IMG/VR virus record: IMGVR_UViG_3300024909_000001
Span: 1-41,900 of that record
Origin: a virus
Lineage: Duplodnaviria; Caudoviricetes
Direction: 5' to 3' (one strand)
Length of the DNA: 41,900 nucleotides
Shown: positions 1 through 41,900 of the stretch, one piece after another
Position numbering within the stretch: the first letter of the stretch is position 1
How the letters are laid out: every line of letters starts with the position of its first letter
The notes under the pieces: generated by a model
What the model was told of the DNA's origin: nothing
What the model saw: only the letters and a program-made list of their open reading frames with translations
Database searches by the model: none
Position numbers and translations under genes: made by a program

Positions 1-27
1 GGCGTGGAAACGCCGGTGTTCGACTGA
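1..27 (+). CDS. 3' end of an upstream host gene (...GVETPVFD*), partial
   Basis: Frame 1 is open to TGA at 25-27 and is followed by a terminator; too short to identify. Confidence 0.35.
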   Translation, partial: GVETPVFD

Positions 28-49
28 GCACCGGCTGTTGCGCCAACAC

Positions 50-81
50 AAGGCCCGCTCAAGCAGCGGGCTTTTTGTTTT
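50..81 (+). terminator. Host intrinsic terminator
   Basis: AAGGCCCGCT-caagc-AGCGGGCTTT stem-loop followed by TTGTTTT. Confidence 0.8.
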
Positions 82-91
82 CACGGGCCGA

Positions 92-97
92 TAGAAT
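92..97 (+). promoter_or_regulatory. Host sigma70 -10 element upstream of the TPP aptamer; now reads into the integrase
   Basis: TAGAAT lies 7 bp before the aptamer start; the same ATAGAAT recurs before the phage copy at 41605-41611. Confidence 0.55.
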
Positions 98-104
98 GCG
101 GCTC

Positions 105-172
105 TTCGCTAGGGGTGCTGGCTCATCGAATGAGCCGGCTGAGATAACACCCTTTGAACCTGACTGAGGTAA
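105..172 (+). ncRNA. 5' part of the host TPP riboswitch, truncated in L5 by the prophage
   Basis: CTAGGGGTGC...GCTGAGA...CCCTTTGAACCTGA-CTGAGGTAA matches the thi-box consensus. The 3' strands (TCCTCG-CGCAGGGAAG) are absent here and found at 41752-41767. Confidence 0.9.
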
Positions 173-193
173 GCCCCACGCCCACAAAGTAAA
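150..193. other. attL (host B half + core GAGGTAA 166-172 + phage P' arm GCCCACAAAGTAAA 180-193)
   Basis: The 7-bp core is repeated at 41745-41751. The arm is a 13/14 inverted match to 41729-41742. The site is immediately upstream of the serine integrase. Confidence 0.85.
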
Positions 194-215
194 CTGCCAA
201 AAACAGGGGGCAGGC

Positions 216-1823
216 ATGGGCGAACCGAAGGTTTACAGCTACATCCGATTCAGCGACGCACGCCAGGCCAGCGGCGCGAGCAGCGAGCGCCAGAGCGCCT
301 ACGCCGAGCAGTGGGCGGCCCAGCACGGCCTTGTGCTGGATGACCAGCTGAGCATGCGCGATGAGGGCCTCAGCGCCTTCCACCAGAAACACATCACGCA
401 AGGCGCCCTGGGCGTCTTCCTGCAGGCCGTGCACGACGGCCATGTGGCCCGCGACTCGGTGCTGGTGGTGGAAGGCCTCGACCGACTCAGCCGCGCCGAG
501 CCAATCCAGGCGCAGGCCCAGTTGGCCAGCATCATCAATGCCGGCATCAGCGTGGTCACCGCGAGCGATGGAAAGATCTACTCACGCGAGCGCCTGAAGG
601 CCAACCCGATGGATCTGGTCTACAGCCTGCTGGTGATGATCCGCGCCCACGAGGAGAGCGACACCAAGAGCAAGCGCGTGCGCGATGCGATTCGGCGCCA
701 GTGCCTCGGGTGGAAAGCCGGCACCTACAAGGGGCTGATCCGCTACGGGCAGGCACCGGGCTGGATGCGCGTGGTGGATGGCCGATGGGAGCTGATTCCA
801 GAGCGGGCTCAAGCTGTGCGGCTGGCCGTGGATCTGTGCCTGCAGGGCTATGGCGCCGGCCACATCACCAAGCAGCTGCACGCCCAGGGCCTGCAGTTCA
901 GCGCGAGCGCGCCAACTTCGGGCCATCTGACCCGCCTGTACACACACCCTGCGCTGGCTGGCGACAAGCACCTCGAGCTCGACGGGGAGACTCACGTCCT
1001 GGCGGACTACTACCCGGCCGTCCTTGATCGGCAGACCTGGGAGAGCCTGCAGCAAGCCGTGGAGCTGCGCGGGCGGCGCGCCGTGAAGGGCGAGATCCCG
1101 TCAGTGCTCACCGGCACGGGCATCACCATGTGCGGCTACTGTGGCAGCCCCATGAAGGCCCAGACGATGGCCAGCAAGCGCAAGGCAGACGGCACGCTGC
1201 TGGACTGTCACAGGCGCCTGCAATGCGTCAGCGTTAACTCGGGGGCGGGCTGCAAGGTTCCAGGCTCATGCTCGGCCGCCCCGATCGAGCGCGCACTGAT
1301 CCGCTACTGCTCTGATCTGGTCAACCTGCAGGGGCTGTATCACGGCGACCGCAGCGCCCTGCCTCGCGCTGAGCTGGCTGCCGCGCAGGCCGAGCTGGCC
1401 GGGATCGACAAGCAGCTGGAACGCCTGACCGAGGCGCTGCTCACAAGCGACGGCCCGGTGCCGGCGACGTTCGCCAAACGAGCGCGGGAGCTGGAGGACC
1501 AAAGAGGCAACGTGCTGGCCAAGGTCCAGGCCGCCGAGCGAGCTGTGGCCGAAGCTGCGCGCGCCAACCTTGACGGCGCCGACCAGCGTTGGCGGGTGAT
1601 CGCTGAAGGTGTCGAGGCGCTTGATTACACCGCGCGCATGCAGGCCCGCCAACTGGTGGCCGACACGTTTGAACGCATCGTCGTGTACAGCCGCGGGATG
1701 CGCCCGAACGATGCCACCGATGCGATCGACGTGCTGCTGCTCGCCAAGGGTGGCAATGCTCGCACGCTGAGGGTCGATCCGAAGGGGGGCTGGCTGGCGG
1801 CAGATGACTTGGCCGAGGTCTGA
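216..1823 (+). CDS. int: Large serine recombinase / integrase (535 aa)
   Basis: N-terminal VYSYIRFS catalytic motif, LVVEGLDRLSR resolvase motif, recombinase domain, CGYC..C..C zinc ribbon and coiled coil; GGGGG RBS. Confidence 0.95.
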   Translation: MGEPKVYSYIRFSDARQASGASSERQSAYAEQWAAQHGLVLDDQLSMRDEGLSAFHQKHITQGALGVFLQAVHDGHVARDSVLVVEGLDRLSRAEPIQAQAQLASIINAGISVVTASDGKIYSRERLKANPMDLVYSLLVMIRAHEESDTKSKRVRDAIRRQCLGWKAGTYKGLIRYGQAPGWMRVVDGRWELIPERAQAVRLAVDLCLQGYGAGHITKQLHAQGLQFSASAPTSGHLTRLYTHPALAGDKHLELDGETHVLADYYPAVLDRQTWESLQQAVELRGRRAVKGEIPSVLTGTGITMCGYCGSPMKAQTMASKRKADGTLLDCHRRLQCVSVNSGAGCKVPGSCSAAPIERALIRYCSDLVNLQGLYHGDRSALPRAELAAAQAELAGIDKQLERLTEALLTSDGPVPATFAKRARELEDQRGNVLAKVQAAERAVAEAARANLDGADQRWRVIAEGVEALDYTARMQARQLVADTFERIVVYSRGMRPNDATDAIDVLLLAKGGNARTLRVDPKGGWLAADDLAEV

Positions 1824-1867
1824 AACCTGGTGCGCCTGGCGAGCCACTGGAGGTGCATCATTGCAGC

Positions 1868-2140
1868 ATGGCATCGCTCGATCCGCCCAACTGGACGCCC
1901 TGCTGGTACTGCAAGCACTACGGCTATTTCTCCAAAAGTTCCGGCCTGGTCAGGTGCGCCCACCCGGTCTATCCAATGAACTGCTCGCAACCCGAACGAG
2001 GCTGCTGCAGCTGGGAGCGCATGCCAGGTGTGGATGATGATGGCTGGCAGCCGGTCGGGTTCGTCAGCCAGCAGGAGGCCCAGGCTGCACTGTGGGCTTC
2101 CACCCATCGGAGGGATGCGGACGGAGCCCAGGGCGCCTAG
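1868..2140 (+). CDS. Cys-rich hypothetical phage protein (90 aa)
   Basis: ATG at 1868; PCWYCKHY...C..P...GCCSWER; directly downstream of int. Confidence 0.6.
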   Translation: MASLDPPNWTPCWYCKHYGYFSKSSGLVRCAHPVYPMNCSQPERGCCSWERMPGVDDDGWQPVGFVSQQEAQAALWASTHRRDADGAQGA

Positions 2141-2441
2141 ATTCAAGCCGCAGGGCCTAGGGCAGCTTGGGTGCACACAAGCGCGCTGGCCGCGGCGGAC
2201 TCCCGGGAGGGCGTCCGGGGCGATCGCCCTGCCCATTCATAAACCACCGGCTGTAGCCGGCGCTGGCCGAGTTCTACAACGAGACCATCAAGACCTTGAT
2301 GCGCCATTGTGAGCAGCATCACAAGCAGGGTAAGTCCGGGCCGGCGTGCATTTAATGTTTCATCGAGGGTGTACCCAACTTGGCGCGCGAGTAGGCACTC
2401 ACAAATTGCATGGGCTTTGGTTCACACGCTACCCGTAGCGC

Positions 2442-2470
2442 TTGTTACACCCTTGACCCCCAGATATAGT
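2442..2470 (+). promoter_or_regulatory. Putative sigma70 moron promoter
   Basis: TTGTTA-17 bp-TATAGT in a lower-GC intergenic stretch. Confidence 0.6.
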
Positions 2471-2707
2471 TTCCCCTAATGCATCGCAAGCACGGCACGG
2501 TACGAACAAGTTTTCAGCGGCAGACGTAGCCGCAGTGACCAGGGTCAAAACCGACACGCTAGGATGCAGATAAATGAAGGCCCCGATAGCGCGACAACTT
2601 GGCGGAAGGAGCGCTACCAGGGCCACCAGGGCGGCACGACTGAGCAGCCGGTGCCTATTTCGTTCACTCCAACCCCACCGTGGAATCGGTAGAGAGGAAA
2701 AGCATGC

Positions 2708-2851
2708 ATGACTCAAGCTAAAAGCTACCCGCCGATCCCTGCTGGTCACGTCCTGGTCTTTCGACCATGGATCACCAGGAAGGACGGCAGCCGGCTCTAC
2801 GCTTCCCAGGTCGGCAAGCGGGCATTCCCGCTTATCGTCCCGGTGAAGTAA
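2708..2851 (+). CDS. Small basic protein, 47 aa (MTQAKSYPPIPAGHVLVFRPWITRKDGSRLYASQVGKRAFPLIVPVK); not in the ORF track
   Basis: AGAGGA RBS, own upstream promoter and downstream terminator. Confidence 0.7.
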   Translation: MTQAKSYPPIPAGHVLVFRPWITRKDGSRLYASQVGKRAFPLIVPVK

Positions 2852-2872
2852 AGGCCTAAGCCTTGACTGCTC

Positions 2873-2911
2873 GAACGGGCGCTACAAGGGGGACTTGTGG
2901 CGCCTGTTTTC
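2873..2911 (+). terminator. Terminator of the moron, possibly bidirectional with the lysis operon
   Basis: GAACGGGCGCTACAAG-gggga-CTTGTGGCGCCTGTTTT long stem-loop. Confidence 0.7.
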
Positions 2912-2979
2912 ATCTTAATGGCCAGGCCAATATGCGCAAGTGAATAAAAACCCAGCCCGTAAATGGCTTGCGGTTTTTC

Positions 2980-3420
2980 TCACGGTGTGCTTGTCCATCC
3001 CTGCTGCCCAACTACTGCCTGGCAGCCTCTGAGCCGGTCTGCGACGGCGTCGGCGTCTTGGACGAGCGCGACAAGATCGCTTCGAGCCTGGTCTGAAATG
3101 ACTGAGGCGGCGGGGCGGGGATCATCATTTCGGCCGGGACAACCGGGGCCCGGGGCGGGAGAGGAGCTGGCGATGTCGCGCAGCCGCTGCTCAAGGCCAG
3201 CAGCGCGGCGATCAGTGGCCAGGCGGTCTTGCGTGAGCGCATCGTTGATCCTTGCCATGTTGCGCGTCTGCTGGCCCTCTAAGACGCGGGCGCCGCGCTC
3301 TGCGGCGATGTCCTCTTCAAGCCGGGCCACGCTCGCTCGGTGCGCCTGGAAGGCCATGCCACTGCCAAAACAGGCGGCCATGGCCAGTGCCAGGGCGCCG
3401 AGCTTATAGGCCCACCACAT
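2980..3420 (-). CDS. Rz: Rz-like inner-membrane spanin
   Basis: N-terminal TM helix, then a coiled periplasmic region ending ADAVADRLRGCQ; last gene of the lysis cassette. Confidence 0.75.
   Translation of the reverse strand: MWWAYKLGALALAMAACFGSGMAFQAHRASVARLEEDIAAERGARVLEGQQTRNMARINDALTQDRLATDRRAAGLEQRLRDIASSSPAPGPGCPGRNDDPRPAASVISDQARSDLVALVQDADAVADRLRGCQAVVGQQGWTSTP
3012..3242 (-). CDS. Rz1: Rz1-like outer-membrane spanin lipoprotein embedded in Rz
   Basis: Signal peptide with lipobox LSSGC and a Pro-rich mature part; fully nested in a different frame, as in lambda Rz/Rz1. Confidence 0.75.
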   Translation of the reverse strand: MRSRKTAWPLIAALLALSSGCATSPAPLPPRAPVVPAEMMIPAPPPQSFQTRLEAILSRSSKTPTPSQTGSEAARQ

Positions 3421-3733
3421 GGGGAGCCACCTGGATGACGATGGCGGCCATCAGCCCAGGCGCGGCTGTGGCCAGCGCGTCGAGCGGCTCCACACCATGC
3501 AGGCCGGGCTGGCTGCGGTTGTCGAGCCAGTCGGCCGCCTCCTTGACGATGCCGGCCACGATGGCCGCCACGCCCACAGCCACAGCGGCAGGGCGCAGGC
3601 CGGCAGCCGTTGCCAGCAGGCCCAGCGCCAGGCCGAACAGAGCGACCAGCAGGCCGATGACCAGGTGCATGGCCTTGTCAGCCGGCAGGCCCAGCTTGCC
3701 AAGCAGGGCGGCGAGTTTGGAAAGGATGTTCAT
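3404..3733 (-). CDS. Multi-TM membrane protein in the lysis cassette (DKAMH...KEAAD motif)
   Basis: ATG 3733 with GGAG RBS; three hydrophobic segments; overlaps the Rz start. Confidence 0.7.
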   Translation of the reverse strand: MNILSKLAALLGKLGLPADKAMHLVIGLLVALFGLALGLLATAAGLRPAAVAVGVAAIVAGIVKEAADWLDNRSQPGLHGVEPLDALATAAPGLMAAIVIQVAPHVVGL

Positions 3734-3824
3734 CGAGATCTCCATGCTGCAGCAGCAGCGTTGCGCGGGCCAGGAACAAAGCAGGCCGAGTGACCGGCCT
3801 GCCACTACCCTGCTCTGTGTTGAC

Positions 3825-4067
3825 CTATTCGGCCTGGGTAAAGTCGACGTAGTACTTCTCGCCCGGGTTGAACTTGCCCAGCAGCGCCGGGTTCGTGATG
3901 TGGATGTCGAGAGTCGCACTCGGCGAGTACTTCGAGAAAGTGCTGTCCTCGTGGAGCCCGTCCTTGTCAAAGGAAGGCGGGCAGACCGCGTTCATCGTCA
4001 GCTTCTCGCTGCCGGCGAGGCGCTCGATCTTCGAGATCTGCAGCTTGGCGCGCATGGTGGTGGACAT
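3825..4067 (-). CDS. Hypothetical phage protein (80 aa, FSKYSPSA...YYVDF)
   Basis: GAAAGG RBS before ATG 4067; phage-like codon usage. Confidence 0.7.
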   Translation of the reverse strand: MSTTMRAKLQISKIERLAGSEKLTMNAVCPPSFDKDGLHEDSTFSKYSPSATLDIHITNPALLGKFNPGEKYYVDFTQAE

Positions 4068-4140
4068 AGATAGCCTTTCAGTGTGGTGCCTACTCAATCG
4101 AGGCGGGTGGGAGAAATCGGAAACGTCGCCCGGCCGCCGC

Positions 4141-4764
4141 TCAGGCCGAGCAGGCCAGCGCGTGCAGGGTGTCGTCGCTCAGTTGGCGGCGCTCGGCGCG
4201 GTGCAGCATGGCGCTGCCGTTGATGGACTTCGTGATGGCGTCGATCTGCCAGGCATCGGCCAGCACATTGAGCTTGTTGACGTGCCAGTACCAGGCCGCG
4301 GTGAGCGCGGCGTGCTCGGGCGTGGCGACCAGGTCGGGCTGGTCTGCATAGGGCTGGCCCAAGTCAATGGACGCATCCAGGTAGGCAGCGCGGCCGGTGA
4401 GCTGGATGAGACCGCGGCCGCGATACAGCCAGCCATCGCCGCTGACCTGGTCGCGGTTGCCGCAGCGGTTGGCGTAGACGCAGTTGGCAAGGGCCTGCGG
4501 ATTGCGCGCCAGGCGGGCAGCATCGGCCAGGCTGGCCACGCGGCTGGGGAACACGGCGCGGATGCGCTCGGGCGTGCTGTAGAAGAGGTTCTCCTCGACG
4601 TGGACGAAGCGCGCCGACTCCACCATGGCCTGGGCCAGGAAGGCCGCGATGCGGGCCGGCGTGCTGATGTCGAAGCGGCTGCAGGCCGCCGCCAGCGGGT
4701 CGGCATAGAGCCGCGCTTGCGTGGGCGCCACGCCGGCAGCCACCAGGGTTTGAACAGTGATCAT
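4141..4764 (-). CDS. Endolysin, glycoside hydrolase family 19 (chitinase-like)
   Basis: AAFLAQAMVES, EENL, and YRGRGLIQLTGR GH19 motifs; start ATG 4764 behind AGGAGG-like AAGGAAGG. Confidence 0.88.
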   Translation of the reverse strand: MITVQTLVAAGVAPTQARLYADPLAAACSRFDISTPARIAAFLAQAMVESARFVHVEENLFYSTPERIRAVFPSRVASLADAARLARNPQALANCVYANRCGNRDQVSGDGWLYRGRGLIQLTGRAAYLDASIDLGQPYADQPDLVATPEHAALTAAWYWHVNKLNVLADAWQIDAITKSINGSAMLHRAERRQLSDDTLHALACSA

Positions 4765-4766
4765 GG

Positions 4767-5048
4767 TCAGCCTTCTTTCACACGGGTTCGGACAATGAGG
4801 ACCGCGAAGCCGACGAGTACGCTGGCGTCCTGGAGCGTCGGCGCCTCCAGGTGCAGGAAGGGGGTGATGACGGCACCGGCGCCACCGATGGCCAGGCAGG
4901 CCCAGGCCAGGGCCTTGAGCCACTCGGTGACGCGCTCGCGGGCATCGAGGCCGCGTGCCAATGGCGCAGTGCGCTCTAGCTTGTTCAGGGCCTCGGCCAC
5001 GGTGATGAGGCCCGCCAGCCAATGGAGGATCTGAATCGCCTCACTCAT
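4767..5048 (-). CDS. Holin/antiholin-like membrane protein (93 aa)
   Basis: Three hydrophobic segments and a basic C-terminus; between the holin and the endolysin. Confidence 0.65.
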   Translation of the reverse strand: MSEAIQILHWLAGLITVAEALNKLERTAPLARGLDARERVTEWLKALAWACLAIGGAGAVITPFLHLEAPTLQDASVLVGFAVLIVRTRVKEG

Positions 5049-5454
5049 GGCCACCACCCTCTGCAGGTGCAGGCGTCTGCACTTGCCCTGAAAACCGGCG
5101 GATGGCGAAACGAAGCACCTCCTGCGCCCCGCCACCCACCGCGAACGCACAGCCCAGCAGCAGCGAGTCCGGCAGCGAGGCCATGAGCAGGGCCAGTGGC
5201 GCCAAATAGCCGGCCGTGATGGCGCTTGCACAGGCGACCGCCATGCGACGCAGCGTGGTGCGCACCAGCTGCTGCCAGGTATCGCCGGTTGCGGGCACCG
5301 CGTTGAGCAGAATGATGGCCACCAAGCTGCCGCTGAAGCCCGCGATGAGCAGGTCAGCACGCAGCCCAAGCGGGGCGCCAAAGGCTGTGAGGATGGGCAC
5401 CGCGGCCGTGGAGGCCGCGATGGTGCCGAGGGCGGTGGATGCAGGCTCAGCCAT
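5041..5454 (-). CDS. Putative holin
   Basis: Several TM segments; first gene of the lysis cassette. Confidence 0.7.
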   Translation of the reverse strand: MAEPASTALGTIAASTAAVPILTAFGAPLGLRADLLIAGFSGSLVAIILLNAVPATGDTWQQLVRTTLRRMAVACASAITAGYLAPLALLMASLPDSLLLGCAFAVGGGAQEVLRFAIRRFSGQVQTPAPAEGGGHE

Positions 5455-5473
5455 GTGGTGGTGTTGGTTGAGT

Positions 5474-5500
5474 CAAAAGAATGCCCGCACGAGGCGGGCT
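5474..5500 (-). terminator. Intrinsic terminator after the tail operon lipoprotein
   Basis: Minus strand GCCCGC-ctcgt-GCGGGC-ATTCTTTT. Confidence 0.65.
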
Positions 5501-5503
5501 GGC

Positions 5504-5632
5504 TTAGGTGCAGCGCTGGGGCTGCTGGCTACAGCGTGGCGGGTCGACGGTGCGCAGCTCGTCGGGGTCGGGATCACCACCACCGCAGGCGGTGAGCAAG
5601 GCGCACAGCGCCAGGCAAAGTAGTCGTTTCAT
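5504..5632 (-). CDS. Small lipoprotein, 42 aa (MKRLLCLALCALLTACGGGDPDPDELRTVDPPRCSQQPQRCT); not in the ORF track
   Basis: GAGG RBS, lipobox LTAC; directly after the tail-tip gene. Confidence 0.75.
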   Translation of the reverse strand: MKRLLCLALCALLTACGGGDPDPDELRTVDPPRCSQQPQRCT

Positions 5633-5639
5633 ACTGACC

Positions 5640-8600
5640 TCACACACAGATGCCGTTGTTGATGAGGGCCTGGCGGATCTCGTTCAGCACGTAGCGCACG
5701 CTATCGATGTCCGCCGCGGCGGCACCGGGCACGCCGTATGCGCCCTGCGGCGTCTTCCCGTTGCAACCAAAGCCGGCAGTCACGCGCAGGCCTGGCACGC
5801 CTGCTGTGAAGAACGGCGAGCCTGTCAGCACCCCGTTGTGCCCCGAGGTGAGCGCACCGACGAAGAACAGGTTGGTGGTATCGATCCCAATGCCCATGGC
5901 GTATTGGCCGGAGCGGACCATGCCGTAGTAGCCCCAGTTGGAGGCCGTGCTGCGGGTGACGCTAACCGCGCCATAGGGATCGTGCGCTTGGCCGTCCAGC
6001 GCGAAGGTGCCACCGCCGTCCACCTTGATCGCTGGCGACGTAGCCACGGACGACTTGGCATATAGCCCAACGGCGCCACCAGAGGCTTCTGCCATCACAG
6101 CCACGCCGCCGCCGTCACATACACCCCAGACGCCCTTGGCTGAATTGGAGTAGCCGTAGACGCCGCTCCCTGTGACCGAAGCCGCGAACACCCCCCAACC
6201 GCCGTAGGAGTTCACAACGATGCCGTCGGCCGGAGAGGTGTTCTTACCAATCTTGACCAGGGTGGTCCCCAAGCCATAGGACCCAGACCCAACCTGCCCC
6301 AACTCGACAAGCTTTTCGACGCCGGCTCCGATGTCCCCATAGACCCGCAGCGTGTTTCCGCCACCTTCGTTCAGCTGGATGGATCGGCCGCTGGTTGCGG
6401 TTCGGATGAGGCTGCCGGTTACCGTCACGCCCGTGATGTCGCCTGCAGTGATCGTGCCCAGGTTCGCGCTGATCGCGCTGATCTGGCCCACCTTGAGCGC
6501 ACTGATGTAGGGCGAGTCCCAGGTGGTCGTGTTCGACGTTGCGTCGTAGGACCCATTGGCCTGCCACACGGTCTGGTTCGATGCATAGGCCGGCGCCGCG
6601 CTCACCCAGGTCTCGCCACCGCCCCAGGCGTTTGCTGCGGGCACGCTGCTCGCGCCGGTCGAGGTGCGCGTGCCGGTGCCCAGCGTCGTGCCGCTGGCCA
6701 GCACCGTGTAGGCCATCTTGGCCGACAAGCCGGTCGCACCTGCCGCACCTTGGCTGGTGATGGATGCCCCCGTCCAGTTGACCGTGTCTGCGGTGCTGGT
6801 GCTGTTGTTGCTGAGGTGGACCGTGGCCACCCACAACGTCCAGCCGGGCGTCGGCGCGCCGGGCGATAGCGTCCACCCCGATGGCGCTGCGCTCAACGCG
6901 CCACTGGCCCATGTATAGGTCGACGTCCCTGTGGGCCCCGCAGGGATGGTCAACGCCCACGCGTAGACCTTGGCATCGGCCGTGCGGGTCCCAGCTGGAC
7001 CGTCGCCACCCGTAGGTCCGGTGGGCCCGGTCGGGCCAGTCGGGCCCTGGCTGCCCGCCTTGCTCTTGGCGATGTTGTAGACCTTGTCGACCGTCACCGA
7101 TCCCACCACCGCGCGCAGGGTGGCCGACCCAGTGTCAGCGCTCATGGCGCTGACGCTGTAGACCCCGGCCGAGTTGATGCTGATGGTGACGCCAGAGGCG
7201 GCTTGCACGCTGAAGGTCACACTGGCGTCGGGCACCTCCGTGGCGCCACGCCATACCTTGAACTCGCCGCCGGTGCCGGCCCAGCTGGCCACCGTGCCGA
7301 AGGCATCCGCCGCCACGGTGGACGATTCATTGGTGAGGAAGCCGATCAGCGCGTCGGAGCCATCGCGCAGGCGCACCACGGTGACCTGGTCGCTCAGCGA
7401 GCCCTGAGTGGCCGACACCACGCAGTAGGCAGCCACGCCGAATTGGGTGTCGGTGAGCGTGCGCACGTTGCCCGTGCCGCCCAGGGTGACCGTGCCGAGG
7501 CTGGTTCCAGAGGCGTTGTACAGCGTGGCCACAAACGTGGCGGGGCTGGCCAGCGTGGGCGAGATCTTGAAGGTGATGGTCTGCGTGGCCGGGCTGGCCA
7601 CGCCGGTGCCGTCGTAGGTGAAGGCCTGCGCCGTGGCGCGCAGGGAGAAGCTGCCGCTCACGGGCTCGATAAAGGCGCCGGTGATGGTGTAGGTCACCGG
7701 CGAGACATCGGCCAGGCTTTGCTGCCCGCCGCCGAACACATTGAACGAGGTGAGCTTGATGTAGACGGTGGTGCCGACCAGCGAAGCATCCAGCGGGCCG
7801 CTGCGGGCTACCGCGTTGTCCACGCGCACAAAGGCATCACCAATGGCATGAGCATCCACCGTGCTGCCGTAAGCGCCACGCGCGAGCGTGGTGAGGGTGT
7901 AGTGGTTCGCCGAGGTGAGCGTGGCTGTCTGGTAGGCCAGATATTCCGGCGATGCCCCGCCGACATAGCAGAGCGTGGCCAGGGCCGCGAGGTCTGCAGC
8001 GCTGCCGCTGTGCAGCTGCCCACCATTGACCTGCAGCTGGACATCGGCACCCACGGCTGCGGTGAGCTGCCCGAAACGGCTGCCGCCGCGCACCTCGCCG
8101 ATCTGCTGGTAGTTGCTGCCGTCATAGCTGGCCCAGACCTGGCAACCGCCCCAAAGCGGGTTGGTGCCGGCGGTGGCCACCATCAGCTCCAGCCCGGTGG
8201 TGGTGAGCACGCCTGGCGCCTCGAAGATGACCGGGGTGAGCGCATTGCCGGGCGCTGCATTGAAGTCCAGCGCGTAGCCGCTGCCGGCCTGGGCGCCGTA
8301 CAGGGGCGCGCTGGCATGGCCGATGGGCGCGTCCTCGGCCTCGATCTCGAAGCTGTCGGTATCCACCTCGGTGACCTTGGTGATGCGCACCGGCAGGCGG
8401 TCCAGATAAAGGTCCGCGTCCGTGAGCGTGACCAGGTCCAGCGGCTCCAACCGGGCCTTGGTCCAGGCTACCTGGAAGCTGTAGGTGTTCCAGACCGCCA
8501 TCTGGCGCTGCAGTTCCATCTGCGCAACGAAGCTGGCCACCTCGGGCGTCTTGATCTCGTGCGCCTTGATGACCTCCATCACACGCTCACCAAACTGCTC

Positions 8601-9854
8601 GATATGAGCCAGATCCTTGGCAGGCATGACCTCGATGTTGTAGGCATTGGCGCGGTTCTGGTACTCGACGCGCACATGGTTGTACGCATCCTCATTCACG
8701 CGCGGCGTGATCTTGATGCGGGGCTCGTTGCCATCGCCGAGGAAGTCGCCCGCCACCAGGTCGTACACCGGCGTGGTGTTGGGTGTGAAGGTTGCGCCGT
8801 TCGCCGTCTTGGCTTCGTCGCCCAGCGGAATGACCTTGAGCTGCAGGGCGCTCCAGACCACATCACTGTTGGTGAGCTTGAGCCAGCTCTTCAGGGTGTC
8901 GGCCGCGGCCGTTTGCTCGAGCATGGCCGGGCTCATAAAGAGGCCGTGGCTGATGCAGTAGTTGCTGTACTCGGTGAGGTCGCCCATCTTGGCCGAAGGC
9001 CACAGGCAGCCGCGCAAGCCATCGGTCAGGAATTCGCGCACCACCACGGCCATATTGGCGTCGACGATCGAGCTGCTGAACTCGCTGGGGGTTGAGACCT
9101 CGAAGTTGTGGTTGTCCACCTGGGCCGTGCTGGTCAACTCGTAGTTGGTGGCATAGACGTAGGCGAGCCCGCTGTAGCCGATGGCTTCGGTGGAATGGTT
9201 CGCCGTCAGGTGGCTCCAGACGGGCTGGCCCAGCGTGCCGGTGGCGAGATTGAGGCCCAGCGGCGCCAGCGCTGAGGTGGCGGTACCGCTCTCCTGCACC
9301 TGGTAGGTGATGTCGACCTCCACCCCCACCCAGGCCATGCCGAAGATATAGGTGCCGGCCGTGCAGCTGTAGGCCGCGCCCTCGGGCAGCACCCCGGCGC
9401 CGTAGCCCGCCGACTCGTTTTCCACCATGGAGACCGAGGCGTTGCGCACCCAGGTCGCCGCATCGGGCACGGTGATCGCGTTGCTGCCGGCCGGCACGGT
9501 GGCGCGGTAGGTGGAGGTGCGGGTGCGCGTGGTGACGGTTTGCCCGGTGAAACGCTCCTTGCCCTTCCAGGCGCTCACGATGCCGTTCACCGGGCCCGCG
9601 CACAGCGCCATAGCCACGGCGGCCTCGTAGGTGTAGCTGGTGCGTTCCTGCTTGACGCCACCGCCACCCTTGCCGCCGCTCTCGGTGGTCTCGGTGTGTG
9701 GAATGGCCTTGAAATCGCCGTACCAGAGCAGGTTGCCGGGGATGCGCGGCCGGCCCCACAGCAGGCCCACGGTGAGGCCATAGGAGCTGGTCTGGACCTG
9801 GATGCCGCCCAGCTTGGGGTCGGCACTGCTCAGGGTGCTGCGCTTGCCGCTCAT
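5640..9854 (-). CDS. Tail tip / host-specificity protein (gpJ-like / GTA-like) with collagen-like linker and Gly-rich C-terminal fibre region
   Basis: 1404 aa. N-terminal YG..RIPGNLLWYGDF...GGKGGG motif; GPT repeats at about 7000-7052; follows the NlpC/P60 and DUF2163-like genes. Confidence 0.88.
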   Translation of the reverse strand: MSGKRSTLSSADPKLGGIQVQTSSYGLTVGLLWGRPRIPGNLLWYGDFKAIPHTETTESGGKGGGGVKQERTSYTYEAAVAMALCAGPVNGIVSAWKGKERFTGQTVTTRTRTSTYRATVPAGSNAITVPDAATWVRNASVSMVENESAGYGAGVLPEGAAYSCTAGTYIFGMAWVGVEVDITYQVQESGTATSALAPLGLNLATGTLGQPVWSHLTANHSTEAIGYSGLAYVYATNYELTSTAQVDNHNFEVSTPSEFSSSIVDANMAVVVREFLTDGLRGCLWPSAKMGDLTEYSNYCISHGLFMSPAMLEQTAAADTLKSWLKLTNSDVVWSALQLKVIPLGDEAKTANGATFTPNTTPVYDLVAGDFLGDGNEPRIKITPRVNEDAYNHVRVEYQNRANAYNIEVMPAKDLAHIEQFGERVMEVIKAHEIKTPEVASFVAQMELQRQMAVWNTYSFQVAWTKARLEPLDLVTLTDADLYLDRLPVRITKVTEVDTDSFEIEAEDAPIGHASAPLYGAQAGSGYALDFNAAPGNALTPVIFEAPGVLTTTGLELMVATAGTNPLWGGCQVWASYDGSNYQQIGEVRGGSRFGQLTAAVGADVQLQVNGGQLHSGSAADLAALATLCYVGGASPEYLAYQTATLTSANHYTLTTLARGAYGSTVDAHAIGDAFVRVDNAVARSGPLDASLVGTTVYIKLTSFNVFGGGQQSLADVSPVTYTITGAFIEPVSGSFSLRATAQAFTYDGTGVASPATQTITFKISPTLASPATFVATLYNASGTSLGTVTLGGTGNVRTLTDTQFGVAAYCVVSATQGSLSDQVTVVRLRDGSDALIGFLTNESSTVAADAFGTVASWAGTGGEFKVWRGATEVPDASVTFSVQAASGVTISINSAGVYSVSAMSADTGSATLRAVVGSVTVDKVYNIAKSKAGSQGPTGPTGPTGPTGGDGPAGTRTADAKVYAWALTIPAGPTGTSTYTWASGALSAAPSGWTLSPGAPTPGWTLWVATVHLSNNSTSTADTVNWTGASITSQGAAGATGLSAKMAYTVLASGTTLGTGTRTSTGASSVPAANAWGGGETWVSAAPAYASNQTVWQANGSYDATSNTTTWDSPYISALKVGQISAISANLGTITAGDITGVTVTGSLIRTATSGRSIQLNEGGGNTLRVYGDIGAGVEKLVELGQVGSGSYGLGTTLVKIGKNTSPADGIVVNSYGGWGVFAASVTGSGVYGYSNSAKGVWGVCDGGGVAVMAEASGGAVGLYAKSSVATSPAIKVDGGGTFALDGQAHDPYGAVSVTRSTASNWGYYGMVRSGQYAMGIGIDTTNLFFVGALTSGHNGVLTGSPFFTAGVPGLRVTAGFGCNGKTPQGAYGVPGAAAADIDSVRYVLNEIRQALINNGICV

Positions 9855-10330
9855 GCTGCGGGCTCCTCTTGGCGTTCAATCAGGGCGTGGAGGCGATAGC
9901 GCAGCGCTGGGCGCGCCATCAGCTCGGCTTCATCGAGCTGGCCCCACACCACCGCGCGCGCCTGGCGCAGCGCGTGAATGATGGGCGCCTGCGGACCCGT
10001 GCCCATGACGATGGCGGCATGGCTGTAGGTGCGGCCATACCTCCAGGCCACCACGTCGCCCACTTCCGGCTGACCATCGAGCTGCAGCTCGGCGTACTGC
10101 TCCAGCCAGCCTAGGTAGCGCTCTTCGCTGCGGTGCAGATGCCAGTCGGGCGTGTAGGGCCGGGGGTCCAGCTCGGCCGGGACCAGGCCCAAGGTGGCGA
10201 ACACGCGCACCAGCAGCATGGCGCAGTCGACCCCGGCTCCCTTCACGTCGCCCAGGTGGTGATACGGCGTCTTGAGCCAGCTGCTGGCCTCGGCGGCGAT
10301 GGCGGCGCGGATATCGGCGTGCGAATTCAT
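9851..10330 (-). CDS. NlpC/P60 tail-associated peptidase (gpK-like)
   Basis: WLKTPYHH...GVDC...HAAI motifs. Confidence 0.9.
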   Translation of the reverse strand: MNSHADIRAAIAAEASSWLKTPYHHLGDVKGAGVDCAMLLVRVFATLGLVPAELDPRPYTPDWHLHRSEERYLGWLEQYAELQLDGQPEVGDVVAWRYGRTYSHAAIVMGTGPQAPIIHALRQARAVVWGQLDEAELMARPALRYRLHALIERQEEPAA

Positions 10331-11184
10331 GTGGCCACCTCAGGCGCGGGGATGTAGGGCTGGCCGCGGAAGCGCAGCAGGTTGGCAAACTTCGTTTGAC
10401 ACGTACCCTTCTCGCCATCGCAGCCGGGATAGACCGAGAAGGCATCGCCCGCTTCGAAGGGGAACGGGAATGGCAGCGCGAAGCTGAAGGTGCCGCCGGC
10501 ATAGGAGCGCACAGTGCGCGAGACGCCCGCGTTTGCACCAGAAGTGAAGCGGAGCACCCCTTGCTCGAAGTAGCCTGCCGCCTCAGTGCGATCGCTCGTG
10601 AAGGCGCTGGGGCCCGTGAAGGCGGCGCCCGTGCACGTACCGGTGACGGTGTAGACGGCCCTGCTCTTGCCGCAGCCCGCGTCGTACAGCGTGTTCAGGC
10701 AGGTGGCCTGGAACACATCGCGCGGCATCATGATCAGCAAGCGCTCCAGCTCGCTCTTGACCTGCAGGGTGATGGTAGTGGCGTCGAAGCCGGTGGGCGA
10801 GCCGCTGCCCTGGAATTTGGGCATCACGCCCTTGAAGGCGAGCTGCTCGTCGAAGTAGGCCCATTCCAGCAGCACGGTGCAGCCGCGCAGCCCTCCCAGG
10901 CGCGCAAGGCGCAGCAGCGGTACACCGCCGATCAGGTCGGCCGGGCGCGGCGTGATGTCGAGCTGCAGCTCGTCCACCTGGATGCCCGACATGATGCTGA
11001 GCTTGTTGCGCTCAACGAAGGGTCCGCAGGCGAAGCTGCGGCCATCGGGCAGGGTGACGGGCGTGGTGGAGCCGCACCAGCGCAGAACCGTGCCGCTGGT
11101 CAGCGTGAGGGTGTAGAGATCGATACGGATGCACTTGATGGCCGTATCCATCCAGGCCGCGAGCTCGGGTGTGGTGTTGATCAT
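10327..11184 (-). CDS. Tail hub protein (DUF2163 / gpL-like)
   Basis: C-x3-LYD-x2-C and GCD...C..KF.N..RFRG.PYIP Cys motifs. Confidence 0.88.
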   Translation of the reverse strand: MINTTPELAAWMDTAIKCIRIDLYTLTLTSGTVLRWCGSTTPVTLPDGRSFACGPFVERNKLSIMSGIQVDELQLDITPRPADLIGGVPLLRLARLGGLRGCTVLLEWAYFDEQLAFKGVMPKFQGSGSPTGFDATTITLQVKSELERLLIMMPRDVFQATCLNTLYDAGCGKSRAVYTVTGTCTGAAFTGPSAFTSDRTEAAGYFEQGVLRFTSGANAGVSRTVRSYAGGTFSFALPFPFPFEAGDAFSVYPGCDGEKGTCQTKFANLLRFRGQPYIPAPEVAT

Positions 11185-11753
11185 GGGTGGAAGGTCTCGA
11201 ACTCGACTTGCTTGGCCACATAAAGCAGGCGCATGAATTCCTCGAATTCCTGCTCGTGTTTGGTGAAGGCGCAGCGCCAGTAAAAAAGCCCCGTCCAGGT
11301 GAGCACGGCGCCGGCGGCTGGGGCGGTGCCGAAGGTGACCAGGCCGGTGCTGCTGATGGTGACGGTCTGCGTGGTGCCGTCCTTCTTGACGACGGCGGCG
11401 CCGTTGAGGGCATAGACCGGCTCGATGAAGCCGCCCTGCTGACGCACGAGCTGGAACTGCGTGGCGATGCCGTTGCCGATACCGAAGATCTGGTCTTCTG
11501 CCGCGCGATCGTCACGGTCATCGAACAGGAAGTCATCGAGCGCGCCGCGGCGCGCGCGGAAGAAGCCGCTCAACGCATCGAGATCGGCCTTGCGCAGGAA
11601 GCTGTACGCGATCTTGATGAGGTAGGTGGGGTAGAGCTGCTGCGACAACGCATAGCGCCGGCCGTTGGCACGCTTGACGGTGGTGGCCGTGCGGATCACC
11701 TTGACGCGCGGCCAGGCCTGGCCTGCCAGCACCGGATAGATTGCATCTGACAT
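11181..11753 (-). CDS. Distal tail protein (DUF2460-like)
   Basis: FFRARRG..DDFLF and GNG..TQFQL motifs; position after the tape measure gene. Confidence 0.85.
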   Translation of the reverse strand: MSDAIYPVLAGQAWPRVKVIRTATTVKRANGRRYALSQQLYPTYLIKIAYSFLRKADLDALSGFFRARRGALDDFLFDDRDDRAAEDQIFGIGNGIATQFQLVRQQGGFIEPVYALNGAAVVKKDGTTQTVTISSTGLVTFGTAPAAGAVLTWTGLFYWRCAFTKHEQEFEEFMRLLYVAKQVEFETFHP

Positions 11754-11762
11754 GGCAGACCC

Positions 11763-14342
11763 TTAGAGCTTGAAATTGCGCCGCGCGCGCTTGAATGCAG
11801 CCACCAGCTCGTCGTCGCTGATGATGGAGTAGCCGCCGGGCAGGCGCGTGGCGTTGAGCGTCACGGCCAGCTCGCCGCCACCAATGGATTGCCCCGATGC
11901 CGCCATGTCGCCCAGCATGCGGATCGTGTCGGCATGCTTGGCCGGCAAGATCATTTCGCGTGCATGCGTTTGCACCATGGGGTTCATGCCCGCTGGGATG
12001 TCGAACCCCTGCTCGGCACTGAAGATGTGCTTGGCAAACGCGATCACGCCGGCCAGCGCGACGCCGGCAGCCACTGGCGCCAGGACGGGGCCGACATAGG
12101 GAATCCCGGCGATCGCAGCGTAGGCGCCGGCCGCTGCCTCGTAGGCCTTCATGCCGATGGTCTTGAGCGAGGCCGCGCCCTGGATGGCGGTACTTTCCGC
12201 CGCCACCACCGCTTCTGCAGCGACGCGCTGCTTGCCGAACACCCAGGTCATCAGCACCATGCGCGCCTGCCCGACCAACCAGCCCGCGATAGGCTTGGTG
12301 ACCAGCTCGGTGAGCATGATGCTGCCGATCTGCTGCGCCACGCTGCGCAGCCCGCCCAGCGTGACCTTCATATTCGCCACCATGCTGTTCAAGCCCTGTT
12401 CGATGGCCTGTTGGCTGGCACCGAAGATGGATTCAAAGGGCTTGGCCTGCTCGACGGTCTGCTTGCCATCGTTCTCGCTCTTGAGGCCACGGTACTTGCG
12501 GCGGATCGCCAGCAGCTCCGCCTCCAGCTTCTCCAGCGCGACCGGGTCTGCGTTGGGGTTGCCCTTCATGGCGTCGATCTCGCCCTGCTTGGCCTGCTCC
12601 TCGATCTGGCGGCGCATCTCCAGCGCCTGGCGCTGGATCTGCAGCAGCTGCATCTGGGTGATGGTGCCCAGCTCGCGCTCCAGCTCGCTGGCCCGCTCCA
12701 TCGCGGCGATGTCTTCGAGCTGGTCCTCGCGCGAGACCTGGCGGCGGATGTTGTCGATCTCGCGCAGCGATTCGTGGTGCGCGCGGTAGATGCCCTGCAT
12801 GCGCTTCAAGGCGTCCTGGTATTCCTTGCTGTCGCTGCCATAGCGCTGGCGCATGCGGTCGGCATACAGCTCGGCCAGCAGTTCCTGCTCGACGAAGTTG
12901 CCCTTGGCCGCGTCGATGCGCGTGAGCAGCTCGGCCTGTTCAGCCGCGAAATCCTCTTTGCGCAGATCAAGCACCAGGGCGTAGTACTTCTTCTGCACGG
13001 CGAAGCGCTGCTTGTCGGCGGCGCTGAGCGTGCCGAGGATCTCCTGCCAGTAGGCCGCCTCGCGCTCCTTGCCAAACTGGTAGAACGTGCCCTGCTCGGC
13101 CTGCATGCGTTCGTGAGCAACCTTTTGGCGATCCAGCTCGGCCTCCCAGCCCTGCATGCGCTGGTCGCCCTCAGGCGTGGCCCTGAACTTCTTGCCCTGC
13201 TCGTCCTTGGGCGCAGTGGGCGTGGGGGCGGCGAACAGCTGGACGATACGGTCGCGGGTTTCCTCGCTACTCTCGACCATGCTCTTCCAGGCAGCGTCCC
13301 AACGCTGGCCGATGCGATCGGGCCAGCTCATCATCACATCGGCCGCGCCCTTGAAGTCGCCAGTGACCACCTTGTAGAGGCCCTCAGCCAGGGTACGCAG
13401 CGGCTCGGCGATCGAGTAGACGAACGAGTCCAGGATCTCCCACACGATGGCCACGGCGTTCTTCAGGCCCCAGAAGACGGACACCAAGCCTCCGATGGAA
13501 CCCTTGATGACGAGCACCGCCGTGGGCCCCACCGCCGAGAACCATTCCGCCAGCTTGGTGAAGACCGGCATCACGGCATCGCCGATGGCCTTCTGCACCG
13601 CCAGCATTACGTCGCCTACGTCATTCATGGCGGCGCGGTAGCGCTTGTTGGCCTCGACGTTCTCGACGCCCACCACCAGCCCAAGCTCCTGCTGCTTGAT
13701 GCGAGCATCCTCCAGCACCTGGTTGTTGAGCTTGAGCAGACCTCCCAGCTCCTCGGCGCCTTTGCCGAAGGCCGTTTGCATGGCCATGGTGCGGTCGGTG
13801 CCCTCGGCATAGGTGCGCACCACCTTGAACGAGTCCATCAGCAGCTCGTTCATGTTGCGGAAGTTGCCGTTGGCATCGCGCGTCTTGATGCCCATGCCTA
13901 CCAGCGCATCCTCGTTGGTGCGCAGCTGCTTGGCCAGCTTGGAGGCCGCGCTGGTCATCGCGTCGGAGTTGCTGTAGATATCGCCAAGCGCCACATTCAA
14001 GGCCGAGGCCTCGGTGGTGTTGATGCCCAGCGCCTTGGCAAGGCTGTTGGCTTCCTTGGTGAAGCCGGAGGTGGCCTGCACGGATTCCTTGAGTACCGCG
14101 CCGCCGGCCAGCAGCGCGGCCCAGGCCGCGAAGCGCTTGGTGACCGCGCCGATCGCGCCCTCGACCTTGCCCAGGTCGCCCGCCACCTGGCCATGCATGG
14201 CCGAGACGCTGGACGCGATGCCGCTGAACGAGGACTTGACCGTGGCGCTGGCCGCCGCGACGCGCGCGGCGAACGAGTCGACCTCGGCCTTGGCCTGGCC
14301 GGCATTCGCAACGATGTCAACCTTGGCTTGCTGGTCGGACAT
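11763..14342 (-). CDS. Tail tape measure protein (859 aa)
   Basis: Long Ala-rich helical protein downstream of the tail assembly chaperones. Confidence 0.9.
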   Translation of the reverse strand: MSDQQAKVDIVANAGQAKAEVDSFAARVAAASATVKSSFSGIASSVSAMHGQVAGDLGKVEGAIGAVTKRFAAWAALLAGGAVLKESVQATSGFTKEANSLAKALGINTTEASALNVALGDIYSNSDAMTSAASKLAKQLRTNEDALVGMGIKTRDANGNFRNMNELLMDSFKVVRTYAEGTDRTMAMQTAFGKGAEELGGLLKLNNQVLEDARIKQQELGLVVGVENVEANKRYRAAMNDVGDVMLAVQKAIGDAVMPVFTKLAEWFSAVGPTAVLVIKGSIGGLVSVFWGLKNAVAIVWEILDSFVYSIAEPLRTLAEGLYKVVTGDFKGAADVMMSWPDRIGQRWDAAWKSMVESSEETRDRIVQLFAAPTPTAPKDEQGKKFRATPEGDQRMQGWEAELDRQKVAHERMQAEQGTFYQFGKEREAAYWQEILGTLSAADKQRFAVQKKYYALVLDLRKEDFAAEQAELLTRIDAAKGNFVEQELLAELYADRMRQRYGSDSKEYQDALKRMQGIYRAHHESLREIDNIRRQVSREDQLEDIAAMERASELERELGTITQMQLLQIQRQALEMRRQIEEQAKQGEIDAMKGNPNADPVALEKLEAELLAIRRKYRGLKSENDGKQTVEQAKPFESIFGASQQAIEQGLNSMVANMKVTLGGLRSVAQQIGSIMLTELVTKPIAGWLVGQARMVLMTWVFGKQRVAAEAVVAAESTAIQGAASLKTIGMKAYEAAAGAYAAIAGIPYVGPVLAPVAAGVALAGVIAFAKHIFSAEQGFDIPAGMNPMVQTHAREMILPAKHADTIRMLGDMAASGQSIGGGELAVTLNATRLPGGYSIISDDELVAAFKRARRNFKL

Positions 14343-14354
14343 GGAAGGTTGCTT

Positions 14355-14648
14355 TCAGTGGACGGTGCCGCCCGCGGCGGCAAAGTTGGCGATGAACTCG
14401 GCGATCGCCGCCGACTCGTTGGCGGGCTTGAGCGGCTCTCGTTCTTCAGGGCTCTCGATGCCCAGGTAGGCCTGCACCATCTGCTGCAGAGGTGGAGAGC
14501 GCCGCCACTGCCGCTGGAGCGCGGCGTAGCGGTGCAGGTCCATGTGATGCTCGACGTACTCGAACGTCCAGCCGGTGCGGTCGATCACTTCCGCGATCGC
14601 CGCTTGCCAGTCGAAGCACCAGATTGGCTCTCCACCCTGCTCTCCCCC
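14355..14648 (-). CDS. gpGT-like frameshift extension of the tail assembly chaperone
   Basis: The -1 frame is open from the GGGGGAG site (14642-14648) through DWQAAIAEVIDRTGW...PP to the stop at 14355. Confidence 0.7.
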   Translation of the reverse strand, partial: GGEQGGEPIWCFDWQAAIAEVIDRTGWTFEYVEHHMDLHRYAALQRQWRRSPPLQQMVQAYLGIESPEEREPLKPANESAAIAEFIANFAAAGGTVH

Positions 14649-14950
14649 GGCGGTGCCGAGGGGACGCTGTTGGTCATCAAGCGCTGGAAAATCTCCGGAG
14701 CGGTGTCCCAGTCCAGCTCGTCGACCAGCAACTGGCGTGGCATCTCGGGATAGTTGCGAAGCAGCGCCGAGTGAATGACATCGACGAAGGCGTTCTGCAG
14801 CTGCACAGGATCGGTGAAGCTACCCTCGGCGATCTGCTGCATGCGGTGCTTCGAGTTCTCGAAGCCGCCGAAGCTGAGCTTAGGCATGAGGTAATCGACC
14901 CCGCCCAGCGTGACGGGGATGCCCTTGAAGGGCACAGCGGCGGCGCTCAT
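14585..14950 (-). CDS. Tail assembly chaperone (gpG-like)
   Basis: Between the major tail and tape measure genes; ends near a slippery site. Confidence 0.8.
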   Translation of the reverse strand: MSAAAVPFKGIPVTLGGVDYLMPKLSFGGFENSKHRMQQIAEGSFTDPVQLQNAFVDVIHSALLRNYPEMPRQLLVDELDWDTAPEIFQRLMTNSVPSAPPGESRVESQSGASTGKRRSRK

Positions 14951-15705
14951 TGGAATGAGGTCATGGAGATCTCGCCCAGCGCGCCGAGCGAATCGACCTG
15001 GGCGGCGAACGCGAAGTCGGGCATGGAGAAATCTTCGTTCTTGAAGGCGAAGCCCAGGCTTTCGGAGACCAGCGAGTTGAAGATCACCGTCATGGTCTGG
15101 CTCTGGAACTTGTTGACGAAGATGCCGCGGAAGGTGGGCGCTTCGCCGGCCAGCTGATTCTTGATCTGCAGGGTGCTGGCGCCAGCCGCAGTGGTCTTGT
15201 AGAGGTAGCTGAACTTCAGGACGTTCGCGTTTTCCGTGGCGTTGAAGGTGTACACCCCGGTGCTCTCGTTGACCGAGTACTGGAGCGCCGCGGGGGCCGC
15301 GGCGACGCGGGTATAGGCCGCACCGGTGACGCTGTTCTGGACGCCCAGGTCCTCGACGAAGTTGGCGGCATTGGCCACGGTTACCGCGGCAGTGGCAACG
15401 GTGCCCAGCTCATCCAGCGCCAGCAGCTTGGCCTGGGCCAGGATATTGGCGGCCGGCTGTGCGAAGAACACCTCGTTCAGCAGCTTGCCGTTGAAGCGGC
15501 CGGACTTAGCCTTGCCGCTGATGGACTTGGTGCCGGCGCCCACGGCCTCGGCAAACTGGTTCTCGCCCGTGAGGCTTTTATTGCTGGCCTTGAAGTCGAA
15601 GCTGACTTCCTGCAGCGTGGCCACCTGCACAGGGGTGGAGTTGGCGGCGCTGTTCTTGACGAACAGGGCGCCGCTATGGAATGCGATTTGTCCGCGACCG
15701 GCCAT
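14947..15705 (-). CDS. Major tail tube protein
   Basis: 252 aa, beta-rich, strong AGGAG RBS, canonical position. Confidence 0.8.
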   Translation of the reverse strand: MAGRGQIAFHSGALFVKNSAANSTPVQVATLQEVSFDFKASNKSLTGENQFAEAVGAGTKSISGKAKSGRFNGKLLNEVFFAQPAANILAQAKLLALDELGTVATAAVTVANAANFVEDLGVQNSVTGAAYTRVAAAPAALQYSVNESTGVYTFNATENANVLKFSYLYKTTAAGASTLQIKNQLAGEAPTFRGIFVNKFQSQTMTVIFNSLVSESLGFAFKNEDFSMPDFAFAAQVDSLGALGEISMTSFQ

Positions 15706-15717
15706 GATGGGCTCCTG

Positions 15718-15747
15718 AAAGTAGAAAGCCCCGTCAGGCGGGGCTCG
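15718..15747 (-). terminator. Terminator-like hairpin upstream of the major tail gene
   Basis: Minus strand AGCCCCG-cctga-CGGGGCT-TTCTACTTT. Confidence 0.55.
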
Positions 15748-15777
15748 AAGGGTGGGTGATAGAGCAGTGTTGCTGAG

Positions 15778-16224
15778 CTACTGGGACCAGACCTGCAGGG
15801 TGCGCTCGTGCACCAGCACGGTGGCCTCGAAGGTGAGCTCGAAGACGCCGGCCGTACCATCAGCGCCGGCCTTGCGCGGCCGGCTGCTGACGAAGGAGAG
15901 CCGAAGCGCCAGGCCGCCGAGCGAGGGATCGAGCATCAGTGCGGCGTTGGCGTCTCTGATGACAGGATCGGCCAGCGCGGTCTGCGGGTCGCCTCGGGTG
16001 TGCACGGCCAGCGTGAACTGGTAGCGCACCTTGAGGATGTCCCACTCGCCATCGGAGCCATAGACCTCGGCCCGGCTGTCGCCTGGGTTGAGGTTCAGCG
16101 CCGGGCAGTCCTCGCGCTCAAGGGGTGCGGTGCGCTCAACGAAGACGCGCTGCGCCGGCACGCTGGGCAGGGCCTGCTGCGAAGCCAGCGCGGCCTGCAG
16201 GATCTGATGATGGAAGGTGGCCAT
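15778..16224 (-). CDS. Tail terminator protein (gpU-like)
   Basis: Size, position and the ...LMLDPSLGGLA motif. Confidence 0.7.
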   Translation of the reverse strand: MATFHHQILQAALASQQALPSVPAQRVFVERTAPLEREDCPALNLNPGDSRAEVYGSDGEWDILKVRYQFTLAVHTRGDPQTALADPVIRDANAALMLDPSLGGLALRLSFVSSRPRKAGADGTAGVFELTFEATVLVHERTLQVWSQ

Positions 16225-16235
16225 GCGCTACCTCT

Positions 16236-16541
16236 TCAGACCAGCTCGAGCTGGCAGCGGCTGAAATAGCCATCGCCCTGGACCTGCGCCGGCTGCCGAG
16301 CCCGGTAAAGCACCAGGCCGACCTGGATAGGGTCGTGGTGCTTGACCGGCGGCACGGCGGCCGTCTCGTACTCGATCTGGTACTCGGCGCTGATGGCCTC
16401 GTCGCCGAGCACGAGCTGCTCGGGGCGGACCCACTGCACATCGAAGGGCACGGGCGATGCCGAGGCCGGGGCATAGACCGCCGACTCCAGCATGCCCGCG
16501 CTCTTGCAGGCAGCGAACAGCACCTCATGGGGGAAACGCAT
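16236..16541 (-). CDS. Head-tail joining protein (gpFII-like)
   Basis: About 100 aa, beta-rich, ends GDGYFSRCQL; positional evidence. Start could be 16547. Confidence 0.7.
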   Translation of the reverse strand: MRFPHEVLFAACKSAGMLESAVYAPASASPVPFDVQWVRPEQLVLGDEAISAEYQIEYETAAVPPVKHHDPIQVGLVLYRARQPAQVQGDGYFSRCQLELV

Positions 16542-16558
16542 GGCCAACCCCTGCGCGA

Positions 16559-16897
16559 TCAGAACGCGGCGTTCAAGCGCACGCGGGCGGTGGTATCGCC
16601 GTTGGCCTTGGCCTTGGTGATCACACCGACCTTGGTGTTGCCCGCCGACGTGGTGGTGATGCGCTTGGCGGCGTTATCCCAGTAGGCGGCCACCAGCACG
16701 GTGCCGCTGGCGACATCCGTGGACAGCGCGGTGATGTCGAAGACACCCTCGGTCTGCAGCTCGGCGTCCACGGCACCGTTGAGGTAGGCGCCGCAGGCAA
16801 TGCCGAACAGGATGCCGACCAGGCAGCCGTCGCCAGGGCTCAGCGCGTAAGGGGCGGTCACCGTGACGGTGCAACCGGGTTGAACGAAGTTCTTCAT
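16559..16897 (-). CDS. DUF2190-family capsid decoration/cement protein
   Basis: MKNFVQPG...GVF...YWD...VRLN; directly after the capsid gene. Confidence 0.85.
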   Translation of the reverse strand: MKNFVQPGCTVTVTAPYALSPGDGCLVGILFGIACGAYLNGAVDAELQTEGVFDITALSTDVASGTVLVAAYWDNAAKRITTTSAGNTKVGVITKAKANGDTTARVRLNAAF

Positions 16898-16937
16898 GGC
16901 ACAGGTCCTTTCGGTATGGTGTGCTGGATCTGGATGG

Positions 16938-16974
16938 AAAGCGGCCCGCCGGGCGATGCCTGGCGGGCCTGTTG
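16938..16974 (-). terminator. Hairpin after the capsid gene
   Basis: Minus strand GGCCCGCCAGGC-atc-GCCCGGCGGGCC-GCTTT. Confidence 0.5.
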
Positions 16975-16993
16975 GCGGCCGCGGCGCGCTGGT

Positions 16994-19153
16994 TTAGACG
17001 CCCGGGTTCTTGAACAGACCGCGGTAGTCGATCGCCTTGGTGGCGAAGTCCAGGCGCGCCTTGACTTCCAGGCCATCGACATCGAAGCCCATGCGCTGCT
17101 CGGTGTAGAGGCCCTCGTCGCCATCGAGGTAGGCGTACTCGACCGTGTCGATCTGGCTCGGGTCAGCGGCCATGAACCATTCCAGCGGATTGCTGGCATC
17201 CAGGCGAGGCTCGACGATGATCTCGTAGGCGTTGTTGAACACGTTGGTATCGGCCGACTTCGTGGCGATCACCACCGCCTGGAAGTTCTTCTGCGCCTCG
17301 GTCTCGCGCGTGGCGCCGACGATCACGTACTTGGCCACCAGGTTGAGCGGGGAGCCGTTGCCGCTCGGGTCCTTCTGCAGGCGCATGGCCTTGCGCGCTT
17401 CGTTCAGCGTGGTCTCGCCGATGACGCCGGCCGTGCCCAGGTTGCCATGGGTGGCGTGGAACAAGGCGACGCTATCGCTCATGGCCGCGTTCGCCTTGAG
17501 GATGCTGTAGACCGTGTCGCTCTCGAAGTCGGCGGCGGCGCGGCCGTACATGGCGGGGATGCGGCTCAGGAAGTCCAGGTCATCGTTGATGACGGCCTGG
17601 CGGGTCACACCCACCACCTTGCCATAGGTGGCGAGCTGGATGGTCTCGCCGCCATCCACCAGCTTGCCGCGCTTGAACTCGCCGAACTCGTTGACCTTCT
17701 CCAGCGTCAGGTTGCCGGCCACAGCCACACGGGTGGCGGCGCGGAAGTCGCTCAGGGTGCCACGGCGTGCCCAGGCCTTGAAGGTCTGGGGCGCGCTCTG
17801 GTAGGCCTGGCGCAAGGTGCGGTTGACGGTGCTGGCCAGGGCGATGCTGAAGTCGCTGGTGCCGTGCATCGAGCGGAAGCCCATGGCATCGCTGTTGCCC
17901 ATGGCCACGCTGACGATCTCGTTGCGGCCCATGCCGTCGGTGTTCAGGCCTTGCAGTTCCAGGCTGCGGCGGGCCAGCTCGAAGAGCGTCATGCCACGGA
18001 AGCGCCGCGCGGTCTCGGGCAACTGGTTGGTGCCGGGGTTGGCACGGTGCGCGACAGCGGCGCCCATGTCCACGCGGCGCTGCTCCTGCTCGTCCTGCGT
18101 GGTCTGCAGGCCGGCAGCGCCGCGCGTCGGGCCGCTGGCGTTGCTGCCGCTTTCCAGCTTGGCAAACATCTCGGCACGCGCCTGGTCCAGCGTGAGGCCG
18201 CGGGACAGCATGCTCTCGACATCGGCTTCGGTGACCAGCTCGCCATGGGCGGTGCGGCGGAAGCTGGCCACCGCCGAGCGGATGGCCGCAGAGCGCGTGC
18301 GCTCGTCGGCCAGGATCTGCTCGGGAGAGCGCGTCTCGGCGCCGGTGGCCGGCGCGGCGGCCGGTGCCGGCACGGCCGGCGCGGGGTTTGCGCCTGCGAC
18401 GGGGTCAGCCGCTGCGCCTCGGGTGTTGTTCGGCATGGAGATCTCCTTTGGAGGGTTGGAATCAACAGCGGCTGCTGTTGCGGGTTGGGAAACTTCGGAG
18501 GCCGGGGTACCGCTGCGAGTGATGAACTCGCAGGGGAAGGTGCGGCCACCCACTGCCAGGGACGCCTGGGCGAGCAGTTCCTCGGCGTCCGGGCGCTCAC
18601 CCGTTTCGCCGAGTGCGCGCACGCCGGCAAACGGGTCGGCGCCGATCGGCACCAGGGAGTTTTCGCAGGGCTCCCAGTCGATGGCGCGCCAGATCGGCAA
18701 GCCACCTTCCTGGTCGGGGTCGGTCTTCTCGTAGCGGTGCACGATGTAGCCGGTCGAGATGTTGCGGATGATTTTGTTGACCACGTCGCGCCAGTAGGCG
18801 TTGACGACTTCGTCGCGATCACTGAAGCGCGCGACCGCGCGCCCTTCCCCCGACTTGAGCCAGGCGTCCTCGTGGACACCCAGCACGCTGGACAGGTCCC
18901 ACTGCTGATGCGAGTTGAGCAGCGGTGCGCCTGCCTTGAGGCGATCGAGGCGGACATGCGCGGGATCGAGCGACAGTTCCTCAAGGTAGTAGGACCACGT
19001 GGCCCAGTCGAAGCGCTTGACGCGAGCACCAGAGGTCCAGACAAACTCGAAGGTGCGCTCGGTCTCGTTGACCGAGGTGACCGGCACGCTGCGGGTCTGC
19101 AGGGGCATGCTGCGCACTTCGGTGCGGAGGGCGGGAAGTGTTGCTTGGGGCAT
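16994..19153 (-). CDS. Fused prohead protease (HK97-type) / scaffold linker / major capsid protein
   Basis: APLLNSH, RNISTGY and WEPCENSLV protease motifs; Ala/Pro linker; capsid motifs STSDF-like (GTSDF), TYGK, INDDL, DYRG. ATG 19153 with GGAG RBS. Confidence 0.92.
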   Translation of the reverse strand: MPQATLPALRTEVRSMPLQTRSVPVTSVNETERTFEFVWTSGARVKRFDWATWSYYLEELSLDPAHVRLDRLKAGAPLLNSHQQWDLSSVLGVHEDAWLKSGEGRAVARFSDRDEVVNAYWRDVVNKIIRNISTGYIVHRYEKTDPDQEGGLPIWRAIDWEPCENSLVPIGADPFAGVRALGETGERPDAEELLAQASLAVGGRTFPCEFITRSGTPASEVSQPATAAAVDSNPPKEISMPNNTRGAAADPVAGANPAPAVPAPAAAPATGAETRSPEQILADERTRSAAIRSAVASFRRTAHGELVTEADVESMLSRGLTLDQARAEMFAKLESGSNASGPTRGAAGLQTTQDEQEQRRVDMGAAVAHRANPGTNQLPETARRFRGMTLFELARRSLELQGLNTDGMGRNEIVSVAMGNSDAMGFRSMHGTSDFSIALASTVNRTLRQAYQSAPQTFKAWARRGTLSDFRAATRVAVAGNLTLEKVNEFGEFKRGKLVDGGETIQLATYGKVVGVTRQAVINDDLDFLSRIPAMYGRAAADFESDTVYSILKANAAMSDSVALFHATHGNLGTAGVIGETTLNEARKAMRLQKDPSGNGSPLNLVAKYVIVGATRETEAQKNFQAVVIATKSADTNVFNNAYEIIVEPRLDASNPLEWFMAADPSQIDTVEYAYLDGDEGLYTEQRMGFDVDGLEVKARLDFATKAIDYRGLFKNPGV

Positions 19154-19165
19154 GGTGAGCTCCGG

Positions 19166-19193
19166 AAATGAAAATGCCCGCTTCGAGCGGGCC
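19166..19193 (-). terminator. Terminator between the head-accessory cassette and the capsid gene
   Basis: Minus strand GCCCGCT-cga-AGCGGGC-ATTTTCATTT. Confidence 0.6.
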
Positions 19194-19217
19194 AATAGCT
19201 ACGGCGGCAGCGGCTGA

Positions 19218-20411
19218 TCAAGGTGGCACGTGCCACGGCTTTCGCCACCGCAATTCGGTTTTGCTTGGGCACTTGATTCGGCGGATCGTCCCGCCGCTCA
19301 GGAACGCTTGCCCGCTGGGCGCTGCTGGGTTGTGAGTCATCGTCACAGGCTGCAGGTTGCCGATGTCCAGCAGGCCCCAGGTAGCACCCTCATCGGTGCT
19401 GAACAGCACGCCGGAATAGCGACTGGACAAATTCCCGTTGCCGAAAATGACGCCATCGGCAGAGCGCCAGAGATCGAACACGTAGGTGCCGAATCGCTGC
19501 CCGAAGTCCAGGGACATATTGCAGGCCTGGCAGGCCAGCGGCAGCGTGGGGTGGAGCGCATCGATGCCGCTCGGATCGTTGTCCTTGCCCACCAGCACGG
19601 TGCCACCGGGGGTGTCTATAAAGCTGGTGCTGCCGTTGCCGAATTGGCCGTAGTCTGTAGCCACAGCGCCCGCAGCATCGAGCCTCAGTACCTTGCCGGC
19701 CACCCCGGCCCACCTCAAGTTAGCGTCGCCCGCGCTGTAGTCCCCGCAGGCCACATAGGCCCGATCGGCTCGGTCAACGTAGACGGCGTGGATGTGGCGC
19801 GTCCCGTCGCGCAGGCCCGCGCCCGTGGGCTTTGGCGCGCTGTACCACTTGCTAAAGACTTCGCCGGTGGCATCACTGCGCCAGACGTTGACGGCCGGGT
19901 ATTCGTCAGGGATCGAGCCGTAGTCGGCCGGCCAGGTCGGGCCATTGGCGCCGGCCGATTTGAGAACGCTGTACTCGTTGACGTAGATGCGCCCAGCCGA
20001 GTCCTCACCGAGGTGCCAGAATGCCCCCGCCTCACCAGTGCAGACCTTGCGCCAGGTCAGGCCGTCATCGCTGCTCTTCCACAGCTCGGCGAACAGGAAC
20101 TTGCCGCCGACCGCCTGGCCATAGGTTGACCAGAGGCAGTCGGTCGTACCGCCGCCCATGTAGATATGGCCACGGCTGTCGACGAACGCGCCGCGCATCA
20201 CCACGCCTACGGTGGCCACGGTCATCGTGGCACGCAGGGTCCAGCTGGCGCCCGCATCGGTGCTCCTGTAGAGGCGCGGATTCCCATCCTGGGCCGTGGC
20301 CAGGATCAGGGCGCCACTGTTGGTCTCCTGCACGATGCCGCCACGCTGGCTGCCGCTGATGATGGTCGGCACAACCTCGACGTGATCCCGGTAGTCAATG
20401 ACTCTTGGCAT
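19218..20411 (-). CDS. Asp-box/BNR-repeat beta-propeller protein (397 aa, sialidase-like fold)
   Basis: YRSTDAGASW, WKSSDDGLTW, WRSDATGEVF, WRSADG and FSTDEGATW repeats; TGATG overlap with the upstream gene fixes the start at 20411. Confidence 0.8.
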   Translation of the reverse strand: MPRVIDYRDHVEVVPTIISGSQRGGIVQETNSGALILATAQDGNPRLYRSTDAGASWTLRATMTVATVGVVMRGAFVDSRGHIYMGGGTTDCLWSTYGQAVGGKFLFAELWKSSDDGLTWRKVCTGEAGAFWHLGEDSAGRIYVNEYSVLKSAGANGPTWPADYGSIPDEYPAVNVWRSDATGEVFSKWYSAPKPTGAGLRDGTRHIHAVYVDRADRAYVACGDYSAGDANLRWAGVAGKVLRLDAAGAVATDYGQFGNGSTSFIDTPGGTVLVGKDNDPSGIDALHPTLPLACQACNMSLDFGQRFGTYVFDLWRSADGVIFGNGNLSSRYSGVLFSTDEGATWGLLDIGNLQPVTMTHNPAAPSGQAFLSGGTIRRIKCPSKTELRWRKPWHVPP

Positions 20412-21316
20412 CAGGTTCGCCCCGGGCTGTACTCGCCATCGCGCAACGCAATCCAGACGACGCGCTGTCCGGCGCCGGCAACGGCAACGGACGCGCCGAG
20501 GCTGAACCCGGTGCTGCTGAGGCTGACGATGGCGGCGGCGTCGGTCGCGGCCGCCGTGACAGGGATGGATGCGACGCCGTTTGCAGCCATGCCGGCCGTC
20601 AGGATCATGAGCGGCTGCGCGGCGTCGATGTTCTTGACCAGCACCGCGGTGGGCTCGAAGCCTACGTCGATGCTGGCGGCCCCGCCATCGCTGGTGAACA
20701 TGCCGACCTTGACCGCCCCGGGGATCTCGCGCAGCGCCCACCAATCGACATAGTCGCCCGCCGGGCTGGTGGTTGGGCTGTTGCCGATGCTGAACCCATC
20801 GGACAGCAGGGCGGTCACCAAGGTCGCGCCAGTAGCGCCCGCGAAGCCGTTCGCCAAGCCAGCTGGATGCGCGCTGGTGGTGAAACAGCCACCATTGCCA
20901 TCCGTCGCCCGATGCAGCCAGAGCACATCGGGCCGGAATGGGCACCCTTCCATACCCTGCAGATTACGAGCAGCGCTGGCGGCCTGGTAGTACCGCCCTG
21001 CCGCGAAGTGCTTGCTGCCGCGCAGTGCCTTGATGGCCAGATACGCATACAACGCGCCGGCCTGCGATTGGCCGGAGCCGACGTAGATGCCGTCCCGCGT
21101 CAGATCGGTCAGTTGGTTGGGCTTGGCAGCAAAGCCACCGCCGGGCGAGTTGGCGAGGTTGCGCCGCATGCTCCGCCACATGGTGTAAGCAACCGTCGCT
21201 GTGCCATTGATGCGCTTGGTGAGCGCAAGATCGGGGCCGCCACCGACGGGCGCGATCTCGCGAGCCGAGCCATTCCCGGCGTACGTCCCGCTTTCGATTT
21301 TGACGGTGAACGACAT
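20411..21316 (-). CDS. Putative virion structural protein with three internal repeats
   Basis: GTYAGNG..GPDLALTKR / GRYYQ..FRPDVLWLHR / GMFTSDG..GFEPTAVLVKN repeats. Confidence 0.7.
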   Translation of the reverse strand: MSFTVKIESGTYAGNGSAREIAPVGGGPDLALTKRINGTATVAYTMWRSMRRNLANSPGGGFAAKPNQLTDLTRDGIYVGSGQSQAGALYAYLAIKALRGSKHFAAGRYYQAASAARNLQGMEGCPFRPDVLWLHRATDGNGGCFTTSAHPAGLANGFAGATGATLVTALLSDGFSIGNSPTTSPAGDYVDWWALREIPGAVKVGMFTSDGGAASIDVGFEPTAVLVKNIDAAQPLMILTAGMAANGVASIPVTAAATDAAAIVSLSSTGFSLGASVAVAGAGQRVVWIALRDGEYSPGRT

Positions 21317-21318
21317 GA

Positions 21319-21696
21319 CTATTTGCCCGTGACACCAACGACCTGATCGGCGGCCGACGTCACGATCGTGCAGCCGGTGGCGCAGTCGAAGCCGAGTTCA
21401 TGGGAGCCTGCGGGGTACCCAATGGGAAGCACCGCGAGCACCAGCCCAGCGGCCGACGTGTTGTCGTAGACGGTGAGCGTGCCGATCAGTGCGGCCGGCA
21501 ATACAAGGCGCTTGAGGACACCGCGGCCAGCAAACAAGACGGTGGTAGCGGCGGCGGTGCTTCGCTGGGGCGTACCGCTATCGCTGATCCGCTGGGTATC
21601 GGCGGCGATATCCTCGCCGGCCTTGACGTTCAGTTCTTTCACCGGGACGCCTGCGCGCACCAGTTCGGGCGAGGGCCCACCAGGATTGAAAAACAT
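21319..21696 (-). CDS. Putative head decoration / adaptor protein (125 aa)
   Basis: Beta-rich (GTLTVYDNTSAAG); tightly coupled to the portal gene. Confidence 0.65.
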   Translation of the reverse strand: MFFNPGGPSPELVRAGVPVKELNVKAGEDIAADTQRISDSGTPQRSTAAATTVLFAGRGVLKRLVLPAALIGTLTVYDNTSAAGLVLAVLPIGYPAGSHELGFDCATGCTIVTSAADQVVGVTGK

Positions 21697-21698
21697 AG

Positions 21699-23189
21699 TC
21701 AGGCGTCCTTGGTAGTTGCATCCAGCGCCAGCACCTCGGCGGGTGCCAGCTTCAGGTCTGTGACCGTCGCATCGGTGTCGAACACAAGATTCATCAGCGC
21801 CAGCATGTCGCGCTCGGTCTTGATCTCGGCGAACACGGTCTCGGGGTCCATGCCGCGCTCGCGCAGCGCCTCGCTGAGACTCTTCAGGCCAGCACGGATC
21901 TCCTCCTTGTCGGCCATGGTGTCCTTGAGCGGATCGACCATGGCCTTGCGCGGCGTGGTGATGCGGTCGGGCTTGGCGCCGACCTTGACGCCGTTGAGCT
22001 GGGCGGCCTCACGCCACCAGCGGCGGATCGGGCGGATGAACATCGGGATGAACGTGAGCCACTGCTCCGCATCGACGATGTCATAGAACTCGCGCAGTGC
22101 CGCGCGGTGGCTGGTGTAGCTGCTGCGCGATGTGTCGCCCGTGAGCTGGTGGTAGGTGACCTCGGCGCCGGCTGCGATGGCGTGAAGCTGGGTGGCGGTG
22201 TACTCGCCGTAGCCCCCCACCGCGGCCGGGGTGCCGAAGGCAACGCTCTCGCCCTGGGTGAGGTACTTGATCAGGCCGGGGCTGACTTTCTCGATGGTGC
22301 GGTTGGGCGCGGTGGCTGTGGCGCCCTGCTCTTTGGTGAGATCGCCCAGCGACATGCGCGGCTGGTCGGTGGTGACGAAGGCGGTGAAGCAGGCCTCGAT
22401 TTTCTTGCGCACCAGCTCGGCCTCTTCGTAGGCATCCAGATCGCGCAGGCGCATCAGGCTGACGGCCAGCGCGGGCACGCCGCGCACCTGGCTGATGCGG
22501 TCCTTGCGATAGAGGTGGATGACCTCGCTGGCCGGCACGAACTTGCTCTGCAGGCTCTTGCGGATCACGGCTACCTCGCCCGGGTGCTCCGGGAACAACC
22601 AGTAGCCGGTGCGCTGCCCGAGCAGGTTGTACTGGACGCCCATGATGATGACGTCGCCAGTGGCTGAGTCGACGCCAGTCTTGAGGTGGTCGAGATGGTC
22701 CGGCTCCAGCAGCTGGATCTGCATGGGCACGGCCAAGCCGTCTTGCGGCTTGCGCCAGCGGCGACGCAAGAGGACCTCTCCGCTTTCCTTCCAGGTGAGC
22801 GCGGCCAGGCGCTGGATGCCGCCGAAGTCGAGCTGCCCATCGGCGTCGCAATCGTCTGCCGTCCACGAGGCCCACAAGGTGCGCTCGCTCTTCAGCTCGG
22901 GGATGACCGTGATGCCCGTGCTGCCAACGATCTTGGTGGCCAGCGTGTGCACGGCCTTCTTGGCGTACTCGTTGTCGCGCACCATCTGGCGGGCGCGGTT
23001 TCTGACCAGGCCGATGCCTTGGATGATCTCCGCGTTGGCGCTGCCGCCACCGGCCTGCCAGCCAGCGGTGCGCCGGCCCGTGGTGGCTGCTTCATACTTG
23101 CGGATGACGCTGAGCTGCAGACGCGCTTGCTCCCGCCGCACTGCCGCATGGGGCGCCAGGATCTCGATGGCACGGTCGATGAAGTTCAC
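21699..23189 (-). CDS. Portal protein, lambda family
   Basis: RNRARQMVRDNEYA, QLLEPDHL, QVRGVP and VDPLKD motifs. Confidence 0.95.
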   Translation of the reverse strand: MNFIDRAIEILAPHAAVRREQARLQLSVIRKYEAATTGRRTAGWQAGGGSANAEIIQGIGLVRNRARQMVRDNEYAKKAVHTLATKIVGSTGITVIPELKSERTLWASWTADDCDADGQLDFGGIQRLAALTWKESGEVLLRRRWRKPQDGLAVPMQIQLLEPDHLDHLKTGVDSATGDVIIMGVQYNLLGQRTGYWLFPEHPGEVAVIRKSLQSKFVPASEVIHLYRKDRISQVRGVPALAVSLMRLRDLDAYEEAELVRKKIEACFTAFVTTDQPRMSLGDLTKEQGATATAPNRTIEKVSPGLIKYLTQGESVAFGTPAAVGGYGEYTATQLHAIAAGAEVTYHQLTGDTSRSSYTSHRAALREFYDIVDAEQWLTFIPMFIRPIRRWWREAAQLNGVKVGAKPDRITTPRKAMVDPLKDTMADKEEIRAGLKSLSEALRERGMDPETVFAEIKTERDMLALMNLVFDTDATVTDLKLAPAEVLALDATTKDA

Positions 23190-23204
23190 GGGTGCTGCCT
23201 TGGG

Positions 23205-23432
23205 TTAGCTCGGGTCATACGACGCGAAGGTGGTGCCGCCACGCTCGACGCCGCCCACCGTGGGCGGGGCCAACTGGCCGCTGGCGATCAACTCGCTTTC
23301 GATGTGCTTCTTGGCCTGCATCAGCTCGCTCATCGAGCGGTACTGCACGCGCTTGCCGTCGTACTGGACGATCAGCTGGCCCATGGCGATGGCGTCGCTG
23401 ATCGCCTGGTATTGGGTGAGGGTGAAGGCCAT
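23205..23432 (-). CDS. gpW-like head completion protein
   Basis: AIAMG...VQYDGKRVQYRSMSEL; between terL and portal. Confidence 0.85.
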   Translation of the reverse strand: MAFTLTQYQAISDAIAMGQLIVQYDGKRVQYRSMSELMQAKKHIESELIASGQLAPPTVGGVERGGTTFASYDPS

Positions 23433-23437
23433 ATCGG

Positions 23438-25525
23438 TCAGTCGTTGAGCCAGTTGTCGGTGTTGCCCAGCCAATCGTCTGGCGCTGGGGCTGGCGAGGG
23501 AGCAGGAACGGGAACAGGCGCCGGGGCCGGCGTCGGAGCAGGCGCCGTCGCCTCCGAGCCCGGTGCAGCATCGGCGTCGGCGGCAGCAGCAGGCGTTTCA
23601 GCGCGTGCAGACATTTGCACTGTCTCCTCAGCGGGTGCAACGGCGCCGGTGAACAGGTCTCCGTTCACGGGCTCCAGGTACTGTTCGATGGCGTCCCAGT
23701 CGGCCGAGACCATCTTGTCGACACGCACCGCCGGATGGCAGGCCGCCGCATGGCTGTAGACCAAGAGATCGAGCGCTTCGTTGCGCTCGCGGATCTTTTC
23801 CCACAGCCCCGTCTGTTCGTTGAAATACTCGGCCGTGAGTTCCCGGAAGAAGTCATGGCCCAGTTGCTTGCTCAAGCGCACCATGCGCCTAGTCGGGTCC
23901 TTGAGGCACTGCTCGTCGGCCCAGTCCATCAGGCGCTGGAACAGGGCCTCCTTGATGGTGTCGGTGCCAACCATCCAGAGCGCCAGGCCGTGCCGCGCCG
24001 TGTCGCCCTTCGAGTTCTTGCTTTCCTTGCGGCTGGGCTTGCCCAGCGGCACCTGCTTGCGCAGCGAGCTGCCCTTGACGGCGATGACGCTGTCGTACTG
24101 CATCTGCCGGCAGTACTTGTAGACGCGCTGCGTGCTGGCGCCGCCGGTGTCGATCGCGGTCATAGCGATGCGCAGCGGGATGCCGAAGGCGTTCTGAAAG
24201 GTCTGGTGCCGCAGCTTGGTCAGCTCGCTCCAGGCGTCATCACCCTCCGGGTTGTGCCAGATCTTCACCCGGTCAATGACGATGCTGCGTTCGTTGCGCC
24301 CCCATGCCCGCACCAAGAAGTCAAGGTGGTCCTTCTGCGTATCCACCGAAGCCGTGAGCACAAAGTAGCCGCGGGGCACCTTGCGCAGCGGGTAGTTCTC
24401 GGCCTGGTCCTCGATGTCGGCCTCGCTCATGCGATCGGCATGGTCATCGAAGGGCAGGCCCAGGATCAGATTCCAGAACGTGATCAGCTTGCTGCGATCG
24501 CGGCAGGCCTTGATCCATTCGTCGGCGATCTTGGCCCAGGATCTGCCCAGCCCGATCGGCGTGTAGAGCGCGTTCCAGTGATAGCTCAGGTGGTCCGTGA
24601 TCCAAGGCCGCTCATGCACCCAGCGCGCCTGGCCGCCCATGGGGATGTCGGCCAGCATCTCGGGCTTGTGATGCTCCTCGATGGCCTCGCCACAGTCGGG
24701 GCCCTGGCACATGTAGACCGCGGTCTCGGTCAGGTGCCGCTTGATTCCCTTCTCGTCGATGGTCTTCTGCCACCGCAGGTGCTGGAACAGCAGTTCCTGC
24801 AGGTGGCCACAATGCGGGCAAGGAACGTGGTAGCGCCCTCGGCTGCCCGCCTGGTACTGCCGCCAGATCTCAGACCCGCCTACCGCCTCTTCGTCATCGA
24901 TCGGCAGCTTGATGGGCGTGCTGCCGTAGTAGTGCTTGTGCCGCGGGTAAGTCACCGAGCGCTGCTCGGCCTGCTTGACCGGGCTGCCCTGGCCCTTGAT
25001 GTCGACCTGGAACTTGTCGACCTCGTCCAGCCCGACCTTCTTGATGGGCGTGCTGGCCAGTGCCGACGGACTGCCCGCGCCGGCCAGCATCAGGAAGCCG
25101 CCTGGGAACGTGATGTCCAGCAGCGTCACGGTCGCCTTGAGCCTCAAGGACTCGCATTCCGTGATCATCGGCGCGATGCGCTTCTTGTTGTAGCGCTCCG
25201 CAGCGATCACATCCGGCTGCACCAACAGCATCGAGGCCGGCGCCACATCCATGGTGTAGCCGGCCCAGTTGTTCAGGATCTCGCTCTTGCCGTTCTGCGA
25301 GCAGGCCATCGCGGTGACCTGGCTGCATGGGTGATGGTCGCTCAGCGCATCCATCGGCTCACGCAGGAGCGGATTGCGCGAGGTCCGCCACTGCCCGCCT
25401 TCAGACGATTCCTCAGGCAGGACACGGTTTGCATCCGCCCACTGGCTAACCGTCAGGCGAGGCGGCAAACGCCAGCCGATTGCCGCCGCTTCCATCACGG
25501 CGGCATAGCCATCCCGCAGGTTCAC
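23438..25525 (-). CDS. terL: Terminase large subunit, GpA family
   Basis: SQNGKSE Walker A variant, LDEVD Walker B, STP, VPCPHCG, ASVDTQ and RNEALD motifs; GTG start overlaps the terS stop. Confidence 0.95.
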   Translation of the reverse strand: MNLRDGYAAVMEAAAIGWRLPPRLTVSQWADANRVLPEESSEGGQWRTSRNPLLREPMDALSDHHPCSQVTAMACSQNGKSEILNNWAGYTMDVAPASMLLVQPDVIAAERYNKKRIAPMITECESLRLKATVTLLDITFPGGFLMLAGAGSPSALASTPIKKVGLDEVDKFQVDIKGQGSPVKQAEQRSVTYPRHKHYYGSTPIKLPIDDEEAVGGSEIWRQYQAGSRGRYHVPCPHCGHLQELLFQHLRWQKTIDEKGIKRHLTETAVYMCQGPDCGEAIEEHHKPEMLADIPMGGQARWVHERPWITDHLSYHWNALYTPIGLGRSWAKIADEWIKACRDRSKLITFWNLILGLPFDDHADRMSEADIEDQAENYPLRKVPRGYFVLTASVDTQKDHLDFLVRAWGRNERSIVIDRVKIWHNPEGDDAWSELTKLRHQTFQNAFGIPLRIAMTAIDTGGASTQRVYKYCRQMQYDSVIAVKGSSLRKQVPLGKPSRKESKNSKGDTARHGLALWMVGTDTIKEALFQRLMDWADEQCLKDPTRRMVRLSKQLGHDFFRELTAEYFNEQTGLWEKIRERNEALDLLVYSHAAACHPAVRVDKMVSADWDAIEQYLEPVNGDLFTGAVAPAEETVQMSARAETPAAAADADAAPGSEATAPAPTPAPAPVPVPAPSPAPAPDDWLGNTDNWLND

Positions 25526-26154
25526 TGCGCCGCCCCGTCTCTCGCCGCAGCTTCGCACCTGGCGGCCAGCTTCTCCAGCAGCCGTTCGCACTCGGCCTCG
25601 ATCAGGTCGTAGACCTTGCGGGCATCGGTGATCGGCGCGACCAGTGGTGCCAGGCGATCACGAAACATCATGATCTCCGTACGCGCCGAGGTCACCACAT
25701 CGGCAATCGCCCTCAGCGTCGACTCGCCATCGAGCGCCCTGCCCTGGGCCTTGGCCAGCTCGATCTGCGCCAGCTGTGCCTGCGCCTGCTCACGCAGCGT
25801 GCGTGCATCGTGGTAGTGGTTCGGCGCCTTGGGTGCCGCTGCCGCTGCTGCTGCCGCCGCCTCGATCGGCAGTTGCTCAGGTTCAGCAGCTGCTCCCTTT
25901 CCCCCTTGCGGCTCGGGCACGCCGGTCGCGGTTCCAGCGAAGTCTCTCCCCTCACGATGCGCCGCCCATCGCTCACGCACGCCGGCCTTGCTGGGGTCGG
26001 CAGACACATCGAGCAAACGAAGCGAGGCCTCGACGTTGACCTGCTTGCCGTCCTCGCTCAGCACCAGCCGCTTGTCTTTCACCAGCTGGCTGATGTACGG
26101 CCGCGAGCATCCGTAGATCTGCGCGAACTGAGCCTTGCTGACATAGCCGTCCAT
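25522..26154 (-). CDS. terS: Terminase small subunit (Nu1-like)
   Basis: N-terminal winged HTH (SKAQFAQIYGCSRPYISQL), C-terminal coiled coil; upstream of terL. Confidence 0.85.
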   Translation of the reverse strand: MDGYVSKAQFAQIYGCSRPYISQLVKDKRLVLSEDGKQVNVEASLRLLDVSADPSKAGVRERWAAHREGRDFAGTATGVPEPQGGKGAAAEPEQLPIEAAAAAAAAAPKAPNHYHDARTLREQAQAQLAQIELAKAQGRALDGESTLRAIADVVTSARTEIMMFRDRLAPLVAPITDARKVYDLIEAECERLLEKLAARCEAAARDGAAQ

Positions 26155-26172
26155 GCTGATCCGCGCCGGTTG

Positions 26173-26290
26173 GTTAAGTTAACACCCCCTGTTAAGTGCC
26201 TGTTGTTAAGTAACTTCACAGCCTTAAAGGCGGCAAATCCCCGTGGCCCGAATTACCCACGGGGGCCGGGCCCCTGGGAAGGACCCGTGA
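26173..26290 (-). other. cos packaging site (cosQ-like, cosN dyad, cosB-like repeats)
   Basis: Minus strand GGGTCCT (26280-26286) equals lambda cosQ. CCCCGTG-[12 nt]-CACGGGG dyad at 26239-26264. Three GTTAAGT repeats at 26173, 26191 and 26205 before terS. Confidence 0.75.
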
Positions 26291-26325
26291 AAATTCCGAT
26301 GGTCTGAGCAGAGGTCGCCCGCACC

Positions 26326-27075
26326 TCAGCGGCCGGCGCGCCTGGCGTCGGCCATCGCCCTGCGCCATGCGATGCCCCAGTTTGTTTCGAGGCGATCAGC
26401 GATCACGCGCCGCCCGATCTCCTCGATCGGCAGACGCACGCGATAGCTGGTGGACTTGATGAAGATGAACACGGGCGTCACGTTGCGCCCCATGAACTCC
26501 CGCTGATACACACCAGCTGGAGCCTTGCCCGTGCTGCCAGGCTTGATGACGAAGAAGCGCCCGCCCGCCCGGCGCTGCGCGTTGATCTCACTACGGGCGT
26601 CGTGGGACATGTTCCGTGTGTAGCCAGCTGTCATCGTGATCCGCAGCTGCGACAGCACCTGGATGATCTGGCCCCGGTCCACGTTGCCGTATTGATCGAG
26701 TCTTGCCCCGGCGCCAGGCACAACGCTCCAACCGGCAGGCAGATGCCCAGCTGCCCGCAGCGCTGTCTCCAGCGCCTTGGACTTCCGAGGCCCGCCGCCC
26801 ACCTGAGGCCCGAGGTAGTTGCGGGCATCCCACTTGAAGCCGACCGTCGCCACCAGGCGCTTCTTGGTTGCGGGCCTCAACTCGAAGCCCTTGGTGGTGT
26901 ACGGCGTGGGCCGATCGAACACAGCCGGCAGCTCTTGCTCAATGCGCGACTTCACATCCTTGCCGGTCAAGGTCAAGGTCAGCGCCGCCGCAAAGGGCAC
27001 TTGATCAGCGGCCACCACCTTCGCCCAGCGCGTGAGGTTGTCCAGATCTGACTTGACGCTGATCTCTGGAAACAT
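26326..27075 (-). CDS. Phage late protein, gpZ-like tail completion family
   Basis: QVPFAAA..LT...FDRPTPYT motif; first late gene before cos. Confidence 0.65.
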   Translation of the reverse strand: MFPEISVKSDLDNLTRWAKVVAADQVPFAAALTLTLTGKDVKSRIEQELPAVFDRPTPYTTKGFELRPATKKRLVATVGFKWDARNYLGPQVGGGPRKSKALETALRAAGHLPAGWSVVPGAGARLDQYGNVDRGQIIQVLSQLRITMTAGYTRNMSHDARSEINAQRRAGGRFFVIKPGSTGKAPAGVYQREFMGRNVTPVFIFIKSTSYRVRLPIEEIGRRVIADRLETNWGIAWRRAMADARRAGR

Positions 27076-27089
27076 GGCTTGGGTGGGGC

Positions 27090-27130
27090 TGAAATGCGAG
27101 CGCCCTGCCGGGGTGAACCGCAGGGCGCTT
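27090..27130 (-). terminator. tR'-like terminator downstream of the late promoter
   Basis: Minus strand AGCGCCCTGC...GCAGGGCGCT stem followed by CGCATTTC. Confidence 0.55.
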
Positions 27131-27162
27131 CGATCTGGTCACAACTTCACTAGCGTGCCTGA

Positions 27163-27190
27163 AATGTAGCCATTTACTCTATTGCGTAAA
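27163..27190 (-). promoter_or_regulatory. Late promoter (pR'-like)
   Basis: Minus strand TTTACG-16-TACATT overlapping the end of the Q-like gene and followed by a terminator. Confidence 0.5.
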
Positions 27191-27643
27191 ACTCCCCCGG
27201 CGCTTCCTCTTGGGCTTTTCTGGCAGGGCCGGCGCCACAGGCCGAGCCGCCTGCTGCAGCGCCTCGACGCGTTGCCGGTGGTCCCGCGCTGCCCGGGCCT
27301 TTGCGCTCAGCCACGATGCCAGCAGGTAGTGCGCTTGGTCGACGCGTGCAAACAGCGTGGACTCGGCACAGCACAGCCGCTTTGCCTTCTCCCTGGTGGG
27401 CCCGGCCGCCAGGTACACCACCTCCACGGTCGCACGCAAGTGCGACTCCAGCGCCATGACGCCCTGATCGGTCTCCTCGGCCTCGACGTCAAGCGTTGGA
27501 ATTCGAGCCTCGGCATAGCCATCCCGCCCAGCGTTGGCCAGCGTCAGGTCCACGCTGGAATAGCCGAGACCGCCACCGCTGCCGCCCAATCGCCACCTGG
27601 CCCAGTTCAACAGCCGCCGTTCAATGTCGTCGATGCGAGCCAT
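27179..27643 (-). CDS. Q-like late antiterminator / regulator
   Basis: RRLLNWARW N-terminus and a sigma-r4-like HTH at the C-terminus; lies between replication and late genes. Confidence 0.75.
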   Translation of the reverse strand: MARIDDIERRLLNWARWRLGGSGGGLGYSSVDLTLANAGRDGYAEARIPTLDVEAEETDQGVMALESHLRATVEVVYLAAGPTREKAKRLCCAESTLFARVDQAHYLLASWLSAKARAARDHRQRVEALQQAARPVAPALPEKPKRKRRGSFTQ

Positions 27644-27698
27644 CTAACTTTCCTTCCTCTTCTTCTTCCGAGTGAAAACAAGAACATGCATAGAGAGA

Positions 27699-27916
27699 TG
27701 TGTTGCGCCTGTTGGAGAACGTGTTGCGCGGCTAACCCGCGCCGTTGCTTGTGTTGCGCTGTTGCGAGGGGGTCGCGGGTATAGCAAGAGAATTGATGGC
27801 AAGCTGCGTGCAAACACGCGAGCGCACGCGCATGCGCGCATCTAGGCTGCAACAGCTGCAACACAAGCAACGGCGCGGCTTAGCGCCGCAACAGCCGGCG
27901 AAACAGGCGCAACAGC
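27699..27916. repeat. Large imperfect inverted repeat with TGTTGC iterons; probable replication origin
   Basis: About 27699-27765 (TGTTGC x4) is mirrored by about 27849-27916 (GCAACA x4), including CCGCGCCGTTGCTTGTGTTGC / GCAACACAAGCAACGGCGCGG; directly downstream of the primase-helicase. Confidence 0.75.
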
Positions 27917-30615
27917 TAGGCATTCCCGTCGCCCTCGCCCTCGGCCTCACCCGCCTGCCGCGGCGACCGCATGAAGGACCATGCAATCGGCTCGAAGTCG
28001 TCGATGCACTTCCTGGCCCAGCGGCCCTCGGTGGGTGGGTAGGGGTCATCCTCGCCATCCACAGGCGCCGACTCCTCGCGGAAGCCGCAGCCACGCGGTA
28101 TCCAGATGCGATAGCTCTTGCGCCCCGTCGAGGCCGCCTCGTCCGGCACCTGGACGTTCTTGCTGAGGTAGGGTGGGTCCTGCCGCTTGCCGGCGGCGTC
28201 GCGCTCGATGCGCTCCCGCGCATAGCGCCCCGCCTGCGCCGTGAACTCCGCCTGCTGGGGAAAGAAGCGCGCCCCGGTCACATCACACCAACGCTTGAAG
28301 CAGCGATACATCTGCTCAACGCTGCAGACCTTCTTGGGCAGCGGCAGATAGCCGTCCAACAGCTCGTGCATGAATCGCTCGGCCGGCTTCAGCCCCAGCT
28401 CGATGAGCGTCGCCTTCGCCTTCGTCAACGGCGGCTTGGTGTGGCGTTCGAACTCGCCCAGCGGCCGATGCTGCAGGTAGTGCAAGAACTTCCGGGCGCC
28501 ATCGTTGGCGAGGAAGGCGCGCACGCGTGCATACAGCGTCTCCTCATCGGGCAACGGCGTGTACACCACCAGAAAGCGCCGGTCCCCCGGCTCCAGCGCC
28601 AGCGGCTGGCCCTCATTGCTCAGAAACGCCAGGTTCGCGTGGTTGCTCTCCCAGCGCGTGTCCGCATGCATGCTGCGGATCGGGATCTTGTTCTCCTGCG
28701 AGATGATCCACTTGAGCCGGTTCTTTTCCTTGTACATCTCCTGCCGGCTCACCACCTCATCACCCACGATGAAGAGCTTGGCGCTCAGCCAGGCGTTGTA
28801 TTTCTCCTCCAGCTCGGTCTGGCCCACCATCACGCCGTACTCGCCGTACAGGTCCCTGATGCAGTCGAAGAACAGGTTCTTGCCCGTGCCCTGCGGCCCG
28901 TGGAACACCAGCGCCGTGGCCATCTTGGCGCCAGGCTGCTGCAGCGGCAGCGAGAGCCAGCACAGCACCCAGTCCACGATGTCTTCAGGCCCCATGCCCG
29001 GCGCTTCGCTCGTGCTGCACAGATAGCGCAGCAGCTCCAGCATCACCTCGCACTCGCCCGGCTCGGGCTCCAGTGGCTCGACGGACATGCCAGCGTACAG
29101 GTTGATGCGGTGCGGGCCGAGATCCTTGCCAGGCTCGAACATAACGTCCTCCTGGTACACCATCCAACGATCGTCACTGCCGAGCCAGAGCTTCACAGCG
29201 TCCGAGCCATAGGTGTTGCGAAGGTTCGCCAGCTCGATAGCCTCCAGCCGCCGCGTGTCCCAGGCCAACTTGCTGCCGTACTGGTAGGCAAAGCGCTCGT
29301 GCAGCACCGCCAGGTTCGCCAGCGAGCGCTTCGAGGGCTTGCGGCGGCGCTGCCCCCCACCCTTGTCCGCCTCATCGCCCTCGCCCCCATCCTGGGCGGT
29401 TGGCGGGCCGCCTTCACCACCATCGCCCCCTCCCCCGCCGCCACTCGCGGGCGGCCCGCTCTCTGAAGGGGGTGGGGGGGAGGATGCGCGCCGCGCGCCC
29501 GCTCCAGCTGGCTCGCCTTCGTCCGGCGGCTCCTCGCGCCGGCCAGCGCCATCGGCGCGCGGCCGCGCAGGCTTGAGCGTCACGCCCACCAACGGGGCCA
29601 GCCACAGCAGGGCCTCGCGAGCAGACTTGCCGCCGTACTGCATCACCAGGTCAACCGGGCTCTTACCCTGCTCTTCGCCAAAATCCATGATGCCCTCGGG
29701 CAGGATCTGCAGGTCTTCCTGCAGGTCGCGGCCCAGGGCCTTCGAGGTGATGCGGTAGCCATCGCGCCAGCGCGTGGCGCCAGGCAGCAGATGCGGCACC
29801 CAGGCATCGAGGTGCTGGTAGGCCGCCGCGTTCACGCGCTGGAAGTCGTTGCCATCCTGCGGCCCCGCGCTGCTGGGCTGCGGCGCGCGCGCCGGCTTGG
29901 CCTGGCCATCCTGGGCGGCTCGCTTCAGCGCCTGCTCGGCCTCCTTGTCGGCCTGGCGCTGGCGCTTGGCCTGGTCCACCATGCCGCGCAAGATGCCCAG
30001 CGCCTCGCCATCCATCGGCACCGGCTCGGCCGGCGTGCCAGCCCAATGGTCGCCCGTGCACGTGAAGTATTGGTGGCCGCAATACACTTCCAGCCCGATC
30101 GCGTCTTCTTTGAAGCACTCGCTCTGGCCGGTCAGGATGATGTGCACGCCCGTACCGCTGACGCTGCGCTCCGCATAGCTCGGGCACATGGCCATCACGA
30201 TCTGGCAGCGCTTCGAGATCTCGCCCGTCTCGCGATCGATGGCGCCATCGATGTCCACGCCGATCAGCCCGTCGCCAGGCAGGAAGGCGAAGCCGATGCC
30301 GGCCCAGGTCTGCCGGCTCTGCAGCGCCGCGATCGCGGCCTCGAAGCTCACCAGCTCCGCACGGTCCAGCTCGTCGCCCTGCTCGACCTGCGGCTGCTCG
30401 GGCGTCGGCTTGCCATCCTTGGGCTTGCCCTTGGGCCACCCGCGCGGCTGGCCGCTCAAGTAGAACGGCACCTTCGGGGGCTTGGCGCCGGCCGAGCGTG
30501 GCGGCAGGAATTTCCACACCAGCCACTGCGGCAGGCATCGCATGGCCTCGGGCAGCGTGCGGAGACGCTCGATCTGCGCAGCACGCTGCGCAAGTTGTTC
30601 TTGGCGTGAAGACAT
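27916..30615 (-). CDS. Prim-pol primase fused to an SF3-like helicase (899 aa)
   Basis: QWLVW..KVP, GVDID and SVSGTGVH primase motifs; GPQGTGKN Walker A, VGDE Walker B, FLSN...DRRF. Confidence 0.92.
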   Translation of the reverse strand: MSSRQEQLAQRAAQIERLRTLPEAMRCLPQWLVWKFLPPRSAGAKPPKVPFYLSGQPRGWPKGKPKDGKPTPEQPQVEQGDELDRAELVSFEAAIAALQSRQTWAGIGFAFLPGDGLIGVDIDGAIDRETGEISKRCQIVMAMCPSYAERSVSGTGVHIILTGQSECFKEDAIGLEVYCGHQYFTCTGDHWAGTPAEPVPMDGEALGILRGMVDQAKRQRQADKEAEQALKRAAQDGQAKPARAPQPSSAGPQDGNDFQRVNAAAYQHLDAWVPHLLPGATRWRDGYRITSKALGRDLQEDLQILPEGIMDFGEEQGKSPVDLVMQYGGKSAREALLWLAPLVGVTLKPARPRADGAGRREEPPDEGEPAGAGARRASSPPPPSESGPPASGGGGGGDGGEGGPPTAQDGGEGDEADKGGGQRRRKPSKRSLANLAVLHERFAYQYGSKLAWDTRRLEAIELANLRNTYGSDAVKLWLGSDDRWMVYQEDVMFEPGKDLGPHRINLYAGMSVEPLEPEPGECEVMLELLRYLCSTSEAPGMGPEDIVDWVLCWLSLPLQQPGAKMATALVFHGPQGTGKNLFFDCIRDLYGEYGVMVGQTELEEKYNAWLSAKLFIVGDEVVSRQEMYKEKNRLKWIISQENKIPIRSMHADTRWESNHANLAFLSNEGQPLALEPGDRRFLVVYTPLPDEETLYARVRAFLANDGARKFLHYLQHRPLGEFERHTKPPLTKAKATLIELGLKPAERFMHELLDGYLPLPKKVCSVEQMYRCFKRWCDVTGARFFPQQAEFTAQAGRYARERIERDAAGKRQDPPYLSKNVQVPDEAASTGRKSYRIWIPRGCGFREESAPVDGEDDPYPPTEGRWARKCIDDFEPIAWSFMRSPRQAGEAEGEGDGNA

Positions 30616-30878
30616 TAGCGTCGGCCGTGTTGGCGTGCTTGCACCGTCTCTCGGTGCTGGTGGTCATCCCGGCAGCTCGTGTCGCAGTACACGGCCTGCG
30701 GCAAGCAGGCGCCGCCGCAGTTGGTGCAAACGCCGCGCATGGATGGCTGGGTGCGTGCCGCGGCGTCTTGCTGTTGCTGGATGGCTTCGACCAGGAAGAA
30801 CTCGCCCAGCTGGGCGGCCAGGTCATCCACGCTCAGCCGCTCGTGCGGGTCGCGGTCACTAATGAGGCTGGGCTTCAT
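30615..30878 (-). CDS. TraR/DksA-like C4 zinc-finger protein
   Basis: DDLA N-terminal motif and CTNC...YCDTSC. Confidence 0.7.
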   Translation of the reverse strand: MKPSLISDRDPHERLSVDDLAAQLGEFFLVEAIQQQQDAAARTQPSMRGVCTNCGGACLPQAVYCDTSCRDDHQHRETVQARQHGRR

Positions 30879-30879
30879 G

Positions 30880-31203
30880 TCAGCGGCCCCAGCTGCGCAC
30901 CACCAGCTCCAGCGCCGGGGCCCCACCACACACCCGCTCGGGCCCCGGGGCATACGTCACCATGGGCCGGCATGAGTGCTCCACACGCCTTGTCCCCATG
31001 GGCATCAGCTCGCCAGCCTTGGCCATGTTGACCACCGTGCGCCGCCCAACGTTGAGCCCCACCATGGCGCGATGCGCCATGTCGCGCCAGGTCGGCAGGC
31101 GCACCTCAGTTACCGTGCCTTGCGCTGCAGCACGTTGCGCCTCGGCTGCCAGCTCCTTGGCGGCATCGCTCAGCGCCTTTCGGATTTCGCCGCGGGGCCT
31201 CAT
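30880..31203 (-). CDS. Hypothetical DNA-binding protein (MRPRGEIR...)
   Basis: ATGA overlap with cII; wHTH-like TWRDMAHRAMVG..VGRRTV. Confidence 0.7.
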   Translation of the reverse strand: MRPRGEIRKALSDAAKELAAEAQRAAAQGTVTEVRLPTWRDMAHRAMVGLNVGRRTVVNMAKAGELMPMGTRRVEHSCRPMVTYAPGPERVCGGAPALELVVRSWGR

Positions 31204-31676
31204 GCCTGATCCCCCGCCGAGGCCTTGCCAGGGAGGTTGGCATTCATGGCTACCAGGTGGCGCAGCATGGCCTGGCCCGCACCGATCAGCTCGCCCCACT
31301 TAGCCTCTATGCGCGCCAGCTCGGGGTCAGTAATCCTGCTATCCGCCAGATCTTCTGCCAGCTCGCTCATCAGCCTGCCAAAGTCCTGCGCTACGGTGGA
31401 CACCTTCACCATGCACAGCGAGTTCGGCTCAAACGCCATGTCGGGCAGCGGCACACACATCTCACCCAGCTCGGCTGCCATGGCATGCAGGATGCGGTGA
31501 TTGCCCGTCAGCAACTGCAGCGTCAAGGCATCCATCAGCCCGAACTTGGAGCCCGGCTTGCCGGCTACCTCAGCGCTCAGCGCCTGGTGCGATTTGCCCA
31601 TGCGGGGCGCAATGCCCTGGCTCCCGCCATGGGCCCTGTCGTGCACGGTGTGCAAAGCAGCGTCAAGGACGTTCAT
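31200..31676 (-). CDS. cII: Phage regulatory CII-family protein
   Basis: GGSQGIAPRMGKS N-terminal HTH, LHAMAAELG and D.RIT..E motifs. Confidence 0.8.
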   Translation of the reverse strand: MNVLDAALHTVHDRAHGGSQGIAPRMGKSHQALSAEVAGKPGSKFGLMDALTLQLLTGNHRILHAMAAELGEMCVPLPDMAFEPNSLCMVKVSTVAQDFGRLMSELAEDLADSRITDPELARIEAKWGELIGAGQAMLRHLVAMNANLPGKASAGDQA

Positions 31677-31757
31677 ACGAAGTCACCTTGGAAGTTCAAG
31701 TGGACGCGACCAGTTGCCAGGCCGAGACTGAGGGCATGGAAGCAAGCAAGTTCGCGT

Positions 31758-31792
31758 TGAGAAGAAAAGCCCCGGGCCGCCTGCTGGCGGCA
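31758..31792 (-). terminator. tR1-like terminator upstream of cII
   Basis: Minus strand GCCGCC-agca-GGCGGC-ccggggCTTTTCTT. Confidence 0.45.
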
Positions 31793-31826
31793 GTGATTGC
31801 GGCTGGGGATGAAAGCGGGAATGGGT

Positions 31827-31889
31827 GCGCGCCCTGCCGTGGTTATGCTGGGGGCTCCTACACCAACCAGCCCACGGAGGGCGCGCATG
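31827..31889 (+). repeat. 63-bp self-complementary promoter/RBS cassette, copy 1
   Basis: Identical to 32626-32688; contains TATGCT, GGAGGG and the ATG of the downstream ORF. Confidence 0.9.
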
Positions 31890-32153
31890 ACCATCGAATT
31901 CTTCGTAACAGACAGCCTGAAGTCGCTTGCTGCTGCCGCAGGCATCGATATTCCAAGCCTTTCGCCAGACCGGTGTTCGCTCATGGTGGGCGACGTCATC
32001 ACGTCTGCGTCGAGTCCCCGCCTGGCGCTGCGGGTGGCGGCACGTTGGCTGGAGATTGGGCCAAGGGGCAACTCGCACACGTGGCATGTGCAACTGGAAC
32101 AGGCAGAGCATCCGCTATTGGCCCTCGCCGCGCGATCCATTCCGAAACCGTAG
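31887..32153 (+). CDS. Antisense-oriented hypothetical protein A (88 aa)
   Basis: GGAGGG RBS in the repeat; resembles 32686-32949 (VGDVI..LRVAAR..VQLE). Confidence 0.7.
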   Translation: MTIEFFVTDSLKSLAAAAGIDIPSLSPDRCSLMVGDVITSASSPRLALRVAARWLEIGPRGNSHTWHVQLEQAEHPLLALAARSIPKP

Positions 32154-32241
32154 TAAGCCAACACCTCTTGGCGGCGCGCTCCTGGCGGCGTTCACGGCGC
32201 TGCTTCAGGGCGAGCGCCGCTGGTGGGAGATGGTTACGCAT
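31999..32241 (-). CDS. Hypothetical early protein; 3' part overlaps antisense gene A
   Basis: ATG 32241 with AGGAGG RBS, coupled to the stop of 32234-32596. Confidence 0.4.
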   Translation of the reverse strand: MRNHLPPAALALKQRRERRQERAAKRCWLTTVSEWIARRGPIADALPVPVAHATCASCPLAQSPANVPPPAAPGGDSTQT

Positions 32242-32596
32242 GACGACCCTCCTGCTTTCCCGCCACCACGGCCGCATCCGACTGAGCGTGCGCATTGCGC
32301 CACTCGGCCACCAGCGTCGGCAGCACGTTCTCAAGCACTCGGCGCAAGCTGAGCGGCACGTAGCTCGAATCGATCTGCGCGCCGATCCAGCTCTGCACCA
32401 TGAACAGCCCGCCGTCTGCTTCGGTGATCTCGATGCGAAGGCGTCTTGAAGCGCGGATGTATGCCGCCAGGTCAGACGGCGTGGCGCTGGGTTGCACGGC
32501 AGCCGCTGCCCGCGCATGCGTCAGTTCGATCTGCAGCGCCTGGCTGCATTCGGGGCACGAGGTATGGGCGATCACTCGCTCGGTTCGGCTATGCAT
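32234..32596 (-). CDS. Hypothetical early protein (CPEC motif)
   Basis: GGAGG RBS; in the cro operon. Confidence 0.6.
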   Translation of the reverse strand: MHSRTERVIAHTSCPECSQALQIELTHARAAAAVQPSATPSDLAAYIRASRRLRIEITEADGGLFMVQSWIGAQIDSSYVPLSLRRVLENVLPTLVAEWRNAHAQSDAAVVAGKQEGRHA

Positions 32597-32625
32597 GGCA
32601 GGCCTCCAGTGGGTAGGAAATGGGC

Positions 32626-32688
32626 GCGCGCCCTGCCGTGGTTATGCTGGGGGCTCCTACACCAACCAGCCCACGGAGGGCGCGCATG
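32626..32688 (+). repeat. 63-bp self-complementary promoter/RBS cassette, copy 2
   Basis: Identical to 31827-31889, 799 bp apart. Confidence 0.9.
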
Positions 32689-32949
32689 GAACTCATCCAA
32701 CTCGTGCTGAATTTCCACGACATCACAGCACTCCAAGCAGCCGGGCTGCGAGTGCCGCAGCCAGCAACCATCCAGTGCCCAACAGGCACAGTCCCCATCG
32801 CGGGAGACGTGTTCCAGCATGCAGGGATGCACTACCCCGATGGCGAGCCGGCAGCGTTCCGAGTGGTGTCTCGCGCTCACCGGTTCGGCGGCGAGCACAT
32901 TCAGCGCATCCAGCTGAATCTTGAGCTTGTCGTATTGCATCAGCCGTAG
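32686..32949 (+). CDS. Antisense-oriented hypothetical protein B (87 aa)
   Basis: GGAGGG RBS in the repeat; PIAGDVF..FRVVSR..LNLE resembles protein A. Confidence 0.7.
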   Translation: MELIQLVLNFHDITALQAAGLRVPQPATIQCPTGTVPIAGDVFQHAGMHYPDGEPAAFRVVSRAHRFGGEHIQRIQLNLELVVLHQP

Positions 32950-33118
32950 CAGCCGGCAAGATCAGATCGCCGTCGGCAAGGCCTTCCAGCGGGGACGCTA
33001 CGAACCCTGAGTACCACTGGATCGGTGCATTAGGAAAAGCCGGCCATGGGTGGCGGTACCTGGTAAACGGCACATCGACGCCCTTGGTTGGCCCGCGCTC
33101 TGGTGTTTCACGCTGCAT
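32723..33118 (-). CDS. Hypothetical protein downstream of cro; 3' part overlaps antisense gene B
   Basis: AAGGAG RBS, coupled to the cro stop. Confidence 0.4.
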   Translation of the reverse strand: MQRETPERGPTKGVDVPFTRYRHPWPAFPNAPIQWYSGFVASPLEGLADGDLILPAATADAIRQAQDSAGCAECARRRTGERETPLGTLPARHRGSASLHAGTRLPRWGLCLLGTGWLLAAALAARLLGVL

Positions 33119-33314
33119 GGCTGGCTCCTTCAGGCTGAGCCTGCAGCTCGAGTACCAATTGCTGGAGCTTCAACGCGTCGTCAGCGCCCTGTGGGACGTC
33201 GCCCGCCGCCCAGCGCGACAGCCGGGGCTGTGGGATGCCTGTTCGCTTTGCGATTTCAGTCTGGGTCAGCCCACGCTCGGTGAGTTTCCGGATGAGGTCG
33301 GTCGTTGAAGCCAT
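33108..33314 (-). CDS. cro: Cro-like HTH regulator
   Basis: LTQTEIAKRTGIPQPRLSRW HTH; divergent from the repressor. Confidence 0.85.
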   Translation of the reverse strand: MASTTDLIRKLTERGLTQTEIAKRTGIPQPRLSRWAAGDVPQGADDALKLQQLVLELQAQPEGASHAA

Positions 33315-33320
33315 GCGCAC

Positions 33321-33380
33321 ATGTTATGTGTGTCTGCATAACTTGTCTATCCACACATGCATTATTCGTTCTTGCATAGT
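33321..33380. promoter_or_regulatory. oR switch: divergent pR/pRM with three 16-bp operators
   Basis: TATGTGTGTCTGCATA (33325), TATCCACACATGCATT (33348) and TATTCGTTCTTGCATA (33363). Minus strand TAGACA-17-TAACAT; plus strand -10 CATAGT. Confidence 0.75.
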
Positions 33381-33386
33381 TTGCCC

Positions 33387-33839
33387 ATGCAGCCGCACGA
33401 ACTCATTGCCGAACTGGTCCGCCGGACTGGAAAGTCCACCCTTCAGGTGGCGCGTGAAATGCAGAAAGCGTCGTTTCAGGGAACGCTGCACCGGTACATC
33501 AATGGCAACGCCTCCAATCCGACCAGGCAAACAGCCAAGGCCATCGCCGACTACTTCAACCTCCCGGTTGATGCGCTATACGACAAGGCGCTAGCGCTTC
33601 GAATCGCCAAGGAGCGAGGGCTTGCGCCCGATACGCGGCTGCCACCCGTGGTTCTTGCTCAAGAGCCTGCTCCTGTGCGGAAGTATCACGAGGCTGAAGA
33701 AGCGCTGCCGGCCGTGTTGATGGCGCGCATTAAGAGACTTAAGGCTGAGCATCGCAAAGGCCTGATCTCCATGATGGAGACATACCTGGATGCGGTCGAC
33801 CCTATGCACGCTCATGCTGGGAAAGCGCGGCGCGCATAG
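33387..33839 (+). CDS. cI: CI-like XRE repressor without a visible S24 peptidase domain
   Basis: QGTLHRYING...PTRQTAKAIADYFNLPVDALY HTH; divergent from cro. Confidence 0.75.
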   Translation: MQPHELIAELVRRTGKSTLQVAREMQKASFQGTLHRYINGNASNPTRQTAKAIADYFNLPVDALYDKALALRIAKERGLAPDTRLPPVVLAQEPAPVRKYHEAEEALPAVLMARIKRLKAEHRKGLISMMETYLDAVDPMHAHAGKARRA

Positions 33840-33941
33840 AACTCCCCAGCAAAATCTACCAATGGCCGCTACCGGCCCGTATCCCCCACAGGTAGGAAGT
33901 CTGCTACGTACTATTCACTCTGCGCACAACCGTGCCGCAAG

Positions 33942-34370
33942 CTACCTGATAGAACCGACGTACCCGAGATTTCCGAGCACATCCTGCCCAGAAACAACAT
34001 AGTGATAGAAGGCTCGGCGGACGTCTGCCGGTTGCAAGTCACAGCCCAACAGGTTGCCGCATTGGAGCGTCATGCCAATCCGGTACCCATCAACACTCGG
34101 TTCACGCGTCACTGCAAATCCGTAGCTAACCTCATGGTTAATTGGTGCGTAGGTCTGTAGCACCACGTCGGTGGCAGATTGGATCTTCCACATCGAGTGC
34201 CGCGCCAGCCATAACTGAGCGCGCTCCCATTCTGTCTTGCACGCACCTTTGCAACTTACGGGCGCATCTGGCCCAGTTACGGCAAGCCTAGCACGCATAG
34301 CGTCATCGATTTCCTGTGACGCGCAGCCCGCCAGTGAAGCTACGACGACCCCTAGAAGTAAGCGTCTCAT
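33942..34370 (-). CDS. Lipoprotein moron in the immunity region
   Basis: Lipobox LAGC; lower GC; convergent with cI. Confidence 0.8.
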   Translation of the reverse strand: MRRLLLGVVVASLAGCASQEIDDAMRARLAVTGPDAPVSCKGACKTEWERAQLWLARHSMWKIQSATDVVLQTYAPINHEVSYGFAVTREPSVDGYRIGMTLQCGNLLGCDLQPADVRRAFYHYVVSGQDVLGNLGYVGSIR

Positions 34371-34436
34371 TCATTCCCCCTGTTGCTACGGCCCAACCTA
34401 ACGGTTGGTATGCCTGCAAATTCTGACACCCCAAGT

Positions 34437-34479
34437 TATGTGATTGTGCATTGACACGAATTATGTGTTGCTGCATAGT
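34437..34479 (+). promoter_or_regulatory. pL promoter with two oL operators
   Basis: TTGACA(34451)-17-CATAGT; operators TATGTGATTGTGCATT (34437) and TATGTGTTGCTGCATA (34462) match the oR sites. Confidence 0.8.
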
Positions 34480-34506
34480 CGCCACCGAACCACCACGGAG
34501 GCGACC

Positions 34507-34995
34507 ATGCACCCCACCAGCCCGACCCCTTGCGCCAACCGCATCCCGCGCGTCGCTCCATCGCGGCGCGTGCTGGTCAACCTCAACGATGACGACGAGC
34601 CCACCGGCCCCGTCACCGCGGCCGACCTGATCCGCACCATCCAGGCGCGTGACGCCCAGCAGTGGCAGCGCCAGCCGCTGCACATCGTGTTCGCCAGCGG
34701 CGCTGTGGACGCTTTGCCCCTGACGGATGACCGCCGCTTCTGGGCCGTGCCGATGGACCAGCCGCCGATGCCAGCTGAGTGCGCCACCGAGCTGGGCGCC
34801 AATGCCATCGACACCCGCGCTGCGCGCACCTGGCTGTTTGAACGCTGGATGGCCCGGTGGCCGCGGCTCTCCAACTGGCTGTTGGTGATGGCCATCCTGC
34901 TGCTGCTCGGCCTGGCCGACAACAGCGACACCTGGCCGCCCGGCGCGGGTGAGGAGATCGCCGACGCGCAGGCGGCTGCGGAGGTGCAGCCGTGA
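34507..34995 (+). CDS. Hypothetical early protein with a C-terminal TM segment
   Basis: GGAGG RBS; first gene after pL. Confidence 0.7.
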   Translation: MHPTSPTPCANRIPRVAPSRRVLVNLNDDDEPTGPVTAADLIRTIQARDAQQWQRQPLHIVFASGAVDALPLTDDRRFWAVPMDQPPMPAECATELGANAIDTRAARTWLFERWMARWPRLSNWLLVMAILLLLGLADNSDTWPPGAGEEIADAQAAAEVQP

Positions 34996-35525
34996 GCGCG
35001 CTGCGCCTCTTCCCACCGGACCAGGCGTCCCGATTTGCCTGGTTCGTCTGCGATCCCTCCGACGCCGCCAGCACCATGCGCGGTTACTACGTCATTGACG
35101 ATTTCGGCATGCTGGCTCGCAGCGATTGGGATTCGCGCTACTTCTCGCTCGCCAATGCAGATCTGCATGAATACGACGACGAGGCCATGCGCGCCTACTG
35201 GCCCGCGTCCATGCTGCAGCAGCCACCTGCACCGCCCAAGCACACTGTGGTGATCGGCCCCGAGGCTGCCCGCGAGTTCGCACGCATCCAGGCCAAGCTG
35301 GAGCGCTGGGAGCTGCAGCACCTCCGCACCCTGGCCGCTGAGCAGGCGGAGCGCATCGAGCAGCTGGAGCAGCAGCTCGCCGCAGCCGACGACTCGGCCG
35401 AATTCTGGCGCGATGCCCATCACAGCCTGGCCGACCACCTCGACGCCGACACCGCGGACGGCCGCTGCATTGGCCTGACGAAGGATGGTGCGCTCTTGGT
35501 GGTGCGCGCTGGAGGCGCGGCATGA
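34992..35525 (+). CDS. Hypothetical coiled-coil phage protein
   Basis: GTGA overlap; KLERWELQHLR...AEFWR. Confidence 0.75.
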   Translation: MSALRLFPPDQASRFAWFVCDPSDAASTMRGYYVIDDFGMLARSDWDSRYFSLANADLHEYDDEAMRAYWPASMLQQPPAPPKHTVVIGPEAAREFARIQAKLERWELQHLRTLAAEQAERIEQLEQQLAAADDSAEFWRDAHHSLADHLDADTADGRCIGLTKDGALLVVRAGGAA

Positions 35526-35752
35526 GCCCCCACCTCGCCGCCGTCGCCGCCGGCTGGCGCCAGGCCGAGCAGCGCCAGTTCAGCGCCTGCAACCACTGCG
35601 ACCACCACACCTGGGCCGAGCGCGAGCTGCGCTGCGGCTGCCCGGCCCTCGTCTATGCCGGCCAGGCCCGGCCCGTGCATGTGGTGCGCCAGCTGCACGG
35701 GGGCTGCGGCCCCGAGGCCATCCACATGAGCGCGCCCTGGCTCAAGCACTGA
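35522..35752 (+). CDS. Small Cys-rich hypothetical protein
   Basis: ATGA overlap; C..C...C..P...CGPEA. Confidence 0.65.
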   Translation: MSPHLAAVAAGWRQAEQRQFSACNHCDHHTWAERELRCGCPALVYAGQARPVHVVRQLHGGCGPEAIHMSAPWLKH

Positions 35753-35778
35753 GCGAGCCCCTGCAAGGAGCACCAGCC

Positions 35779-36096
35779 ATGCACAGCAACTCTGGCAAGC
35801 CCACACCCAGCACCGAGGAACTGCAGGCCGCCTGGCGCGCCGTGGCCAGGCGCGACTGGCCGCCTCTGCACGAGCTGGCCCAGGCCGCCGCGCGCTACGA
35901 GCTGGTGCTTGGCACCGCGGCACGCCGCGCGCGTGGCGCAGTGCAAACGCCTGCACCGCGGGCTCTCCCGCCCAACGTCAACCCTCCAGCGCCCGTCGTG
36001 CGGCCCCCTGTGCCGCCGGGCCCGCCTCGCCCCCATCACCCGCCCATCTTCGACCGCAAGCGCGCGGCCTCGGGCGAGCGGCCCGACGACGAGTAA
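35779..36096 (+). CDS. Hypothetical protein (ends FDRKRAASGE)
   Basis: AAGGAG RBS. Confidence 0.7.
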   Translation: MHSNSGKPTPSTEELQAAWRAVARRDWPPLHELAQAAARYELVLGTAARRARGAVQTPAPRALPPNVNPPAPVVRPPVPPGPPRPHHPPIFDRKRAASGERPDDE

Positions 36097-36126
36097 CCCC
36101 TCTCTCCAATCGCTAGAAAGGCACCA

Positions 36127-38061
36127 ATGACCACCACTGACACGCCCGAGGCCACCAAGCCCGCCCTGCAGCAAGAAGCCGCGCTGCACATCCCCCTGGG
36201 CCTGCTCGCCCCCAGCCCCACCAACCCGCGCCGCAAGTTCGACCAGGCCAAGCTCGAAGAGCTGGCCGAAGGCATCAAGGAACTCGGCGGCGTGTTCCAG
36301 CCCATCCTCGCCCGGCCCAACCCCGCCCACCGCGAGGGCAACGGCCAGCCGCCCTATGAGATCGTGGCCGGCGAGCGCCGCTGGCGCGCCAGCAAGATCG
36401 CCGGCATGACCACGCTGCTCGCGCTGGTGCGCCCGCTAAGCGATCGCCTGGCCCTGCAGATCCAGCTCAAGGAAAACGTGGACCGCGAGAGCCTCCACGA
36501 GCTGGAGGAGGCCGAGGGCATCAAGCGCCTGATGACCGAGACCGGCACCACCGTGGACGAAGTGGCCCACATGCTCAACAAGGGCCGGCGCTGGGTGTTC
36601 GGCCGGCTCGCGCTGCTGAACCTATGCCCGGCCGCCCGCGAGGCCTTCCTGGCCGACAAGTTCAAAGCCACCGTGGCCGGCCTGCTGGCCACCATCCCTG
36701 ACCACAGCGAGCAGGCTGCCGCCACCGCCAGCATCGTGCAGGGCTTTGGCGGCGAGCCCTACAGCTTCCGCTCCGCGGCCGAGTTCCTGCGCAAGGAATA
36801 CATGCTCAAGCTGGCTAGCGCGCCGTTTGACATCACCGCCACCTTCGATGTGGCCGGCCCATGCGGCCAGTGCAGCAAGCGCACCGGCGCCAACCCCGAC
36901 CTCTTCGGCGATGACGTGAAGGCCGGCGACATGTGCCAGGACCGCAGCTGCTTCCGCGCCAAGGAAGACGAGGCCCACGAGCGCAAGCTCGAAGCCGCCC
37001 GCGCTGCTGGCCACACCATCCTGGTCGGCGCCGATGCGCGCAAGCTCATGCCCTCGCCCACCTACCTGCCGCTGGGCTACTACTGGTTTGACCAGCCGCT
37101 GCCCGCCCTCACTGCCGACCCGCGCCCTCTGCGCGAGATCTTCGGCAGCAAGCAGCGCGACGTGCTCACGCTGGACATGTCCAGCAGCGGCGTGATCAGC
37201 CTGGTGCCCGAGGCCAGCGCCAAGAAGCTGCTCAAGACCAAGGGCCTGCTGCGGCCGCAAGCGCCCATCGCTCCGCCGCCGCGCATCAGCGATGCGGCAG
37301 CGGCTGCACCGCAGGCGCAGGCGCCCGCACCGGCGCCCAGCGGCACTGTGGAGCGTGCTGCGCCAGCTGCTGCGCCCCAGCCCACACCGGCTCGCGTGCT
37401 GGCCAACATGTCCGAGGCTCGCGCTGGCAAGCTCTTCGGCCAGGCCGTGTTCAAGCGCATCCGCGAGGGCCTGCAGGCGTCCCAGGTGCTGCCCGTCAAG
37501 GCGCTCTGCCTGCTGATCCTGGCGCGCCTGGATGACACCTGCTCGGCCGAGGGCTTCGAGCTGCTCTACACCGGCCACGGCTGGGAGCTGCCCAGCAGCG
37601 AGGCAGGCCACCACGCCACCTACCTGGCCGATGTGGAGCATCGCCTCAACGACATGGGCCCGACCCAGCTGGGCGAGCTGCTCATCGAAACGCTGGTGAT
37701 CGAGGAGCTGACCGATCACAGCTGCGCCCAAGACGTTGAGCTGAGCGACTGGCTCAACGCGCCCACCTACTCGCTGATGTGCGAGCTGGGCATCGAGCAC
37801 ACCCTCGGCGAGCTGGAGGCCGCCGCGGACGAGCAAGGCTTCCAGGAAGTGCGCGACGAAGAGGCCAAGCGCATGGGCCACACCGACGCCACCAGCGCAT
37901 TCGTGCAGGCGCACGCGCCCAGCAAGACCAAGGCGCCGGTGAAGTACCGCAACGCCATGACCGGCGAGACCTGGAGCGGCCGCGGCCTGCAGCCCAAGTG
38001 GATGAAGGTAGCGATCGCCGATGGCGCGCGGTTGGAAGACTTCGTGGTCTCGGGTGCCTGA
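36127..38061 (+). CDS. ParB/RepB/Spo0J-family protein with a C-terminal H-NS-type DNA-binding domain
   Basis: NPRR, FQPILAR, EIVAGERRWRA and ENVDRE ParB motifs; C..C..C..C region; C-terminal KYRN..TGETWSGRGLQPKW. Confidence 0.88.
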   Translation: MTTTDTPEATKPALQQEAALHIPLGLLAPSPTNPRRKFDQAKLEELAEGIKELGGVFQPILARPNPAHREGNGQPPYEIVAGERRWRASKIAGMTTLLALVRPLSDRLALQIQLKENVDRESLHELEEAEGIKRLMTETGTTVDEVAHMLNKGRRWVFGRLALLNLCPAAREAFLADKFKATVAGLLATIPDHSEQAAATASIVQGFGGEPYSFRSAAEFLRKEYMLKLASAPFDITATFDVAGPCGQCSKRTGANPDLFGDDVKAGDMCQDRSCFRAKEDEAHERKLEAARAAGHTILVGADARKLMPSPTYLPLGYYWFDQPLPALTADPRPLREIFGSKQRDVLTLDMSSSGVISLVPEASAKKLLKTKGLLRPQAPIAPPPRISDAAAAAPQAQAPAPAPSGTVERAAPAAAPQPTPARVLANMSEARAGKLFGQAVFKRIREGLQASQVLPVKALCLLILARLDDTCSAEGFELLYTGHGWELPSSEAGHHATYLADVEHRLNDMGPTQLGELLIETLVIEELTDHSCAQDVELSDWLNAPTYSLMCELGIEHTLGELEAAADEQGFQEVRDEEAKRMGHTDATSAFVQAHAPSKTKAPVKYRNAMTGETWSGRGLQPKWMKVAIADGARLEDFVVSGA

Positions 38062-38063
38062 CC

Positions 38064-39032
38064 ATGAGCGCCGCCACCAACATCGAGTGGGCCGATTCCA
38101 CCTTCAACCCGTGGGAAGGCTGCCAGAAGGTCGGCCCCGGCTGCGATCACTGCTATGCCGAGGCGCGCAACGCGCGCTTCGGTGGCGGGCAGGCCAGCAA
38201 CTGGGGCCCAGGCGCGCCGCGGCGCCGCACCAGCGCCAGCAACTGGGGCTTGCCCCTCCGCTGGGACGCCAAGCGCTTCATGCAGTGCGACAAGTGCGGC
38301 TGGCGCGGCGAGTGCGCGGCCGAGCTGATCGGCTGCGGCGCCTGTGGCTGCATCGATCAGCTGCGCGACGTGCGGCGCCGCGTGTTCTGTGCCAGCCTGG
38401 GCGATATCTTCGACAACCAGGTGCCCTTCGCCTGGCGCGTGGAACTGTTCCAGCTGATCGGCCGCACCTCCAACATTGACTGGCTGCTGCTCACCAAGCG
38501 AATCGGCCTGGCCCGCCAGATGCTCAATGAGGTGGTGGAGGAGCTGTCTCACGGACTCAACACCTGGGATGAGCGCCCGTGGCCCGGCGTCTGGATCGGC
38601 GCCACGGTGGTCAACCAGGAGGAGGCCGATCGCGATCTGCCCAAGCTCATGCAGACCCCAGCCAGCAGGCGATTCCTGAGCATGGAGCCGCTGCTTGGGC
38701 TGGTGGACCTCGGGCTAGATTGCCCGTGGGTCGTCTCGCTGGATGGCCGCCCGCTGGACTGGGTGATCGTCGGCGGCGAGAGCGGCCCCAGCGCACGGCC
38801 GATGCGCGCCCAGTGGGCGCAAAGCCTGCGCGATCAGTGCGCTGCCGCTGGCGTTCCGTTCCTGTTCAAGCAATGGGGCGAGCACCTGGGCGAGAAGCAA
38901 GACGGCAACTTCGCCCACGAGCCCATGGAGCTCAACGCCACTGACGATCCGGTGCGCGTTGGCAAGAAGGCCGCCGGCCGCCTGCTCGACGGCCGCACAC
39001 ATGACGGATTCCCGGAGGCCCACCATGCCTAA
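38064..39032 (+). CDS. Phage Gp37Gp68 (DUF5131) radical-SAM-like protein
   Basis: IEWADSTFNPWEGCQKVGPGCDHCYA, LLLTKR, FLSMEPLLG, WVIVGGESG and FLFKQWG motifs. Confidence 0.92.
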   Translation: MSAATNIEWADSTFNPWEGCQKVGPGCDHCYAEARNARFGGGQASNWGPGAPRRRTSASNWGLPLRWDAKRFMQCDKCGWRGECAAELIGCGACGCIDQLRDVRRRVFCASLGDIFDNQVPFAWRVELFQLIGRTSNIDWLLLTKRIGLARQMLNEVVEELSHGLNTWDERPWPGVWIGATVVNQEEADRDLPKLMQTPASRRFLSMEPLLGLVDLGLDCPWVVSLDGRPLDWVIVGGESGPSARPMRAQWAQSLRDQCAAAGVPFLFKQWGEHLGEKQDGNFAHEPMELNATDDPVRVGKKAAGRLLDGRTHDGFPEAHHA

Positions 39033-39834
39033 GCCCAAGTGCGAATGCACGAGCTATTGCGGCGACGATCCCCGCGTGGCCACGCGCCAGGTCACACCCT
39101 GCGAGACCAAGCAACGCGAGCGCGAGGCGCGCCTGGCGCAGACGCGCACCACCGAGCTGCTGGCCAAGGCCGGCCACGAGGGCAACATCGTGGCCGCGCT
39201 GGAGGATCTGCTGGCTACCAGGGCCGCGCTCGACGCCGCCTACCTGGAGCGCAACCAGGTGGTCGCCGCGCTGGCGCGCTGCTTCCCGGCCGGCATCGCA
39301 CAAACACCCATCGAGGGCTGGGCGCCCGAGTGGTGGGGCTGCGTGTACATCGACCTGCCCACCGGCCAGGCCAGCTGGCACTTCCACACGCGCGAGGCGC
39401 ATCTGTTCGCCGGCCTGCCGCCCTACGCGGGTAAGTGGGACGGCCACACCACACCGGAGAAATACGCGCGCCTGGCCCGGCTGGCCGATACCGCGCTCGA
39501 CAGCTCTGTGTCGGCCGCCATCATGGTTCTGGCCGAGCGACGCCGCCAGGTCGAGGTCGAAGGCTGGACGCCGGAGCATGACGATGAGCACGCTGACGGA
39601 TCGATGGCCCTTGCGGCCGGCTGCTACGCGATGCACCACGACGATCCGGGGCTGAAGGGCGCGCCCGCTTGGTGGCCCTGGCACGCCGGCTGGTGGAAGC
39701 CCGCCGACCCGCTCCGCAACCTCATCAAGGCCGGCGCGCTGATCCTCGCCGAGATTGAGCGGCGGGCTCGGCGTGAGCGCCACCACGGCATCGGCGAATC
39801 TAGTCCCCCGGTACAACCCACGGGAGGCGCGTGA
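39025..39834 (+). CDS. Multi-domain hypothetical phage protein
   Basis: IDLPTGQASWH...WDGHTT module fused to an ERRRQ..EGWTPEHDD...WWKP...RNLIKAGALILAEIER module. Confidence 0.8.
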   Translation: MPKPKCECTSYCGDDPRVATRQVTPCETKQREREARLAQTRTTELLAKAGHEGNIVAALEDLLATRAALDAAYLERNQVVAALARCFPAGIAQTPIEGWAPEWWGCVYIDLPTGQASWHFHTREAHLFAGLPPYAGKWDGHTTPEKYARLARLADTALDSSVSAAIMVLAERRRQVEVEGWTPEHDDEHADGSMALAAGCYAMHHDDPGLKGAPAWWPWHAGWWKPADPLRNLIKAGALILAEIERRARRERHHGIGESSPPVQPTGGA

Positions 39835-40454
39835 TGTTTGGACTCACGAAGCGCGAGCAGCGCTGGAAAGCAGAGCAGCAGGCCGCCGAACTGCTGCTGG
39901 GGTTCGTCGGCACGACAATCAAGGCCGCCGCGGCCGTGCGAGTCGCAGAGGCAGAGTCCGACGCTGAGTTGACCCGCCTGCGCGAAGATAACGCCGGCCT
40001 CGTCCGAGACCTGCAGTTGAGCACCCGCGTCATCAACATGCAGCTCCAGACCATTAAGGAACTGGAAGCGCAGCTCGCCGCCCACTCGGACGCGCAGGCA
40101 CAAGCCACCGCTCCCCACTTCGACATGCTGGCCCACCTGCGCCGGCAGGCTGAGTTCTCCGAGCAGACCTTCGGCCCCGGCGCCCGCGTGGAGGGCGTCA
40201 CCGACCACATCGCCAAGGAGCTGATCGAGGTCCGCGAGAGTGGCGGTGCGCTCAGTGAATGGGTGGATGTGATCATCCTCGGCTTCGATGGCGCCTGGCG
40301 CAGCGGCGCCACGCCCGAGCAGATCTGCGAGGCCATCGTGGCCAAGCAGACCAAGAACGAAAGCCGCAACTGGCCCGACTGGCGCACGGCGCCAGCAGGC
40401 AAGGCGATCGAGCATGACCGCAGCGCGGACGGCAATGTCCAGGAGGGCTCATGA
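39831..40454 (+). CDS. dATP/dGTP pyrophosphohydrolase-domain protein (DUF550, MazG-like)
   Basis: FSEQTFGP...HIAKELIE...EWVDVIILGFDGAWR...RNWPDWR. Confidence 0.85.
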   Translation: MMFGLTKREQRWKAEQQAAELLLGFVGTTIKAAAAVRVAEAESDAELTRLREDNAGLVRDLQLSTRVINMQLQTIKELEAQLAAHSDAQAQATAPHFDMLAHLRRQAEFSEQTFGPGARVEGVTDHIAKELIEVRESGGALSEWVDVIILGFDGAWRSGATPEQICEAIVAKQTKNESRNWPDWRTAPAGKAIEHDRSADGNVQEGS

Positions 40455-40621
40455 ACGCCTACGACCAAGGCCGTGATGCCGCCGCCCGCGGCCTCACCCA
40501 GGCCGACAACCCATACGCACCTGACTCGTCGGCTTGGGCCGACTGGCGGCGCGGGTTCTCGGATCAAACCACGGGCGCCTATTCCAAGGCGCTCATCGAA
40601 GGCAATGTGAGGCTGTCATGA
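40451..40621 (+). CDS. Rmf/CrpP-like small protein, 56 aa (MNAYDQGRDAAARGLTQADNPYAPDSSAWADWRRGF...); not in the ORF track
   Basis: AGGAGG RBS, ATGA overlaps at both ends; AYxxG...G...NPY...WxxG pattern. Confidence 0.75.
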   Translation: MNAYDQGRDAAARGLTQADNPYAPDSSAWADWRRGFSDQTTGAYSKALIEGNVRLS

Positions 40622-41100
40622 GCAAGCGCCGCCCCGCCACCAAGGCCGAGCTGCTCGCCCGCATGCCTCGCGCCTTCCGCCCCAAGCTCGACGCCGCCCA
40701 GGTGCGCGATCTCGGCCTGGTGCACATCGTCAACCTCGACACCATCGTGCGCGGTGAAGGTGACTTCGCGCTGCTCATGGAGTGGGTCGAGAGCGTGTTC
40801 CTGTGGTCCAGGGTCGCCGAGCTGCTACAGGCCGGCGTCGAGGAGATGACCGAGCAGCTGCACCTGGCCCACGCCATGATCCAGCGCTACGACCGCACAG
40901 GTCGCGTCGGCTTCAGCGGCGAGGAGTACCAGCTGGCCAAGGACGGCATCAGCGTGATGGACCAGTTGGCTGAGCTAACCGACCGCCCCACGGCCGTGGC
41001 GGCGGCCAACTGGTCAGAAGCGCTGGTGGCCGGCCTGGCCGACGAGCGCGCCCAGCGGGCGCAACAAGAGTCAGCAGCAGTCGAAAGGATCGCAGCATGA
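40618..41100 (+). CDS. Hypothetical phage protein (RYDRTGRVGFSGEE)
   Basis: ATGA coupling on both sides. Confidence 0.75.
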   Translation: MSKRRPATKAELLARMPRAFRPKLDAAQVRDLGLVHIVNLDTIVRGEGDFALLMEWVESVFLWSRVAELLQAGVEEMTEQLHLAHAMIQRYDRTGRVGFSGEEYQLAKDGISVMDQLAELTDRPTAVAAANWSEALVAGLADERAQRAQQESAAVERIAA

Positions 41101-41342
41101 TCGGCACCCAACCCACCGGCGCGATCGACGGCGTCGTGATCAGTGCAGTCAGCCACGAGGGGCTCAGCGTCACCGTTGACGGCAAGCCGGCCCGCCTGGC
41201 CATCGTCACCGAAGACGGCCGCGTGATCGCCGCCGGCCAGCAGGTGGCACGCGAGGCTGAGGCCGTGGCCATCAACAGCTACCGCCAGATGCTGCAGGGC
41301 AAGGGCTGGCTGCGCGTACTGAGCAAGCCGATCACGCAATAA
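41097..41342 (+). CDS. Hypothetical protein (81 aa)
   Basis: ATGA overlap. Confidence 0.7.
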   Translation: MIGTQPTGAIDGVVISAVSHEGLSVTVDGKPARLAIVTEDGRVIAAGQQVAREAEAVAINSYRQMLQGKGWLRVLSKPITQ

Positions 41343-41351
41343 GATCGGCGC

Positions 41352-41555
41352 ATGAAGTACATCTATCACTACCTCGCGGTGGTGCACCTCAATGGAACCA
41401 CCGCTCACGTAGACGGTATCGTCACCCTGGAAGAGCGGCCCACCTCACAGCAGCAGTACAGGCAGCTCAAGGGAATGCTCGTCAAGGACGACGAGCGCTT
41501 GCAGGGCGGGCAGGTCGTCATCCATAACCTGTCCCTCATCTACGAAGGCGAGTAG
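41352..41555 (+). CDS. Hypothetical protein (67 aa), last phage gene before attR
   Basis: ORF followed by a terminator. Confidence 0.65.
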   Translation: MKYIYHYLAVVHLNGTTAHVDGIVTLEERPTSQQQYRQLKGMLVKDDERLQGGQVVIHNLSLIYEGE

Positions 41556-41573
41556 CCAGATAGGCCGATAAGC

Positions 41574-41598
41574 AGCCCGCACCACGCGGGCTTTTTTT
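41574..41598 (+). terminator. Phage terminator insulating the rebuilt riboswitch
   Basis: AGCCCGC-accac-GCGGGCT-TTTTTT. Confidence 0.85.
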
Positions 41599-41605
41599 CG
41601 TGCCA

Positions 41606-41611
41606 TAGAAT
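41606..41611 (+). promoter_or_regulatory. Phage-supplied -10 element for the rebuilt riboswitch and host gene
   Basis: TAGAAT, mirroring host 92-97; followed by a 5' hairpin GTCGCCAC/GTGGCGGC (41618-41638). Confidence 0.55.
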
Positions 41612-41639
41612 CCACCCGTCGCCACCGTGTGTGGCGGCA

Positions 41640-41768
41640 TTCGCTAGGGGTGCTGGCTCATTGCATGAGCCGGCTGAGATAGTCCCTTTGAACCTGATCG
41701 GCGGCCCTGGCCGCCATGCCAGCATTGTTTTACTTTGTTGGCACGAGGTAATCCTCGCGCAGGGAAGC
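41640..41768 (+). ncRNA. Chimeric TPP riboswitch: phage 5' part + about 45-nt insert + host P5/P4/P1 3' part
   Basis: All thi-box hallmarks are present (CTAGGGGTGC, GCTGAGA, CCCTTTGAACCTGAT, CGAGG-TAAT-CCTCG, CGCAGGGAAG), with a two-hairpin insert at 41699-41743. Confidence 0.88.
41729..41768. other. attR (phage P arm TTTACTTTGTTGGC + core GAGGTAA 41745-41751 + host B' half)
   Basis: Core repeat and inverted arm as described for attL. Confidence 0.85.
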
Positions 41769-41808
41769 AAGTCAGCAAGAGGGCCTCGCAGCCCCGTCTG
41801 TTTTGCCG

Positions 41809-41838
41809 CCCTGCCATCGAATGAGTAGGACGATGGCA
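41809..41838 (+). promoter_or_regulatory. Riboswitch expression platform: RBS/ATG sequestering hairpin
   Basis: TGCCATCG (41812-41819) pairs with CGATGGCA (41831-41838), covering the ATG and looping AGGA. CCCTGC (41809-41814) can alternatively pair with aptamer GCAGGG (41759-41764). Confidence 0.7.
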
Positions 41839-41900
41839 CATTCATTTCATTTCTCCCGTATCGCAATCGCCAGCGCCGCCGCGCTGAGCTGTGGCCTGAG
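41833..41900 (+). CDS. Host TPP-regulated exported protein, N-terminus only (MAHSFHFSRIAIASAAALSCGL...); possibly a thiamine uptake receptor or binding protein
   Basis: AGGA RBS, signal-peptide-like N-terminus, downstream of a TPP riboswitch; truncated by the window edge. Confidence 0.55.
   Translation, partial: MAHSFHFSRIAIASAAALSCGL

Follow-up and report, generated by a model that had tools for sequence, protein, structure and literature searches.

tRNA and tmRNA genes are targeted by integrating elements and restored by them. The 41,900-nt stretch of DNA analysed here (the window) raises the question of what becomes of a metabolite-sensing RNA that a phage has split, and of what use the phage makes of the part of the same RNA that it carries at its own far end. 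The window is a 41.6-kb prophage bounded by two junctions inside one TPP riboswitch; between the junctions lie terminase, portal, capsid, tail, lysis, repressor-like and replication genes (PHROGs), the gene set of a temperate tailed phage. Our analysis suggests, with a probability of about 0.68, that the right junction (attR) is still TPP-responsive and likely restores to the host transporter gene a functional OFF-switch for thiamine, though possibly one of lower sensitivity.

Two aptamer copies at the ends of the window

The left end holds the orphaned host part of the riboswitch, and the right end holds the phage module joined to the remaining host part. Residue numbers (G60, A61, U62 and so on) are those of E. 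coli thiM, assigned by alignment.

1–27, + strand: 3' end of a host NAD(P)/FAD oxidoreductase gene, the usual upstream neighbour of the riboswitch (identical to the flank of locus L308, which extends this gene; Pyr_redox in relatives)
50–80, + strand: host intrinsic terminator-like hairpin (50–74) and T run (terminator scan)
91–97, + strand: host −10-like box ATAGAAT, which would point into the integrase gene once the phage is integrated (sequence)
105–165, + strand: host 5' two-thirds of the TPP aptamer (P1-5', P2, P3, J3/2, J2/4, P4-5', J4/5), orphaned at the left junction (Rfam, 30.5 bits; alignment)
41574–41599, + strand: phage terminator-like hairpin (41574–41592; terminator scan)
41605–41611, + strand: phage −10-like box ATAGAAT, a putative replacement promoter (sequence)
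41618–41638, + strand: predicted 5' leader hairpin of 8 bp, of a kind seen in many host leaders of the family
41640–41698, + strand: phage copy of the aptamer 5' two-thirds, ending in G60-A61-U62 at 41696–41698 (Rfam; alignment)
41752–41768, + strand: host 3' third of the aptamer (P5-3', C77-G78, P4-3', P1-3'; Rfam; conserved in 264/401 family genomes)
41833–41900, + strand: start of a host TonB-dependent receptor gene (Plug domain in L269, identical to the window end)

The two 5' copies (105–163 and 41640–41697) are identical in 54 of 59 alignment columns. The differences, two substitutions in the P3 loop and one gap plus two substitutions in J3/2, fall where an earlier note on this DNA had placed them, and the common layout that it described is found at both ends, with terminator-like hairpins at 50–74 and 41574–41592 and ATAGAAT at 91–97 and 41605–41611. 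The phage hairpin would insulate the module from phage read-through. A sigma-70 scan returned no full promoter at either window end; 15 of 16 element-linked copies among the matches listed have a −10-like hexamer at a distance of up to 60 nt, a count that has no chance control. The Rfam TPP model (RF00059, gathering cut-off 54.3 bits) matches 41636–41782 at 43.9 bits (E = 1.7e–5) and 101–188 at 30.5 bits, both under the cut-off.

Empty site, integrase and attachment sites

The empty site is found directly. In run X20 a single contig leads from the host flank of 75–104 through a host-type aptamer straight into 41745, and run X14 has the same junction, so the site is observed and not merely reconstructed (the contigs come from comparison with 4 of 24 listed runs). 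These contigs bear out the earlier claims that the junction lies at GAGGTAA and that the empty site lacks the 45-nt insert. The further claim that the 58-bp copy lies outside the crossover agrees with a shared core of only 7 nt and with the 45 nt of insert between the two. Natural empty sites in relatives score 54.2–57.0 bits with RF00059 (4/4 tested, 3/4 over the cut-off; the joined site of the window's host is not among them), insert-bearing forms score 30.9–43.9 bits, below the cut-off in 11/11, and the two attP forms tested gave no TPP match.

216–1823, + strand: large serine integrase P0001, 535 aa (Resolvase, Recombinase and Zn_ribbon_recom matches; clade placement)
166–172, + strand: left junction core GAGGTAA (empty-site contigs; dyad symmetry of attB and attP)
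41745–41751, + strand: right junction core GAGGTAA, P5 5' strand plus L5 (empty-site contigs; alignment)
185–193, + strand: right attP arm motif CAAAGTAAA (+13 to +21), mirror of 41729–41737, a predicted zinc-ribbon-domain site by analogy with PMC3783163
41097–41342, + strand: P0002, 81 aa, which accompanies this integrase family; candidate recombination directionality factor

P0001 has the three parts of a large serine integrase, a Resolvase-like catalytic domain, a recombinase domain and a zinc ribbon; the zinc ribbon match is at 22.4 bits, under its 25.3 cut-off, and the CxxC motifs are invariant. The empty site, attB, is a dyad centred on the AA of L5 and built from the P4 and P5 strands, and attP forms another dyad, in which a 9-bp motif at −21 to −13 (41729–41737) is mirrored at +13 to +21 (185–193). 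The AA at 171–172, in loop L5, is the predicted crossover dinucleotide, and the integrase is predicted from sequence to use the P4–P5 dyad of the riboswitch as attB. A short crossover identity (7 nt) at the dyad centre together with outer 9-bp attP motifs is what serine-integrase sites are expected to show, and this anatomy fits the model described in PMC3783163, where attP has outer zinc-ribbon motifs, attB has them at shifted positions, and only attP with attB recombines; the motif of the reference attP there lies at 16–24, against 13–21 here.

P0002 occurs in ~90 loci from both TPP-targeting and rimO-targeting elements, and its identity tracks that of the integrase (rho 0.57, n = 71); it has no family match in PHROGs or Pfam. 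In the integrated state, the promoter of the host riboswitch and the orphaned 5' aptamer (window 91–216) aim at the integrase start, 44 nt beyond the core, and in free phage DNA the phage module aims at the integrase instead, which implies a promoter swap for this gene. That thiamine controls the integrase by way of attP or the left junction is ruled out, because the P4-3' and P1-3' strands are absent from all such sites compared and Rfam scores there are low or none.

An attP arm inside the aptamer

41699–41743, + strand: 45-nt insert with hairpin 1 (41700–41715) and hairpin 2 (41717–41743), from predicted folds

The earlier note left the insert unexplained. In our predicted folds it is an attP arm folded into a hairpin, and in our model this is the key design feature: the loop and 3' strand of hairpin 2 hold the left attP arm motif TTTACTTTG (41729–41737). 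The P4–P5 helix would offer the integrase a conserved dyad as attB, the phage would cross over in L5, and the phage end would bring the promoter and the aptamer 5' two-thirds. Because the 21 bp left of the crossover would have to be attP arm, the phage has no P4/J4-5 copy adjoining the crossover and would place it 45 nt further out; an added 5' strand would pair with the arm, giving the hairpin at 41717–41743, looped out after the solvent-exposed U62. U62 protrudes into solution and A61 stacks on C63 in the TPP riboswitch structure described in PMC5961109. The attR form of the window has the P1–P5 pairing and the pyrimidine-binding UGAGA of J3/2; G60, A61, C77 and G78 are all present, but 45 nt lie between U62 and C63. 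C41744, directly 5' of the right core, is supplied by the phage. The earlier note had seen in this base a change of the P5 U–G pair to C–G; the base is present, but a designed re-tuning by it is ruled out, since the position is not conserved (of 36 arm-bearing inserts among the matches listed, 18 have C there and 18 have T).

Pattern scans of viral, metagenome and genome collections gave at least 147 distinct insert-bearing sites, with one or two extra hairpins of about 20–60 nt between U62 and C63. Among the matches listed, the arm motif is found at −21 to −13, within 3 mismatches, in 16/16 inserts that adjoin the integrase or P0002, and 0/108 armless inserts lie beside either. Inserts fold better than mononucleotide shuffles (median z −4.9 and −5.1 among the matches listed), with z below −2 in 35/36 arm-bearing and 105/108 armless inserts, again among the matches listed. 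All four Watson–Crick pair types occur at stem positions −11 and −12 in per-sequence folds; the insert hairpin did not emerge as a consensus helix when RNAalifold was run on an automatic alignment of 23 of 25 single-hairpin loci. Outside the insert, two pairs of P3 show two-sided compensatory changes in 23 aligned copies, and UGAGA and GGGGUG, which were not part of the search pattern, are kept in 144/144 distinct insert loci among the matches listed, many of them near-copies of one another.

The copy across related elements

Among 164 integrase-bearing loci, 15 have a 5' aptamer just upstream; they represent 11 distinct elements besides the window, all with integrases of at least 62% identity. 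In a tree of 68 of the 106 distinct full-length integrases (midpoint root only) the aptamer-bearing integrases group in a single 15-row set with support 100/99. The upstream DNA is too short to read in 3 rows; of the other 12, 11 carry the aptamer and one (L096) does not. Relatives that target rimO surround this clade in the tree. The exception, L095/L096, has its integrase inside the clade (61% identity) and no aptamer upstream (upstream of 1501); it has possibly been retargeted. GenBank phage relatives at 48–54% identity have no aptamer before the integrase.

Both junctions, 8–47 kb apart, were found in four genomes (G001, G002, G003 and G009), and the far junction always has a second aptamer copy and an insert. 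G005 shows the far junction (attR) only, and G004, G006 and G010 the near junction only, that of G004 without a detectable 3' third; G007 and G008 gave no junction match. Free attP forms are represented by L002, L003, L005, L092, L093 and L342. As the earlier note expected, every element-linked far end or attP found has the copy, in a search that was designed to find copies; nothing that it had named as contrary at the sequence level turned up, the empty site being free of the insert and no far end or attP without the copy being found. The named hosts are Leptothrix, Aquabacterium, Variovorax and Paenacidovorax; the window's host species is not among 4 genomes compared from the nearest genus (72–74% identity). 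Two viral pattern matches (L164, L165) were discarded as chance matches in unrelated DNA. One site (G002:C12:9083-17250) has just ~8 kb between its junctions, a small island or satellite with the same module.

Could the copy be a selectively neutral leftover from recombination with the host flank, or merely the integrase promoter on free phage DNA? The module does aim at the integrase gene in attP forms, and the 54/59 identity of the window's copies is consistent with recent exchange. The phage copies have, however, diverged from the P3 of their own hosts with pairing kept, the ligand-binding junctions are retained, and two attP forms have no Rfam match. Moreover, neither attP nor the left junctions include the P4-3' and P1-3' strands, which leaves attR as the one site where the aptamer copy can become complete. 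We consider a relic or a bare integrase promoter highly improbable, and retain the reading that the copy serves the rebuilt switch.

A predicted translational switch at attR

41809–41838, + strand: predicted translational expression platform (folding; CCTGC counts)

The gene downstream codes for a transporter in many of the sites compared: of 44 downstream frames tested, 17 contain a TonB plug (including L269, identical to the window end) and 18 an NCS1 permease. The substrate of the TonB-dependent receptor of the window would, judging from the riboswitch, be thiamine or a precursor. In the predicted ON state, CCCTGC (41809–41814) pairs with the P4-3' strand (GCAGGG with CCCUGC); in the predicted OFF state, TGCCATCG pairs with CGATGGCA over the start codon, the hairpin strand UGCCAUCG pairing there as the alternative to GCAGGG–CCCUGC. 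CCTGC occurs within 100 nt downstream in 30/31 empty sites (7.5 expected) and in 113/134 insert sites (28.2 expected; among the matches listed).

Folded alone, the host 3' part is predicted to be ON (start-codon hairpin probability 0.04). A promoter alone would thus restore expression and the 5' aptamer copy would be useful only for OFF, which is our main argument for retained regulation. When the pairing of the aptamer core is imposed, the start-codon hairpin becomes more probable (predicted 0.57 for attR, 0.88 for attB and 0.72 for L308). In a secondary-structure model only, reaching the OFF fold would cost attR 10.0 kcal/mol, L308 9.7 and attB 5.2; attR is thus predicted to be harder to switch off than attB. 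One RNA-library contig spans 41642–41829 without differences, a weak hint, and the missing cover upstream of 41642 in X11 carries no weight.

These figures also bear on a different reading, in which the module restores expression but leaves a leader that is largely TPP-deaf or ON-biased, with approximately constitutive uptake of thiamine or its precursor and a fold kept for RNA stability or residual control. The larger energy gap (10.0 and 9.7 versus 5.2 kcal/mol) and the position of the insert in the pyrophosphate pocket speak for it, as does A61. This residue is kept in 31/31 empty sites and in the window, and is changed in 9/16 element-linked copies, in 22/36 arm-bearing inserts and in 61/108 armless ones (14/36 after clustering), all insert figures being among the matches listed. 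In E. coli thiM, A61U lowers the affinity about 3000-fold (Kd for TPP 2200 nM versus 0.74 nM), and A61G has lower affinity and still switches (both described in bioRxiv 10.1101/2025.01.21.634073). Yet a bare promoter would already give ON, and no copy among the matches listed has lost UGAGA, P2 or the covarying P3; phage-free chromosomal versions, too, retain the OFF/ON platform (113/134 among the matches listed). We regard a TPP-deaf leader as unlikely. A less sensitive or ON-biased switch nevertheless stays a live rival because of the A61 changes and the higher cost of the OFF fold.

Phage-free alleles and spread in the family

The module also persists in hosts without phage. In locus L308 the host flank is identical to window 1–104. 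The 5' aptamer that follows combines the P1 strand of the host with J3/2 of the phage type; after it come the phage insert, its arm intact, and then the 3' part of the host. Such an arrangement is what recombination of one 5' copy with the other should yield. One host species thus has the empty site, the lysogen and an insert allele free of phage. An assembly chimera is an unlikely source of L308, because the longest exact stretch common to both copies is just 22 nt and L308 has private differences. Read depths in run X1 agree with the allele (host-flank contig 89.3, insert contig 88.6, phage side 27.4), though depth does not measure copy number. Were the two 5' copies to recombine, the prophage would be deleted and the host left with a phage-type switch, an attR-like site that the integrase alone would probably not reuse. 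Since the phage-type switch persists in an allele of this host that has no phage, phages may be remodelling the TPP riboswitch across a bacterial family.

In a sample of 401 genomes of the family, 264 have the aptamer 3' third (this tally, and no other, includes the unpublished genome G155), and 28 of 30 fetched sites are canonical. An insert, searched for at lengths of 20–50 nt, is present in 27/401. None of these 27 has an integrase of the TPP-targeting clade beside the insert site, although incomplete genomes may hide one; integrase matches occur in 3/27, two of rimO type and one a fragment on another contig, and 23/27 have a single 5' half. In the 146 loci with at least 500 nt of upstream sequence, the oxidoreductase gene precedes 43 insert loci (L345 counted among them), 15 empty sites and 1 left junction. 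Intermediate states exist as well. L403 (G297:C7:178500-187000) is a decayed 4-kb remnant downstream of thiG/thiE-like genes, its left junction cut by an IS3-like element and its right junction still with the phage module and a P0002 homologue, and L290, L300, L350 and L356 show a whole or decaying arm beside host genes. The insert-bearing switches of the family are likely domesticated attR scars.

For part of the family the direction could be the reverse: switches with a hairpin at an insertion-tolerant site would have arisen in hosts, phages would have captured such a leader and later written the attP arm into its loop, and most armless variants would then not be scars. Consistent with this, 20/36 armless clusters, the largest (37 sequences) included, are no closer to arm-bearing inserts than structure-preserving randomisations, among the matches listed. 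The other 16/36 resemble arm-bearing inserts at p ≤ 0.05 among the matches listed, partly through shared J4/5 bases, and the shortest inserts (23–29 nt) correspond roughly to one attP arm plus its stem. A host-first origin also fits poorly with L308, whose host flank accompanies an intact arm of no host purpose, and with the intact or decaying arms beside host genes in L290, L300, L350 and L356. We therefore see a host-first origin as quite unlikely; as common descent is supported for 16/36 armless clusters and not for the rest, a phage origin of all variants is not established.

A wider reading, which we put forward tentatively and hold at somewhat less than even odds, is that the integrase clade drove the emergence of a new structural subclass of TPP riboswitch, with an attP arm in J4/5 repeatedly left behind after deletion of the phage. 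Such a switch would be a re-tuned working sensor, possibly with relaxed pyrophosphate recognition and sensing thiamine or TMP, and would be immune to re-integration at that site.

L224, L359 and 35 similar loci form a large cluster of TPP switches on chromosomes. They lie next to the host oxidoreductase gene, have A61U and two hairpins with short loops at J4/5, and are candidates for altered ligand preference. Relatives of the host also contain two divergent back-to-back TPP riboswitches (L196, 1486–1753; L197, 1280–1538).

Relation to known systems

The closest described case is Burkholderia phage JC1 (PMC9144972), whose integrase belongs to the same family (54% identity) and which also has a terminator before attP. 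JC1 as described inserts at the 5' end of rimO by a serine recombinase, supplies the 5' sequence itself and leaves a target that is predicted to be functional; what it repairs is a coding 5' end, with new codons, whereas here a structured cis-regulatory RNA is repaired and the attP arm is folded out. The earlier note had treated target restoration as a trait of tyrosine integrases. That distinction does not stand: since the serine integrase of JC1 restores rimO, target repair is not confined to tyrosine integrases.

The pneumococcal prophage phiOXC141 likewise integrates inside a regulatory RNA, csRNA3, and its part rebuilds and re-tunes that RNA (PMC9764711). There, by that account, a trans-acting sRNA is rebuilt at attL through the swap of a 3' stem-loop, whereas here a metabolite-sensing riboswitch is rebuilt at attR with a promoter and the 5' two-thirds, and phage-free derived alleles exist. 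Elements that integrate into tRNA or tmRNA genes take a conserved non-coding RNA with dyad symmetry as attB, and they have a long stretch of identity across the crossover. Enterococcus phage phiEf11, at ffs/4.5S RNA (PMC12540744), also uses a conserved non-coding RNA with dyad symmetry as attB; its described core is identical over 27 nt across the crossover, in contrast to a 7-nt core here, with the duplicated part 45 nt away. Compared with RF00059 switches of the translational E. coli thiM type, P1–P5, UGAGA, G60, C77, G78 and a platform that sequesters the start codon are shared, but the insert forms have extra J4/5 hairpins, often a changed A61, and scores below the cut-off.

The large serine recombinase catalogue of Durrant et al. 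(PMC10083194) includes relatives of this integrase, cluster2487 (whose attB reads as rimO) and Bm99; its main text mentions neither riboswitch nor thiamine, and the attB motif found here is absent on both strands from 8 supplementary files. The main text of PMC6092414, its supplements lying outside the search, contains no 'thiM', 'EcCI224' or 'riboswitch'. By titles and abstract starts we found no paper on phage integration into a riboswitch, subscription papers and bioRxiv supplements being outside the search, and a literature search of the same depth found none on extra stems in betaproteobacterial TPP riboswitches. The arrangement seen here is real and conserved. It resembles the known target-restoring integration, but a serine integrase directs it at a riboswitch, the attP-arm constraint is answered in the RNA, and derivatives free of phage exist.

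Besides tRNAs, sRNAs and the starts of genes, target repair thus takes in an RNA that senses a metabolite, and one 21-bp stretch can serve as an integrase site in DNA and as a tolerated hairpin in RNA. A structural riboswitch variant missed by Rfam gains a traceable origin with intermediates (27/401 genomes, versus 264 with the site). The locus makes it possible to ask if vitamin B1 uptake by Burkholderiales of fresh water and soil is re-tuned in lysogens. It points, for RNA engineering, to a natural insertion site in the TPP aptamer, and also to a serine integrase with a highly conserved attB.

Repeats within the prophage

Two further elements lie between the junctions. A 73-nt direct repeat, 97% identical with its copies 799 nt apart (31817–31889 and 32616–32688), is found in the immunity region near a CII-like gene. 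A 36-nt inverted repeat (27722–27757 and 27858–27893; 92%) lies just 3' of the primase gene and is a possible origin-related element.
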